Shown one piece after another: positions 1-64,000 of a stretch of 64,000 nucleotides of DNA. Source of the stretch: Gammaproteobacteria bacterium. GTDB lineage: Bacteria > Pseudomonadota > Gammaproteobacteria > Pseudomonadales > PIVM01. The notes beneath the pieces are model-generated. The model was not told the DNA's origin. It searched no databases and saw only the letters and a program-made list of their open reading frames with translations. A program made the position numbers and the translations under genes. Numbering within the stretch: position 1 is the stretch's first letter; each line of letters opens with the position of its first letter. The stretch spans positions 40,833 to 104,832 of the forward strand of contig PIVM01000003.1 of assembly GCA_003353945.1 (NCBI GenBank), given 5' to 3'.

Positions 1-1761
1 GGGGACTTCCTCATGTCGCTGCTGGTGCGCCTGCAAGTCAATCACATTTGCGGTCGGTGACGGCTCCTGACCCACTGACTCGACCTTCACATCAACAGAA
101 GATCCTTCAACCGGATAGCCTAGCAAAGCTGCGCTTTCTTCCGCTACAGCAAGTATTGAATCAAGTTCGGCTCCTGTATCTCCCAGCAAACAATCCAAAT
201 AAAATTCAACGCTTGTAATCGCATCTGCCAACGTATCCAACATCTGCCACTCAGGAACATCCCGACTATTTAGCAAACGTTCCTGAACATACTGCTCACA
301 ACTTTCCAAAACATTTGCAGAGGCATGAAGCGGCACCATGTTCAGGCCACCACGGATACCTTGCAGCAATTTTGGAACCGCGACCAATGGCTCTGTATCC
401 CATTGCGAAGCCACAAACTCAACGATAGCCTCTTTGATTTGATCCAGCCCATGACGCGCTTCTCGAATAACACTTTCGTGCGCCTGATCAATCTGACCGC
501 TTTCAATATTAAGCTGCCGTGTATCTGCAATCGTTTTGCTTCGATCCAGCGAGTCTTGCACCGACACCAACTGCGCGGCAATCTCTTCCAATTCATCATT
601 TGTGAAATCTGTGCCTTTTGCAATAATTTCACTGACTCTTTGCTGTTGTTCACGAACAACTGTCAACGCATCAACGGCACCCAACACCGACAGCGTATTA
701 ATGACTCGCTGAAATGCTGGTCCTAGAGTTGCAATATCGTATTCAGGGCTGTGCTCACCACGTGCGTAAAGATCCAGGACATCCTGAATTGCACTGATTT
801 CTTCATTCAATGCCCCTATCACCGAACGAATCGCATCGGAGTCAGGTAGGGCAATATTGTCCGTAGCATCTAATTCAGGCAATGCTTCTTTCAAACGATA
901 GGACTGTTGCACTTCCCGTATCAGCTCAGTGTCAGGCTGGACGCGCGCTACCGTGTATAGCAGGCTTTTCAGAAGCGCTGAATCTGCATGTTTTTCCAGT
1001 GCATCACGCCCATAATCCTGCAGCTTCTTGATTTCGTTATCGATTTGACGCAATACAGTCTTAATGCCTGCACTTGCTGGCTCTGCGCTTAAGGATAGAC
1101 TTTCAATAACCGCATGGGATATTTTCCAAAGACTTTCGCTGGCAGTATTCGCACTTACCTTATGTAGTCGTGCACATACCTTCAGCATTAGTTCATAATT
1201 TTTTTCAACTTCAAGATCACGTACGATCCCGACCATCGCCGCCTGATAATACTGCCTGAGTTTTCGAATCAACTCATTAAATTCATCCCTCTTAATCGTT
1301 GGCTTGACGACATTATCACTGCTGACTGCCTCAACGTCCGGATTAAAAACGGCTGCTTCCGACAGCGCATCTTCACCTCTTGCAGCACGCAGCTCATTAA
1401 GTGTAGGTAACAGTTTGGCGGGTTGATCCTGGCGCGTAGTACTTATTCGATGAACATAGGCAGACAAATGCAAAAAACCGGCCATGAGAGATTCAAGCGC
1501 ATCACCCGTATCTTCTATCTGACCTTCAACAAGAGCATGCGCTAGTTGCTCAATTTCAGTCGCCAGCAACGCTGCCCCATGCAATTCCACCATTTTCAGG
1601 CTTCCGTGAACCTGATGTGCATAGGTCAAACAAAATCTTAGCTTGGTAAAATCCTCGCGATCTGACACATAATCTTCCAGCGAGCTCCTTGCCTGCTGCA
1701 AGGTTTCCTCTATCTCGCTAGTCACCCAGTCAAGCGCAATATAATTACGTCGCTCAGCCAT
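1..1761 (-). CDS. chpA: ChpA-like multi-Hpt histidine kinase of the Pil-Chp chemosensory system, N-terminal 587 codons (3' end lies beyond the window start)
   Basis: Absent from the ORF track because it has no stop inside the window. I read every codon of the minus frame from ATG 1761-1759 down to base 1 and found no stop. Translation starts MAERRNYIALDWVTSEIEETLQQARSSLEDYV and contains AHQVHGSLKMVELHGAALLATEIEQLA (Hpt-type helix). It lies directly downstream of pilG-H-I-J-K, as in Pseudomonas. Confidence 0.78.
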   Translation of the reverse strand, partial: MAERRNYIALDWVTSEIEETLQQARSSLEDYVSDREDFTKLRFCLTYAHQVHGSLKMVELHGAALLATEIEQLAHALVEGQIEDTGDALESLMAGFLHLSAYVHRISTTRQDQPAKLLPTLNELRAARGEDALSEAAVFNPDVEAVSSDNVVKPTIKRDEFNELIRKLRQYYQAAMVGIVRDLEVEKNYELMLKVCARLHKVSANTASESLWKISHAVIESLSLSAEPASAGIKTVLRQIDNEIKKLQDYGRDALEKHADSALLKSLLYTVARVQPDTELIREVQQSYRLKEALPELDATDNIALPDSDAIRSVIGALNEEISAIQDVLDLYARGEHSPEYDIATLGPAFQRVINTLSVLGAVDALTVVREQQQRVSEIIAKGTDFTNDELEEIAAQLVSVQDSLDRSKTIADTRQLNIESGQIDQAHESVIREARHGLDQIKEAIVEFVASQWDTEPLVAVPKLLQGIRGGLNMVPLHASANVLESCEQYVQERLLNSRDVPEWQMLDTLADAITSVEFYLDCLLGDTGAELDSILAVAEESAALLGYPVEGSSVDVKVESVGQEPSPTANVIDLQAHQQRHEEVP

Positions 1762-1805
1762 ATACCCGCCAGCCCCTGCTCACACTATTCATTATTATCG
1801 CCAGC

Positions 1806-2663
1806 TTATACACGCACATAGGCCTGTACTTTCTCCTCGGAGACTCGACACAATTGCGGATGTTCCCAATCAATTGCTTCGCCTATTCCAACAATTAACA
1901 ATCCGCCCGGTTTCAACCGCCTCATTAAATTATTCAGCACCTCTTTTTGCCGCCAACGCCTAAAGTAGATAAGAACATTCTGGCAAAAAATAACATCCAT
2001 ATTACCAATTGGCATTTGCAGCATGTCGATAAGATTGAGCTGAGCAAAACACACTCTCTGCTTTAACCAAGGCTCAATCGCATACTGATTATCATCCTGA
2101 CAATTCAAGTACCTGTCGCACAGCGATGGATCCATATTTTTCAGCTTCCTGCTGTGAAAAACACCATTACGTGCTTCTGCCAATGCGGACAAGCAAATAT
2201 CACTTGCAGTCACTCCAAAATACACGTCCAGCCCTAACCCTTCAATACAGTCATTGGCAATCATCGCCAGTGAATAGGCTTCCTCTCCCGTCGAACAACC
2301 CACACTCCAGAGTTCTACGGAGCTCTCACCACCCATTTCTCCACTGAGTAAACGGTTAAACAGATGTTTTCGCACATAATCAAAAGACTCCTCATGACGA
2401 AAAAAACTGGTCTCCTTTACTGTTAGAGTATTGAGCAATGCTGTCCATTCAATGGCATTGCCAGTACCAACGGTTAGCTGCCGGTAGTACTGCTCATAAT
2501 CAAGACATTCTATTTCTCGCATTCGCTTGATTAATCCTGCTTGCAGAATCGATTTGTGATGCGAAAAAAATATGCCTGTACGCTCCTCCAAAACATACTG
2601 CCAACGGGCAAACTGTTCTTCAGATAAATCAGGTAAAGTGCGATACGTCCAGGCCATGACCAA
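1806..2663 (-). CDS. pilK: CheR-type MCP methyltransferase of the Pil-Chp system
   Basis: 285 aa with CheR-like SAM-binding region (VELWSVGCSTGEEAYSLAM, DVIFCQNVLIYF). Sits between pilJ and chpA. Confidence 0.85.
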   Translation of the reverse strand: MVMAWTYRTLPDLSEEQFARWQYVLEERTGIFFSHHKSILQAGLIKRMREIECLDYEQYYRQLTVGTGNAIEWTALLNTLTVKETSFFRHEESFDYVRKHLFNRLLSGEMGGESSVELWSVGCSTGEEAYSLAMIANDCIEGLGLDVYFGVTASDICLSALAEARNGVFHSRKLKNMDPSLCDRYLNCQDDNQYAIEPWLKQRVCFAQLNLIDMLQMPIGNMDVIFCQNVLIYFRRWRQKEVLNNLMRRLKPGGLLIVGIGEAIDWEHPQLCRVSEEKVQAYVRV

Positions 2664-2714
2664 AAACTCACTTCGAGCTACCCTGCCGCTATTCTATAGT
2701 CGTTGCGCTATACG

Positions 2715-4766
2715 TTAGGCCGCAACATCACTCCCTTCGATTTCTTCCGGCAAGGTGAAACCTGCCACAGAGCTACGCAAATCGGTCGCCATATCTGCCA
2801 GATTTCCGATAGACCGCGCTGTTGCCGTAGTACCAGCCGATGTTTGCGATGTTATTTCCTGAATAACGTTCATAGTATTGGATATGTGACCGGCAGAAGA
2901 TGCCTGTTGCCGCGCAGCGTTAGAGATATTCTGAATCAATTCCGCCAATTCCTGGGATACTTTCTCGATTTCTTCCAAGGCATAGCCCGCGTCCTGCGCC
3001 AAGCGTGCTCCACGCACCACTTCAGCTGTTGTTTGCTCCATCGAGATGACGGCCTCGTTGGTATCGGACTGAATCGTCTTAACCAACGCTTCGATCTGCT
3101 TGGTCGCCGCCGATGATCTTTCAGCAAGACGCTGTACTTCGTCCGCAACCACCGCAAAACCCCGACCAGCATCACCGGCCATCGACGCCTGAATGGCGGC
3201 GTTCAGAGCCAGTATGTTGGTTTGATCGGCAATGTCATTGATAAGCGATACAATGTCCCCGATTTCCTGGGAGGATTCACCCAATCGCTTGATACGTTTT
3301 GCTGTATCCTGAATCTGCTCACGAATAGTGTCCATCCCGTGAATCGTATTTTGTACAACCTCGGCACCACGATTGGCGATTTCCACCGAACGTTCCGCCA
3401 CCTGGGCTGATTCAGCAGCGTTTGTCGATACCTGATCGATCGTGACGGCCATCTCATTCACCGCCGCAGAGGCACCGGCAATTTCTTGTGCCTGATGCTC
3501 TGACGCTTCGGCCAAGTGCAAGGCCGTACTTTGCGTTTCTTCCGCTGCCTGAGAAACCTTCATGGAGGTATCATTGATCTGCGATACCAGGATACGCAAT
3601 TGATCGATCGTGAAATTGATAGAGTCCGCAATGGCTCCGGTAAAGTCCTCGGTTACTGTTGCCGTGGTAGTCAAGTCACCGTCGGCCAGATCGGCCAATT
3701 CATCAAGCAGCCGCAGAATCGCCTGCTGGTTTCGTTCATTCGTTGCCGCTGTTTCGGACAAACGAAAACGTGTGTTTGAAAACGCCTGCACGCCAATCAG
3801 TATCAGCATGACAATACTGACACCACCCATGATAAATGCCGACTTAATGGTGATGGCCCGCTCGTTTCCGAGATTATTAATATGCTCGGCCAAACCAGTC
3901 GTTTGACCCATAATCAATGGCGAATCCACCAGAATACTATTGGCGGCCTGGCGCACTTTCAACAAATCAGGAGAGGCCTGAAAAATGTCGTCCACCGATC
4001 CGGTCACGAATTCAAACAGTTTGGCAATTTCGCTCAAACTCTTTATGGCCTCAGCATCTCGAACCCGGCTAATTCGCATAGCTGCATTGCCTTCCAACAT
4101 ACCGGTCAACACACTACCGAAGATACTGGCATCCAGATTGAACTGGTCCGCTGCATCGTTGGAACCTTCACCACCCTCTAACATCTTGTCAACGTTACGC
4201 GCAATACGTTCAGCCAGCCAGGATTGCTTTTGCGCCAACGCCACCTGATCTGATGGTGCGCTCGTTTCTATTAATATTTCAACAACGGTATTATATTCCT
4301 GCTGAAGCTCTGGGATGGAGGCATTTAATGTTCTCGCCACTTCATGAAGAAAAAGAATCCGCTCTTTGTTTCCAACAATAGTCTGGGAACCCACATCAAC
4401 GTTTTTCCATATTTTCTCCAAACTTGCCAATTCATCACCAAGGTACTGCTGAGGCGAGGGCAAATTGGCATTCCCGTTTTTCAAGATGCCAAATACTTGC
4501 TGGAAAGATTTTCGGGCTTTTTCTAATTTATCGAATGCCTCTGACTGGCCTTCCGTTGCCTCCCTGGAGTGAGTTGCAATTTGTTGTGACAATACCCTTA
4601 ACTCACCAGTATGCTCTAAATACTTGGCATCATGGCCCGCATCGGTAAATACGATAACGACATTACCGACCGCCAGTATTGCGAATACAACCACAATCAC
4701 AACCAACAACATAATGTTTCTGTTGGAAGGCAACTTTGAGATTACACTGTTAGACGTAGCGCTCAT
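2715..4766 (-). CDS. pilJ: Methyl-accepting chemotaxis protein PilJ
   Basis: 683 aa. N-terminal TM helix, second TM plus HAMP region, and the conserved MCP signalling hairpin [40 protein letters not shown]. Confidence 0.9.
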
Positions 4767-4870
4767 GCCTCAGACTCCTACCCGAGTAAAATATTTAACG
4801 ATTAATTGGCTCTAAAAAAATCTATTTTCATCAAACATGCTTAAAGATGCATAAGGTAGTTATACCTTGG

Positions 4871-5413
4871 TCATGCAGCTGCTGCATTAAAGAAACTGGG
4901 ATCTCTTGCTAAATTAAAGGGGCTAAATACAGCCCAAGTCATATCCATCTGAACATAAGATCCACTGAAATAGGCTTTTAGTTCCTGCAGTGAATCCGAG
5001 ATAGTGTCGGTAAATGTATCAATGGGGAAATGCTGCATCCCGTAAACTTCGTTTACCAACAATCCGCTATAGATCTCACCCATTTCCAATACCAGGACTC
5101 GCCGCCTTTTTTGAACACTCGGAGCTTGTGTACCAAAATAATGCTCCAGATCGAAAAGTGGCAGCAAGCGACCACGTACATTCGCTACACCCAGAACCCA
5201 GGGTTGCACGCCGGGTAGTCGCGTATAACTTGGCACTCTCAACATCTCGACAACTTCTCCCATAGGAGCCACCATACGATGCCCCAAAAGGTTAAAGCCA
5301 ATCCCGCTCCAATGAGGTGTTATATCGACCTGAGCGGGCAAGCCTTTAGCAGAATTTCGACTAAGAGACTCAAGTTCTAACAAAAGCGCATAGGGATCAT
5401 TAAGATCAGTCAT
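4871..5413 (-). CDS. pilI: CheW-like coupling protein PilI
   Basis: 180 aa, CheW-like core (WVLGVANVRGRLLPLFDL). Synteny between pilH and pilJ. Confidence 0.85.
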   Translation of the reverse strand: MTDLNDPYALLLELESLSRNSAKGLPAQVDITPHWSGIGFNLLGHRMVAPMGEVVEMLRVPSYTRLPGVQPWVLGVANVRGRLLPLFDLEHYFGTQAPSVQKRRRVLVLEMGEIYSGLLVNEVYGMQHFPIDTFTDTISDSLQELKAYFSGSYVQMDMTWAVFSPFNLARDPSFFNAAAA

Positions 5414-5430
5414 GAAGTCATTGGCTATCC

Positions 5431-5796
5431 TTAGGCGGATAGCACATCCTCAATTGTTTTAATCAGTACTTTTTCATCGACAGGTTTGGTCAGATAACCC
5501 TTGGCACCCTGGCGCTTTCCCCAAAGTTTATCTGTTTCCTGGTCTTTGGTTGTAACAATAATCACAGGAATTTTGCTGGTCGGTCCATTTTTAGTCAGCT
5601 GCCGTGTCGCTTGAAATCCATTGATGCCCGGCATAACAATATCCATTAATACCAAATCTGGCAGTTCTTTCTTTGCCAACGCAACACCTTCTTCACCACT
5701 TTCCGCCGCTAGCACTTCGTAGCCATTACGACTCAACATATCAGTTATCTTATACGTTTCCGTGGGCGAATCATCCACGATTAACACTCGAGCCAT
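5431..5796 (-). CDS. pilH: Single-domain response regulator PilH
   Basis: 121 aa REC domain (RVLIVDDS, DLVLMDIVMPG, IIVTTK). Synteny. Confidence 0.9.
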   Translation of the reverse strand: MARVLIVDDSPTETYKITDMLSRNGYEVLAAESGEEGVALAKKELPDLVLMDIVMPGINGFQATRQLTKNGPTSKIPVIIVTTKDQETDKLWGKRQGAKGYLTKPVDEKVLIKTIEDVLSA

Positions 5797-5841
5797 ACTG
5801 CCTCCACGCTATTTGTCATGCTCTGCATGCATCTGGCTTGA

Positions 5842-6231
5842 CTAAGATTCAGTTTTAATGTGCGTTTCAATAGCCCCTAGCAATTCATTCTTGCTAAAAG
5901 GCTTGGTCAAATATTGATCTGAACCAACTATTCGTCCCTTGGCTTTGTCGAATAAGCCATCCTTACTGGATAACATAATCACTGGCGTTGACTTAAACTC
6001 TGTGTTGTTCTTAATCAATGCACAGGTTTGATAACCGTCCAATCTGGGCATCATGATATCGACAAAGATAATATCGGGATTGCTGTCAGCAATTTTCGCC
6101 AATGCATCAAATCCATCGGTAGCAGTAATAACAGTACAGCCGACTTTTTTTAGCAATGTTTCAGCAGTCCGACGAATCGTCTTACTGTCGTCGATAACCA
6201 TGACTTTCAGATCTTCAAAATTGACATCCAT
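5842..6231 (-). CDS. pilG: Single-domain response regulator PilG
   Basis: 129 aa REC domain (KVMVIDDS, DIIFVDIMMP, MLSSK). First gene of the pilGHIJK-chpA cluster. Confidence 0.9.
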   Translation of the reverse strand: MDVNFEDLKVMVIDDSKTIRRTAETLLKKVGCTVITATDGFDALAKIADSNPDIIFVDIMMPRLDGYQTCALIKNNTEFKSTPVIMLSSKDGLFDKAKGRIVGSDQYLTKPFSKNELLGAIETHIKTES

Positions 6232-6529
6232 TCTGCTGACCTTGAATTTAGTTGATATGATACGCCTTTTCGCGGCACTATTTATTATGTAACAATTCTA
6301 GCTTAACAAGCTTACTTGTTGATTTTAAACGGCGCTTTTTAGCACAAAATGTGACGTAATCACTATGCTATGGAACAACCGGCCAACTATCGACTACAAA
6401 CCAAACAGTTTTTCTATCCATATATAAAAAACTGCTGAAACACGCTCCGTTTTCAACAAGTTAAAGTAATAGTATAGAAATCACTAAAAATAAAGGAAGT
6501 ATGATCGCTAATAGCGAGCAGAGGCTCAA

Positions 6530-7477
6530 ATGACAATAAAACTGGGGGTCGTGATGGACCCCATTCAATCCATCAATTATAAAAAAGATAGCACTCTGTC
6601 CATGTTATGGGCAGCTCAGGGAAAAGGTTGGGCCATTTACTACATGGAGCAAGCTGATTTATTTATAGAAAATAGTCAGGCTAAAGCCACTGTAAAGTCC
6701 TTAAGTGTATTTCATGATCCCGAACGCTGGTATGAATTTAATTCAAACCAAACGATAGCTTTGGGTGATTTGGATGTCATTTTAATGCGCAAAGACCCTC
6801 CCTTTGATAATGAATACATTTATAGCACTTATATCTTAGAAATGGCTGAACGTGATGGCTGTCTTATCGTCAACAAACCACAAAGTTTACGCGACTGTAA
6901 TGAAAAAGTATTTGCCACTCAATTTGCCCACTGCTGCCCACCACTGATGGTAACTGCCGATGCCAATCGTTTACGAACATTTCACCAAGAACAGCAGGAT
7001 GTTATCTTAAAACCACTCAACGGAATGGGAGGAAGTGCCATATTTCGGGTCAAAGATAACGACCCTAATCTCAATGTCATTATTGAAACGCTGACGGAAC
7101 ACGGTCGTACTAGTATTATGGCGCAACGGTATATTCCTGAAATAACAAAAGGTGATAAACGCATCTTAATGGTTGATGGCGAACCCATCCCATATGCGCT
7201 GGCCCGTATTCCCGCACAAGGTGAAACCCGTGGGAATCTGGCAGCAGGCGGCAGCGGTGAAGCCAGACCGCTAACGGAGCGTGATCGCTGGATTTGTCAA
7301 CAGGTCGCCCCCACTCTAAAAGAAAAAGGACTTTTATTTGTAGGCCTTGATGTCATTGGTGACTATCTGACAGAAATTAATGTCACCAGCCCTACATGCA
7401 TTCGTGAACTTGATACTGCCTATAACCTTGATATTGCATCGCAACTCATGGACCGCATTGCCGATCTACTTAATTAA
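6530..7477 (+). CDS. gshB: Glutathione synthetase
   Basis: 315 aa. Typical prokaryotic GshB N-terminus (KLGVVMDPIQSINYKKDST) and ATP-grasp C-half (GDKRILMVDGEP, NLAAGG). Confidence 0.92.
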   Translation: MTIKLGVVMDPIQSINYKKDSTLSMLWAAQGKGWAIYYMEQADLFIENSQAKATVKSLSVFHDPERWYEFNSNQTIALGDLDVILMRKDPPFDNEYIYSTYILEMAERDGCLIVNKPQSLRDCNEKVFATQFAHCCPPLMVTADANRLRTFHQEQQDVILKPLNGMGGSAIFRVKDNDPNLNVIIETLTEHGRTSIMAQRYIPEITKGDKRILMVDGEPIPYALARIPAQGETRGNLAAGGSGEARPLTERDRWICQQVAPTLKEKGLLFVGLDVIGDYLTEINVTSPTCIRELDTAYNLDIASQLMDRIADLLN

Positions 7478-7509
7478 CATGACTATCGTAAAATGATCGC
7501 TATATACTC

Positions 7510-8385
7510 ATGATACAGACATCCGCGCCAACAATAACAAGTCATGACCGCCTGGGCTTTACCCTCTGTATGGCCCTTGCTGTGCATGCCCTCATTATTC
7601 TTGGTGTGGGATTTGCGCCACTGGATCCAGCAGATAATACAGGCATCTCTCGTCTGGAAATCACCCTCGCTCAACACAGCAGTAAACAAGCTGTTGAACA
7701 GGCTGATTACATAGCAGAAACCAACCAGCAAGCCAGCGGTACAGAAAATAAAAAACGTGAACTAACGAGCACAGAACTAGCGGAATTTGTTGATCCCCGC
7801 ATTCATGAGACTTCACAGCAATCCACACCTGCCAGTTCAAAAAGCTCGCAACAACAAAAGATCCCGCAAATCACAACACAGCGAAGCCAGTTTCTTGTAT
7901 CCAACACCTTGGTGTCCGAAGAGAAGACAAGCAAACGATCCGATTCAATCCTGGACGAACGTCAACAGCAAATCGCAAGTTTGCAGGCAAAGCTTGATCA
8001 ACAAGAACAGATGCTGGCAAAAAAACCTCGCATACACCGACTTACCTCTCTATCAACCAAAGCCTCTGCCGATGCAGCATACCTTTACCGCTGGCAGTCA
8101 CGCATCGAACATATCGGCAATCAATACTATCCAGAGGAGGCCCGGCGGCGAAAACTGTACGGTAGTTTACGCCTACTGGTTGCTGTCAACAGCGATGGGC
8201 GCATTGTAAATCTCAAGATTTTACAATCCTCCGGCCAACAAATTCTAGACGATGCGGCGATCCGAATAGTGCGACTGGCTGAACCCTTTCCTCCATTCAG
8301 CCGTGAATTGCGCGAAACCACCGACATACTGGAAATTATCCGAACCTGGCGCTTCGAAAAAAATCAGTTAAGTTCAAGCAGTTAA
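7510..8385 (+). CDS. TonB-family energy transducer (TonB3-like by position)
   Basis: 291 aa. One N-terminal TM helix, a Q/S/E-rich linker and a TonB_C-like end (YPEEARRRKLYGSLRLLVAVNSDGRIVNLKILQSSGQQILDDAAIRIV). It lies between gshB and yqgE, where Pseudomonas has tonB3. Confidence 0.7.
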   Translation: MIQTSAPTITSHDRLGFTLCMALAVHALIILGVGFAPLDPADNTGISRLEITLAQHSSKQAVEQADYIAETNQQASGTENKKRELTSTELAEFVDPRIHETSQQSTPASSKSSQQQKIPQITTQRSQFLVSNTLVSEEKTSKRSDSILDERQQQIASLQAKLDQQEQMLAKKPRIHRLTSLSTKASADAAYLYRWQSRIEHIGNQYYPEEARRRKLYGSLRLLVAVNSDGRIVNLKILQSSGQQILDDAAIRIVRLAEPFPPFSRELRETTDILEIIRTWRFEKNQLSSSS

Positions 8386-8440
8386 AGAAGCTCACGATCA
8401 AAACTTGTCATTCTTGCAGTTCACCCCAATAATGAGAAGT

Positions 8441-9013
8441 ATGGACACGACAAAAGACCAGACATACCTGAAAGATAATTTCTTAATCGCCATGCCGAGC
8501 TTGAGCGATTCTATGTTTGCAAATACGATCACCTATCTTTGCGAACATACCTCACAAGGCGCAATGGGTATAGTGATCAATCACCCACTGGACATGTGCT
8601 TTGATGAAGTCTTTGAATATCTCAAGATTACAAACCCGTGCGAATCACACAATGAACCCGTGATGGCAGGTGGCCCAGTTGAAATGAATCGCGGTTTCGT
8701 TTTACATCGCCAGAATGACAGCCCTTGGGAATCCTCATTGTGTATTTCCAACGATATTAGCTTAACAACGTCGCTGGACGTACTTGAAGCCATCGCTCAT
8801 AACAAAGGCCCCAAAGACAATCTGATTGCCCTGGGTTATGCCGGTTGGGGAGCAGGTCAGTTAGAGCAGGAGCTGGCCAATAATGCCTGGCTAACCCTGC
8901 CTGCAGACGCTGATATCATTTTTAATATTCCAATTGAGCAACGACTTAAAGTCGCCACCAGTCAACTCGGCATAGATTGGCAACTGATTTCTCCAACTGC
9001 AGGCCATGCCTGA
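8441..9013 (+). CDS. yqgE: YqgE/AlgH family protein (UPF0301)
   Basis: Track ORF 8405-9013 starts at TTG. The family-like N-terminus is [21 protein letters not shown]...[19 protein letters not shown], so ATG 8441 is preferred (8432 is also possible). Confidence 0.85.
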
Positions 9014-9434
9014 AAAAAAACCAAGCTTCCTATCACCGCACACTGCGCTGGCATTTGATTACGGCACCCAGTCCATTGGTGTCGCAGTTGGACAATCAAT
9101 CACCGGCACTGCAACGCCCTTAAAATGCCTGCCAGCTCGCGACGGCATACCTAATTGGGACAACATTAAGGAACTGCTGACAGAATGGAAACCCGACACT
9201 CTAATTGTTGGCTTACCATTGAATATGGATGGTAGTGACAGCGAACTATGTCAGCGCGCAAGAAAGTTTTCACGACGATTGAAAGGCCGTTTTGGTATTG
9301 CCTGCAAACTGTGTGATGAACGGCTCAGTACCCGCGAAGCCAAAGAACTGACAGGGCAATATGGCAATTTTCGGAACAAGCCAGTCGACAGCATCGCTGC
9401 AGTGTTAATTCTGGAAACCTGGTTTAAAGAATAG
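9006..9434 (+). CDS. ruvX: Holliday-junction-resolvase-like nuclease RuvX/YqgF
   Basis: 142 aa with the [17 protein letters not shown]-terminal motif. Overlaps the yqgE stop, as is usual for yqgE-yqgF. Confidence 0.9.
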
Positions 9435-9475
9435 TGAGTTAACCGCCGATGCGGGTTGTAACATGCACACCCGAC

Positions 9476-10618
9476 TTAAAAACGACTACCGTTGCCCTCA
9501 TCGTCATAATCATCCTGGAGCTGCAAACCTTGAGAAGCCTCATCCAGCGCATCATCTTCAGAATCCAGCTTAATCATCAAACGCAGGTCATTGGCAGAAT
9601 CTGCATGTGACAAGGCATCTTCATAGGTGATTTCCCCCGTTTTATACAGCTCATACAGGGCCTGATCAAAGGTCTGCATACCAATTTCATTCGATTTTGC
9701 CATCAGCGGTTTCAAGGCGGGCACATCGCCCTTGCGAATCAGATCTTGCGCCAACGGCGAGTTGAGCAACACCTCTATCACCGCCCGCCTGCCCTTACCA
9801 TCAGGCGTCGGTATCAATTGTTGTGCAACAATCCCCCTTAGATTCAATGACAAGTCCATCCACAATTGTGTGTGCCGTTCAGCAGGGAAAAAGTGCAAAA
9901 TGCGATCAAGCGCCTGGTTTGCATTATTCGCATGCAGCGTACAAAGACACAGATGACCGGTTTCTGCAAAGGTGATGGCATGCTGCATTGTTTCCAGACT
10001 TCTTACCTCACCGATCAAAATAACATCCGGCGCCTGGCGTAACATGTTTTTTAGCGCAACTTCAAAACTGTCAGTGTCTATTCCAACTTCTCGCTGAGTG
10101 ACAATACATCCGGCATGCTGATGAATAAATTCGATGGGATCCTCAACACTAATAATATGGCCTTTGCTATTACGATTGCGATGCCCGATCATGGCAGCAA
10201 GCGATGTGGATTTACCTGTACCGGTTGCCCCAACAAAAATGACCAAGCCCCGTTTAGTCATAGACAAATCTTTGATAATTTCCGGTAAGCCCAAGTCATC
10301 AACTTGAGGAATATTCACTTCAATTCGACGCAATACCATACCGGCCAGATTACGCTGATAAAATGCACTGACTCGAAAACGGCCAACACCACGAGCACTG
10401 ATGGCAAAATTGAGTTCCTTATCCCGAATAAACTCCTTACGCTGCGTTTCGGTCATCACACTCAACACGGTTTCGCGGGTTTTTTCTGGCGTCAGCTTGG
10501 TCGTTGTCACCGGCAGCACCCGTCCATGCACTTTTATGCTGGGCGCAACGCCAGCTGTGATGAAAAGGTCTGAGGCACCTTTTTCCACCATGACTTTTAA
10601 TAACCGATCCACATCCAC
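9476..10618 (-). CDS. pilU: Type IV pilus retraction ATPase PilU
   Basis: 380 aa. PilT/PilU family Walker A (GATGTGKST), Asp box and His box, plus an acidic C-terminal tail. Downstream of pilT. Confidence 0.9.
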   Translation of the reverse strand: MDVDRLLKVMVEKGASDLFITAGVAPSIKVHGRVLPVTTTKLTPEKTRETVLSVMTETQRKEFIRDKELNFAISARGVGRFRVSAFYQRNLAGMVLRRIEVNIPQVDDLGLPEIIKDLSMTKRGLVIFVGATGTGKSTSLAAMIGHRNRNSKGHIISVEDPIEFIHQHAGCIVTQREVGIDTDSFEVALKNMLRQAPDVILIGEVRSLETMQHAITFAETGHLCLCTLHANNANQALDRILHFFPAERHTQLWMDLSLNLRGIVAQQLIPTPDGKGRRAVIEVLLNSPLAQDLIRKGDVPALKPLMAKSNEIGMQTFDQALYELYKTGEITYEDALSHADSANDLRLMIKLDSEDDALDEASQGLQLQDDYDDEGNGSRF

Positions 10619-10700
10619 TTTGCTATCCTTAAAAAATAGTCTGATTTGTTCCTAAACTAGCATCGCCTGAATACACCGCACCCACCTACCACGGCAATCA

Positions 10701-11735
10701 CTAGAAGTTGTCTGGTATTTTCGCCTTCTCTCTAGCTGCATCCCGGGAAATGACGCGCTTGTCCACCATGTCCTGTAAGCATTGGTCCATGGTCTGCATG
10801 CCTACATTGGCGCCTGTCTGAATGGCTGAATACATCTGCGCCACTTTATCCTCGCGAACCAGGTTTCGAATAGCAGGCGTACCAATCATGATTTCATGAG
10901 CTGCCACTCGACCGCCCTGAGCCCGCTTGATTAATGTCTGAGAAACAACCGCCTGCAGGGATTCTGACAACATGGAACGCACCATGGATTTTTCATTCGC
11001 AGGAAATACATCAATAATCCGGTCAATGGTTTTAGCCGCTGACGTGGTATGCAATGTGCCAAATACCAAGTGGCCTGTTTCTGCCGCCGTTAACGCAAGG
11101 CGGATAGTCTCCAGGTCTCGCAGCTCACCGACTAGAATAATGTCTGGATCCTCACGCAATGCTGAACGTAATGCTTCATTAAAACCGTGTGTATCACGAT
11201 GAACCTCGCGCTGGTTGACCAGGCACTTTTTACTTTCGTGCACAAATTCAATCGGGTCCTCAATGGTTAGAATATGTTCATATTTGCTGTCATTGATAAA
11301 GTCGACCATGGCCGCGAGCGTTGTGCTTTTTCCTGACCCCGTCGGCCCCGTTACCAGACAAAGTCCCCTCGGATTCATCGATATATCGCGAAAGACCTGC
11401 CCCATGCCAAGGTCTTCCATGGTCAATACCTTGGACGGGATTGTACGAAACACCCCACCGGCGCCCCGATTGTGATTGAAGGCATTCACCCGAAAGCGCG
11501 CAACACCGGGCACTTCAAAAGAAAAATCGGTTTCCAGAAATTCCTCAAAGTCCTTGCGCTGCCTATCATTCATGATTTCGTAGATAAGACCGTGAACTTC
11601 TTTATGTTCCATGGGTGGCAGATTAATACGGCGGACATCACCATCTACCCGTATCATTGGCGGCAACCCTGCGGAGAGGTGTAGATCAGACGCATTCTGT
11701 TTTGCACTAAAGGCCAATAATTCTGTTATATCCAT
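10701..11735 (-). CDS. pilT: Type IV pilus retraction ATPase PilT
   Basis: Track ORF extends to 11807. The family N-terminus MDITELLAFSAKQNASDLHLSAG begins at ATG 11735. Walker A is GPTGSGKST and AIRNLVREDK is present. Confidence 0.92.
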   Translation of the reverse strand: MDITELLAFSAKQNASDLHLSAGLPPMIRVDGDVRRINLPPMEHKEVHGLIYEIMNDRQRKDFEEFLETDFSFEVPGVARFRVNAFNHNRGAGGVFRTIPSKVLTMEDLGMGQVFRDISMNPRGLCLVTGPTGSGKSTTLAAMVDFINDSKYEHILTIEDPIEFVHESKKCLVNQREVHRDTHGFNEALRSALREDPDIILVGELRDLETIRLALTAAETGHLVFGTLHTTSAAKTIDRIIDVFPANEKSMVRSMLSESLQAVVSQTLIKRAQGGRVAAHEIMIGTPAIRNLVREDKVAQMYSAIQTGANVGMQTMDQCLQDMVDKRVISRDAAREKAKIPDNF

Positions 11736-11931
11736 GCTTATCCTCAATACTGGCAATCGGGTTGTCGCGGAATCACATCCGACCAGGTAACTACTTACTT
11801 CTACCACGACTTGTGTTTGTTAACCCCGAAGACGTAAATTCGGGTTAAAATAGGTCAGCTTTGACGTCAATACCCAGGTTCAAAGACTGTAATTAATCGA
11901 GATGGAATCTTAGCGTACCGCGAAATCGTTT

Positions 11932-12642
11932 ATGTCAAACCTAGAACACACTATAGCAAAGCTACGCAAACGCATTGCCAAGTCGCTCGAAAAAAGTAAT
12001 CGAGGAACAAATTCTGTGCTTTTGTTGGCAGTTTCTAAAGGTCGGTCTGCCGCTGAATTACGCACTGCCCATAAGCTGGGTTTAGACCACTTTGGAGAAA
12101 GCTATCTTCAGGAAGCGATTGAAAAAATCTCAGCATTAGCCGATCTGCCGCTTTGTTGGCATTTTATTGGAGCCCTGCAAGCCAATAAGACACGTCTTGT
12201 TGCGGCACACTTTGACTGGGCACACAGCATTGATCGATTAAAAATTGCACAGCGACTAAGCGCTCAACGTCCAGCGAATCTGCCTTCGCTAAACGTCTGC
12301 CTCCAGGTTAATATCGACAATGAAACAAACAAAGCGGGCGTTAGTCCAGGCGAGGCCCAATTGCTTGCCAAGCAAATTCAGGCATTGCCCAATCTTAATC
12401 TGCGAGGACTGATGGCCATCCCCAAAGCCGATGCCAATCAAAGCACTGGGCATCAGAGTTATGCTCATATGGCCGAACTATTGAAACAGCTGCAGCAATC
12501 ACCGGAGCTTGCAGGATCACAGTTAGATACTTTGTCGATGGGCATGTCATCTGATCTGGAAGCTGCCATCGAAGAAGGCGCAAGCATTGTACGCGTAGGT
12601 ACAGCGCTGTTTGGTCCTCGCAAGCCCAAAACTCATCAATAA
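11932..12642 (+). CDS. yggS: YggS-family PLP homeostasis protein
   Basis: 236 aa. Motifs LLAVSKGRS (PLP lysine), HFIGALQANK and SMGMSSDLEAAIEEG. Confidence 0.9.
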   Translation: MSNLEHTIAKLRKRIAKSLEKSNRGTNSVLLLAVSKGRSAAELRTAHKLGLDHFGESYLQEAIEKISALADLPLCWHFIGALQANKTRLVAAHFDWAHSIDRLKIAQRLSAQRPANLPSLNVCLQVNIDNETNKAGVSPGEAQLLAKQIQALPNLNLRGLMAIPKADANQSTGHQSYAHMAELLKQLQQSPELAGSQLDTLSMGMSSDLEAAIEEGASIVRVGTALFGPRKPKTHQ

Positions 12643-12652
12643 GGAAACCACC

Positions 12653-13477
12653 GTGGAAGATCCCAAAATAGCATTTATTGGTGCCGGTAATATGGCTTCT
12701 GCCATGATCGGCGGTTTAGTGGCTAACAACTACCCGCCTGATCATATTTTCGCCTCCGATCCTATACCGGACAACCTGATCCGACTAAAACAACAATATG
12801 ACGTGATCACTTGCGAAAATAACGATGCCGCCATTGCAACAGCCGATGTCGTAATTCTGGCAGTAAAACCCCAGGTCATGGGACAACTTACCACTCAAAT
12901 CAAAGATAAACTGGCCGTGCGCAACCCTTTGCTGGTTTCCATTGCCGCTGGCATCACTCTCAGCTGCCTGGCCCGCTGGCTGGGCAAAGATCGACCTATT
13001 GTGCGCTGTATGCCCAACACGCCTGCACTGGTACAGGCGGGAATAACCGGCATGTATGCCAATGAACGGGTGAATGAGACACACAAGCAGTGGACCGATC
13101 GTCTGCTGGCCTCAATAGGTGTCGCGCTATGGGTTGATCAGGAATCCCAACTCGATGCGGTGACAGCCGTATCGGGTAGCGGTCCTGCCTATTTCTTTCT
13201 GGTGATGGAAGCCATGATGAAAGCAGGACAAAGTTTAGGCTTAAGTAGTGAGATAGCAGAAAAACTAACCCTGCAAACCGCGCTGGGTGCAGCTAAAATG
13301 GCTATGGAGAGTGATGTTGACGCAGGCGAATTGCGACGCCGTGTAACCTCCCCCGGCGGCACCACAGCAGCTGCACTGACGGTTTTCGAACAGGGACAAC
13401 TGTTAAGCTTGTTTGAACGCGCCTTGCAGGCAGCCAATGACAGATCCAGCAGTCTTGCCAGTGAGTTGGATAACTAG
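12653..13477 (+). CDS. proC: Pyrroline-5-carboxylate reductase
   Basis: Track ORF starts at 12611, inside yggS. An in-frame GTG at 12653 is preceded by AAGGAAA and gives the family start KIAFIGAGNMASAMIGG. SPGGTT is near the C-terminus. Confidence 0.9.
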   Translation: MEDPKIAFIGAGNMASAMIGGLVANNYPPDHIFASDPIPDNLIRLKQQYDVITCENNDAAIATADVVILAVKPQVMGQLTTQIKDKLAVRNPLLVSIAAGITLSCLARWLGKDRPIVRCMPNTPALVQAGITGMYANERVNETHKQWTDRLLASIGVALWVDQESQLDAVTAVSGSGPAYFFLVMEAMMKAGQSLGLSSEIAEKLTLQTALGAAKMAMESDVDAGELRRRVTSPGGTTAAALTVFEQGQLLSLFERALQAANDRSSSLASELDN

Positions 13478-13698
13478 AAGCCTGACCCGAGTAAAGTGTT
13501 GAGTATATTGTGTCTATTTAAGGATTTTTATCGGAAAATCTGGCCAAAATGGATTTTCCTCTGTAGGTTTTCTATCTCTCAAACAGGTTCTTAGCATCTT
13601 GAAACATGATAATGTCATCCTATTAATATATCCTGAGCTGCGTTATTCAGAACGAGCTCAGAGAACCATTCATTTATCCGCATTTTTTGGAGCATAAT

Positions 13699-14274
13699 AT
13701 GGCGCCATTCGTTGAGGCCATCACCTTAATCATCCATACCTTGCTTTACCTTTATCTGTTGATCGTACTACTACGATTTTTGCTGCAGGTTGCACGAGCT
13801 GATTTTTATAATCCAATCTCACAGTTTATTGTCAAAGCAACCAACCCATTAATCAAACCCCTTCGCAAGCTCATCCCTGGCCTTGCCGGGCTCGATCTGG
13901 CCTCACTAACGCTGGCCATTGTTATCCAGCTGATATCTATCTGGTCGGTGGCCGCATTGCACGGAGCTGGCTTTTTTGATCCCCTCACCGCTATCTTATG
14001 GGCAGCCGTTGGGACCGTGTCATTTATAATCAACATCTACTTCTTTGGCCTGATCATCATGGTCATCGCCAGCTGGATAGCACCGGGCAGTTACCATCCA
14101 GCCCTGATTCTCGTCAATCAGCTGATAGAACCCCTAATGAAGCCTATTCGTCGCGTTATCCCGCCGTTGGGTGGAATCGACTTATCGCCCATTTTTGCAT
14201 TTTTACTACTTCAGATTTTCCGAATCTTTATTAACTACGTTCCTGTTGATCCACGTTTGGTATTAGGTGCATAG
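13699..14274 (+). CDS. yggT: YggT-family integral membrane protein
   Basis: Four to five TM helices and two YGGT-like repeats. ATG 13699 is preceded by GGAG (the track start 13687 is TTG). Synteny after proC. Confidence 0.8.
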   Translation: MAPFVEAITLIIHTLLYLYLLIVLLRFLLQVARADFYNPISQFIVKATNPLIKPLRKLIPGLAGLDLASLTLAIVIQLISIWSVAALHGAGFFDPLTAILWAAVGTVSFIINIYFFGLIIMVIASWIAPGSYHPALILVNQLIEPLMKPIRRVIPPLGGIDLSPIFAFLLLQIFRIFINYVPVDPRLVLGA

Positions 14275-14291
14275 CACACATCGCACAAACC

Positions 14292-14585
14292 ATGAGCAAA
14301 ACCTTCTTCCACTGGCAGGGTGATACGCTGATTTTATTCTGTCATGTGCAGCCCGGTGCCAGTAAAAATGAACTCACCGGACTGCACGGCGAACGCCTAA
14401 AAATTCGTCTACAAGCACCCGCGACCGAGGGCAAAGCAAATAAGCAACTCACTAAATACCTTGCCACGCGCTTTGGCGTCAGCGCTCAAGCGGTGGAGAT
14501 TTCCAGCGGAACATCCAGCAGGCAGAAAACAGTCCGCATACACCAGCCCCAGAAAATACCTGATGAAGTTGATATTGAACCCTAA
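14292..14585 (+). CDS. yggU: DUF167 (YggU) family protein
   Basis: 97 aa with GASKNELTGLHGERLKIRLQAPATEGKANKQL, typical of YggU. Synteny after yggT. Confidence 0.75.
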   Translation: MSKTFFHWQGDTLILFCHVQPGASKNELTGLHGERLKIRLQAPATEGKANKQLTKYLATRFGVSAQAVEISSGTSSRQKTVRIHQPQKIPDEVDIEP

Positions 14586-14679
14586 CGTTGCCTAAGCCAC
14601 TTGCACAGCCCGGCCGCTGTTATTAGACTGCTCCACCGGAATAACGACTTAGCACGACACCAATGTTAGTACTACCCCA

Positions 14680-15831
14680 ATGACAGAAACCATAGATCCA
14701 GATTCAGTTGGTATTGTCACACCACAAACTTATCAGTTCGATACACCGCTGGAAATGTCCTGTGGTCGTGTTTTACAGAACTATGAATTGGTGGTGGAAA
14801 CCTATGGTGAACTCAATGCAGACCGCTCTAATGCCGTATTGATTTGTCATGCACTCAGCGGCAGCCATCACGCTGCCGGATTTCACAGTAAGGATGACCG
14901 CAAAGCAGGCTGGTGGGATGCGTATATTGGTCCGGGCAAGGCAATAGATACCCAACGTTTTTTTGTTGCGTGCGCAAATAATTTGGGAGGCTGCCATGGC
15001 AGCACCGGCCCCAACAGCATAAACCCAGACACCAACAAACCCTGGGGGCCGGATTTTCCCCGTTTAGGCGTGCAAGACTGGGTGCATAGCCAGCATGCCT
15101 TGATGGAAAAACTGGGTATCAATTGCTGGGCAGCCATTATAGGCGGCAGTCTTGGCGGCATGCAGGCCATGCGCTGGGCACTGGAATACCCTGACGAAAT
15201 ACGACATTGCATCGTCATCGCTGGCGCCACAAAACTCAGTGCCCAAAATATCGCCTTTAATGAAGTCGCCCGCCAAGCCATTCTATCTGATCGCGATTTT
15301 CACGGCGGCCGTTATCTCGAACACGACTGCATTCCCAAAAAGGGCCTGGCGTTGGCCCGTATGGTTGGACATATCACGTATTTATCCGATGACGCAATGG
15401 CAGACAAATTCGGTCGCGACCTGCGTAGCGGCTCATTTCAGAAAGGAACCAGTGAACAGGTGGAGTTCCAGGTTGAAAGCTATTTACGCTATCAGGGCGA
15501 TGCCTTTTCGGATGCATTCGATGCAAATACCTACCTCTTGATGACAAAGGCACTGGACTATTTTGATCTGGCTCGCGAATACAACGATGACCCGGTGACC
15601 GCTTTTAGTCATGCACAATGCGCTTTCATGATTATCGCATTTACCAGCGATTGGCGTTTTCCACCGCGTCGTTCCAAAGAAATTGTGAATGCGCTGATTG
15701 GTGCAAACAAACCAACCTGCTATGCTGAAATCGAATCTCGCTTTGGTCATGATGCCTTTTTATTACCAAATTTACGCTACCAGCAAGTCATAAGCGCCTA
15801 TATGCAGCGAATTATGCAGGAAGAAAGCTAA
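14680..15831 (+). CDS. metX: Homoserine O-acyltransferase MetX
   Basis: 383 aa alpha/beta hydrolase with the GGSLGGMQA nucleophile elbow and a C-terminal GHDAFL. Followed by metW. Confidence 0.9.
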
Positions 15832-16421
15832 TGCGTGTCGATCTGGATATTATTCAAAGCTGGGTCCACCCCGACAGTCGTGTATTGGATCTGGGCTGCG
15901 GTGACGGCTCTTTGCTCGAAATGCTCACCGTCAATAAGCAAATATACGGCCTCGGCCTTGAACTTGATCCCTTTAACATTACACAAAGTATCGAACGCGG
16001 GCTGAATGTGATCGAACAGGATCTTGACCAGGGTCTTACTAATTTTCAGACACACAGTTTCGATACGGTTATCATGACGCAAACATTGCAGGCCGTACGA
16101 TTCCCGCATCTTATTCTTGATGAGATGCTGCGCATCGGCAAGGAATGCATTATTGGCTTTCCCAATTTCGGCCATTGGCGGGCGCGGCTCCATTTGTCAT
16201 CCAAAGGTAAAATGCCCGTCTCGAAATTTATGCCCTACACCTGGTACGACACCCCAAATATTCACTTCTGCACGGTGAAGGATTTTGAAGAACTTTGCCG
16301 AAAAAAGAATATTGATATTGTGCATCGTGCCGTAGTCGATCAGAACAATGAAAATTCAGCTGCCGCCAACCGATGGCCAAACCTTTTTTGCGCTACTGCG
16401 ATTTATCATGTCACTCGATAA
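15831..16421 (+). CDS. metW: Methionine biosynthesis protein MetW
   Basis: 196 aa with an SAM-MTase-like VLDLGCGDGSLL motif. Its start overlaps the metX stop (TAATG). Confidence 0.9.
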   Translation: MRVDLDIIQSWVHPDSRVLDLGCGDGSLLEMLTVNKQIYGLGLELDPFNITQSIERGLNVIEQDLDQGLTNFQTHSFDTVIMTQTLQAVRFPHLILDEMLRIGKECIIGFPNFGHWRARLHLSSKGKMPVSKFMPYTWYDTPNIHFCTVKDFEELCRKKNIDIVHRAVVDQNNENSAAANRWPNLFCATAIYHVTR

Positions 16422-16469
16422 CTTTTTCATTCCAACCGAAAAACTCTAATTCATTATTTTACATACACT

Positions 16470-17075
16470 ATGTCGACAAAATCCATGAACCAAATTGTGC
16501 TAGCCAGCAATAACAAAGGCAAATTGAAGGAATTCGAACAATTATTCCAAAATCAACCCTTCGAATTCACATCGCAGTCCGAGTTTGATGTCGACGATGT
16601 GGAGGAAACCGGGCTTAGTTTTGTAGAAAATGCCATTTTAAAAGCACGCCACGCGGCACAAGTCTCAGGCTTGCCAGCTATCGCCGATGATTCCGGGTTG
16701 GAAGTTGATGCATTGAATGGACAACCCGGTATTTATTCTGCACGCTTTAGCGGCGAAGATGCCACCGACCAAAGAAATAATGCCAAGCTATTGTCGCTAC
16801 TGGCTGACATCCCACAGGAGAGGCGCACAGCCAGGTTTCGCTGCCTGCTCGTGTATATGCGCCATTCATCCGACCCCACACCATCCATTTTCCAGGGCAG
16901 CTGGGAAGGACAGATTCTCTTTGAACCCCGCGGAGAAAACGGGTTTGGCTATGATCCTCTCTTCTACGTGCCAGAGCATCAATGCTCTGGCGCAGAATTA
17001 TCCGCAGAGATAAAAAATGGAATCAGTCATCGAGGACAGGCCATCGCAAAACTATTCTCTGCTTTTAATAAATAA
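16470..17075 (+). CDS. rdgB: dITP/XTP pyrophosphatase RdgB
   Basis: 201 aa. Motifs LASNNKGKLKEF, FGYDPLF and SHRG. Confidence 0.9.
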   Translation: MSTKSMNQIVLASNNKGKLKEFEQLFQNQPFEFTSQSEFDVDDVEETGLSFVENAILKARHAAQVSGLPAIADDSGLEVDALNGQPGIYSARFSGEDATDQRNNAKLLSLLADIPQERRTARFRCLLVYMRHSSDPTPSIFQGSWEGQILFEPRGENGFGYDPLFYVPEHQCSGAELSAEIKNGISHRGQAIAKLFSAFNK

Positions 17076-17092
17076 AGCAAACAGAGACCTAT

Positions 17093-18247
17093 GTGAATCA
17101 AAAAGCGCCTTTTTATCCTCTCCCTCCACTGAGTCTTTATGTCCATATTCCCTGGTGCATAAGAAAGTGTCCTTATTGTGATTTTAATTCCCACACAGGT
17201 CTCGATGCGGAAAAAGAAAAGGCCTATGTCACCGCACTGGCAAAAGACCTTGAACAAGACCTAAGTTATGTTCAAAACCGCAAATTGTCCTCCATTTTTT
17301 TTGGCGGCGGCACACCCAGTCTTTTTTCTGCCAATACATTTGAACAACTCATCGATTTGGCCAGCAATGCCATTGGTTTTGAAGACCGGATTGAAATCAC
17401 CCTGGAAGCCAATCCTGGCACCTTTGAGCATGTGAATTTTTCCGATTTCAAATCAGCCGGTATCAATCGCTTATCGATTGGCATTCAAAGTTTTTCCAAC
17501 CAAAACCTAGAGACGCTTGGTAGAATTCACCAGCAAAGCGAAGCCATTGCTGCGGCGAATAGCGCCCGACAACAGGGGCTTAATGTCAATCTGGATATCA
17601 TGCATGGCCTGCCGGGACAGAGCGTTGATGGCGCAATCGCCGATATTGACACAGCGCTTGAACTTTCGCCCGACCATATCTCCTGGTACCAACTCACGAT
17701 TGAAAAAAATACTGAGTTTTACCGTGCACCGCCTGAACTGCCAAACGAAACAATCCTGGATGCAATTCAAACCAACGGACTCCAACGATTACAACACGCT
17801 GGATTTGGGCAATATGAAATTTCTGCGTTTGCAAAACCTGGCAAACAATCAAAACACAATCTGAATTACTGGCAGTTTGGCGACTACATCGGCATTGGCG
17901 CTGGCGCACACGGCAAGATCACCTGTCAATCGACACAGCAAATTTTTCGCACTCAGAAAACACGCCAACCGGATCATTACCTTAATAAAGAAGCAGCTCT
18001 ACTTTCGCACACCAACCCCCTATCCAGTCAAGAACTACCTCTTGAATTTATGATGAACGCACTACGCCTAATTGAGGGGGTGCCAGCCATTCTTTATGAA
18101 CAACGCACCGGTCTTCCTTTATTACATCTGGAAAAAACGCTTGAAGACCTGACCCAACATGGTTTGATGAAAGCTGACAAAGAACGTTTGTGCGTTACAC
18201 CTTTAGGCGGTCGCTTTTTAAATGATGTATTAAACCGCTTTGATTAA
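17093..18247 (+). CDS. hemW: Radical SAM heme chaperone HemW (HemN-like)
   Basis: 384 aa with a GTG start and CxxxCxxC in HIPWCIRKCPYCDF. Follows rdgB, as in Pseudomonas. Confidence 0.88.
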   Translation: MNQKAPFYPLPPLSLYVHIPWCIRKCPYCDFNSHTGLDAEKEKAYVTALAKDLEQDLSYVQNRKLSSIFFGGGTPSLFSANTFEQLIDLASNAIGFEDRIEITLEANPGTFEHVNFSDFKSAGINRLSIGIQSFSNQNLETLGRIHQQSEAIAAANSARQQGLNVNLDIMHGLPGQSVDGAIADIDTALELSPDHISWYQLTIEKNTEFYRAPPELPNETILDAIQTNGLQRLQHAGFGQYEISAFAKPGKQSKHNLNYWQFGDYIGIGAGAHGKITCQSTQQIFRTQKTRQPDHYLNKEAALLSHTNPLSSQELPLEFMMNALRLIEGVPAILYEQRTGLPLLHLEKTLEDLTQHGLMKADKERLCVTPLGGRFLNDVLNRFD

Positions 18248-18344
18248 TTAGCTAAGGGCCGCATTCAAGCTCAACAAACGAGTCGCATTCTACGCTCCCT
18301 ACTGGGGAATGGCGCTGTAATGGGTTGGTAAATTGACAGCCCTG

Positions 18345-18746
18345 TCAGGCAAAACTTTCGTGTAATGCCAATGAAAACAGGCCTAAGCAACACATCAAAC
18401 CGAACACAAACGCACCCACCCGCAGCTTTGCCCAATTTGCCATATAAGCAAAAAAATAAATTAATCGAATTACAACAAATACCACAGATAAGGTGCTTAC
18501 ATATTGTATTGGCACCTCAGCGAGAACTGTTGAAAATAGTGCTACGGCGAAAAGAATTAGCGCCTCCCAGCAGTTTAATTGCAAGTGCTGTGCTCGCTCA
18601 CCAGCACCCTCTAATTGGGACGCTTGGCGCCTTGGATTTACAATGTCGTAGTTTCCTTTTTGCCTAACTCGATAATAGCCACCCACGGTGGAAGCCATAT
18701 AGGGCATAAACCCGATAAACATTAGGCAAAAAATAGTGATAAACAC
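18345..18746 (-). CDS. MAPEG-family small membrane protein
   Basis: 133 aa with about four TM segments. The loop RRQASQLEGAGERAQHLQLNCWEALILF resembles the MAPEG R..N..E pattern. Family assignment is by recall only. Confidence 0.5.
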   Translation of the reverse strand: MFITIFCLMFIGFMPYMASTVGGYYRVRQKGNYDIVNPRRQASQLEGAGERAQHLQLNCWEALILFAVALFSTVLAEVPIQYVSTLSVVFVVIRLIYFFAYMANWAKLRVGAFVFGLMCCLGLFSLALHESFA

Positions 18747-18958
18747 TCAGTACTTTCTCCGATTTGATTATCCTAGAAAACTCATGCGCCTGAAAATCCT
18801 TCGGTGTTTTTCAGGGTGTCGTGCAGATTCTTGTTACACAAGACCTTGTATCATGTTTATTTTTCTTTGATTCCGTATACCACTATCATAATAATTCCAT
18901 TCTGGACGTGTAAGGTCAAACTTCGCTCTGTCGGTTTCAATCGATTGTTATAAAATTA

Positions 18959-19684
18959 CTAGCGCGCATCTTTGATATACATTGCTTTACCGTCATTTCT
19001 CATTTCGACATCAAATAATTCAGTCGCTCTTATTAGATCACCAAGTTTTTTGTAACCATAATTTATGGCTGAAAAAGAGCTGTTGTTAGATATGTAGTGA
19101 CCGACATTGCTCATGTGAGCCCAGCCATCATCTTCTAATGTTTGTTCAACAGAAGTTCTAAGCAATCTAACCAGTGATGTATTACTTCTTAGACTTTTCC
19201 TATTTGTCTTAGTCGGTTTTTTTGGAATGCTAGACATTTCTTCTTCGTCAAACACGAGATTTTCTGTGTAAATGAACGGTGAGCAAGCATCTACGAATGG
19301 TTGGGGTGTTTTCTTTTCTCCAAATCCATAAACAGGTAAACCGCTTTCAAGAATTCTGAGTACGAGAGGGGTGAAGTCGCTGTCGCTTGTCATTAATGCA
19401 AATGCATCAACACTTTTACTGTAAAGCAAATCCATTGCATCAATTATCATTGCTGCATCTGTGGCATTCTTTCCCTTTGTATAGGCAAATTGCTGCATAG
19501 GCCTTATTGCATAAGGGTGCAATCTATCTATCCAGCCAGATAAAGATGGATTATTCCAGTCTCCATGTGCATGACGAACGTTTACCATTCCATATTTTGC
19601 CAATTCTTCTAGCACACCTTCAATCGAATTATGACTCACATTGTCGCAATCAATGAGAAGGGCAATTTTTATCCTTTCTGACAC
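18959..19684 (-). CDS. NYN (LabA-like PIN) nuclease domain fused to a C-terminal OST-HTH/LOTUS RNA-binding domain
   Basis: 241 aa. N-terminal IALLIDCDNV and FALMTSDSDFTPLV acidic motifs are typical of NYN/LabA. The C-terminal DDGWAHMSNVGHYISNNSSFSAINYGYKKLGDLIRATELFDVE is typical of OST-HTH. Confidence 0.8.
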   Translation of the reverse strand: MSERIKIALLIDCDNVSHNSIEGVLEELAKYGMVNVRHAHGDWNNPSLSGWIDRLHPYAIRPMQQFAYTKGKNATDAAMIIDAMDLLYSKSVDAFALMTSDSDFTPLVLRILESGLPVYGFGEKKTPQPFVDACSPFIYTENLVFDEEEMSSIPKKPTKTNRKSLRSNTSLVRLLRTSVEQTLEDDGWAHMSNVGHYISNNSSFSAINYGYKKLGDLIRATELFDVEMRNDGKAMYIKDAR

Positions 19685-19716
19685 AAATATCCCCTGGATT
19701 TATAACGCTTGCACCT

Positions 19717-19779
19717 GTGGTTTGGGTAAGCTGTCGATTTTTTTGCTCCGAAAAAAGTTGACAGCTTACCCAAATCCAC
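19717..19779. repeat. Long imperfect inverted repeat (about 20-bp arms plus inner T6/A6 pairing)
   Basis: The sequence gtggtttgggtaagctgtcga-ttttttt-gctccg-aaaaaag-ttgacagcttacccaaatccac. The arms are complementary apart from one bulged base. It lies between the UPF0016 stop and the NYN gene start. Confidence 0.7.
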
Positions 19780-19798
19780 AGCATGCATTTGATGTGAT

Positions 19799-20071
19799 TT
19801 ACGCATTGTATAAAGTAAAGGCACCGATACCAATAAAACCAACACCGGCGATATAGTGTAGGTATTTTTCGTTGATGTACTCTGACATCAAGCTACCTGC
19901 TAAGACACCAATTGCTGAAGCAACTATTAGCGCTGCAGACGCAGCAAAAAACACAGTGTATTTGCTTACCTCTTTATCGGCGGCAAACAGCATGGTGGCG
20001 AGTTGCGTTTTATCACCTAGCTCAGCTATAAACACTGATCCGAAGATCACAAAAAATATTTTCCACTCCAT
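19799..20071 (-). CDS. UPF0016 (GDT1/TMEM165/MneA-type) half-size membrane protein
   Basis: 90 aa with three TM helices and the family signature ELGDKTQ in MEWKIFFVIFGSVFIAELGDKTQLATMLFA. Confidence 0.8.
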   Translation of the reverse strand: MEWKIFFVIFGSVFIAELGDKTQLATMLFAADKEVSKYTVFFAASAALIVASAIGVLAGSLMSEYINEKYLHYIAGVGFIGIGAFTLYNA

Positions 20072-20292
20072 ACTACATACCTGCCATTATTGTCACTGTT
20101 CTGCCTTACATAACGCCTGCGTAATTGTCCAAGCGTCAACGAGGGACAGCCCACGAAGTGGGCGATGGTTGATGCATTTGTTAGGCAATTTCTTTGGATT
20201 TCTTCCTGCCTAGCAACTTAGCTTATAGTAACTCTATGTATAATTCGGCAAATATAACACAACCTTTTGATTTGTCTATGTATTTTACAGAA

Positions 20293-21210
20293 TCAGCATC
20301 GACACCAACCAAAACACGGCATTTGTTTTTTTCGATAACGCTTATGACTTTTTTCGGCGGCTTTTTCAGTTGGCATGCCGTAACGTTGCTGTGATTGAAC
20401 AGCGCGTTGTTTGGTTTGCTCATCCAGCATGTTTTTATGCTCCAACCGGTCATGCCGCAGAATTAAAACAAATTGATTCAAAAAGAATCGCTGGCGGCGA
20501 GGAAGAGTTAATACAAACCGTAAAAAATGCGCCTTTTGAAAAGTAAATTTTTCATCCGTAAAATTTCTTATATCGACAGAGACTGCTCCCATTGCTTTTG
20601 GTAGCCGATATTCTAAGGAAAACCCTGAATACCAGAAACTGTCCTTCACCATATCTTTATCCATATTGTTGAGTGAATCAAAGTAAGTCTTTTGGTGTAC
20701 GTAGGTGCTGGTCACTTCGACATTAAACACGCGGTTACACCGATACTTTATGCCTATTGGCAGCTCAACGGGCTCTAAGGACTGCGTTAACGGCAAGTAC
20801 CTCGCTACATCGGAGAAGGCAGCGGCATTGACGTGGAGATCTTTCGCATGCCAGGAAATTCCCAGCTTTGGATTTATCTTGCTTATCGAGCGATGCAGAA
20901 CATACTCATCTTCAATATCAACATAGGAAAATCCAATGCTTGAATACAAAGTCTCTGAGTGCGGTATTGTCCAATAGTTATAGATATTGGAATAGTGAAT
21001 TTTTCCCTCCATGTCATTGCGTTCGTTCTGCTCTACCGGCAAGGGGGCGGGAATATTCGACGGGGCACCAGGAGGCAAGGGAATAAACACCTCCGTCCCT
21101 ATCGCTTGAAGCTCAAGCTCTTTCATCCGCCCGTCGCCTTCTATGCTGGTGTCCATGTGGATATTGGTAGGAGGAAACCCGGGGATGCCCGACGGACTAA
21201 GGATACTCAC
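20293..21210 (-). pseudogene. Outer-membrane beta-barrel remnant (C-terminal strands only)
   Basis: Alternating-hydrophobic strands (TLYSSIGFSYVDIED, VFNVEVTSTYVHQ, SFWYSGFSLEYRL, AVSVDIRNFTDEKFTF). No signal peptide, a GTG start and no upstream extension in frame (TGA about 110 nt upstream). Continues into an aberrant basic tail (…KSHKRYRKKQMPCFGWCRC). Confidence 0.45.
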
Positions 21211-21739
21211 ATGCGGGCTGGTAGATGGATTTGTTATTGAAACCAGCGATCCTCTGAGTAATACAAAATCGCCATGTCAAAAACTGATATGTATATGTCG
21301 GATACCTATATATTGCAGTCATTTATTTCGCACCGAAAATACACATGTTAGCAGTAGCTTGGTGTTGTAACGGCGCAAGCAGCAGCAACGCTTTTTGTTA
21401 TCCGCTTGCTTGGCTATGACTGAATATATTCTTGTTTTAATTTTGGACGGTAGCTCTTTACTATTAAAACAAATTTTTCACTACGTTTTATTTTATGTGA
21501 TTTCCGGGGGGTCTGATTATTAAATAATCAGCATGAAGGATTTTTCAATCCCTCCGGCCACTTTTCTTGGTTTGTAATGGGTCTGGATAAGCCGTCCCAT
21601 TTTTGCAAAAATCCGCAAAAAGGGTCGCTTACCCAAAGACCAATTTACAGCTTTGTTAAGTGTTATCAGCCCAATGGATGAGGATGATTAAGTGTGATTC
21701 TTAGAAAAGAATTATTTGAATTTACTTGAAACAAAAATA

Positions 21740-21825
21740 TGGTGCCGAAGGCCGGACTTGAACCGGCACGGGCATTGCCCACTACCCCCTCAAGATAGCG
21801 TGTCTACCAATTCCACCACTTCGGC
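21740..21825 (-). tRNA. leuU: tRNA-Leu (anticodon GAG), type II with long variable arm, CCA encoded
   Basis: Reverse complement is GCCGAAGTGGTGGAATTGGTAGACACGCTATCTTGAGGGGGTAGTGGGCAATGCCCGTGCCGGTTCAAGTCCGGCCTTCGGCACCA. Acceptor GCCGAAG pairs with CTTCGGC, the anticodon stem is CTATC/GGTAG and the loop is TTGAGGG. Lies directly downstream of secG, as E. coli leuU does. Confidence 0.93.
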
Positions 21826-21839
21826 ATAGTTCATATCTA

Positions 21840-22238
21840 TTACTCAATAATCGGTACATCATCAGCAGATCCGTCAGCTTGCTCTGCCGACGTTTCTATT
21901 TCCGGTATATCGCCGCCGCCAGTACTTTGATCGGAAACCTGCGCTTCAACTCTATTTTCAATCGCCGCCGGCACAGGTATACCCACCTCACCAGCCAAAT
22001 CAGCTTGGCGATTTGCGTAGATTGCCAGCCCCAGGCTGGTTAAAAAAAAGAGAGCTGATAACACAGCCGTGCTTTTGGATAGAATATTACCGCTGCCCTG
22101 TGCACCAAATACTGTGCTTGATGAACCGCTACCAAAGGAGGCACCCATATCAGCGCCTTTCCCTTGTTGTAATAATATGAGTGCGACAATAGAGATTGCC
22201 GTCAGCACATGCATAACAATAATAACTTTTTCCAACAT
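21840..22238 (-). CDS. secG: Preprotein translocase subunit SecG
   Basis: Track ORF extends to 22271. The SecG-like start MLEKVIIVMHVLTAISIVALILLQQGKGADMGASFGSG begins at ATG 22238, 5 nt after the tpiA stop. Confidence 0.9.
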   Translation of the reverse strand: MLEKVIIVMHVLTAISIVALILLQQGKGADMGASFGSGSSSTVFGAQGSGNILSKSTAVLSALFFLTSLGLAIYANRQADLAGEVGIPVPAAIENRVEAQVSDQSTGGGDIPEIETSAEQADGSADDVPIIE

Positions 22239-22242
22239 CACT

Positions 22243-22998
22243 CTATTCCGCCGCTCGACATATTGCTGCAAAATCGGCAGCTTTTAACGATGCGCCACCC
22301 ACAAGGGCGCCATCAATATCCGGTTTAGCAAAAAGCTGCGCCGCATTCTCCGCCTTAACACTACCACCATAAAGCAGACTCATATTATCAGCGATAAGCT
22401 CGTCTTTCTTCGCCAGAACACTACGAATATGCGCATGCACTTCCTGCGCTTGTTCAGGGCTGGCGGTTCTACCCGTACCTATTGCCCAAATGGGTTCGTA
22501 GGCAATCACAGCCTTTTCAAAAGCCTCTATACCAACCTTATCCAGCACCGCTAGTATCTGCTGTTCAACAAAAGCCAGGGTCTCGCCGGCTTCGCGCTGC
22601 TCCAGGTTTTCTCCAACACACAAAATTGGCTCTAGCCCAGTACTTTGTGCGTTAATAAATTTTTCGGCTACTAAATCATCAGTGTCATGATAGTAGGTAC
22701 GACGCTCAGAATGCCCCACGATCACGTATCGACACTTCATATCCACCAGCATTGACGCAGATACTTCCCCGGTAAACGCCCCCTCGGCAGCAGAATTTGC
22801 GCAGAGGTTCTGAGCACCCCAGGCGATGCCTGTATCAGCCAACAGTGCCTGAGCAAACCCTATGTAGGGAAAGGGTGGACAGACAGCCACACCAGCCTTA
22901 GCTGGCAGCTCTTCTTTGCATAAACCTTCAAGTAAGGAGCGCACATCGTCCGTGCATCCATACATTTTCCAATTCCCAACAACTAGAGGACTGCGCAT
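22243..22998 (-). CDS. tpiA: Triosephosphate isomerase
   Basis: Family start MRSPLVVGNWKMYG at ATG 22998 (track start is 23067). Motifs IVGHSERR, AYEPIWAIGTG and GGASL. Confidence 0.92.
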   Translation of the reverse strand: MRSPLVVGNWKMYGCTDDVRSLLEGLCKEELPAKAGVAVCPPFPYIGFAQALLADTGIAWGAQNLCANSAAEGAFTGEVSASMLVDMKCRYVIVGHSERRTYYHDTDDLVAEKFINAQSTGLEPILCVGENLEQREAGETLAFVEQQILAVLDKVGIEAFEKAVIAYEPIWAIGTGRTASPEQAQEVHAHIRSVLAKKDELIADNMSLLYGGSVKAENAAQLFAKPDIDGALVGGASLKAADFAAICRAAE

Positions 22999-23209
22999 AA
23001 CTCCTCCCACCATCTCAAAAAAACGGGCGCTAATCTTACCTAAACGCCACAGAACATACAAGAACAACCGTCATTTGCCATAATTCCAGGGGGGGTTGCC
23101 CCACCTGGAAAAGAGTTGTCAGTAAAGACCACTTAATGCATAACCAACAGATCAGGGTTTTCTTGGTGCGCATGGCACACCCTACATGTGTCACCCTTAG
23201 AGTTACCGA

Positions 23210-24565
23210 TCACTCATCAGTCATTTGCGACTCGACAACACGCGCGAGCTCTTGGGTTAGCTCGTCGACCAGCGTTTTGTCCTCACCTTCAACCATTACC
23301 CTGATAACCGGCTCAGTGCCCGATGGTCTTAGCAATACGCGCCCGCGTCCTGCCAGTTGAGTTTCGGCCTCTTTCACTGCCCGGTTAACCGCCTCATTGT
23401 CTGCGATATTTTGCTGCTGCGCGACACGCACATTGATCATTTGTTGGGGAAAGCGACTCATATGTTTTCTTAATTCATGCAGGGTACTGCCACTGGCCCT
23501 GATTGAGAACAGGACTTTCAAGGCAGACACCACGCCATCACCCGTTGTCGTGACATCCGCACAGATAATATGCCCGGATGACTCACCACCTAAAATCCAG
23601 CCTTTCTCCTGCATCAGCTCTTTCACGTATCGATCACCCACCTTTGCGCGAGCAAAAGGAATATCCAGCTCCTTTAACGCTAGCTCAAAACCAAGATTGC
23701 TCATCAATGTACCGACAACACCTTTACAGCTGCCTTCTGTGCGTTGTTGGTCTCGCGCAATCACGTACAACAGCTCATCACCATCGACCAGTTCACCCGC
23801 ATGATCCACAAACAGCACCCGGTCTCCATCGCCGTCAAAGGCGATGCCTAAATCTGCTTTCTCACGGCGCACGGACTCTATCAATTTGTTGGGTGACGTT
23901 GAGCCCACGTAATCGTTTATATTTAAACCATTGGGATGTGCACCTATGGCGACAACGTCAGCCCCCAATTCGTCAAATACGCTGGGAGCAACATGGTAAT
24001 TCGCCCCGTGTGCGCAATCGACGACAAGCTTTACGCCCCTGAGATTAAATGAACTGGGCACAGTGCTTTTACAAAATTCTATGTATCGGCCCGCCGCATC
24101 ATTGATTCTTACCACTTTACCCAAGTGGCTGGAATCCACTGTTGTCATGGGTACATCGATCTGTTTTTCAATTTCCAGCTCCACCTCATCGGGTAGCTTC
24201 GTGCCTTCAGCAGAAAAGAATTTGATGCCATTATCATGATAGGGATTATGAGATGCACTGATCACAATGCCCGCTTGCGCGTGAAAAGTGCGTGTTAGAT
24301 AGGCAATTGCAGGCGTGGGCATTGGCCCGATAAGCGCCACATCAACACCCGCTGCAACCAAACCGGCCTCCAGTGCCGACTCAAACATATAACCGGATAT
24401 TCTCGTGTCCTTACCAATAATAATCTTCCCGCGTCCACTGTCACATTGACGGGCAAAATAACGTCCAGCAGCCCATCCCAGCTTCAACATAAATTCCGGT
24501 GTAATGGAACCGGCGCCCACTCGTCCCCGAATGCCGTCAGTGCCAAAATATTTTTTTGTCGTCAT
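23210..24565 (-). CDS. glmM: Phosphoglucosamine mutase
   Basis: 451 aa. Motifs YFGTDGIRG, the SASHNP phosphoserine loop, FDGDGDR and GGESSGH. Confidence 0.93.
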
Positions 24566-25422
24566 ATCATTTCCCTCTTTACCGCAGTGGCCATAGCGAC
24601 TGCGTCTACTGATTCTTTTACATCATGCACTCGAATAATATCTGCTCCGCGTTCTACCGCAATAGTGGCAAGTGCCAAACTACCCGCTAAACGCTCATCC
24701 ACACTACGCCCCGTCACTGCAGCAATCATGGATTTTCGAGACATTCCAACCATGATCGGTTTTTTCAACTGTTGAAACTGTTGCAGTTGATTTAACAGCG
24801 TCAGGTTGTTTTCCAGCGTTTTACCAAAACCGAACCCAGGATCAATGATGATGTTCTGTGGGGCTATGCCTGCGGCCTCACAGACCCTTATCCTGGCCCG
24901 CAAAAACGCCATTACTTCTTCTAAGACATTGCGATACTGCGGATCACTTTGCATAGAGTCCGGCTCACCTTGCATATGCATCAGACAGATTGGCAAACCG
25001 GTCTCTTTGACTGCCTGCACCGCACCTTCTTTTTGCAATGCCCTCACGTCATTAATCAAACCTGCGCCCGCCTTGGCGGACTCACGCATCACTTCAGGTG
25101 TGCTGGTATCGACCGAAATATAAACAGGCAATTGTGCAGCAAGCCTCTCAACCACAGACACAACACGATCCAGCTCTTGCTGGACACTGATGGGTTTGGC
25201 ACCAGGCCGGGTTGATTCACCACCCACATCAATAATGGCCGCACCATCATCAAGCATTTTTTTGGCCGTTTGTAGAACCACAGAATAGTCTAGTCGATTA
25301 TTGACAAACAGACGTCCGCCATCGGAAAAAGAGTCAGGTGTGACGTTCAAGATTCCCATGACCATCGGTTTGTCTACACCAGACCATGGCTTACTACTGT
25401 GTAGGGGCTCGTCTCTTTTCAT
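24562..25422 (-). CDS. folP: Dihydropteroate synthase
   Basis: 286 aa. Motifs [35 protein letters not shown] and IIRVHDV. Overlaps the glmM start by 4 nt. Confidence 0.92.
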
Positions 25423-25491
25423 CGTTTTTAGCTTTTAACGAAAAACCGCTGCAAAAAGCAGCGGCTAACAAGATAACAAATGAACGAAAAA

Positions 25492-27426
25492 CTAATGTTG
25501 TTTGGCTGCACCACCAATGGTGCCTGCTGAATCAGATTCTGACGTCTTAGCTCCATCATTCGTTGCATCTGAATCTGACGGGCCATCTGACCAATCCGAA
25601 GGATCGCCAGGATCACGCCCCTCCATAATATTGTTGATTTGTTCAGCATCTATCGTTTCATACTTCATTAATGCGTCAGACATCGCCACCAGCTTGTCTT
25701 TGTTTTCCTCAAGAGTTCGCTGTGCGCTTGCATAGCACTCATCGACTATGTATCGAACTTCTTCATCAATTTTAGCCCGTGTCGCACCGGATATTGAAGC
25801 GCCTCCACCTCCGGTCGCTGCCGTACGGCCCAGAAACACTTCTTCTTCACTATCGTCATACAGCAGAGGTCCGAGTTTTTCTGACAAGCCCCACTTGGTC
25901 ACCATATTGCGGGCAATTTCAGTTGCACGCTTGATATCGTTAGATGCACCGGTTGTAACACCGTCGGGGCCGTTAATCATCTCTTCAGCGACTCGCCCAC
26001 CAAAAAGGCTGCATATCTGACTGATAATACGGCGTTTACTGTGACTATATCGATCTTCCTCAGGCAAAAACATCGTGACACCCAGGGCTCGACCACGAGG
26101 GATAATACTCACTTTATAAACCGGATCATGCTCGGGCATTAAGCGGCCAACAACCGCATGACCTGCTTCATGATAAGCCGTATTTGTTTTTTCATCGACA
26201 GACATCACCATGGATTTGCGCTCAGCACCCATCATGATTTTGTCTTTGGCCAGCTCAAATTGCTCCATGGCTACTGTACGAACACCTGTACGAGCCGCAA
26301 ACAATGCGGCCTCATTGACCAAATTCGCTAAATCAGCACCAGAAAACCCCGGTGTACCACGAGCAATCACCGCCGGTTCTACATTGTCTGAAAGGGGTAC
26401 TTTTCGCATATGTACTTTGAGAATCTGCTCTCTACCCCGGATGTCAGGCAAACTAACAACCACTTGACGGTCAAAACGCCCGGGGCGCAATAAGGCAGGA
26501 TCCAACACATCCGGTCGGTTTGTAGCTGCAATGACAATAACGCCGTCATTGACTTCAAAACCATCCATTTCGACTAACAGCTGGTTCAGTGTTTGCTCAC
26601 GTTCGTCATGACCACCGCCCAATCCAGCACCACGGTGGCGTCCAACCGCATCAATTTCATCAATGAAGATGATACAAGGTGCCTGTTTTTTAGCTTGCTC
26701 AAACATGTCGCGTACCCGCGAAGCGCCTACACCAACAAACATTTCAACAAAATCTGATCCAGAAATGGAAAAGAACGGTACTTTTGCTTCGCCTGCAATC
26801 GCCCTTGCAAGCAGCGTTTTTCCGGTACCGGGGGCGCCTACCATGAGTATTCCACGAGGAATCTTGCCACCCAAGCACTGAAATCTGCTGGGGTCTCGCA
26901 GAAATTCAACGAGCTCCTGCACATCCTCTTTGGCTTCGTCACAACCAGCAACATCTGCAAAATTGGTTTTGATTTGATCTTCACCCAGCAATCGGGCTTT
27001 GCTCTTACCAAAGGCCATTGGCCCACCGCGACCACCGCCACCGCCTTGCATCTGGCGCATAAAAAACATAAAGACAGCAATAATGATCAGTATCGGGAAA
27101 CAGGCGACCAGTAATTGTGTCCAAAGGCTTTGTTGTTCGGGTTGAACACCCTCTATTTTTACGCGGTGATCTAGCAGATCACCAATCAGGCCATTATCCA
27201 GGGCCTGTGGTCTGACGGTTTCAAAATCTTCACCTGTGGTGTAGGTGCCTTCAATAATCAGGCCATCAATTTGGACCTGCTCAACCTGCTCACTCTGCAC
27301 TGCCTCAATAAACTGTGAGTAGCTGAGCCGCTCCTTAGGCGATTGCTGATTAAAGTTTTGGAAAACCGTTAACAATACCGCTGCAATAATCAACCATAAC
27401 AGCAGGTTTTTTACCATATCGTTCAA
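25492..27426 (-). CDS. ftsH: ATP-dependent zinc metalloprotease FtsH
   Basis: 644 aa. AAA Walker [15 protein letters not shown] region and zinc motif HEAGHA. Confidence 0.95.
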
Positions 27427-27558
27427 GGAAACATCCTCTTTAACATCATACTAGTTACCTTCTCTTCCCTTAAGCATAGCCGCTCTTTGGGCTCCCACAG
27501 GGCAAACTGCACTTTACACTACTTTAACAGCTGCCACCATGAGCGATAGCAAACCACA

Positions 27559-28179
27559 TTACCCTTTAAAACCACGCGCCAACTGGTATACCTCTCGTGA
27601 TCTTGCTCTTGATGCCTGGGGTTTGCGCGTCTGTACCTTATTGAATTGCTTGCGCATTTCCTGTAAAAGCACATCAAACCCTTCCCCATGAAACACTTTG
27701 GCCAGAAAGCCACCTCCGGGCTTGAGGACTTGAGTGGCCAAATCCAGTGCAAGCTCACCCAAATACATGGCTTTGGGTTGGTCTACATCCTTCATTCCAC
27801 TCATGTTTGGGGCCATATCAGAAATTACAAGATCCACTTTCTCTCCATCCAGCAAATCCAGCAGCTTCTCCATCACTTCCAAGTCAGTAAAATCACCTTG
27901 TACAAACTCAACATCTGCCAAAGCATCCATCGGTAAAATATCTGAGGCAATAACACGGCCATTAGATCCAATAATATCTGCGGCAACCTGCGACCACCCT
28001 CCAGGTGCGGCTCCCAGGTCAAGAATCGTCATTCCCGGCTTGATGATCTTGTCTTTCTCCTGAATTTCCAACAACTTAAAACAGGCTCGTGATCGCATGC
28101 CCAGCTGCTGTGCCTTTTTCACATAGGGATCATCAAAGTGTTCTCGCAGCCAACCTTTACTACTTTTTGATTTCGCCAT
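27559..28179 (-). CDS. rlmE: 23S rRNA U2552 2'-O-methyltransferase RlmE (FtsJ)
   Basis: Family start [24 protein letters not shown] at ATG 28179 (track start is 28269). Motifs [11 protein letters not shown] and VISDMAPN. Confidence 0.9.
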
Positions 28180-28290
28180 TGCATTAATAGCCTGAGTTAG
28201 TAGTGACATCCGATCAGTTAAAGTACAATGTTCGCTCCTGGACGATATGTCAATTTCTAACAATCGCACTTCCCTAAAAGCATACTTTAT

Positions 28291-28608
28291 ATGAACTTAT
28301 CCCAAGCCGAAAAAAAACGTTTCAGAACCATCGGGCACAAATTAAAGCCCGTGGTTTCAATTGCCGGTAAAGGCTTGTCTGAAAGCGTTTGCAATGAACT
28401 TAACCGCGCCTTAGATGATCACGAACTGATTAAAGTTAAACTGGCAAACGAAGACCGAGAACAGAAGAAGCTGTTGGTTAAACAACTATGCACGCAACTG
28501 GCAGCTGAACAGATTCAAATGATTGGTAATATTGCGCTGATTTTTAGAGCCGCTGAAAAACCCAAGCCTCATTTATCAAACTTATTACGCTCCTATAAGC
28601 CTGTCTGA
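28291..28608 (+). CDS. yhbY: Ribosome-assembly RNA-binding protein YhbY (CRM domain)
   Basis: 105 aa with [21 protein letters not shown]...HELIKVKL. Divergent from rlmE, as in E. coli. Confidence 0.85.
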
Positions 28609-28643
28609 GAAACCCGCGCGAGACAATCCCGCACTTGAAAATT

Positions 28644-29120
28644 TCACAGGTGCTGGATTTCGCCTATCTCATACTCTGTAATACCTGATGGAGTGCGAAC
28701 CGCTACGACTTCACCCGGCTCTTTGCCAATCAGCGCTCGAGCTATGGGTGAATTGACCGATATTTTGTTCGCCTTCACATCCGCCTCATCATCACCAACA
28801 ATCTGATAAGACAATTCTTCATCGGTTTCTACATTGATAATGCCGACCGTTACGCCAAAAATCACTTTATCTTGCGGTGTGATTTTTGTTACATCAATCA
28901 CTTGAGCTTCAGACAGCTTGCCTTCAATTTCCTTGATCCGGCCTTCACAAAATCCTTGTTGCTCACGCGCAGCATGGTATTCGGCATTTTCTTTTAAATC
29001 ACCGTGCGCACGCGCCTCTGCTATCGCCTGAATAATGCTCGGACGCTCGACTGATTTAAGTTGATTTAATTCTTCCCGGAGCCGCTTCTCGCCCTCAACA
29101 GTCATTGGTACTCGTTTCAT
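28644..29120 (-). CDS. greA: Transcription elongation factor GreA
   Basis: 158 aa. Motifs [30 protein letters not shown] and [13 protein letters not shown]. Confidence 0.93.
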
Positions 29121-32100
29121 GCTTGCTCTCTCCCATACAAATCCTGCAATCGACGCACTGTTTTTTCTTCACCATAGCGCAAAGCCTGGCAGACCGATTC
29201 AGCACCGGCCATCGTGGTCGTATAATAAACTTTTTTCGCCAACGCAGAACGACGAATTGTCGCTGAATCAGCTATAGCCTGCTTGCCTTCTGTGGTATTG
29301 ACGATCAGCTGGATATCACCGTTTTTTATCTTGTCGACAATATGCGGCCGTCCTTCCATCACCTTATTTATCCGCTTAACGGGAAACCCGGCTTCGGCAA
29401 TAACACGCTCAGTGCCCTCAGTAGCTATCAACTTAAAACCCAGCTCAATCAACTCTTGCGCCAATTCAGCCAAGCCTTCTTTATCGGCGTCTCTAACGCT
29501 GACAAAGGCATTTCCGCCCTTGGGCAAGACTTCCAGAGCACCCCACTGGCTCTTGGCAAAAGCCTCATCAAAATTCTCACCAACCCCCATTACTTCACCC
29601 GTGGACTTCATTTCTGGCCCGAGAATTGGATCAACACCAGGGAACTTATTGAAGGGGAACACGGCTTCTTTCACATGGTAGAAGCGCGAGAACCGTTCCT
29701 CTGTGAAACCTTGCTCTTTAAGACTCACACCGACCATACATCGCGCAGCGACTTTTGCTAATGACAGGCCAATACACTTGGAGACAAAGGGCACAGTTCT
29801 TGAGGCTCGCGGATTCACTTCTATCACGTAAATTTCATTATCCTGCAGCGCTAGCTGCACATTCATCAAACCACACACGCCCAGTTCCATCGCCATGCGC
29901 TTAACCATATCGCGCATTTTCTGCTGCACATCATCACTTAAGCTATAGGGTGGCAATGAACAAGCTGAATCACCCGAATGCACGCCGGCTTGTTCAATGT
30001 GTTGCATAATGGAGCCGATGACAACTTGTTTGCCATCAGATACCGCATCAATATCCACTTCAATGGCCGCATTAAGGAAATAATCCAGAAGCACGGGCGT
30101 TTCCTCTGAAACCTGAACCGCCTCATGCATATAACGATTCAATTCAGCTTCATTGTACACAATCTCCATCGCACGCCCACCCAACACATAAGAGGGTCGC
30201 ACCACCAGCGGGTAACCAATCTTCTCAGCGGCAATAACCGCTTGCTGAACGCTACGGACTGTTGTGTTCGGCGGCTGCTTGAGCTTCAGGCGCTCAATCA
30301 TTTGTTGAAAGCGTTCGCGATCCTCCGCCCGATCAATTGCCTCTGGGCTGGTGCCAATAACCGGCACACCGGCCGCCTCCAGCGCTATGGCCAGTTTTAA
30401 GGGTGTTTGGCCACCAAACTGGACGATAACCCCCTTGGGTTTTTCCAGATCTACAATTTCCAAAACATCTTCAAGCGTAACCGGCTCAAAATACAAGCGA
30501 TCCGAGGTATCATAGTCGGTGGATACGGTTTCCGGATTACAGTTAACCATAATCGTTTCGTAGCCATCTTCTCGCATGGCCAATGCGGCATGCACGCAGC
30601 AATAATCAAACTCAATCCCCTGACCGATACGATTCGGACCACCGCCCAGCACCATGATTTTTTCACGATCAGAAACTGCCGCCTCACATTCTTCCTCATA
30701 AGTGGAATACATATACGCTGTTGCAGAGGCAAATTCTGCCGCGCAGGTATCAACGCGCTTATAGACCGGACGCACACCCAGTGCGTAACGATGCTTGCGT
30801 AACGCCTTTTCGGTCACCGCTAGCAAGGCAGCCAAGCGTGTATCGGAAAAGCCCTTACGCTTGAGCCGATACATCAATGCCTTATCAACATCAGACAGCG
30901 CCATCTCACTGAGCTGTCTTTCTTCTTCAATCAAATCCTGAATTTGCACTAAATACCAGGGATCAATCTCACTACCACTGGCAACCTGTTCAAGACTGAA
31001 ACCCAGTCTGAATGCATCACCAAGATACCAAAGACGCTGAGCACTGGGATTTCGCAGCTCTCGCTTCACTCTCTCCTTGGCATCCCCACTGGAAAGATCC
31101 AGCTGGGATTCAAAACCTGCTGAATCCACTTCCAGCCCGCGCATGGCTTTTTGCAATGATTCCTGAAAGGTACGGCCAATGGCCATCACTTCACCCACAG
31201 ACTTCATCTGTGTGGTCAGGCGTGCATCGGCAGCGGGAAATTTTTCAAACGTAAAACGCGGTATTTTAGTGACAACGTAGTCAATGGATGGCTCAAAAGA
31301 GGCGGGGGTCACGCCACCGGTAATATCATTTTCCAGCTCATCCAGGGTATAACCCACTGCCAGCTTGGCGGCCACTTTGGCAATGGGAAATCCCGTTGCC
31401 TTGGAGGCCAGCGCCGAGGAACGGCTGACCCTGGGATTCATCTCAATAACAACCAATTGGCCATCTTCTGGATTTAAGGCAAACTGCACGTTGGAGCCGC
31501 CGGTCTCAACGCCAATTTCACGCAATACCGCAATCGAGGCATTACGTAATATCTGGTATTCCTTGTCTGTCAGCGTCTGTGCCGGGGCCACCGTGATGGA
31601 ATCGCCGGTATGCACACCCATGGCATCAACATTCTCAATCGAACAGACAATGATGCAGTTATCTTTTTTATCCCGCACCACTTCCATCTCATACTCTTTC
31701 CAACCAATCAGGGACTCATCAATCAACAGCTCATTGGTGGGAGAGAGATCCAGCCCTCGATGACAGATTTCCTCAAACTCTTCCCGATTGTAGGCAATAC
31801 CACCGCCGCTACCACCCAGGGTAAAGGAGGGCCGGATAACGCTGGGAAAACCTACCAGATCCAGCACCTGCAGGGCTTCTTCCATACTGTGGGCAATGGC
31901 TGACCGTGGCGTTCCCAGATTAATGGCTTTCATCGCAACATCAAACTGTTGTCGATCTTCGGCCTTATCTATGGCTTCTTTGGTCGCGCCGATCATCTCA
32001 ACGCCATGCGTCTCTAAGACACCTTCTCGTGCCAGATCTAATGCACAATTCAAAGCAGTCTGCCCACCCATTGTGGGCAACAGCGCATCGGGTTTTTCTT

Positions 32101-32338
32101 TTTCAATGATTTTTGCAACGGTCTGCCAACGAACCGGCTCGATATAGGTGGCATCCGCCATCGTAGGATCTGTCATGATGGTCGCTGGATTTGAATTAAC
32201 CAGAATGACTCGATATCCCTCCTCTCGCAGTGCCTTGCACGCCTGGGCGCCAGAGTAATCAAACTCACATGCCTGGCCAATCACAATGGGACCCGCACCC
32301 AGAATCAGGATTGACTTGATATCAGTTCTTTTTGGCAT
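29117..32338 (-). CDS. carB: Carbamoyl-phosphate synthase large subunit
   Basis: 1073 aa with duplicated ATP-grasp halves and an MGS-like C-terminus. N-terminus is [30 protein letters not shown]. Confidence 0.95.
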
Positions 32339-32372
32339 AATTTCAAACCATCACATTTCAAACAGTTAGGGG

Positions 32373-32494
32373 GCCACGTATCGTGGCGTTATTCATTGCA
32401 TTATCTACAGCACAATATCTACTGCGCAATTCAGGACACTGGCGCTTGTAAGCTGTGGACTTACAAGTTGCGGACAGCACTTGAGTGCAGCGCC
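32373..32494. repeat. Cluster of hairpins in the carA-carB spacer
   Basis: Three elements: GCCACG-tat-CGTGGC (32373-32387), CTTGTAAG-ctgtgga-CTTACAAG (32445-32467), and an enclosing GGCGC (32441) / GCGCC (32490) pair. Confidence 0.6.
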
Positions 32495-32552
32495 TGGTTA
32501 TGTCGCGCAAAGGTAAACTCGGAAAACCCGATCACTCAATGCGCTTTAAGCC

Positions 32553-33689
32553 TTATCGTGCAGCCATCAGCTCAATAAAATGATCAAACAACATAGCGAC
32601 ATCATGAGGTCCGGGACTGGCTTCCGGGTGCCCTTGAAAACTAAAAGCCGGTTTATCCAACATGTGAATACCTTGCAAGGATCCGTCAAACAAGGACTTA
32701 TGGGTCACTTTCAGAGTACTAGGCAGACTTTTCTCATCAACCGCAAAACCATGGTTTTGACTGGTAATTAATACACTGCCTTCTTCGACATCTTGAACCG
32801 GATGATTGGCGCCGTGATGACCAAATTTCATCTTCACTGTCTTTGCACCGGTGGCCCGCGCCAGCAATTGGTGCCCCAGACAAATGCCAAACATCGGCAA
32901 GTCCGTTTCTAATAGTGCTTTAATCGCTTCAATCGCATAGTCACAAGGCTCTGGATCACCCGGACCATTGGACAGAAAAATACCCGCTGGATTCATCGCC
33001 AACACATCGGCGGCGGGCGTCTGCGCTGGCACCACCGTCACTCGGCAACCTCGATCCGCTAACATCCGTAATATATTGCGCTTAACGCCAAAGTCATAGG
33101 CGACTATATGGTAGGTAAAATCTGACTGCTGCTCGTGACCGACGCCCAGCTGCCAACTCTTTTCTGTCCATTCATATCGCTCGCTGCAGCTCACTTCCTT
33201 CGCCAGATCCATGCCTTTCAAGCCCGGAAAGTTTCTAGCCTGCTCAACTGCCTGCTCTGGGTCAATCGATTCATCTGCCCCATGGGCCGCGATAATGCAG
33301 CCGTTCTGAGCCCCTTTTTCACGCAGTATTCGAGTCAGGCGACGGGTATCAATTTCTGCAATACCGACAATTTGATGCTGTATCAAGTAATCACGGAGTG
33401 TCTGCTCACTGCGAAAACTGCTTGCCAGCAGTGGCAAATCACGTATAACCAATCCCGTTGCCCATATACTGGAGGATTCCTCATCCTCACTATTAATACC
33501 CGTATTTCCAATATGGGGATAAGTGAGCGTAACAATCTGGCGGGCATACGATGGGTCAGTTAAGATTTCCTGGTATCCCGTCATTGCAGTATTGAAAACA
33601 ACCTCACCCACTGCCGCCCCGGCAAAGCCAATGGCTACACCGTGAAAAAGACTTCCATCTTCTAAGGCTAATAATGCTGGAACGGTCAA
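32553..33689 (-). CDS. carA: Carbamoyl-phosphate synthase small (glutaminase) subunit
   Basis: 378 aa with GICLGHQLL (catalytic Cys) and HPE. The start codon is TTG, 7 nt after GGAGG. E. coli carA also starts at UUG. Confidence 0.95.
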
Positions 33690-33766
33690 GAAAACCTCCT
33701 AAACTGAATTTTGCGATCTAACATTTATGATCAACAACAGGAGTATGGATGCGGGATTTCGACTCG

Positions 33767-33799
33767 AAAAAAAGCGAGATGAAGCATACCTCACCTCGC
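33767..33799 (-). terminator. Rho-independent terminator/attenuator in the carA leader
   Basis: Minus strand reads GCGAGGTGAGG-tatg-CTTCATCTCGC followed by TTTTTTT. This is an 11-bp stem including two G-U pairs. It lies about 75 nt upstream of the carA TTG start. Confidence 0.6.
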
Positions 33800-34050
33800 T
33801 TTATTCTGTGCTGCGGTTGCCTAGTCGCATTTACCAACCACCACAACCCATTCATACCTATTCTGGGGTGCGGATTTTACGCGAAAGAACTACTGACTGT
33901 CCATTGACTAAATATCGCAATATGTCATTTTATGATCTAGCCCGGATTTCTTAGCAGGGTCGCGATTTGTGAAGAATTTTGGATTCTTGGAATTTGCCCT
34001 CAAGAAAAGGCATTTGAGCAATCCTAGAAAACTCAGACAATATTTCTATG

Positions 34051-34431
34051 TCACAATCGAAGGGTGTTGCTATCCAGAGCGCTGTGATGCACACGAAGGA
34101 TAATTAAATCCTCACCATCAAGCCGATAAATCACATTGATTTTTTCTACTGGAAACAAACATACGTCACCTCCTATACCTTCCCGGTGCGACCCCATTCC
34201 GGGATTGAGCCTCAATAACTCAAAGTGTGCGTACAAACGATCAAGTAGACTGCCGGCATATTCTGGATAGCTTTCTGTAGCAATATGAAACCAAAGTTCA
34301 GCCATTCCGTATTTTATGTGCCGGCCATATTCTCTTGTCAAGCCAAATGCATATAACGACTGATACTTTGTGGATTTGAAATAAAAACAAAATGAAACTC
34401 GTAACCATAAATATGCTCTTTCACTCGACAA
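34051..34431 (-). CDS. ParE/RelE-superfamily toxin-like protein, no cognate antitoxin gene (possibly degenerate N-terminus)
   Basis: The C-terminal two thirds (ELWFHIATESYPEYAGSLLDRLYAHFELLRLNPGMGSHREGIGGDVCLFPVEKINVIYRLDGEDLIILRVHHSALD) fit the ParE pattern. The N-terminal 40 aa look non-native and the track start is TTG. The gene begins 41 nt after the dapB stop. Confidence 0.45.
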   Translation of the reverse strand: MSSERAYLWLRVSFCFYFKSTKYQSLYAFGLTREYGRHIKYGMAELWFHIATESYPEYAGSLLDRLYAHFELLRLNPGMGSHREGIGGDVCLFPVEKINVIYRLDGEDLIILRVHHSALDSNTLRL

Positions 34432-34471
34432 GCATAGAGGTTAAATCTGCTTGAATGTTAGTGCGCGGTAT

Positions 34472-36465
<1,994 letters not shown>

Positions 36466-36493
36466 GCTGGCTGTTGCGCCTGTTTCGATGATT

Positions 36494-36522
36494 TAAATAC
36501 AAACGCGGGACCAGGCCCGCGT
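36494..36522 (-). terminator. Hairpin (partial terminator) between dnaK and dnaJ
   Basis: Minus strand reads ACGCGGG-cctggt-CCCGCGT followed by TTGTATTT. Confidence 0.5.
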
Positions 36523-36607
36523 CATCTATCTTTTGCGTTTATTCTGCGGTGACGAAGTATAACGTCTTGTTGTCCGTTTTACCCGCAGGATGGCCCTACC
36601 AAACCAT

Positions 36608-38554
36608 TTACTTGTCATCCTTAACTTCTTCAAATTCTGCATCTACGGCATCATCAGAGCCACCTTGTTCCGCACCAGCATCCGCTTGTGCATCGCCGCC
36701 TCCACAGCCACCTGCTCCTTGCTCTCCTTGCTGGGCCTGCTCCGCGTATAGACGCTGGGCCAATCCCGATGATGCTTCAGTCAACTCTTTGGTTGCAGCT
36801 TCAATAGCGTCCTTGTCATCGCTCTTCATCACTTCTTCAACCTTGCCGATGGCAGCCTCTATTGCTGTCTTTTCATCAGCAGTGGCTTTATCGCCAGCTT
36901 CTTCCAGTGTTTTCTTGGTTGCATGCACCAAACTGTCAGCTGTATTGCGCACCGAAATCAGTTCTTCGAATTTGCGATCCTCGTCCGCATGGGCCTCTGC
37001 CTCCTTGACCATATTTTCAATTTCATCATCGGACAAGCCTGAAGAGGCGGTAATACGTATGGATTGCTCCTTGCCGGTTGCCTTATCCTTGGCAGACACA
37101 TTCAAAATGCCGTTAGCATCAATATCAAAGGTGACTTCAACCTGCGGCATACCACGCGGTGCGGGCGGGATATCCGCCAAGTCAAAACGCCCCAAGGATT
37201 TGTTTTGCGCAGCCTGTTTACGTTCACCCTGCACGACATGAATGGTCACTGCAGATTGATTGTCTTCCGCCGTGGAGAAAATCTGCGATTTCTTGGTCGG
37301 AATCGTGGTGTTTTTCTCGATCAACGATGTCGCCACACCACCCATGGTTTCGATGCCCAGTGTCAACGGAGTGACATCCAGTAAGAGCACATCTTTCACA
37401 TCACCAGACAAAACCCCACCCTGAATTGCAGCGCCCACGGCAACCGCTTCGTCCGGATTGACATCCTTACGTGGCTCTTTGCCAAAAAAATCCGTGACAG
37501 TTTTTTGCACTAAGGGCATGCGAGTCTGACCACCGACCAGAATGACATCATCAATTTCAGACGCTGACAGATCGGCATCCTTTAACGCTATCTTCACAGG
37601 CCCTAATGAATTAACAACCAGATCCTCTACCAATGACTCGAGTTTTGCCCGGGTTAATTTCACGACCAAGTGCTTGGGACCCGTCGCATCTGCTGTAACA
37701 TAGGGCAGATTGACTTCGGTTTGCTGACTGGAGGAAAGTTCAATTTTGGCTTTTTCAGCCGCCTCTTTCAGGCGCTGCATGGCCAGAGGATCGCCCTTAA
37801 GGTCGTTACCGTTTTCCTTCTTGAACTCCTCAGCCAGATAATTAATCAGGCGCATGTCAAAATCTTCACCACCAAGGAAAGTATCACCATTGGTTGAGAG
37901 CACTTCAAACTGGTGCTCACCATCAACCTCGGCAATCTCAATAATGGAGATATCAAAGGTGCCTCCACCGAGGTCATACACCGCAATGGTGTGATCCCCT
38001 TTGGATTTATCCATCCCATAGGCCAGCGCAGCGGCGGTCGGCTCGTTAATAATCCGTTTGACATCCAGACCTGCAATACGGCCCGCATCCTTGGTTGCCT
38101 GGCGTTGCGAGTCATTAAAATAAGCCGGCACAGTAATGACCGCTTCGCTGACAGTTTCACCGAGATATTCTTCCGCAGTTTTTTTCATTTTCTTCAGTGT
38201 TTCAGCAGACACCTGCGGAGGCGCCATTTTCTCACCCTTAGCCTCAACCCATGCGTCACCGTTATCCGCCGCCACTATTTTATAAGGCACCATCTCAATG
38301 TCTTTTTGTACTACCTTATCCTGAAAACGACGACCTATTAGGCGCTTCACCGCATAAAGCGTGTTATCCGGATTGGTTACTGCCTGGCGTTTTGCCGATT
38401 GCCCCACCAGCGTCTCGCCATCATCGGTGTAAGCAATGATGGAAGGAGTAGTACGCCCTCCTTCTGCATTCTCGATCACTTTTGGCTTATCGCCATCGAG
38501 TACAGCAACGCAGGAGTTAGTTGTACCCAAATCTATTCCAATAATCTTTCCCAT
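36608..38554 (-). CDS. dnaK: Molecular chaperone DnaK (Hsp70)
   Basis: 648 aa. Motifs [17 protein letters not shown] and [11 protein letters not shown], with an acidic EEVKDDK tail. Confidence 0.97.
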
Positions 38555-38621
38555 TATTGCTCTCCAAATCTCTAATTCACGGCTCGCATTTCGCGACCTA
38601 GGTTATTGTAAACTGATTTCT

Positions 38622-38650
38622 AATATTGGCGCCCAACCGCTATTTTCAAG
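38622..38650 (-). promoter_or_regulatory. Sigma-32-type promoter candidate for dnaK
   Basis: Minus strand reads CCCTTGAA-aatagcggttgggcg-CCAATATT, compared with the consensus CCCTTGAA-N13-17-CCCCATNT. About 65 nt upstream of the dnaK ATG. Confidence 0.55.
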
Positions 38651-38675
38651 GGTTGCGGCAGATATTCGCTGGTGA

Positions 38676-39302
38676 TCAGGCCTGTTCGTTAATTTTGGGC
38701 GCCGGCTTGGATATAACCACCATCGCGGCCCTGATCAGCCGCCCGTGCAAGGTATAACCTTTTTGCACCACATTCAGTACGCTGTTGGGTTCAGCATCTG
38801 GCGCCTCCACCATCGACATCGCCTCGTGAAACTGAGGGTCAAACGGCTCTCCCACAGGATCCAATTGCTCAACCTTGAATTTTTTCAAAACATCCAGGCA
38901 ACTTTTTAGCGTTAATTCAACACCATCGCTAAAGGTTTTTAATGCTTCGTTGTTGCTGTCTGAGGCCTCAAGCGCCCGCTCCAGGTTATCCACAATAGGC
39001 AACAATTCCCTACAGAACTTTTCCAAGCTGTATTTATGTGCATTCTCCACATCCCGCTCAGAGCGACGGCGCACATTCTGAGTTTCCGCCTGTACACGCA
39101 ATACCTGGTCTTTCAAATCTGTTGTCTCTTGTATTGCCTGGTCGAGCTGCTCCCGCAAAGCAATCAGATCGCTTGACTTATCTTCAATGGACTCCAGCTC
39201 TGGTTGAAGCTCAGCCTCTGGTGTTTCTAGTTCTGCCTGTTCTTGCTGAGGCTCTGTTTGATTGTTATCGTCGTCTGCCACTTTCATTCTCCGTTCAAAC
39301 AT
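38676..39302 (-). CDS. grpE: Nucleotide exchange factor GrpE
   Basis: 208 aa. Acidic N-terminus, coiled coil and a GrpE core ([33 protein letters not shown]). Confidence 0.92.
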
Positions 39303-39549
39303 ACGTCTTAGGGCTGCGGAAAGAAAGAATTGTCCCGAGATTGTGGTTCAGCTTCAAGGCGTACAGCGTGCCCCGCGAAGCGTATTGGGTATCAAGAGGA
39401 GCAGGGTCCGCCCCGTGAAACGTCTTGGGCGTAGTGGGCCTATGTGACTCTTGATACAACGCAGAAGCTGGGGCAAAAAGCCCTGCAAGATGGGATGATT
39501 CTTTTTTTCCGCGGCACTTATACCTGGGTCACCCCAAAAACAGTGTTCA

Positions 39550-39577
39550 ATATGGGGACAGCCCTCATTGATTCAAG
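39550..39577 (-). promoter_or_regulatory. Sigma-32-type promoter candidate for grpE
   Basis: Minus strand reads CCCCTTGAA-tcaatgagggctgt-CCCCATAT, a near-perfect match to the E. coli sigma-32 consensus. It lies about 55 nt after the hrcA stop and about 245 nt before the grpE ATG. Confidence 0.65.
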
Positions 39578-39629
39578 GGGAATAGTTGGGAATTTATCCG
39601 ATTGGCGTCTAATGAACGGGAGCTCAGAT

Positions 39630-40670
39630 TTAGTTGGATTGATGCCCCATAGCGATACTAAGCAGTTTTGCAGTCAAATCGACCACGGGAATGACCCTCT
39701 CGTAGGCCATGCGGGTGGGGCCAATCACACCTAATACACCCACTCGCTCTCCGTCTGCGCTATACGGGGCAGTGACCACACTGTAATCGCCCAGCACCTG
39801 ATAACCGGACTCTTCACCAATAAAAATATGAATCCCTTCCGCCTCAACACAGCGATCCATCAAGTGAAGGATATCTTCTTTATGTTGAAATGCCTCAAAC
39901 AGCTCCCGTAGCGCATTAATGCTCTCGGGCTCAGCCGAATCAAGCAGGTTGGCCTGCCCAACCACGAGGCAATCATCAACTTTCTGCTCGCCAAAGGCCT
40001 GTGCACCCACATCAATACTGGCCTGCATTAAACTATCAAGCGCATCTTTATCATTCTGCATCGCTTGCAGCAGGCCGTTTCTGATCGTACCTAGAGACTG
40101 ACCCTCATAGCGGTGGTTGATCATATTTGCTGCGCGCATCAGCTCTTCAGCGCTGTAGACACGACGGGTATGAATAACCCGGTTTTGCACTTCATGCTCA
40201 TTTAACACTAAAATGACCAGCACTCTAGAGCCACTGAGAGGCAAAAACTCAACCTGGCGCAAGTAAACCAGATCACGTTTAGGCAAGGTGACAATGCCAG
40301 CCTGAGATGTGAGAGATGATAGCAATACCGAGGCGGACTCAATCAGCTCACTAGAGGACATATCAGGATGCATATGTGCATCGAGATTCTTTAGGTTCTT
40401 GTCATCAATTTGTTCGATAGTCAACAAACTATCGACAAACAGCCGATAACCCAGCGCCGTGGGAATTCGACCTGCGGAGGTATGAGGAGATGTGATATAG
40501 CCATATTCTTCCAAATCCGCCATTACATTACGTATGGTGGCGGGGCTAACAGCCATACCGCTCATTTCAGCAAGCGTCTTAGAACCTACTGGCTGGCCGT
40601 CTTGAATATATATCTGAACCAACGACTTAAGTAGATGTTGACTGCGATCTGACAATTGTTCTTGACTCAT
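39630..40670 (-). CDS. hrcA: Heat-inducible transcription repressor HrcA
   Basis: 346 aa. N-terminal winged helix (LSDRSQHLLKSLVQIYIQDGQPVGSKTLA) and an HrcA C-terminal domain (GVLGVIGPTRMAYERVIPVVD). Confidence 0.92.
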   Translation of the reverse strand: MSQEQLSDRSQHLLKSLVQIYIQDGQPVGSKTLAEMSGMAVSPATIRNVMADLEEYGYITSPHTSAGRIPTALGYRLFVDSLLTIEQIDDKNLKNLDAHMHPDMSSSELIESASVLLSSLTSQAGIVTLPKRDLVYLRQVEFLPLSGSRVLVILVLNEHEVQNRVIHTRRVYSAEELMRAANMINHRYEGQSLGTIRNGLLQAMQNDKDALDSLMQASIDVGAQAFGEQKVDDCLVVGQANLLDSAEPESINALRELFEAFQHKEDILHLMDRCVEAEGIHIFIGEESGYQVLGDYSVVTAPYSADGERVGVLGVIGPTRMAYERVIPVVDLTAKLLSIAMGHQSN

Positions 40671-40679
40671 AGTAAACCA

Positions 40680-40706
40680 AATCGGGGCAAAGAATTATTT
40701 TTCAAG
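40680..40706 (-). promoter_or_regulatory. Sigma-32-type promoter candidate for hrcA
   Basis: Minus strand reads CTTGAA-aaataattctttg-CCCCGATT. The -10 element ends only 9 nt before the hrcA ATG. Confidence 0.55.
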
Positions 40707-40849
40707 ACCGCATCATTTTGCCATGATTTGTGCCCCTGCAACCACTAACCAAAACAAAATCGCATATTATAGTGCCCATTACTTTATGATTATCATCCAA
40801 CATGGCACCTATTTTTGTTTGTCTAAATTCATTTTAGGAAGAACTAACC

Positions 40850-42520
40850 TTGCTGACACACCTATCCATCCGCCATTTTACCATTGCAGACCATATTGAA
40901 CTGGAATTTCAACCAGGCATGACGGTTATCACCGGCGAAACCGGGGCTGGCAAGTCAATTTCATTGGATGCACTGGCGTTGACGCTTGGGGATAGAGCCG
41001 ATAGCCGCACGATTAGCCATGGTGCACAGCGAGCCGAGATTGTGGCCACTTTTGACCTCACGCAGTTGCCTGATGCCCAAGAATGGCTGATAGATCACGA
41101 TATGGAACAGGATAATGACTGCCTTTTGCGTCGTATTATTACTCGAGAAGGCCGTTCAAGAGCCTATATCAATGGCCAGCCATGCACCCTGCAGGAGTTG
41201 AAAGCCCTGGGTGAAATGCTCATTGATATCCACAGCCAGCACGAACATCAATCGCTCCTGCAGCGCGATTGTCAGCGTCGGTACCTTGATGCCTACTGCA
41301 ATGCCAACGATTTGGCCCTAGAAGTGAAGAAAGCATGCACGCAATGGCAAAACTGCACCAATCGTCTTCGATCACTTCAAGCCAATGACGAAGAAAAAAA
41401 TGCACGCCTGCAACTACTGAGCTACCAGGCGCAGGAACTCGATAGCCTGGCATTAGCGGAAAACGAACTTGCCAAGCTTGAAGAAGAGCACAAAATCCTA
41501 TCCCATGCCGAGCAGACCATCCAGGACAGCCAGTTGGCGATGAATTTTCTTAGCAATGCCGACAGCGGCAGTGCAATTGAGAACCTGAATCAAGCCAGTC
41601 GATTGCTATCCAACATAGCCCAGCAAAATGACCGACTGTCGGAAATCAGCCAGTTAATTATCAGTGCACAGATACAAACCGAAGAAGCCTCGCGGGAACT
41701 GCAATACCATATCGATAACTTTGAAGCGGATCCACAGCGGCTGACAGAAGTAGAAACTCGCCTTAATGCCATTTATCAAATTGCCCGTAAACATCGAATT
41801 AAAGCCGAAGAGCTACCTGGTTTTTATCAGCAATTGAAAGAGGAACTGTCTGAACTGCAAAGTGGTGATGAGCAAATTGAAATTTTACAGCAACAACAGG
41901 AAGAACTGGCCAAGCAATACGATTTGCTCGCTAAGCGCTTAAGCAATAAAAGAGAGAAGGGCTCATCAAAGCTTAAGAAAGCGGTGACAAAGCAACTATC
42001 AAAATTGGGCATGGAAAATTGTCGATTTGAGATACATCTTCCTCAAAAGGAAACAGCCGCTCCCTCATTGAACGGGCTCGAATCCGTTGATTTTTTGATT
42101 TCAACCAACCCAGGCCAACCCGCCCAAGCCCTGAACAAAATAGCCTCTGGAGGCGAGTTATCCAGAATTAGTCTGGCAATTCAGGTCATTACGGCCCAAA
42201 CAAGCTCTACGCCCACACTGATATTTGATGAAGTCGATGTCGGGATTGGTGGTGGCACAGCCGAGGTGGTGGGCAATCTATTACGCCTGCTAGGGAATAA
42301 AAATCAGGTTATCTGCGTCACCCATCAAGCCCAGGTTGCAGCCAAAGGCCACCATCATGTCAGAGTCAGCAAACAAATTGACAAGGACAAGACGTTGGTG
42401 GAAGCAGAAAATCTGCTTGAATCAAATAAGATAGATGAAATCGCCCGTATGCTGGGTGGTCTTGAGATTACCGAACGTACAATGGCTCATGCCAGGGAAA
42501 TGCTGGAAACCACGGATTAA
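40850..42520 (+). CDS. recN: DNA repair protein RecN
   Basis: 556 aa with a TTG start after AGGAAG. Walker A GETGAGKS, a long coiled coil and the signature ASGGELSRISLAIQV. Confidence 0.93.
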   Translation: MLTHLSIRHFTIADHIELEFQPGMTVITGETGAGKSISLDALALTLGDRADSRTISHGAQRAEIVATFDLTQLPDAQEWLIDHDMEQDNDCLLRRIITREGRSRAYINGQPCTLQELKALGEMLIDIHSQHEHQSLLQRDCQRRYLDAYCNANDLALEVKKACTQWQNCTNRLRSLQANDEEKNARLQLLSYQAQELDSLALAENELAKLEEEHKILSHAEQTIQDSQLAMNFLSNADSGSAIENLNQASRLLSNIAQQNDRLSEISQLIISAQIQTEEASRELQYHIDNFEADPQRLTEVETRLNAIYQIARKHRIKAEELPGFYQQLKEELSELQSGDEQIEILQQQQEELAKQYDLLAKRLSNKREKGSSKLKKAVTKQLSKLGMENCRFEIHLPQKETAAPSLNGLESVDFLISTNPGQPAQALNKIASGGELSRISLAIQVITAQTSSTPTLIFDEVDVGIGGGTAEVVGNLLRLLGNKNQVICVTHQAQVAAKGHHHVRVSKQIDKDKTLVEAENLLESNKIDEIARMLGGLEITERTMAHAREMLETTD

Positions 42521-42582
42521 CTGCGGGCTAGGAAACTACTCGAAAGACATTCTATTAACCAAAAGACAGTACCGACAACCCT

Positions 42583-43008
42583 TTATTTTTTTGTTGCCTT
42601 TTTCGGTTTCACATAAAGCACAAGACTGTGCTCAAGCAGCTCATAACCGTATTTATCTGCAATCTTACGCTGCAGTTTTTCAATATCTGGATCATAAAAC
42701 TCAATCACCTGGTCAGTTTCTACGCAAAGCATATGGTCATGATGATCATCTTTGGCCATCTCAAAGACGGAGTGACCACTTTCAAAATTGTGTCGCGAAA
42801 CCAAGCCGGCTGATTCAAACTGGGTGAGAACCCGATATACCGTAGCCAATCCTACGTCATCACCCGCATCCAGCAGTGCCTTGTATACATCTTCGGCACT
42901 CATATGGCGGCCTTTGTCTTCAACTCGCTCCAATATCTGCAATATCTTGACTCTAGGCAAAGTCACCTTTAACCCGGCTTTTTTTAGGTCCTGGTTTTCT
43001 GTAGACAT
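42583..43008 (-). CDS. fur: Ferric uptake regulator Fur
   Basis: 141 aa. Motifs LKKAGLKVTLPRVKILQILE, HHDHMLC and related Fur features. Confidence 0.93.
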   Translation of the reverse strand: MSTENQDLKKAGLKVTLPRVKILQILERVEDKGRHMSAEDVYKALLDAGDDVGLATVYRVLTQFESAGLVSRHNFESGHSVFEMAKDDHHDHMLCVETDQVIEFYDPDIEKLQRKIADKYGYELLEHSLVLYVKPKKATKK

Positions 43009-43091
43009 TCGGCAACTACCCTTATCACTGGCGGCATATTTGGGTTATTATCCCATCTTTGACAAAGAATGAAAGTGGAAGTGGTTCGCAA

Positions 43092-43454
43092 ATGCAAAGG
43101 TGGATGATATTCATTTGTATTATGGTGTGCGTTTCAGCCTGCACCAATTTTAATTTCCCGGGCGTTTACCGGATCAATATCAAACAGGGAAACATTATAG
43201 AAGCGGATATGATAGACCAGCTTAAAACTGGCATGAGCAGGGATCAGGTACGCTATGTAATGGGCTCCCCAATGATAGCCGACACCTTTCATCAGGAGCG
43301 TTGGGATTATATTTATCGTTTAAAACGCGGAAACGGTGATGTGCTGGAAAAACACGTCACTCTGATCTTTAGTGAAGACTTACTAGCTGAAATTCGACAA
43401 GAGACCCAAAAATCGAGACCCAGCAATGGACCTCTCGAAAAAAAGGGTGGTTAA
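43092..43454 (+). CDS. bamE: Outer-membrane assembly lipoprotein BamE (SmpA/OmlA)
   Basis: Start MQRWMIFICIMVCVSAC carries a lipobox (VSAC). Followed by YRINIKQGNIIEADMIDQLKTGMSRDQVRYVMGSP. The track start 43059 is upstream. Confidence 0.85.
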   Translation: MQRWMIFICIMVCVSACTNFNFPGVYRINIKQGNIIEADMIDQLKTGMSRDQVRYVMGSPMIADTFHQERWDYIYRLKRGNGDVLEKHVTLIFSEDLLAEIRQETQKSRPSNGPLEKKGG

Positions 43455-43475
43455 GCTGGAAACCTTGGCCCTGAG

Positions 43476-43784
43476 TCATTTGCCCTCCCCCCTCTTTGCC
43501 ATTTCCGCACGCTGTTTGCGTGCTTCTTTTGGATCAGCGATCAGAGGACGATAAATTTCAACCCTATCGCCTTCACGCAAGCCATACAGCTCGCCCGTTA
43601 CAATTTTACCGAAAATGCCAACGCTGAGCTTCTGAAGATCTACCTCAGGAAACATCTGCTCTATGCCAGATAGCCGTACTGCTTGTTGGACGGTGGTGCC
43701 TTTTTCTACTTGGAGTTTGATAAACTGCTGCCTTTCACTCAAGGCGTAAGCCACTTCAACATTAATCACTTTATTATTTTCCAT
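43476..43784 (-). CDS. rnfH: RnfH-family ubiquitin-fold protein (YfjF/RatB)
   Basis: Start MENNKVINVEVAYA at ATG 43784 overlaps the ratA stop. Motifs VGIFGKIV and GDRVEIYRPL. Confidence 0.8.
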   Translation of the reverse strand: MENNKVINVEVAYALSERQQFIKLQVEKGTTVQQAVRLSGIEQMFPEVDLQKLSVGIFGKIVTGELYGLREGDRVEIYRPLIADPKEARKQRAEMAKRGEGK

Positions 43785-44208
43785 AACGCTGCTTCGCTCG
43801 CTGGCAGACCGCATCAACCAGATTATTACTCACTGTCTCAAATAGTTTTTTCGCCGCCAGACTCACCAACTTGTTGGTCATAGCAAACTGCAGGTCAAAC
43901 ATCACCTTGCAGCCTTCTCCGCCTAAATTCTGGAACGTCCAACGCCCATCAAAGGAGCTAAAGGGTCCATCAATTAATTCCATACGAATACTGCTGGGGA
44001 ATGCCAAATGATTACGTGTCACAAATGTCTGCTGAATGCCTCTTTTGGCCAAATGAAATCTGATGTCAATAAATTGAGTTTCTCTCGCGAGTACATCTAT
44101 AGCGACACAACCATCCATGTAGTGCGGATATGCCTCCACTTCATTAACCAAGTTGAACATTTGTGTATTTGAAAAGGGCAACAGAGCACTGCGCTTGATA
44201 TGGGCCAT
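43774..44208 (-). CDS. ratA: SRPBCC-fold ribosome association toxin RatA / CoQ-binding family
   Basis: 144 aa. Divergent from smpB, as in E. coli. Motifs YPHYMDGC and FDGRWTFQ. Confidence 0.85.
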   Translation of the reverse strand: MAHIKRSALLPFSNTQMFNLVNEVEAYPHYMDGCVAIDVLARETQFIDIRFHLAKRGIQQTFVTRNHLAFPSSIRMELIDGPFSSFDGRWTFQNLGGEGCKVMFDLQFAMTNKLVSLAAKKLFETVSNNLVDAVCQRAKQRYGK

Positions 44209-44404
44209 TATCTCGAAAACCTAAACTACTTCTTCAACCTTCAGCCTAACATCATAGGCCAATCCACATAACGATCAGCAATTATAACTAATTTATCACC
44301 GAACTACATCGCGGCCGGCATTTCACTTCCTTACGAACGTTATACCAATCACTTGTGAAAGAAAGTATCCTTTTGCTTCGTCTTGATAATATAATGGCGC
44401 CGCC

Positions 44405-44881
44405 ATGAACAAGAAGAAAAGCAAACAAGCCTCCAATACTATCATCATCAACAAGAAGGCCCGTTACGATTATCAGATTGAGGATCGTTTCGAAGCCGGT
44501 CTTGTGCTGCAGGGCTGGGAAGTCAAGAGCCTGCGTGCAGGAAAAGTGCAATTGACTGATTGCTATGTCACGTTTGTTCATGGTGAAGCTTGGCTGCTTG
44601 GTGCGCTAATAACACCATTGCCAACCGTTTCCACGCATTTTGTGATCGACCAGCAACGCACACGAAAACTACTTCTCACCAAACGAGAGCTGGCCAAGCT
44701 GATCATCGCTACACAGCAAAAAGGTTATACCTGCATATGCACAGGCCTCTACTGGAAACAACACCTTGTCAAGGCTGAAATTGCGCTCGCTATTGGTAAG
44801 CAAAAACACGATAAAAGAGCATCGGAAAAAGAGCGAGACTGGAATCGCGAAAAACAACGTATTATGCAGAAAAATGGATAA
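44405..44881 (+). CDS. smpB: SsrA-binding protein SmpB
   Basis: 158 aa. Motifs [29 protein letters not shown] and a basic C-terminal tail. Confidence 0.95.
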
Positions 44882-45106
44882 TAATCAGCCTTCATACAAC
44901 AAAATCTCATTGGCACTCTTCTACCAAAACAACGCATAATATATTGCGTGGATTACCGTAAAAAATCTTCTTCCTTCCAGAGGAAAGTGTGGGGGTCGCA
45001 GCCATAAATTATGGAATTCAATATCAAGGAGAGTAACGCGGCCCGCCAAGCAACTATCACTAGTTCTACTAATTTTTATTCATTAGGCATTAGGGGCGTG
45101 GAAACG

Positions 45107-45991
45107 TTAGGCAATTAAATCTGCAATACGATTCACTTCATCCTCATCTGCTGTAGTCGGTGCAAGAATCAACTCGTCACAACCTGTATCTTCAACCTGC
45201 TTTAATAAATCCTTAAATTGCTGAGCAGTTCCAGCAAAACCCGCACTGGGTATCATTGCTTCCGTCAAGTCCTGAGGAAACCAGTTAAGATAATGACGCA
45301 AATGCTTTTTCAACTGAGCATCGGCCTGCTCACCGACGGCATACCAAAAACTCGTAATCAATCGAGGGCCACTGTCCCGGTTTTGCGCCAGCCACGCATC
45401 GCGAGCCCACTGACAATGGGTTTTCATCTCCTCGACATCTGCATTGAAACTGAATCCACTTAATCCATCCGCCCAAGAGGCCGCACTGGCAATGGACTTT
45501 GAACCAATTGATCCAGCCAGGAATGACGGACCACCGTCCTGAAACGGTTTCGGTCCGATTGATCGATTCACTCCCTCCACAAGCTGTTCACCTGACCAGA
45601 CTCTTCGTAAAATGGCCACTCTCGATTCCATTTCCTTAATGCGACGATGCTGCCAATCGGCACCCACCGCCAAATAATCCTCCTCACGCCCACCAATACC
45701 GACACCCACGGTTAATCTACCCTCCGACAGCACATCCACAGTAGCCAGTTGTTTAGCCAGCCACACTGGATTATGCATCGGAATCACTACTACTGTTGCT
45801 ATAAGCTCAACCCGCCGCGTCCAGGCAGCAGCAGCGGCCAGTGTGGTAATAAACTCTGGGTTTGCAAACGCAATCCGCTCTCCTAAAGCCAAGCTCGAAT
45901 AGGGGCCTTCATCAATCTGTTTACACCAATCATGTAAAATGCTTCGAGTTAAACCCGGCTCCATCACCGGTAATGTCATACCAATTTTCAT
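45107..45991 (-). CDS. LLM-class (luciferase-like) flavin-dependent oxidoreductase
   Basis: 294 aa TIM-barrel-like pattern (VDVLSEGRLTVGVGIGG, ILRRVWSGE). Confidence 0.75.
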   Translation of the reverse strand: MKIGMTLPVMEPGLTRSILHDWCKQIDEGPYSSLALGERIAFANPEFITTLAAAAAWTRRVELIATVVVIPMHNPVWLAKQLATVDVLSEGRLTVGVGIGGREEDYLAVGADWQHRRIKEMESRVAILRRVWSGEQLVEGVNRSIGPKPFQDGGPSFLAGSIGSKSIASAASWADGLSGFSFNADVEEMKTHCQWARDAWLAQNRDSGPRLITSFWYAVGEQADAQLKKHLRHYLNWFPQDLTEAMIPSAGFAGTAQQFKDLLKQVEDTGCDELILAPTTADEDEVNRIADLIA

Positions 45992-46326
45992 CTTTCATCT
46001 CCCTCTCAATAACTGCATTATGACCACTACCGCAGGCAAATCATCCTCTAAAAGAATGATCATCAATAAGCTAGCTAAAGCTGCTTACTGACGGACGACA
46101 GCATTGCGCCTTTTCATCACAATTTCACCACTATAGGCGTTGCCAATTATCCGGGAAAGTTCTACACTCCCTCGTGGTTCTGACGACCTTTTGGGCAATA
46201 ATCTGGCGTCTGTGCATAAGTACATAAAAATGTGAGCGCAACATCGTACAGCCATTACCTTTGAAGGCAACGGAACAAGCGTGATATCACGCCCTCAACG
46301 TTTTTAGCAACACAGGCATTATTTCG

Positions 46327-46536
46327 ATGACAGACAAGCAAACTGGAACCGTTAAGTGGTTCAACGACAGCAAGGGATTCGGCTTTATTGAGCGTGAAAA
46401 CGGCGCCGACCTCTTTGTACATTTTAGCCAAATTACTGGTGATGGCTTCCGCTCCCTACAAGAAGGCCAACAAGTCAGCTTCGTCGAAGGGGAAGGCCAG
46501 AAAGGACCACAAGCACAGGACGTGGCGCCAATCTAA
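46327..46536 (+). CDS. Cold-shock protein (CspA family)
   Basis: 69 aa with [15 protein letters not shown] (RNP1) and VHFS (RNP2). Confidence 0.93.
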
Positions 46537-46626
46537 GCACCTAAGTCCTAAGGATTGGAAGATTGACTCAGCGCTGTTATTTTTCAACTGCGCAGCTTTG
46601 GTTTTTGCACCAATGATTACGCAGCC

Positions 46627-46662
46627 GTGATTGTTTAGGTGATTGTTTAGGTGATTGTTTAG
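46627..46662. repeat. Perfect 12-bp tandem repeat x3 (gtgattgtttag)
   Basis: Read directly: three identical head-to-tail units at 46627-46638, 46639-46650 and 46651-46662. They lie in the convergent spacer between csp and the ICL/PEPM gene. Confidence 0.95.
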
Positions 46663-46690
46663 AATAACGATGAAAACAATTACCGGCCAA

Positions 46691-47572
46691 CTAGTCTTCT
46701 TCCAATCTGCGCAACTGCCGATCATACTCTCCAAACCCAACCACATCCTGGAGATTTTTAAACGATAGGATTTGTTTTGGGTGCAGTTCGGTATGCAACT
46801 CAGACAACGCTTCCTGCATCGCTTTTATTGCTGCAGACAATAAAGTTAGTGGATACGCCGCCATTTTAAAACCCATTGCCGACAATTCTTCGGGAGGGAT
46901 TAGGGGGGTGTGACCATCCTCAACCAGATTAGCCATTTTATGGCCTACAACCTCCTCACACACTTGTCGCAACTCCTGTTCGCTACAAGGCGCTTCAACA
47001 AACAATATATCAGCCCCTAATTCTGCAAACCGATTTGCTCTTTCAACGGCCTCCCCCATACCTTTGCTCGCTCTGGCATCGGTACGAGCAACAATCACCA
47101 AATCACTACCTGCTTCACGTATTTGATCTCTGGCCTCAATTGCTGCTCTCATCCTACGTAACGCAGACTCACGATCTACTACCTCCTTACCCTGTGTATG
47201 GCCACAACGTTTTGGCGCACGCTGATCCTCTATCATTACTCCGGCAAATCCGGCTGATGCGTATCCTCGCACAGTGCGCTGTACACTGACTTCATTACCA
47301 TAACCTGTATCTCCGTCTCCAATAATCGGCAAATTTACTGCCGTACAGATCGTCTGCCCCTGAGCCTGCATTTCACCATAGGAAATTAACCCGGTATCAG
47401 GCAAGCCAAGACGAGAGGCTGATACAGCAAAACCACTCATAAAACTTAAGGGGTAACCCGCTTGCTCAATCAACTTTGCGCTGAGCGCATCAAAACAACA
47501 AGGCATCCGTATAAATTCATTGCCCTCCAATAAGCTTCGCAACTTTTTCGTCTTTTTCATTTGCATCAGCAT
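46691..47572 (-). CDS. Isocitrate lyase / PEP mutase superfamily enzyme (methylisocitrate-lyase-like)
   Basis: 293 aa with GDGDTGYGN and MIEDQRAPKRCGHTQGK. The KRCGH catalytic loop is of the lyase branch rather than the PEP-mutase branch. Confidence 0.8.
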   Translation of the reverse strand: MLMQMKKTKKLRSLLEGNEFIRMPCCFDALSAKLIEQAGYPLSFMSGFAVSASRLGLPDTGLISYGEMQAQGQTICTAVNLPIIGDGDTGYGNEVSVQRTVRGYASAGFAGVMIEDQRAPKRCGHTQGKEVVDRESALRRMRAAIEARDQIREAGSDLVIVARTDARASKGMGEAVERANRFAELGADILFVEAPCSEQELRQVCEEVVGHKMANLVEDGHTPLIPPEELSAMGFKMAAYPLTLLSAAIKAMQEALSELHTELHPKQILSFKNLQDVVGFGEYDRQLRRLEED

Positions 47573-47767
47573 GATCTTGTCAAACCTCTTCAGTAATTGC
47601 TCTAACTTTTGCGAATTTGACCGCCCTCACAGTTCTTCCGTGACATATACCAAACCACTGACGTGAACAACAATGCAACTCTTCAACCAGCTTAAAAATC
47701 CATCAAAAAAAGAGAACTGTGCATTTGTCAGCCCCAGCAGAGAAGACTATTTTTACTAATCAAAAGG

Positions 47768-47803
47768 TCCTGTCAACGTCCTGTGAACATAGATCCTGTC
47801 GTC
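47768..47803 (+). promoter_or_regulatory. Three direct repeats TCCTGT(C/G)(A/G)(A/T)C just upstream of the cNMP/rhodanese gene
   Basis: The copies are tcctgtcaac (47768), tcctgtgaac (47779) and tcctgtcgtc (47794), spaced 11 and 15 bp. The last ends 20 nt before the ATG at 47823. Confidence 0.35.
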
Positions 47804-47822
47804 GGTTAACTGAGGTGAAGTC

Positions 47823-48878
47823 ATGTCTAGCGGGCAATCCGTATTACACGAAGAGATTTTAACGAATTTTTTTCCACTTAATACGATCGATAAGCAGTAT
47901 TTCGATCAATTGAAGCAACAGGCGATAATATCGACTTGCAAAGCAGGTGAAATCGTTACTAAATGCGGGCTCGAAGGTAACCTGCACCATTATCTTATTA
48001 GCGGCGAAGTCGAAATTCGTCTCGCTTTCGATAATCGCTTCACACTGGCGGATGATGCAGAACAAGCCCAATTTCCACTCGAAGACAACATTAAAAAACA
48101 GGGGATAATCCGCGCAACTCAATCGTGCCAATTACTGATCATCAATATCGATATTGTTGATCAGCTTAAGGCATGGAGCCAAAGCCATAACTACGAGATC
48201 ATACACCTGCACGAGTCTCATGATATTGGTGAAGACGGGCTAATTAATGACGATCTGAATGAGGACTGGAGCAACCTGTTTATTCAAACACCTCTGGCTT
48301 CAAATCTATCCGCTTGCGATCTACACAAACTTTTTACAGCCTTGGAAGAATTTGACGTCAAAGCAGGAGAAACCATTGTCCAATGCAACACAAACGGCGA
48401 GTATTTCTATATCGTCCAATCTGGCATGGCTGAGGTAATCACCGATCCCAATGGCGCCTACGCGGGCAAATCGTTTGAACTGAGTATGGGCGATTATTTT
48501 GGCGATGAAGCCCTGGTGGCTGACACGATGCGTAATGCATCGGTTGTTATGCGAAGCGATGGCCGTTTAGGCAAATTGCATCGCGAAGCGTTCAATAAAA
48601 TCGTAAAAGAAGCCGTGGTCAAAACAAAGCTGAATCACAATGTGGACGGCGGGATGCATGACCTGTATCACTACCTTGACGTGCGATTACCATTGGAGTT
48701 TCGTACCGAACATCACCTGAAAAGTGAAAATGTCCCCATCAGCCATCTACGCATGCAACTTGATAACATGGACTACAGTAAAATTTACTTCATTACACCC
48801 GAAGGGGGTAGACGTAGCGAACTGGCAACCTATCTAATGCGCCAGGCAGGTTTTGAAGCGTATTGCATGGTAGGTTAA
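47823..48878 (+). CDS. Two cyclic-nucleotide-binding-like domains fused to a catalytically inactive rhodanese-homology domain
   Basis: 351 aa. The second CNB domain has GDYFGDEALVADTMRNASVVM; the first is degenerate. The C-terminal rhodanese-like YLDVRLPLEFRTEH...IYFITPEGGRRSELATYLMRQAGF has Pro where the active-site Cys would sit. Confidence 0.7.
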   Translation: MSSGQSVLHEEILTNFFPLNTIDKQYFDQLKQQAIISTCKAGEIVTKCGLEGNLHHYLISGEVEIRLAFDNRFTLADDAEQAQFPLEDNIKKQGIIRATQSCQLLIINIDIVDQLKAWSQSHNYEIIHLHESHDIGEDGLINDDLNEDWSNLFIQTPLASNLSACDLHKLFTALEEFDVKAGETIVQCNTNGEYFYIVQSGMAEVITDPNGAYAGKSFELSMGDYFGDEALVADTMRNASVVMRSDGRLGKLHREAFNKIVKEAVVKTKLNHNVDGGMHDLYHYLDVRLPLEFRTEHHLKSENVPISHLRMQLDNMDYSKIYFITPEGGRRSELATYLMRQAGFEAYCMVG

Positions 48879-49224
48879 GAATCAATCCACACTAATCCTT
48901 CCACTCTGACCAGAATCTGTAATTTCAGGTCAGAGTCACCTCTGCTGGGAATGATAGCCGCTTTTTTATCACACTGCTTATTTGATCTGCATCAAATCAA
49001 ATGCCTAATATAGGATCGCTAGTTGATTCTAAGCTGGGCAGATAAGCAACTAAGCACCTTAAATGTATGACAAATACAGCTTCACAACCCTCCGCCAGAG
49101 AGGCTGCTCTCACTGAACATGTTAAATTGCGCTTCTAACTCATTTATTTTAAACAACTGGACTGTTTTGGATTATCCTATAAATATCCGTTCGCAAGTTA
49201 AAAGATCTAATAAGTAAAATTGAT

Positions 49225-49587
49225 ATGACTTCCATCACCGATCGAAGACAACATGCTCGATATCCAGCCAAACTTCTTGAAGTGCTGGCTAGATCCAACA
49301 ATGATGACAGCCAACCCTGGGCAGTAAGCGAAGTCGTTGCAGTAGATTTTAACCGATTTGGTATCGCGCTTGAATCCACCCAACAATTTGGCATGGATGA
49401 AATATTGTCACTGATTATTTACACTGATGATGGCATAGCGTCCAAAATTCAGGGTACAGTGCGCTATTGCAGTGATTGCGATGTTGGTTTTCGCTATGGC
49501 ATTCATTTTACTTTCACCACTGAAGAAGAAAACGCACAAACCAAAGCAAACATGGCAAACATGGAACGGATTATTAATCCTCTTTGA
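49225..49587 (+). CDS. Stand-alone PilZ-like domain protein (paralog 1)
   Basis: 120 aa. RRQHAR fits RRxxxR. The second motif reads DFNRFG, with N in place of the S of (D/N)xSxxG. Confidence 0.65.
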   Translation: MTSITDRRQHARYPAKLLEVLARSNNDDSQPWAVSEVVAVDFNRFGIALESTQQFGMDEILSLIIYTDDGIASKIQGTVRYCSDCDVGFRYGIHFTFTTEEENAQTKANMANMERIINPL

Positions 49588-49707
49588 GTCAGTAATTGAA
49601 ATTTGTCACACATCGTTACGTTGCAACAAACTCATTTACGAAAAATATGCACAACCACAAACAACTCAACCCGGCTGGTGTGGTTGTGCACCCATAACCC
49701 AGAGGCT

Positions 49708-50985
49708 TCAGTCCTGGCTTGCTTTTATCGCCTGTTCAATATCAGCAATAATGTCATCGATATGCTCAACACCAACTGACAAGCGAACCATCTCTTCACT
49801 AACACCTGCTGATTCCATTTCAGTCTCGTTCAACTGCCGATGCGTTGTCGAAGCCGGGTGACAAGCTAGTGATTTGGAATCCCCGATATTAACCAATCGC
49901 AGTATCATTTGCAGAGCATCAATAAATTTCGCTCCCGCCTCACTACCGCCTTTAATGCCAAAACTTAAAATGCCGGAAGCATGCCCTCCCGTTATTTTCT
50001 GGCAAACAGCGTGATACTCACTCTCTGGCAAGCCAGCATAATTGATCCACTCGATCGCAGGATGATCAGTCAAATATTGCGCAACCGCAAGGGCGTTACT
50101 GCAATGACGCTCAATACGCAAACCCAGCGTTTCCAAGCCTTGCAACAACAAGAATGCGCTATGTGGCGACAAGGCTGATCCGGTATTACGCAATGGCACT
50201 ACTCGACAACGGCCGATAAATGCCGCCTGCCCCAATGCCTCGGTATACACCACACCGTGATAGGAGGGATCCGGCTCATTTAACATAGGAAACCGGTCTT
50301 TATTGGCAGCCCAATCAAACTGTCCCGAATCAACAATCACACCCCCAATTGTCGTGCCGTGCCCACCGATATACTTAGTCATAGAGTGAACGACAATATC
50401 AGCACCAAATTCGAAGGGCCGACACAGATAGGGAGTTGCTACCGTATTGTCCACTATCAAAGGCACACCATGGCGATGCGCAAGCTCGGCCAATTTCTCC
50501 AGATCCACCACGTTTCCCGCAGGGTTGCCAATGGATTCACAAAATACCGCAACCGTTTTATCATCGATCAAGGCCTCAAGGCCCGCATAGTCATCATGAG
50601 CGGCAAAACGTACTTTCACACCCTGCTGAGGTAAGGTGTGAGCAAACAGATTATAGGTACCACCATACAATTGACTGGTGCTGACAACATTGCTGCCAAC
50701 CTGTGATATCGCCTGTAACGCATAGGTAATCGCCGCCATACCGGACGCTACCGCCAAGGCACCAATACCCCCTTCCATTGAAGCCAGCCTTTGCTCGAGA
50801 ACAGCCGTCGTTGGATTCATAATGCGGGTATAAATATTACCTTCTACCTTTAGATCAAACAGATCAGCACCGTGCTGTGTGTTGTCAAAGGTATAGGAAG
50901 TCGTCTGATATATCGGAGTGGTGGCCGCATTAGTCGTTGGTTCTGCGTCATAACCGGCATGCAAGGCAAGTGTTTCGAGTTTCAT
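49708..50985 (-). CDS. metY: O-acetylhomoserine sulfhydrylase
   Basis: 425 aa Cys/Met-metabolism PLP enzyme (SMTKYIGGHGT with the PLP lysine). N-terminus is MKLETLALHAGY. Confidence 0.92.
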   Translation of the reverse strand: MKLETLALHAGYDAEPTTNAATTPIYQTTSYTFDNTQHGADLFDLKVEGNIYTRIMNPTTAVLEQRLASMEGGIGALAVASGMAAITYALQAISQVGSNVVSTSQLYGGTYNLFAHTLPQQGVKVRFAAHDDYAGLEALIDDKTVAVFCESIGNPAGNVVDLEKLAELAHRHGVPLIVDNTVATPYLCRPFEFGADIVVHSMTKYIGGHGTTIGGVIVDSGQFDWAANKDRFPMLNEPDPSYHGVVYTEALGQAAFIGRCRVVPLRNTGSALSPHSAFLLLQGLETLGLRIERHCSNALAVAQYLTDHPAIEWINYAGLPESEYHAVCQKITGGHASGILSFGIKGGSEAGAKFIDALQMILRLVNIGDSKSLACHPASTTHRQLNETEMESAGVSEEMVRLSVGVEHIDDIIADIEQAIKASQD

Positions 50986-51214
50986 CGATATTATTCCTCC
51001 TGTTTATTGTGGATATTGTGTGGGCAAACGACAACCAGCGGCATAGTAACAACGTACACTTTTGTAAAATATCGGCGATGTCAACAAAAAGCTGTTAAAC
51101 CTCACTACAAGTAAAGATCATAGCGCTAATGGATGTGATCGTAACCACATAAGCCACTTTCCATTCGCCATCAGCAAGGTACAATAGCGCCGGTAAACCA
51201 TCAGGAGTGTTCGA

Positions 51215-52069
51215 ATGAGCGATCATATCGTTGAAATCAACCAAACCAACGCCCAACAGACTTTAATAGAAGAGTCTATGACACGACCTGTGGTCGTTGA
51301 TTTCTGGGCAGAGTCAGTTGAACCGTGCAAAACACTCCGGCCAATTCTGCAAAAACTTGCCATTGAATACGCAGGGCAGTTTCTTCTTGCTACAATCGAT
51401 TGTGAGCGTGAACAAATGATTGCCTCTCAGTTTGGTGTGCGCAACCTACCCACAGTCATGGTCATTAAAGACGGCCAGCCCGTTGACGGCTTCGCCGGTG
51501 CTCAGAGCGAGCCAGCTATTCGAGAAATGCTGGATAAACATCTACCCAAACCCTGGGATACTCAATTTCAGCAAGCTCAGCTACTCATTGAGGCTGATAA
51601 TTTCCAGGAAGCCACAACACTGTTGCGAACCGCTTACCATGATTCCCAGCAACAGGCTAATATCGCAAAATCCTTGGCTAAATGCCTTATCGAGATCAAT
51701 CGCTTTGACGAGGCAGGCTCCATCCTTGAACAAATCAAACTCGCTGATCAGGATAGCCTTTATGAACAGCTGGTGGCACAACTGGAATTAAAACAACAAG
51801 CAGAGAAAGCACCTGAAATCCAGGCGCTGGAAGAAAAGCTGAATCAGAACCCCGGTGATTTCGACACGGCCTACCAGCTCGCTGTACAATTCAGTCAACA
51901 CAACCATTACCGCGATGCCCTTGAATTATTAATCACGATTTTGCAAACGGATCGCGAATTTCAAAATGGCGCTGCACGAAAAGCGCTGCTAGACATCATA
52001 AAAACGCTGGGAAGTCAGGATCCACTCGCCAGTGAATATCAACGGCGCCTGTATTCGTTACTGTACTAA
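51215..52069 (+). CDS. ybbN: Thioredoxin-domain / TPR co-chaperone YbbN (CnoX)
   Basis: 284 aa. N-terminal thioredoxin fold without CxxC (VVVDFWAESVEPCKTL) and a C-terminal TPR-like region. Confidence 0.85.
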   Translation: MSDHIVEINQTNAQQTLIEESMTRPVVVDFWAESVEPCKTLRPILQKLAIEYAGQFLLATIDCEREQMIASQFGVRNLPTVMVIKDGQPVDGFAGAQSEPAIREMLDKHLPKPWDTQFQQAQLLIEADNFQEATTLLRTAYHDSQQQANIAKSLAKCLIEINRFDEAGSILEQIKLADQDSLYEQLVAQLELKQQAEKAPEIQALEEKLNQNPGDFDTAYQLAVQFSQHNHYRDALELLITILQTDREFQNGAARKALLDIIKTLGSQDPLASEYQRRLYSLLY

Positions 52070-52094
52070 GAGCGACCCTGAGTAGTTATAGTGT

Positions 52095-53333
52095 ATGATA
52101 AAAAAACCAAAAGCTGATTGTCCTGCTTTTTTACGTGCGCTCAACCAAAGCGGCAAACTGTTAATGCACGCCGGTTTGATACGTAAAAAAATCAATGCTG
52201 ATAAACTGATCGATCATGCAGTTAAGCAAACAGGATTCAGTAATTTTGGCGATGAACAGATCATCGAAGGTTTTAACATACTCTGCCAGTCATTGAATGA
52301 AGACGCTAATTTAAATTATATCGGCCGACATTGGATAGCTCGTTTTTTAGGCCAGGCACTGGCGAATCAGCTGCAAATTATTCATTGGTGCAGTCAACAC
52401 CCGTACATTTACAAAAACAAAATCTCTTCCCCAATTATTATTGTTGGTATGCCCCGCACGGGCACTCAACTACTCTACCGGCTGCTTGCACAGGACAATG
52501 GTTTTCGCGCACCACTTAGTTGGGAAGTACACAACCCTTTTCCACCGCCTCTTGTAGCCAAGATCACGACAGACACGCGTATTACACGTACGGATGTCCA
52601 ATACGCCCTATTTCATCGTTGCGCACCAGCACTACTTAATCTTCACTCAATTGGCGCACGGTTCCCCGAAAACTGTTCCGCAATCGATGTGTTTTCCCAG
52701 CAAAACCTATTTTGGAGCAGTGCTTTTAATCTCCCAGCCTATAGTCACTGGCTGCAGTTGCAGGACTACTCATCATCACTTAACTATGAAAAGCTATTTT
52801 TGCAATATCTTCGTTCTGATTATGCTGAGCAACGCTGGCTATTGTGTTCCTCTGCACACCTGCAGTCTCTCAACGCACTGCTTGCGGTTTATCCGGATGC
52901 TAACATTGTCCATGTGCATCGCAACCCTCTAACAACCCTCGGTTCACTCTGTCATTTCAACTACCAGTTACGAAATGTGTTTAGTGACAATGTGGAATCA
53001 GAAAGTTTAGGAAAAGAACAGCTTGAATTGTGGTCACAGATTTTGAATCAAGTCTGCGAGCAACGAGCAGCTCTGGATGAAAATCAAAAACAGCAGTTCT
53101 TTGATGTGCAGTTTGAACAGTTATCACAAAACCCCATGTCCGTTATTGAAAAGCTGTATCAACATTTCAACCTACCACTTGGCAGTGTCATACGGGGAAG
53201 AATGCAACAACTCATTAACAACAATACCATTGAATCACAACAACGCATAAACTATAACTTGCAGGATTTTGGCCTAGATGAACATCGCGATATGCGACGA
53301 TTTCATTCCTACAAATCAATTTTCCTTAATTAG
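52095..53333 (+). CDS. Sulfotransferase-family protein (cytoplasmic, PAPS-dependent type)
   Basis: 412 aa. IIIVGMPRTGTQLLYRLL matches the 5'-PSB loop (PKxGTT-like). A later region, WLLCSSAHLQSL, is also present. Confidence 0.7.
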   Translation: MIKKPKADCPAFLRALNQSGKLLMHAGLIRKKINADKLIDHAVKQTGFSNFGDEQIIEGFNILCQSLNEDANLNYIGRHWIARFLGQALANQLQIIHWCSQHPYIYKNKISSPIIIVGMPRTGTQLLYRLLAQDNGFRAPLSWEVHNPFPPPLVAKITTDTRITRTDVQYALFHRCAPALLNLHSIGARFPENCSAIDVFSQQNLFWSSAFNLPAYSHWLQLQDYSSSLNYEKLFLQYLRSDYAEQRWLLCSSAHLQSLNALLAVYPDANIVHVHRNPLTTLGSLCHFNYQLRNVFSDNVESESLGKEQLELWSQILNQVCEQRAALDENQKQQFFDVQFEQLSQNPMSVIEKLYQHFNLPLGSVIRGRMQQLINNNTIESQQRINYNLQDFGLDEHRDMRRFHSYKSIFLN

Positions 53334-53363
53334 TGCCGCAGAAAAAATAAATTTTCCAATGCC

Positions 53364-53678
53364 CTAATTCTCTACTCGTGCCAACTGTTCACGCATTCGC
53401 TTTCCCATCGACCGAATCAACTGCTCTTTTTGTTTCCGATTCATTTTTTTGATTGCTGCTTCACGCTGACTGGCAGAGCTTCGATTATGACCGACCTCAA
53501 AGAAGCGCAGCTTGCTTGGCACCCTCCCCCTAAAATATTTGGCTCCGTTTTTTCCGGTAAGATGCTCTTGCCAACGACGCTTGATATCAACAGTTATCCC
53601 GGTATATAGAGTGCCATCACTCGCCTCAATCATATACACGGACCAGTGGTTGGGTGGCTTGTCACACGCTCTTATCAC
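53364..53678 (-). CDS. GIY-YIG nuclease-superfamily small protein (UPF0213-like)
   Basis: 104 aa. Motifs WSVYMIEASDGTLYTGITVDIKRRWQEH, GAKY and SASQREAAIKK. Confidence 0.8.
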   Translation of the reverse strand: MIRACDKPPNHWSVYMIEASDGTLYTGITVDIKRRWQEHLTGKNGAKYFRGRVPSKLRFFEVGHNRSSASQREAAIKKMNRKQKEQLIRSMGKRMREQLARVEN

Positions 53679-53693
53679 GCATTCCTCCAGCCC

Positions 53694-54434
53694 TCAGCGA
53701 CCAGACAGAAACTTAATCCGCTGAAATACAGGCTCCGGTAGCCAGCGCACCACCCACATTACCCAACACCAGAATCCAGGGACGTAGCGTGTATAACGCC
53801 GACTCTGCAGCGTTGCCATCATGATATCAACGACACGCTCAGTGGTGGAAAACGAGAAATTTTTGTTATGCTCCTCTGTCATAGGGGTAATTACCGGCCC
53901 CAACTTAAAACTATAGACCTCAACACCTGAATCCCACAATTTAGACCGCAAGCCCTGCAAATAGAGATTAAGTGCTCCTTTGGCCGTTCCGTAAGTGTAA
54001 TTTCGCGGTCGACCACGATCTCCAGCCACTGAGGCCATCACTGCGATTTTACCGCTGCCCTGGCGCTCCATGATCTGGCTTAGGGGTATAAGGAAAGCAA
54101 CTGCGGACAAAAAATTGGTTTGGAAAATTTCTTCCGCATGGCCATAATCCTCTTCACTGCGCAACTGCTCCCCTATATAGCCATGTGCTATCAGTGCAAT
54201 ATCAATTCCCCCCAACGCCTCAACGGCCTGCTCGACCCATTTGGCAGCATTTTCCGTTTGAAGAAAATCTGCCGCTTGCACACCCACAGGCGGACAGTCC
54301 ATAGTCTTCGATAATGCCTCCAATTTGCTCTTGCTACGGCCAATCAAGTACAGTTGATTAGCACCTCGGGCAAAACTACGCACCATTTCAGCGGCAATAG
54401 CTGATGTTGCCCCAATGACTACAATCCGACTCAT
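53694..54434 (-). CDS. SDR-family oxidoreductase (DprE2-like, hydrophobic C-terminal tail)
   Basis: 246 aa. Motifs VIGATSAIA, YGTAKGAL (YxxxK) and the tail FWCWVMWVVRWLPEPVF. Confidence 0.85.
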   Translation of the reverse strand: MSRIVVIGATSAIAAEMVRSFARGANQLYLIGRSKSKLEALSKTMDCPPVGVQAADFLQTENAAKWVEQAVEALGGIDIALIAHGYIGEQLRSEEDYGHAEEIFQTNFLSAVAFLIPLSQIMERQGSGKIAVMASVAGDRGRPRNYTYGTAKGALNLYLQGLRSKLWDSGVEVYSFKLGPVITPMTEEHNKNFSFSTTERVVDIMMATLQSRRYTRYVPGFWCWVMWVVRWLPEPVFQRIKFLSGR

Positions 54435-54711
54435 AATTCAATTTCACTCCAAATCACCGTTGAATTGACCCAACTCTATCTAATCGACCTAATCTGCAAG
54501 TACTCCATGTTATTTCAAAGCGCCGTTAATAGATTAATTTTTCATCAGCACCAAAAAGCACTTGCTTCCCGCATCAGGTCACGTTGACAATAGTTAATGA
54601 GGCACTTGTTTGCCAATAATAAGTCGTATGGCATGTTTTCGAGATACCGCATTAAACTCAAATAATTAATAACACTCGATACTTGAACTCTATACAAAGG
54701 AATATAACATC

Positions 54712-54861
54712 ATGGATATAAGTCAATTTTCCTATACCGAACTCGCTTTATTCGCAGTTACCACTTTTACCGTTGTTTTTGTAGTTCGCGCTTATATCCA
54801 GGCTCGTCGTGAATACAAAGAAGCGATGAGGCATCATGGGCAATTACATCACAACAGCTGA
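54712..54861 (+). CDS. Candidate 49-aa single-TM small protein (below the track length cutoff)
   Basis: ATG 54712 lies 10 nt after AAGGA. Translation is MDISQFSYTELALFAVTTFTVVFVVRAYIQARREYKEAMRHHGQLHHNS, ending at TGA 54859-54861. Found by hand translation only. Confidence 0.3.
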   Translation: MDISQFSYTELALFAVTTFTVVFVVRAYIQARREYKEAMRHHGQLHHNS

Positions 54862-54941
54862 ATAGTCCTGCTACTAAACGGCTTTCTCTCGACAGACTGA
54901 ACCGGGCATTCAACCCGGCTCGGTGTCGCATTGAAAAACGG

Positions 54942-55691
54942 CTATAGCTGTGCAACACTGCCTTCCAGCATAGATTTGGCGATTTGCCGATTCACGTCAC
55001 CCGCAAAAACCAGCACCTTGTTCCCTGCCAACGCCTCCAAACTCTCACGCACCACATCTCCAGCCTCCATCCACATTTCATCAGGTACTTTGCTAGCATC
55101 AAATTCGGCAAACGGTTCAGTTTGATGAAAACCGGTGCGCGTATAACCCGGACAGAGACATTGCACTTTGATATTGTCATTTTCCAGCTCCATAGCCAGC
55201 GACTGGGAAAAACTGTTGAGAAAGGCTTTTGAGGCGCCATAAACCGCCACCCCAGGGCAGGGAGATACGGCTGCCAGAGAGGACACATTGATAATATAGC
55301 CTCCACCAAGCTGTTGCATAAACGGAATTGCAGCACGACACAAGGCGAGCGTCACCGTGATGTGCAGCTCAACCATTTGTTGTTGTTCAGCACAACCCAG
55401 ATCAGCAACATGGCCCATAACACCAAAACCGGCATTATTGATAAGATAGCGTATCGGCCCTATCTGACGGATCGCCTCAAGCACATAACCTCGGCCAATC
55501 GGATCGGTCAAATCCACAGCCAACACATGACATTTCACTTGTTGACTTAATCGAGCTGCTAAACGTGACAAAGCCTCTTCACGGCGCGCCACCAGTATCA
55601 TCTCATCACAACGCCCGGCCAACTGTAGCGCGTACTGCTCACCAATACCGGAGGAGGCACCCGTAATCAGCGCGACGGTTTTATCACTCAT
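54942..55691 (-). CDS. SDR-family oxidoreductase
   Basis: 249 aa. Motifs TGASSGIG, NNAG and YGASKAFL (YxxxK). Confidence 0.88.
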   Translation of the reverse strand: MSDKTVALITGASSGIGEQYALQLAGRCDEMILVARREEALSRLAARLSQQVKCHVLAVDLTDPIGRGYVLEAIRQIGPIRYLINNAGFGVMGHVADLGCAEQQQMVELHITVTLALCRAAIPFMQQLGGGYIINVSSLAAVSPCPGVAVYGASKAFLNSFSQSLAMELENDNIKVQCLCPGYTRTGFHQTEPFAEFDASKVPDEMWMEAGDVVRESLEALAGNKVLVFAGDVNRQIAKSMLEGSVAQL

Positions 55692-55749
55692 AGTTGTTTC
55701 CCCAATCGATTGCGATGCGTATTATTCCATGCTCTCTACTTAAGCTCAT

Positions 55750-56190
55750 CTAAAAAAGCGTCACTATTTGTTCTGCCAGCATAATCAATACCAAATAGCG
55801 TGCACCCTTGCCAAGAAACGTCAGCGTCCAGAACAACATAAAACGAACTCGCATAACACCAGCAACAAAAGTAATTGCATCACCTCCGACCGGCAACCAG
55901 GCTAAGAGCAAAGACCACACCCCATAGCGCTGAAACCATCGCTGAGCATGCTGCAAGGCGCTGCCTTTGAAGGGAAACCAGCGATGCTGCTGAAAATGCA
56001 ACAGGTAACGCCCTAACCCCCAATTAACAGCAGCACCGGCTGTATTACCCAGTGAGGCCACCAGCCATAACCAAAACCAGTTCTGCTGCTCCAATGCGAC
56101 CAGACCCAGTAATGCCACTTCGGAATAGAACGGAATCAGCGTAGCGGCAACAAAAGCGCTGACAAACAGTGAAAGATAAGCAGCAATCAC
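55750..56190 (-). CDS. YqaA/DedA-type (SNARE-associated) membrane protein
   Basis: 146 aa with four TM helices (IPFYSEVALLGL, GNTAGAAVNWGLGRY). Its GTG start overlaps the TGA of the upstream gene. Confidence 0.8.
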   Translation of the reverse strand: MIAAYLSLFVSAFVAATLIPFYSEVALLGLVALEQQNWFWLWLVASLGNTAGAAVNWGLGRYLLHFQQHRWFPFKGSALQHAQRWFQRYGVWSLLLAWLPVGGDAITFVAGVMRVRFMLFWTLTFLGKGARYLVLIMLAEQIVTLF

Positions 56191-56957
56191 ATGATGCGCT
56201 CCTGGCGATGATCATGGGCAGCTTGCACGATGTGATGAAATAGCTGTAACTGCTGCGGCAAATAAGGCAAATATTCTGGATGCCACTGAACGCCCATTAA
56301 AAAACGGTGCTGACTGTACTCAATGGCTTGAATAAAATCGTCCTCATCCCAAGCGACAGCCTGCATATACTCTCCCAAACCATCAACCGCCTGGTGGTGT
56401 AGACTGTTCACCTTTAACCGATCGCGATACACAAGGTCTCGAACGCGACTGCCTGCTTTCAGATTAACTGCTTTTTGCGGCAGCAGCGTTCGTCGGTTTG
56501 ATGTCAAATGCCGCATTGCACGAATATCACCAAAAAGTGTGCCGCCTAATACCACGTTAAGTAATTGCATCCCCCGACAAATACCAAAAATCGGCAAATC
56601 CGTGCGCATTGCGTGCTCTATCATATCCACTTCAAATGCATCGCGTTCACGGTCAATAGGTGCCAGCCCCTTGTCTTCCCTGCCGTAAAGCTGTGGATCA
56701 ATATCATCCCCACCGCCAATAATGACAGCATTGAGCAACTGGTGATAATCGCCTCGCTGAGGCGTTAAATAAACAGCAGCCGCTCCGCACAGCCGCAGGC
56801 AGAATCGTGCTGCCCACCAGGCTTGCGGTATACGTTTTTCCGGACCAGTGAAGCCTATGATGGTTCGATTAAACAAGACGGCACCTGTTCCTTCCAGGGG
56901 ACAACAAAAGGCCAGCGCATCGGTTGCTGCAAATAAATCCAGTACCGATAACACCAT
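56187..56957 (-). CDS. Class-I glutamine amidotransferase / peptidase C26 (gamma-glutamyl-GABA-hydrolase PuuD-like)
   Basis: Motifs IFGICRGMQLLN (nucleophile Cys), SLHHQA and GVQWHPEY (His/Glu). The start is ambiguous: ATG 56957 overlaps the amidoligase by 103 nt, while the in-frame TTG 56876 overlaps it by 22 nt. Confidence 0.85.
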   Translation of the reverse strand: MVLSVLDLFAATDALAFCCPLEGTGAVLFNRTIIGFTGPEKRIPQAWWAARFCLRLCGAAAVYLTPQRGDYHQLLNAVIIGGGDDIDPQLYGREDKGLAPIDRERDAFEVDMIEHAMRTDLPIFGICRGMQLLNVVLGGTLFGDIRAMRHLTSNRRTLLPQKAVNLKAGSRVRDLVYRDRLKVNSLHHQAVDGLGEYMQAVAWDEDDFIQAIEYSQHRFLMGVQWHPEYLPYLPQQLQLFHHIVQAAHDHRQERIM

Positions 56958-57913
56958 TTTTCCAATCGCTGACTGTCACTGGCCAGCATTTCAACCTGCC
57001 ACCAATCGTTCCAGGCCTGGCTCAGCGACCAATTTGGCAGATCAATTTCACAGTTAGGCAACCGATAATGCAATGCAGGACGTGCCTTGATCAAATGATC
57101 ACTTACAGCACTTTCAACGACGGAATGATCAAGCAAATCAAATAGCGGTAATAAATCGAGAATACGATTACGGGTTGCATTATATTCGAGGTAATCCGTT
57201 ATTAGCTCCGCCAACTCCGGCCAGTAATCCGGATCAACTACCAGCTGCACATAATCTGTAGGAAATACATTGATATAGGGCGGTATGCGCCGTGTCAAAT
57301 CCACCTGCTCATGCCATATCAACCAGTCATTCAGGCACAAAAAAGCTTTTAAGTAGGCTGTGATGGTATCAGCCTCCAGACTGGGAAGTTCAATATTATA
57401 ATGTACCCCAAACGCATACCACGGCGTTTGACGAGTGCCTTTGGCTCCCACTTCACGCAAAGCGGTGACGATGGCATCCAATTGATACAATTGGCTGATC
57501 GCAATCGGTGATCCAGCAAGCTCGCAAGGCACAATATTCTGCGCCAAAGCCGCCATCGCATCCGTGGCCCACTGCTCAAAATCCTCATTAAAATTAGGGT
57601 TATCCTGCAGCTCCCTGCCTGCCCGTTTAAGCATATCACTATCAAGTTCAATACTGAATGTCCCCAACTCAGTGTCCACGATACTCATTTCATATTTGGA
57701 GCGAACCCGTATGTCTCCACCACATACTGACTGCACCGCCTTTGCGATAGCAGCCAACTCAATGCCCGACATCTCCATTTCAATGCCAACACGACGCTCT
57801 TTTCGCGTACCAGGCATGTCGCCTGTAAATCTTTCAATAGCCAGCCCTACACATTGCTTGTCGCTCTCTAGCAAGTATCGTTGCCGAGGTAACAGAAAAG
57901 ATCCTTCTTTCAT
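56855..57913 (-). CDS. Glutamine-synthetase-fold 'amidoligase' family enzyme (uncharacterised)
   Basis: 352 aa. The motif series RRVGIEMEMSG, VPCELAGSP, FGVHYNIELP and RPALHYRLPN matches my recollection of the putative amidoligase family. No search was run. Confidence 0.7.
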   Translation of the reverse strand: MKEGSFLLPRQRYLLESDKQCVGLAIERFTGDMPGTRKERRVGIEMEMSGIELAAIAKAVQSVCGGDIRVRSKYEMSIVDTELGTFSIELDSDMLKRAGRELQDNPNFNEDFEQWATDAMAALAQNIVPCELAGSPIAISQLYQLDAIVTALREVGAKGTRQTPWYAFGVHYNIELPSLEADTITAYLKAFLCLNDWLIWHEQVDLTRRIPPYINVFPTDYVQLVVDPDYWPELAELITDYLEYNATRNRILDLLPLFDLLDHSVVESAVSDHLIKARPALHYRLPNCEIDLPNWSLSQAWNDWWQVEMLASDSQRLEKWCYRYWIYLQQPMRWPFVVPWKEQVPSCLIEPS

Positions 57914-58062
57914 GGTGATAATGAACTCATGGAAAGCCTGTAGTCACCCAGTATCAGCAAACACTGACGAAAATGATAGCCACATATCATCTTCTGAGCT
58001 GCTTGGATTAACCAGATAATGCTAAACTGTCTTTATAGTAAACAAAAAAATTGGCGCAACTC

Positions 58063-58419
58063 ATGAATGAGCCCATCGATCGTCGACAGCATAGTCGCTA
58101 TCCAGCAAACCACCTGGATGTACTGATTCAGACCAATAGCACCGTTGATTTACCCTGGGCATTAGCCGAACTGGTTGCTGTTGATTTCAACCAATATGGC
58201 ATCGCTATTCAATCCGATCATTATTTTGGTGTTGGTGACAATCTTTCGCTGATCATCTGTACCGATGACAGTGTAACAGCCAAAGTGAAAGGCATCGTAT
58301 GCAACCGAACCGTACTGGCGACAGGTTACAGGTATGGACTGTATTTCGATTACAGCGAGACAAAACAAGCTATCCCTGAGCGGCAGGTATTAATAGATAT
58401 TGAAGAGTCAGTAAAATAA
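58063..58419 (+). CDS. Stand-alone PilZ-like domain protein (paralog 2)
   Basis: Track start 58051 is TTG; ATG 58063 gives MNEPIDRRQHSRYPA. Carries RRQHSR and DFNQYG. 45 of 90 aligned residues are identical to the 49225 protein in an ungapped hand alignment. Confidence 0.65.
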   Translation: MNEPIDRRQHSRYPANHLDVLIQTNSTVDLPWALAELVAVDFNQYGIAIQSDHYFGVGDNLSLIICTDDSVTAKVKGIVCNRTVLATGYRYGLYFDYSETKQAIPERQVLIDIEESVK

Positions 58420-58456
58420 CACTGTCTCATCTCTACCATCCACGCGCGAACCTATC

Positions 58457-59311
58457 TTATTTCGCCACCAGTCGCTCACTCAACAACCAGAGTTTGTTTG
58501 CTGCTGCATCATCACAAGCCCAGGGTTTAAGCTGCTGCACTTGACTGTTGGCAAAATAATTGCCAGTTAAATCCTCTATACCTTCGGCGTTTGCCAGATA
58601 CAGCGTCGTTTGAGCACCCTGCAAAGGCGTTTTGGCAAAAGGTTTCACCAACTGGTGGGCAAACCGGGCAAACCAGCCATTTTGCTTACCCAGCTCACTT
58701 GCCACAGCTCCCGGATGCACTGCATAAGCAGTAATCCCAGCTGCTTGCAGGCGCCTGGCTAACTCTCTAGTAAACAGAATGTTCGCCAACTTGGAATGAC
58801 CATACGTTCTAAAGGTTTTGTAACCCTGATACCAGCTCAAATCGTCAAATCGAATGCCTTCTTTGCAAAATGTATAGGCATTGGAGGACAGATTGATAAT
58901 TCTCGCTGGTGCACTCTCAGTTAGCCGAGGCAATAGCAGTTGCGTTAACAGAAAATGACCTAAATGGTTGACTGCAAACATTTGCTCCAATCCATTGGAT
59001 AACAAATGTTTTTCAGTATTAATCAATCCTGCATTATTGATAAGCAGGTGCAGAGGCTTACCTTCAGCAAGAAACACGGCTGCTGCTTGCCGAACCGAAG
59101 CGAAATCCCCCAAATCAGCAATCAGCGTCATCACGTTAATATGTGGATACTTTGCCTCAATATCTTTTTGTAGAACATCCGCACGTGGGCGATTTCGACA
59201 CAACAAATACAGATCGATCCCTTGCTCGGCCAGTGCAAATGCCGTCGCTTTGCCAATACCGTTTGTTGGTCCGGTGATAAACGCTATTTTTTTGTGGTTA
59301 TGTCCGGCCAT
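58457..59311 (-). CDS. SDR-family oxidoreductase (retinol-dehydrogenase-like)
   Basis: 284 aa. Motifs TGPTNGIG, NNAG and YGHSKLAN (YxxxK). Confidence 0.88.
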   Translation of the reverse strand: MAGHNHKKIAFITGPTNGIGKATAFALAEQGIDLYLLCRNRPRADVLQKDIEAKYPHINVMTLIADLGDFASVRQAAAVFLAEGKPLHLLINNAGLINTEKHLLSNGLEQMFAVNHLGHFLLTQLLLPRLTESAPARIINLSSNAYTFCKEGIRFDDLSWYQGYKTFRTYGHSKLANILFTRELARRLQAAGITAYAVHPGAVASELGKQNGWFARFAHQLVKPFAKTPLQGAQTTLYLANAEGIEDLTGNYFANSQVQQLKPWACDDAAANKLWLLSERLVAK

Positions 59312-59476
59312 AATTTGTCGACTCGCTGCTTGGAAAACGCAAGATAACCCTTAGGATTAAAAAGATAAACCGCTTGGCCCCAGCTTTAGGGCCTCGGAAA
59401 ATTTATTTTCCCCGAGGCCCTTATGCCTGATCTAGCATGCTCCATTCCCTCTCGCATAGATAATCCTAGAAAAATC

Positions 59477-59824
59477 ATGGCCCTTAGCACTGCATTACGC
59501 CTCAACATGACTGGCAGTTTCCAAAACCCCGATCAAGCCTGGCAGGAACTGGCTCCCTACTTCCTCAATGAATCCAGCGAATACGCCAGTTGGGGATAAT
59601 CCGACGCACAACTACCAAGCCAACAAAAAATCTCCACAATTGATGAACTACGAGAGCAAAAACGCTATAAAATTCTGACTCCGACTGAATGTATCGAACG
59701 TATACAAGGGCATCACGGCAAGTTTACCCTGGTATTGCACCCGTTGGTTGGAGGCATGCCGCTGGAACGAGCCTGGCACAATCTGGAACTTTATGTAGAG
59801 AAAGTACTAAAACAATGCCAGTAA
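59477..59824 (+). pseudogene. Possible C-terminal remnant of an LLM-class flavin oxidoreductase with an in-frame stop
   Basis: One reading frame gives MALSTALRLNMTGSFQNPDQAWQELAPYFLNESSEYASWG, then a stop (TAA 59597-59599), then SDAQLPSQQKISTIDELREQKRYKILTPTECIERIQGHHGKFTLVLHPLVGGMPLERAWHNLELYVEKVLKQCQ. The tail resembles LLM C-termini (liGtPeeci..i, gGmp.e.a..slEly..kVl). No N-terminal part is present. Confidence 0.35.
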
Positions 59825-59845
59825 CCCGACCGGTGAAACTGGCTT

Positions 59846-60148
59846 TCATCGTCCGTGATCACCACTACGTTGAGCCGTCGATTCCGTGTTTTTTTCTTCA
59901 TCAAGCAGTTGCGCTTTGACCAAATCCCAACATTTTCGTGTCCATTCTATGATTTCCTTACCAAGCAAGGGTAATGCGAGGTACCAGGTCACTTCGGCAA
60001 AGATAAAAATGCCACCTCCCCATGCTGCTTTCTCGGCGGTTTCCATCGGTAAAAAAGGCACTACCAACAGCAATGCAAAGGCCAAACAGGAGATGATCAG
60101 AAAAAAATAACCCAGAAGTTTTCGCATATACGGTGCTGCAGTAGACAA
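59846..60148 (-). CDS. Small two-TM membrane protein (possibly transporter-suffix-domain family)
   Basis: 100 aa with two hydrophobic helices (LLGYFFLIISCLAFALLLVVPFL, WGGGIFIFAEVTWYLALPLLG) and an amphipathic tail. Confidence 0.45.
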   Translation of the reverse strand: MSTAAPYMRKLLGYFFLIISCLAFALLLVVPFLPMETAEKAAWGGGIFIFAEVTWYLALPLLGKEIIEWTRKCWDLVKAQLLDEEKNTESTAQRSGDHGR

Positions 60149-60340
60149 TGAATAAAATCTGCTTCTTTTTCAATTATAGCCTTATGCGACCGTAGCAGTG
60201 AAATAGATTTCAATTTTCAAACGATCAGCCCTCATTTTCCACACGAAATCCTTACCAATAATGCGTGCTAGCCATTGGGGGGAGGGGACTGTTATTATCA
60301 GAATCAGATTTACAATCAACGCTTGAGCAACCATCTATTA

Positions 60341-60745
60341 ATGATCACAAAAATTCTCATTACACTGCTTGTCATAGTTGGCGCTTGGATACTTGTTAAA
60401 CGCCAGCGCCAAGCCCCTCGGCAACAAACACAAGCAAGCAAAACCACTCTTTCCAAGAAAACGGGCAATAGCGATATTCAATGGCAGACATCCGATTTGC
60501 GTATCGGGGCATATATGTTTATCGCCATCATGTTTTTGCTGGGTAGCTATCTCTACTATCAACGCTGGCAAAATGACCATCAGTTACTGAGCATCAAATT
60601 ATATCAAGCAGGCAACCCACAAGCGGTTGAGTATCAGGTTTTTCGTTATCAACTGAATCGCAGAAGCTTCGTCACTACCGACGGTGTGCTTGTCGACATC
60701 GCAGACAATGAGCGGATGGAAATTATCGGTTTAACAGACAAATAA
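60341..60745 (+). CDS. Hypothetical two-TM membrane protein
   Basis: Likely start MITKILITLLVIVGAWILVKRQRQ at 60341 (track start is 60275), with a second helix IGAYMFIAIMFLLGSYLYY. No family recognised. Confidence 0.5.
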   Translation: MITKILITLLVIVGAWILVKRQRQAPRQQTQASKTTLSKKTGNSDIQWQTSDLRIGAYMFIAIMFLLGSYLYYQRWQNDHQLLSIKLYQAGNPQAVEYQVFRYQLNRRSFVTTDGVLVDIADNERMEIIGLTDK

Positions 60746-60881
60746 CAGTAATTGATATCCTGCCTAGGAAAACCCTCAATTTTCGTGACCTAACCCCCTG
60801 GATATTCCCCGCGAACAGCTGCAATTTGGTCTACACTGACATGGACATAAAATCACACACCCGCCGTAAGGAGCAAAGGTA

Positions 60882-61193
60882 ATGCCCTTGAATAAAAAAC
60901 TGCTAATTCTACTACTTGCACTAACGCCAGCGTTAGCTTTGGCCGCAAAACCTGTAAAAATCACACCCGGACCGAAAAAAGTTGACGAAGCAACCGGTGA
61001 AACCTTCCGTCAATACATCGTCTCTTGCAGCAATGGCATAAAAGTGCCGATTGAGTCCTGGACCACGCGTAAAAAATGGTGTCTGGAAAATGGCATATCT
61101 ATGGACGACTGCTGGAAAAAACAAATCAAGGCCGCAAAAAAAGCCTGTAAAGGCGGCAAGCCAAAAAACGTGCCGGAAAAGCCACCCGCTTAA
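60882..61193 (+). CDS. Hypothetical secreted small Cys/Lys-rich protein
   Basis: 103 aa. Clear signal peptide MPLNKKLLILLLALTPALALAAKP, four Cys residues and a K-rich tail. AAGGAG lies upstream. Confidence 0.6.
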   Translation: MPLNKKLLILLLALTPALALAAKPVKITPGPKKVDEATGETFRQYIVSCSNGIKVPIESWTTRKKWCLENGISMDDCWKKQIKAAKKACKGGKPKNVPEKPPA

Positions 61194-61237
61194 TACCTAG
61201 CTACTGTACATAATATTGGGGAGGCAAAATGTCTCCC

Positions 61238-63064
61238 TCATCCAGCAAATTCATTTGCTGCGCAGTCTTCGATAACCCGGATAAAACTGTCGGCATAACG
61301 TTTTAATTTATTTTCACCAACTCCGTTAATCATTAGAAATTCGCGATGCGTACGGGGGCGAAATCGTACCAGCTCACGAAGCGTTGCATCGTGAAAAACA
61401 ACATAAGGTGGCACACCTTGCTCTTGAGCTAAGCGCTGTCGGCAATCTTTCAACGCTTCCCATAAGGCACGATCAACTGGATCAAGAATCGGTTTTTTAT
61501 GTGTTTTCTCTTTCTCATGTTTGGGGCGAGTATCCTTACGCAATTGCAGTTTTGTTTCGCCGCGCAATACAGAACGGCACTCTGGCGTTAGCTGCAATGC
61601 CCCGTAGGCATCCATATTCACATGCAGCAAGCCTCTGGCCAACAGTTGACGAATCACCGAACGCCACTGAACCGCGCTTAATTCCTGTCCTATGCCATAG
61701 GTGCTCAGGTTTTGATGCTGAAAACGCAGGATTTTTTCCGTTTCGTTTCCTAGCAACACATCAATCACATGATTAACACCAAACCTCTGATCCGTGCGAT
61801 ACACCGTTGACAGTATTTTTTGTGCAACTTCGGTTGCATCCCAGGTTTTGGGTGGCATCAAGCAAATATCACAATTGCCGCAGGGTTCGGCATGCGTTTC
61901 ACCAAAATATCGCAATAATACCTGTCGACGACAACTGGTCACTTCACACAAACCCAGCAAGGCATCAAGCTTGATCTGTTCTACACGTTTAAACTGTTCC
62001 TCTGCCTGCGACGCGGCCTGCATCTGCTTCAAGCGCACCACATCCTGCAGACCATAAACCATCCAGGCATCCGCCGGTAGGCTGTCACGTCCGGCCCGAC
62101 CCGTCTCCTGGTAATAAGCTTCAATACTTTTTGGCAAATCCAGGTGAGCAACAAAGCGCACATCCGGTTTATCTATTCCCATACCAAATGCAATAGTCGC
62201 TACGATAATGATACCGTCTTCGCGCAGAAAACGATTTTGATTCTGCTCCCGTAATTTAGTTGGCAACCCCGCATGATAGGGCAATGCAGTAAAGCCCTGG
62301 TCACATAACCAATGGGCCAGGCCTTCGACTTTTTTGCGCGACATACAATAGACAATACCGGCATCGTTCTGATGCGTAGCAAGAAATTTCAATAATTGCT
62401 GCTTAGCGTTTTTCTTTTCAGCAATCGCATAATGAATATTGGGTCGATCAAAACCACTGATAAAAACGCCTGCATGACCGAGATTCAAGCGCTGAATAAT
62501 TTCCTGTTGCGTGCGCCCATCAGCAGTGGCGGTAAGCGCAATACGTGGTACTGCAGGAAACTGCTCATGAAGCACACTGAGCCCTAAATAGTCCTTACGA
62601 AAATCATGACCCCATTGGGAGACACAATGCGCTTCATCAATTGCAAACAATGCTATATCGACCTCAGTGAGCAGCTGCCGTGTCCTTGGTTGCAGCAAAC
62701 GTTCGGGAGCGACATACAATAGATCCATGTTGCCAGCTCTTAACGCTTGCTCTATCTCCTGTTGTTGATATGGATTGAGCGTAGAATTTAGAAATGCTGC
62801 ACGAATACCCAGTTGATGCAGTGCAGTCACCTGATCCTGCATCAAGGCAATCAATGGTGAAACAACAATACCGACTCCCTGACGTAGCAAAGAAGGAAGC
62901 TGGTAACAAAGAGACTTACCACCACCCGTAGGCATTAACACTAAGGCATCGCCACCTTGCAACAGACAATCAATAATTGCCTGCTGCTCCCCTCGAAATT
63001 GATCGTAACCAAAGGTTTGCTTAAGAACAGTACGTGCAGATGTTGTAGTTGTTGTTGTAGTCAT
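61238..63064 (-). CDS. recQ: ATP-dependent DNA helicase RecQ
   Basis: 608 aa. Motifs [14 protein letters not shown] and [14 protein letters not shown], a zinc-binding CxxC region (CGNCDIC), and RQC plus HRDC domains. Confidence 0.95.
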
Positions 63065-63088
63065 ATGGCGATTATAACCCAGGAGTCA

Positions 63089-63397
63089 CTAATGCAGACG
63101 ATGGGTTTGCAATTGCACCGCCTCGACCTGGGAACCTAAGGTAACCACCCGCCCCTGATAACGCTCATCTCCTGTGGAAGTAAATTCAAACAGATAAGTA
63201 CGCCACACTCGAAACTGCCCCCGTGCATCGCGTTTTAGCCAAAAACGACTCACAGCCACAGTGTCATCCAGCAATTGCACCTCCATCTGCTGGCAATGAC
63301 GCTTGGCGGCCAAATGAGCAATTTCCTGTACACCCTGGGCACTCCAAATATGCCAGCCAATGGCCACAAGACATAATAATATGGTTAGCTCAAACAT
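63089..63397 (-). CDS. DUF3301-family small membrane-anchored protein
   Basis: Likely start MFELTILLCLVAIGWHIW at ATG 63397 (track start is 63514). Also carries QLLDDTVAV...WRTYLFEFTSTGDERYQGRVVTLG. Confidence 0.6.
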   Translation of the reverse strand: MFELTILLCLVAIGWHIWSAQGVQEIAHLAAKRHCQQMEVQLLDDTVAVSRFWLKRDARGQFRVWRTYLFEFTSTGDERYQGRVVTLGSQVEAVQLQTHRLH

Positions 63398-63497
63398 AAT
63401 CAGCACACTTCGACAAGGTAGTAAACGGCAAGACAATGATTGCAGACTTGTCATAGCGCTGGCAAATGCTAACTGATAAACTGGCAAAAACGTTAAT

Positions 63498-63878
63498 TTG
63501 GGAATGGCCAACATGATTACCTATTTCTATTGGTTTCTGGTTTTGGGCCTTGCTGCCGCAGCCATCTTTTTTCTTGGTATGAAAGCAGGCAAATGGCCAA
63601 CAGCCATCAGCATCGCGGCTATTGTGCTCCTTGTCGGTTGGGCCTATTACTTTTTCTACCTGCAACAAATTTTTGTCAAAAGATTTGGCGGGGTCATGCA
63701 TGTCACGGTGCCAGAAGGACAACAACACCTGAGCGCCACCTGGAAAGACGACAACCTGTGGATCGAAAACTACAACCCTGAGAACAATACATGCCAGTTC
63801 ACGGAATACTCCAGGGGCAATATGCTGGAAGGTAAAGTCATTATTAAGAACTGTAATCCACGAGGCATTCGCCGGTAG
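63498..63878 (+). CDS. Hypothetical two-TM membrane protein
   Basis: 126 aa with two strong TM helices (ITYFYWFLVLGLAAAAIFFLGM, AISIAAIVLLVGWAYYFFYL) and a soluble tail. Preferred over the overlapping minus-strand 201-aa ORF. Confidence 0.5.
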   Translation: MGMANMITYFYWFLVLGLAAAAIFFLGMKAGKWPTAISIAAIVLLVGWAYYFFYLQQIFVKRFGGVMHVTVPEGQQHLSATWKDDNLWIENYNPENNTCQFTEYSRGNMLEGKVIIKNCNPRGIRR

Positions 63879-64000
63879 TTTACTGGTAGTCTTGGGAAGA
63901 GGATAAACGCCTGGATGCAAACACCGCCTGGGACTATATGTCCCGTGAGCACGATCCGTATCGTCGTAAACCAAGCTCAAATTCTCCTGTATCACACACA

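What the first reader, a model, noticed from the sequence alone, without database searches (positions are those of the whole stretch)
54942..57913. Amidoligase + C26 gamma-glutamyl hydrolase + YqaA membrane protein + SDR: an uncharacterised ligate/cleave (Puu-like) module
Four minus-strand genes are packed as one unit.
- The 352-aa ORF (57913-56855) carries the motif series I associate with the glutamine-synthetase-fold amidoligase family: RRVGIEMEMSG, VPCELAGSP, FGVHYNIELP, RPALHYRLPN.
- Its 3' end overlaps the next ORF (ATG 56957 or in-frame TTG 56876). That ORF is a class-I amidotransferase/peptidase-C26 protein with an intact Cys-His-Glu context (IFGICRGMQLLN, SLHHQA, GVQWHPEY), like PuuD.
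- The TGA of that gene overlaps the GTG start of a YqaA/DedA-type membrane protein (GTGA at 56187-56190).
- An SDR follows 58 nt later.

An ATP-dependent amide-forming ligase paired with a gamma-glutamyl-amide hydrolase and a dehydrogenase is the logic of the E. coli Puu putrescine pathway (PuuA ligase, PuuD hydrolase). Here the ligase belongs to a different family with no experimentally defined substrate, and a membrane protein is translationally coupled into the unit.

Plausible roles are transient gamma-glutamyl (or other amide) tagging of an amine for catabolism or detoxification, or modification of an envelope component. A further SDR (58457-59311), a divergent PilZ paralog and a decayed flavin oxidoreductase flank it.
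Basis: partly seen in the sequence, partly recalled or inferred. Interest (0 to 1): 0.72.

Follow-up and report, generated by a model that had tools for sequence, protein, structure and literature searches.

The report
Conserved amide ligase–hydrolase–membrane protein module
Three overlapping genes (an ATP-dependent amide-forming enzyme of an untested family, a PuuD/SpuA-like gamma-glutamyl-bond hydrolase and a small YqaA/DedA-type membrane protein) form a unit that is conserved, and sometimes fused into one protein, across many marine bacteria, but its substrate is unknown; the neighbouring dehydrogenase is not part of it.

Summary
In detail: all four ORFs, motifs and junctions are as described, and all four domain calls were verified.

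- **Core unit.** It has three genes, not four. Among 70 dereplicated related loci, the C26 gene directly follows the amidoligase in 55 of 66 (usually overlapping it). The VTT gene follows C26 in 17 of 44, spread over at least seven clades. No SDR recurs.
- **Fusions.** Natural Amidoligase_2–C26 fusions (three clusters) and VTT–Amidoligase_2 fusions (two clusters, with C26 next door) confirm functional coupling.
- **Reverse test.** Three of four blind-sampled YqaA homologs sit beside an amidoligase.
- **C26 identity.** Its nearest solved relatives are Lin1909 and the gamma-glutamyl-amine hydrolases SpuA and PuuD (30–35% identity), not glutaminase subunits (13–22%).
- **Other neighbours.** Gamma-glutamyltranspeptidase or gamma-glutamylamine cyclotransferase lies directly upstream in 10 loci. 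The cyclotransferase replaces C26 in two.

**Best reading (about 0.5):** an ATP-dependent gamma-glutamyl-amide ligase and its hydrolase work together at the inner membrane on an unknown amine. **Main rival (about 0.2):** a glutamine-dependent amidotransferase.

It is not a Puu pathway, because the oxidation steps are missing and the ligase belongs to a different family. I class it as a new variant of a known kind. Complete copies in Methylomonas methanica MC09 and Oceanimonas sp. GK1 are candidate experimental models.

The parts
56855..57913 (-). Amidoligase_2 (PF12224) family protein, 352 aa. It is the predicted ATP-dependent carboxylate-amine ligase and the first gene of the unit. It carries a lineage-specific insertion of about 20 aa (residues ~14-33).
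   Evidence: Pfam E 3.7e-58, match to profile positions 1-244 of 245. 528 homologs at E<1e-5. 994 50%-identity cluster representatives at E<=1e-3. Invariant residues R40, E45, E47, D91, E131, N173, E175, R208, R248, N249, R250, D253, R278, H282, Y283, R284. AF2 model pLDDT 88, pTM 0.88. Best PDB fold hit is YbdK/GCS2 at E 0.036. Phage amidoligase models match at prob 1.0.
56187..56876 (-). Peptidase C26 / class-I GATase-fold protein of the Lin1909/SpuA/PuuD subfamily, 229 aa from TTG 56876. An alternative in-frame ATG at 56957 would give 256 aa. It is the predicted gamma-glutamyl-amide hydrolase.
   Evidence: Pfam Peptidase_C26 E 6.8e-48. PDB sequence hits: Lin1909 4.5e-25, SpuA 1e-16, PuuD 8e-16, with GICRG and HPE aligned. 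30% identity to E. coli PuuD. NCBI annotates the 229-aa form. It directly follows the amidoligase in 55 of 66 dereplicated loci. It is fused to the amidoligase in P0211, P0217 and P0221.
56855..56876 (-). 22-nt out-of-frame overlap between the amidoligase 3' end and the C26 start (translational coupling).
   Evidence: Sequence read directly. In most related loci the longest C26 ORF begins before the amidoligase stop; the shorter overlaps seen are 4-28 nt. Annotated gene calls overlap by 22 nt in Hahella, 28 nt in Ca. Tenderia, 13 nt in Oceanimonas and 40 nt in Methylomonas.
55750..56190 (-). YqaA-family VTT/DedA-domain inner-membrane protein, 146 aa. Its GTG start overlaps the C26 stop (GTGA).
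   Evidence: Pfam VTT_dom E 6.7e-16. Sources name homologs 'YqaA family protein'. It directly follows C26 in 17 of 44 loci, in at least 7 clades. It is fused N-terminally to the amidoligase in P0139 and P0258, with C26 downstream of P0139. 3 of 4 blind-sampled homologs are next to an amidoligase. It is the most conserved of the three proteins, typically 51-71% against 40-50%.
54942..55691 (-). Classical SDR, 249 aa, 58 nt downstream on the same strand. It may be co-transcribed here but is NOT a conserved member of the module.
   Evidence: adh_short E 3.2e-44. No terminator-like site was detected in the 58-nt gap. No ortholog is adjacent to the core in any other locus by tblastn, and adh_short is not recurrent among neighbours.

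Best explanation
Shown: a conserved three-component unit. Two cytoplasmic enzymes are made in fixed proportion from overlapping genes, and they are often physically tied to a small YqaA-type VTT/DedA inner-membrane protein.

Inferred mechanism:
1. The Amidoligase_2 enzyme uses ATP to activate a carboxylate as an acyl-phosphate. The carboxylate is most likely the gamma-carboxyl of glutamate, as in the characterised GS/GCL/PuuA/PafA-type ligases I am aware of. The enzyme then joins it to an amine, giving a gamma-glutamyl-amide.
2. The Lin1909/SpuA/PuuD-like C26 cysteine hydrolase removes that gamma-glutamyl group again through a glutamyl-thioester.
3. The VTT protein places this make-and-break pair at the membrane. 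It either moves the substrate or product across the membrane, or presents a membrane-bound amine.

What the module achieves: reversible, ATP-paid gamma-glutamyl tagging of an unknown amine. Possible purposes are trapping or transport, protection, or homeostasis of a gamma-glutamyl compound. An apparently futile ligase/hydrolase pair has a precedent in glutathionylspermidine synthetase/amidase, where oxidation of the hydrolase cysteine lets the product accumulate (my own knowledge). The C26 catalytic cysteine could be gated in the same way; the plant C26 enzyme GGP1 has an S-S inactive state (PMC12958103).

The identity of the amine is not known.
For: Unit is real:
- C26 is directly downstream of the amidoligase in 55 of 66 dereplicated loci.
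- VTT is directly after C26 in 17 of 44, scattered over at least 7 clades.
- The amidoligase-C26 junction overlaps in most loci.
- The triad is intact in Hahella, Ca. Tenderia, Methylomonas methanica MC09, Oceanimonas sp. GK1 and a deltaproteobacterial MAG.

Fusions:
- Amidoligase_2-C26: P0211, P0217, P0221.
- VTT-Amidoligase_2: P0139, P0258. The P0139 cluster includes an NCBI MAG protein (MBO6937868.1) and members from other assemblies.

Hydrolase rather than glutaminase:
- Sequence and fold neighbours of the C26 domain are Lin1909, SpuA (solved with a trapped glutamyl-thioester) and PuuD, at 30-35% identity and Foldseek E 1e-19 to 1e-15.
- Glutaminase subunits (GuaA, CTP synthase, TrpG) begin only at E 1.5e-10, with 13-22% identity.
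- The best NCBIfam models are PuuD and gamma-glutamyl-CDP-amidate hydrolase.

Gamma-glutamyl theme from unrelated enzyme families:
- Gamma-glutamyltranspeptidase lies directly upstream on the same strand in 5 loci.
- AIG2-like gamma-glutamylamine cyclotransferase does so in 5 loci. Two of these (L046, L052) lack C26.
- Phage Amidoligase_2 genes sit with a gamma-glutamyl cyclotransferase and a class-II GATase (PMC5498523, PMC10580990, PMC10945688).

Ligase:
- Full-length Pfam match.
- Invariant ExE / PxE / NxE / RNR / RPxxHYR residues lie on predicted strands.
- The best PDB fold hit is the carboxylate-amine ligase YbdK, and a GS-like gamma-glutamylating enzyme ranks 4th.
Against: - No enzyme activity, substrate or product is known for any member of this Amidoligase_2 clade.
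- The GS-fold link is weak here. Foldseek gives E 0.036 and TM 0.33. hhalign against YbdK or PuuA aligns only the ExE strand and is not significant.
- The S1 gamma-Glu pocket is shared by C26 hydrolases and class-I glutaminases (PMC12958103), so the hydrolase reading rests on relative similarity and on context.
- A ligase and a hydrolase for the same bond in one operon, or one polypeptide, is a futile cycle unless something gates or separates them. Nothing conserved in the neighbourhood supplies an intervening step.
- Synthase-glutaminase fusions are the commoner precedent for this architecture.
- VTT is absent from the locus in about 60% of cases.
- The inter-domain geometry of the fusion model is unreliable (pTM 0.68).
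Confidence: 0.5

Rival explanations
1. Two-subunit glutamine-dependent amidotransferase. The C26 protein is a glutaminase that hands NH3 to the amidoligase. The amidoligase converts an ATP-activated carboxylate, for example on a peptide, a lipid-linked envelope precursor or a uronic acid, into a carboxamide. This is the logic of MurT/GatD or CTP synthase, and VTT would handle the lipid-linked substrate.
For: - Intact class-I GATase triad.
- Obligate-looking coupling by overlapping genes, and ligase-N/GATase-C fusions that resemble CTP synthase architecture.
- The shared S1 pocket means glutamine could be the substrate.
- Phage relatives pair with a class-II GATase (PMC10580990) and are proposed to modify peptidoglycan (PMC5498523).
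- A VTT/DedA partner would fit a lipid-linked substrate.
Against: - The C26 domain is far closer to the stand-alone gamma-glutamyl-amine hydrolases SpuA and PuuD and to uncharacterised Lin1909 (30-35% identity) than to any glutaminase subunit (13-22%).
- GGACT, which cannot supply ammonia, replaces C26 in two loci and co-occurs with it in three.
- Periplasmic-type GGT is co-oriented upstream in five loci.
- If the ligase activates free glutamate, as its characterised superfamily relatives do, then NH3 from glutamine gives a null reaction.
Confidence: 0.2
2. One reading: a four-gene Puu-like catabolic or detoxification pathway. An amine is gamma-glutamylated, oxidised by the SDR, then deglutamylated.
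For: - The SDR lies 58 nt downstream on the same strand with no detectable terminator.
- In the window's own subclade the gene after the core is always an oxidoreductase: an SDR here, FMN_dh in L001 and SRPBCC-SDR in L002.
- The hydrolase is PuuD/SpuA-like.
Against: - No SDR or other oxidoreductase family recurs next to the core across 70 dereplicated loci.
- The three subclade oxidoreductases are unrelated to one another.
- No amine oxidase plus aldehyde dehydrogenase pair is present, and no amine permease of the PuuP type.
- The ligase is not a PF00120 GS-type enzyme.
- The C26 protein scores 72.8 bits against the PuuD equivalog cut-off of 266.
Confidence: 0.1
3. A phage-derived, anti-phage or superinfection-exclusion cassette, like the proposed phage peptidoglycan-modification cassette, resident in the chromosome.
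For: - Phage amidoligases share the fold (Foldseek viral, prob 1.0).
- The C26 protein hits a PHROG 'glutamine amidotransferase' family.
Against: - No PADLOC hit for any protein.
- The amidoligase has no PHROG hit and only about 11% identity to phage models.
- Chromosomal synteny with RecQ is shared with a Spongiibacteraceae MAG.
- No mobile-element genes flank the window copy, and there is no marked GC shift.
- The distribution looks vertical within marine gammaproteobacteria.
Confidence: 0.03

Closest known systems
E. coli Puu / P. aeruginosa Pau (Spu) gamma-glutamylation pathways (PuuA/PauA ligase, PuuD/SpuA hydrolase)
   Same: An ATP-dependent amide ligase is paired with a C26 gamma-glutamyl-amide hydrolase. 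The hydrolase here is a homolog of PuuD and SpuA: 30-35% identity, the same triad, and TM about 0.75-0.8 on the target.
   Different: - The ligase is Amidoligase_2 (PF12224), not a GS-type PF00120 enzyme.
- No oxidase, aldehyde dehydrogenase, aminotransferase, PuuP-type permease or PuuR repressor is present.
- The genes overlap or are fused, whereas puuA and puuD are divergent.
- A VTT membrane protein is part of the unit.
- The C26 protein fails the PuuD equivalog cut-off.
Phage Amidoligase_2 + class-II GATase + gamma-glutamyl cyclotransferase (+ ATP-grasp) cassette, predicted by Iyer et al. 2009 and described in PMC5498523, PMC10580990 and PMC10945688
   Same: The same ligase family and fold. 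The same theme of an amidoligase sitting next to enzymes that cut gamma-glutamyl bonds. Neither has been characterised experimentally.
   Different: - Cellular and chromosomal rather than phage-borne.
- The hydrolase partner is class I (C26), not class II.
- No ATP-grasp enzyme or second amidoligase.
- A YqaA-type membrane protein is added.
- About 11% identity to phage models, and no PHROG match.
Glutathionylspermidine synthetase/amidase (GspSA)
   Same: An ATP-dependent amide ligase and a cysteine amidase for the same bond are joined in one polypeptide, giving regulated make-and-break. This is a functional analogy only, from my own knowledge.
   Different: Unrelated folds (ATP-grasp ligase and CHAP amidase), and no membrane partner.
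MurT/GatD lipid II amidotransferase and CTP synthase (ligase plus class-I GATase)
   Same: An ATP-dependent carboxylate- or carbonyl-activating enzyme is coupled or fused to a class-I GATase-fold protein. This is the model for the main rival.
   Different: - The ligase folds differ (Mur ligase; P-loop ALase).
- GatD belongs to a different GATase family (my own knowledge).
- The C26 domain here is much closer to stand-alone hydrolases than to CTP synthase or GuaA glutaminase domains.
DedA/VTT superfamily (E. coli YqaA; UptA undecaprenyl-phosphate transporter; TMEM41B/VMP1 scramblases)
   Same: The VTT domain scores above the Pfam threshold, and sources name homologs YqaA family.
   Different: - Far below the UptA equivalog cut-offs (39 against 300 bits).
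- Only 146 aa.
- I found no report of a DedA-family protein coupled or fused to an amidoligase (zero papers in the searched library).

Membership tests
Amidoligase_2 (PF12224) | Full-length match to the family HMM above the gathering score | tested here: met
   197.7 bits against a cut-off of 22; profile positions 1-244 of 245.
Amidoligase_2 (PF12224) | Conserved acidic/His/Arg set expected of a metal- and ATP-dependent carboxylate-amine ligase | tested here: met
   E45, E47, E131, N173, E175, R248, N249, R250, R278, H282 and R284 are invariant in 30 sequences at 40-67% identity. Their catalytic roles are inferred, not tested.
Glutamine synthetase / GCS2 (YbdK) fold superfamily | Significant structural or profile similarity to a solved GS, GCL or GCS2 enzyme | tested here: inconclusive
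Glutamine synthetase / GCS2 (YbdK) fold superfamily | ATP-dependent ligation through an acyl-phosphate | not testable with these tools
   This needs an enzyme assay.
Peptidase C26 (gamma-glutamyl hydrolase family), Lin1909/SpuA/PuuD subgroup | Family HMM above threshold and a Cys-His-Glu triad aligned to solved members | tested here: met
   163.7 bits against 20.5. GICRG Cys and HPE His/Glu align with Lin1909 and PuuD. The triad is described as fully conserved in C26 (PMC12958103).
Peptidase C26 (gamma-glutamyl hydrolase family), Lin1909/SpuA/PuuD subgroup | Closer to stand-alone gamma-glutamyl-amine hydrolases than to amidotransferase glutaminase subunits | tested here: met
   For the C26 domain of fusion ortholog P0211: Lin1909, SpuA and PuuD at E 1e-19 to 1e-15 and 30-35% identity, against GuaA, CTP synthase and TrpG at E >=1.5e-10 and 13-22%. 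The window protein itself shows the same order in the NCBIfam and PDB sequence searches.
PuuD (gamma-glutamyl-GABA hydrolase) orthologs | Score above the NCBIfam equivalog cut-off NF008471 | tested here: not met
   72.8 bits against a cut-off of 266. It is a homolog, not an ortholog.
Puu/Pau gamma-glutamylation catabolic pathway | GS-type (PF00120) gamma-glutamyl-amine synthetase | tested here: not met
   The ligase is PF12224 only.
Puu/Pau gamma-glutamylation catabolic pathway | Oxidase and aldehyde dehydrogenase steps encoded with the ligase and hydrolase | tested here: not met
   Neither is conserved among 182 neighbouring ORFs (one Aldedh hit, no recurrent oxidase or SDR). The E. coli puu locus is shown for comparison.
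DedA/VTT superfamily, YqaA family | VTT domain above threshold in a small polytopic membrane protein | tested here: met
   59.3 bits against 33.9. Hydrophobic segments at residues 1-19 and about 94-126. Homologs are named YqaA family.
UptA (undecaprenyl-phosphate transporter) | NCBIfam equivalog cut-off | tested here: not met
   39.3 and 23.1 bits against cut-offs of 300 and 250.
Two-subunit class-I glutamine amidotransferase | Glutaminase active site facing the synthase through an ammonia tunnel; partner-dependent glutaminase activity | not testable with these tools
   The fusion model has pTM 0.68 and a weak linker. No PAE or coordinates were available.
Phage amidoligase / GATase-II / GGCT cassette | Class-II GATase and GGCT partners in a phage genome context | tested here: not met
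   The partner here is class I. The context is chromosomal and syntenic with L001. There is no PHROG hit for the ligase. GGACT occurs only in 5 related loci, not in the window.
Known anti-phage defence systems (PADLOC) | Match to any PADLOC model | tested here: not met
   No hits for the four module proteins or for PilZ.

The most novel reading that the evidence does not exclude
The YqaA-type VTT/DedA protein is a dedicated partner of an ATP-dependent amidoligase and its gamma-glutamyl hydrolase. Together they reversibly modify and move a membrane lipid head group or a lipid-linked envelope precursor, for example an amino-lipid, PE/PS or a polyprenyl-linked intermediate. This would give a DedA-family protein its first enzymatic partner and a defined substrate class.

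Hints:
- VTT-amidoligase fusions exist.
- VTT is the most conserved of the three proteins.
- Lipid enzymes are scattered next to VTT-containing loci: a PlsC-type acyltransferase, WS/DGAT, fatty-acid hydroxylase and desaturase, a YegS-like lipid kinase, a CDP-alcohol phosphatidyltransferase, and SRPBCC domains.

An equally untested alternative is synthesis and breakdown of a gamma-glutamyl osmolyte. BCCT, MscS-like, TrkA_N and Na+/H+ neighbours occur, and the distribution is marine or saline.
Probability: 0.2. Interest if true: 0.8.

Novelty: new variant of a known kind. Interest (0 to 1): 0.58.

Why it matters
- Amidoligase_2 is a large family. This clade alone has 470 50%-identity clusters at E<=1e-30. 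I found no solved structure and no experimentally defined substrate for any member in the resources searched.
- This work defines a cellular, vertically inherited version of the family. It has an almost obligate PuuD/SpuA-like partner and a recurrent, sometimes fused, YqaA-type DedA membrane protein.
- What small YqaA-type DedA proteins carry or do remains, to my knowledge, unsettled. A dedicated enzyme pair fused or coupled to one gives a concrete handle: find the gamma-glutamyl compound that accumulates when the hydrolase is removed.
- The module occurs in cultured, fully sequenced bacteria (Methylomonas methanica MC09, Oceanimonas sp. GK1, Hahella, Marinobacterium), which are candidate organisms for testing it.
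- The work also corrects public annotation. Some orthologs are labelled 'alpha-L-fucosidase', and the hydrolase is labelled PuuD.

Tried and rejected
- **Genome scan query.** An alignment query would have been better. The metagenome scan with alignment A1 compensated.
- **Gene caller.** My greedy ORF caller was confused by antisense ORFs in high-GC contigs. I took counts from tblastn coordinates instead.
- **Founding paper.** Iyer et al. 2009 (PMC3268129) is not held. I used secondary descriptions.
- **False literature leads.** The Klebsiella CfmP 'amidoligase' is an ATP-grasp enzyme. The membrane-vesicle screen hit is a transglutaminase. The Lipocone paper only cites Iyer et al..
- **Fusion model.** Each domain folds well, but pTM 0.68 and the lack of PAE mean no conclusion about an interface or tunnel.
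- **SpuA identification.** I briefly doubted that the 7D4R-series entries were SpuA after reading PMC12958103. The PDB titles confirmed that they are.
- **Regulatory signals.** The promoter/terminator scan was at background level. The Rfam scan found no riboswitch.
- **Flavoenzyme remnant.** No FMN_dh remnant was found, and Pfam was negative on fragments from both gaps.
- **Defence or phage origin.** Rejected on PADLOC and PHROG results.
- **SDR as a module member.** Rejected on the neighbourhood census.
- **Source organism.** P0001 and P0453 could not be looked up by exact sequence, so the window's organism was not identified. The nearest relative is a Spongiibacteraceae MAG at 69% identity.

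Full report

Yes. The four minus-strand ORFs are at the stated coordinates, and the quoted motifs are in their translations. The four domain predictions were all verified by Pfam:

| Protein | Pfam family | E-value | Bits |
|---|---|---|---|
| 352 aa | Amidoligase_2 (PF12224), profile positions 1-244 of 245 | 3.7e-58 | 197.7 |
| Second ORF | Peptidase_C26 (GATase 3e-15) | 6.8e-48 | 163.7 |
| 146 aa | VTT_dom | 6.7e-16 | 59.3 |
| 249 aa | adh_short | 3.2e-44 | 151.2 |

The junctions read as described:
- The amidoligase ends at TAG 56857-56855.
- An in-frame TTG at 56876 has an AGGTG 5 nt upstream and gives a 22-nt overlap.
- The C26 TGA and the VTT GTG share ATGTGA, with an AGGAG 8 nt upstream.
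- The SDR starts 58 nt after the VTT stop.

- NCBI's record of this genome holds exactly the 229-aa product (P0269).
- Orthologs are 227-239 aa.
- In natural fusions the C26 domain begins at the same P-x-I-G-V-T-G-P strand.

The flanking PilZ protein and the second SDR are confirmed. The 'decayed flavin oxidoreductase' is not. There is no FMN-dehydrogenase remnant. Two frame-shifted fragments at 59390-59821 (+) look by eye like a luciferase-like monooxygenase C-terminus, but they gave no Pfam hit.

**2. What is the unit?**

The amidoligase belongs to a well-populated orthologous group of about 330-aa proteins. It has 528 hits at E<1e-5. It has 994 representatives of 50%-identity clusters at E<=1e-3, of which 470 are at <=1e-30. 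Members occur in marine and saline gammaproteobacteria, including Hahella, Marinobacterium, Parahaliea, Salinisphaera, Marinimicrobium, Oceanisphaera, Woeseiaceae and Ca. Tenderia.

I collected 86 related loci, added the window, and dereplicated at 90% amidoligase identity to 70 loci. Results from tblastn coordinates:
- A C26 gene lies directly downstream on the same strand in 55 of the 66 loci that have room for one.
- In most of these, the longest C26 ORF begins before the amidoligase stop.
- A VTT gene directly follows C26 in 17 of 44 loci.
- VTT is adjacent to the amidoligase without C26 in two more.
- On an amidoligase tree, the VTT-containing loci fall in at least seven separate clades. 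The link is therefore old or repeatedly selected.
- VTT is the most conserved of the three proteins, typically about 60% identity against about 45%.

No SDR recurs. tblastn found no adjacent ortholog. In a Pfam census of the two nearest ORFs on each side (182 ORFs), adh_short was not among the recurrent families. The same three-gene, overlapping arrangement without an SDR is present in the complete genomes of Methylomonas methanica MC09 and Oceanimonas sp. GK1.

**3. Fusions**

The exhaustive representative search turned up long proteins, which Pfam resolves as follows:
- Amidoligase_2-Peptidase_C26 fusions: P0211 (567 aa), P0217 (594 aa), P0221 (620 aa).
- VTT_dom-Amidoligase_2 fusions: P0139 (570 aa), P0258 (548 aa).

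These are different 50%-identity clusters. P0139's cluster includes an NCBI deltaproteobacterial MAG protein (MBO6937868.1) and members from independent assemblies. In its contig the fusion is followed by a C26 gene. All three components therefore stay together in a distant lineage with a different architecture.

In the reverse direction, I sampled YqaA-family homologs of the VTT protein (58-73% identity) blind to their context. Of four that could be looked up, three lie next to an amidoligase: two as ligase-C26-VTT and one as ligase-VTT.

**4. What do the parts look like?**

*Amidoligase.*
- The AF2 model is confident (pLDDT 88, pTM 0.88).
- Its strands carry the family's invariant residues: E45/E47, E131, N173/E175, R248-N249-R250 and R278/H282/R284.
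- No solved structure is detectable by sequence.
- The best PDB fold hit is the carboxylate-amine ligase YbdK, but only weakly (E 0.036, TM 0.33). A GS-like gamma-glutamylating enzyme ranks 4th.
- hhalign against YbdK or PuuA aligns only the ExE strand.
- GS-fold membership is therefore suggestive, not demonstrated here.
- Phage 'amidoligase enzyme' models match at prob 1.0 but about 11% identity. There is no PHROG hit.

*C26 protein.*
- The triad is intact and aligns with solved homologs.
- Its nearest solved relatives by sequence and by fold are Lin1909, SpuA (solved with a glutamyl-thioester) and PuuD, at 30-35% identity and E 1e-19 to 1e-15.
- Glutaminase subunits of amidotransferases appear only from E 1.5e-10, at 13-22% identity.
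- It is not a PuuD ortholog: 72.8 bits against a cut-off of 266.
- The S1 gamma-Glu pocket is shared by C26 hydrolases and glutaminases (PMC12958103). Homology alone therefore cannot exclude glutamine as the substrate.

**5. Context that bears on chemistry**

The upstream census found two further, unrelated families that cut gamma-glutamyl bonds. Each lies directly upstream and is co-oriented:
- Gamma-glutamyltranspeptidase in L020, L033, L045, L059 and L082.
- AIG2-like gamma-glutamylamine cyclotransferase in L018, L044, L046, L052 and L054.

L046 and L052 lack C26. With one or two such genes per genome (my rough assumption), five immediate adjacencies each among about 65 loci, spread over several branches, is far beyond chance.

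Phage Amidoligase_2 genes likewise sit with a gamma-glutamyl cyclotransferase and a class-II GATase (PMC5498523, PMC10580990, PMC10945688). Four different hydrolase folds that share only a gamma-glutamyl specificity therefore accompany this ligase family. This is the strongest argument that the ligase makes a gamma-glutamyl amide.

**6. Mechanism**

*Shown:* a co-translated, sometimes fused, ligase-hydrolase pair, with a recurrent and sometimes fused YqaA-type membrane partner.

*Inferred:* ATP-dependent gamma-glutamylation of an unknown amine, removal of the tag by the C26 enzyme, and action at the inner membrane.

The futile-cycle problem is real. It could be resolved in three ways:
- Gating of the hydrolase cysteine, as in GspSA (my own knowledge). 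The plant C26 enzyme GGP1 has an S-S inactive state (PMC12958103).
- Spatial separation through the VTT protein.
- Intervening steps encoded elsewhere in the genome.

The main rival is a glutamine-dependent amidotransferase, on the logic of MurT/GatD or CTP synthase. It fits the coupling and the fusion architecture. It is disfavoured by the C26 domain's affiliation and by the GGACT and GGT neighbours.

In the window's own subclade, however, the gene after the core is always an oxidoreductase, each from an unrelated family: an SDR here, FMN_dh in L001 and SRPBCC-SDR in L002. A lineage-specific accessory role cannot be excluded.

A defence or phage origin is not supported.

**7. Leads on the substrate (weak)**

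- *Lipid.* Single instances of different lipid enzymes lie beside VTT-containing loci:
  - a PlsC-type acyltransferase and a methyltransferase (L003);
  - a fatty-acid hydroxylase (L013);
  - a desaturase (L004);
  - WS/DGAT (L093);
  - a YegS-like lipid kinase and a CDP-alcohol phosphatidyltransferase (L089);
  - SRPBCC domains (L002, L092, L095).
- *Osmotic.* BCCT transporters occur in six loci, mostly one clade. MscS-like channels occur in L096 and L089. TrkA_N, Na+/H+ and Na+/Ca2+ exchanger neighbours also occur, and the habitat is marine or saline.
- *Transport.* AI-2E family transporters recur in six loci and are directly upstream and co-oriented in L037, L065 and L071.

None of these leads was tested statistically.

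**8. Novelty and verdict**

- The kind is known: a GS-superfamily-type amide ligase paired with a gamma-glutamyl-bond hydrolase. Puu/Pau is characterised. The phage Amidoligase_2 cassette is predicted only.
- This version pairs a cellular Amidoligase_2 clade with a class-I SpuA/PuuD-like hydrolase and a YqaA-type VTT protein, and includes natural fusions. I did not find it described: no paper in the searched library mentions both amidoligase and DedA.
- I could not read Iyer et al. 2009, so part of this may be anticipated there.
- I class it as a new variant of a known kind, of moderate-to-good interest. This is mainly because it offers a testable handle on both an uncharacterised enzyme family and a small DedA-family protein.

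Noticed in passing
window 57816-57875 (amidoligase residues ~14-33): The window's amidoligase has an in-frame insertion of about 20 aa (LLESDKQCVGLAIERFTGDM) that is absent from all 29 aligned homologs. It lies between the conserved N-terminal 'LPxxR' motif and the RRVGxExE strand. AF2 predicts a helix there with lower confidence (pLDDT 57-79).
   Followed up: partly
window 59390-59821 (+): Two adjacent stop-free segments in different frames (69 and 74 aa) resemble by eye the C-terminal part of a luciferase-like flavin monooxygenase (…TPTECIERIQ…HPLVGGMP…LELYVEKVL). Pfam gave no hit, so the idea is unverified.
   Followed up: partly
window 54435-54941: A gap of about 500 nt between two SDR genes has only short ORFs, no Pfam signal, no Rfam hit and no remnant of the FMN dehydrogenase that occupies the equivalent position in L001.
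   Followed up: partly
window 52095-54434: A run of possibly envelope- or lipid-related genes lies just downstream of the module. It comprises a sulfotransferase (52095-53333, +), a GIY-YIG protein (53364-53678, -) and an SDR whose best NCBIfam models are PRK07102 and the DprE2-type decaprenylphospho-pentofuranosid-2-ulose reductase, both below cut-off (53694-54434, -).
   Followed up: no
P0035 (Ca. Tenderia electrophaga), P0053 (Parahaliea aestuarii): Some orthologs of the amidoligase are named 'alpha-L-fucosidase' in NCBI/UniRef. This looks like an annotation error, since they carry only PF12224. The amidoligase-C26 fusion P0211 is named 'PuuD' by JGI.
   Followed up: no
L052 6967-7818 (+); L092 3938-4951 (-): In two loci that lack C26, an alpha/beta-hydrolase gene lies next to the amidoligase or VTT gene. 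It may be an alternative hydrolase partner.
   Followed up: no
L001 vs window 58000-63100: The window shares synteny with a Spongiibacteraceae MAG: RecQ, a small lipoprotein-like gene and a small membrane protein lie upstream of the module. The window has additionally acquired PilZ and an SDR between them and the amidoligase. L001 has an ArfB-like gene there instead.
   Followed up: partly
L096 2066-3433; L089 2127-3038: MscS-type mechanosensitive channel genes lie just upstream of the module in two unrelated lineages, Methylomonas methanica MC09 and a deltaproteobacterial MAG.
   Followed up: no
window 59846-60148 (-): A 100-aa ORF with two hydrophobic segments has no Pfam match. I did not examine whether it is a real gene.
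   Followed up: no
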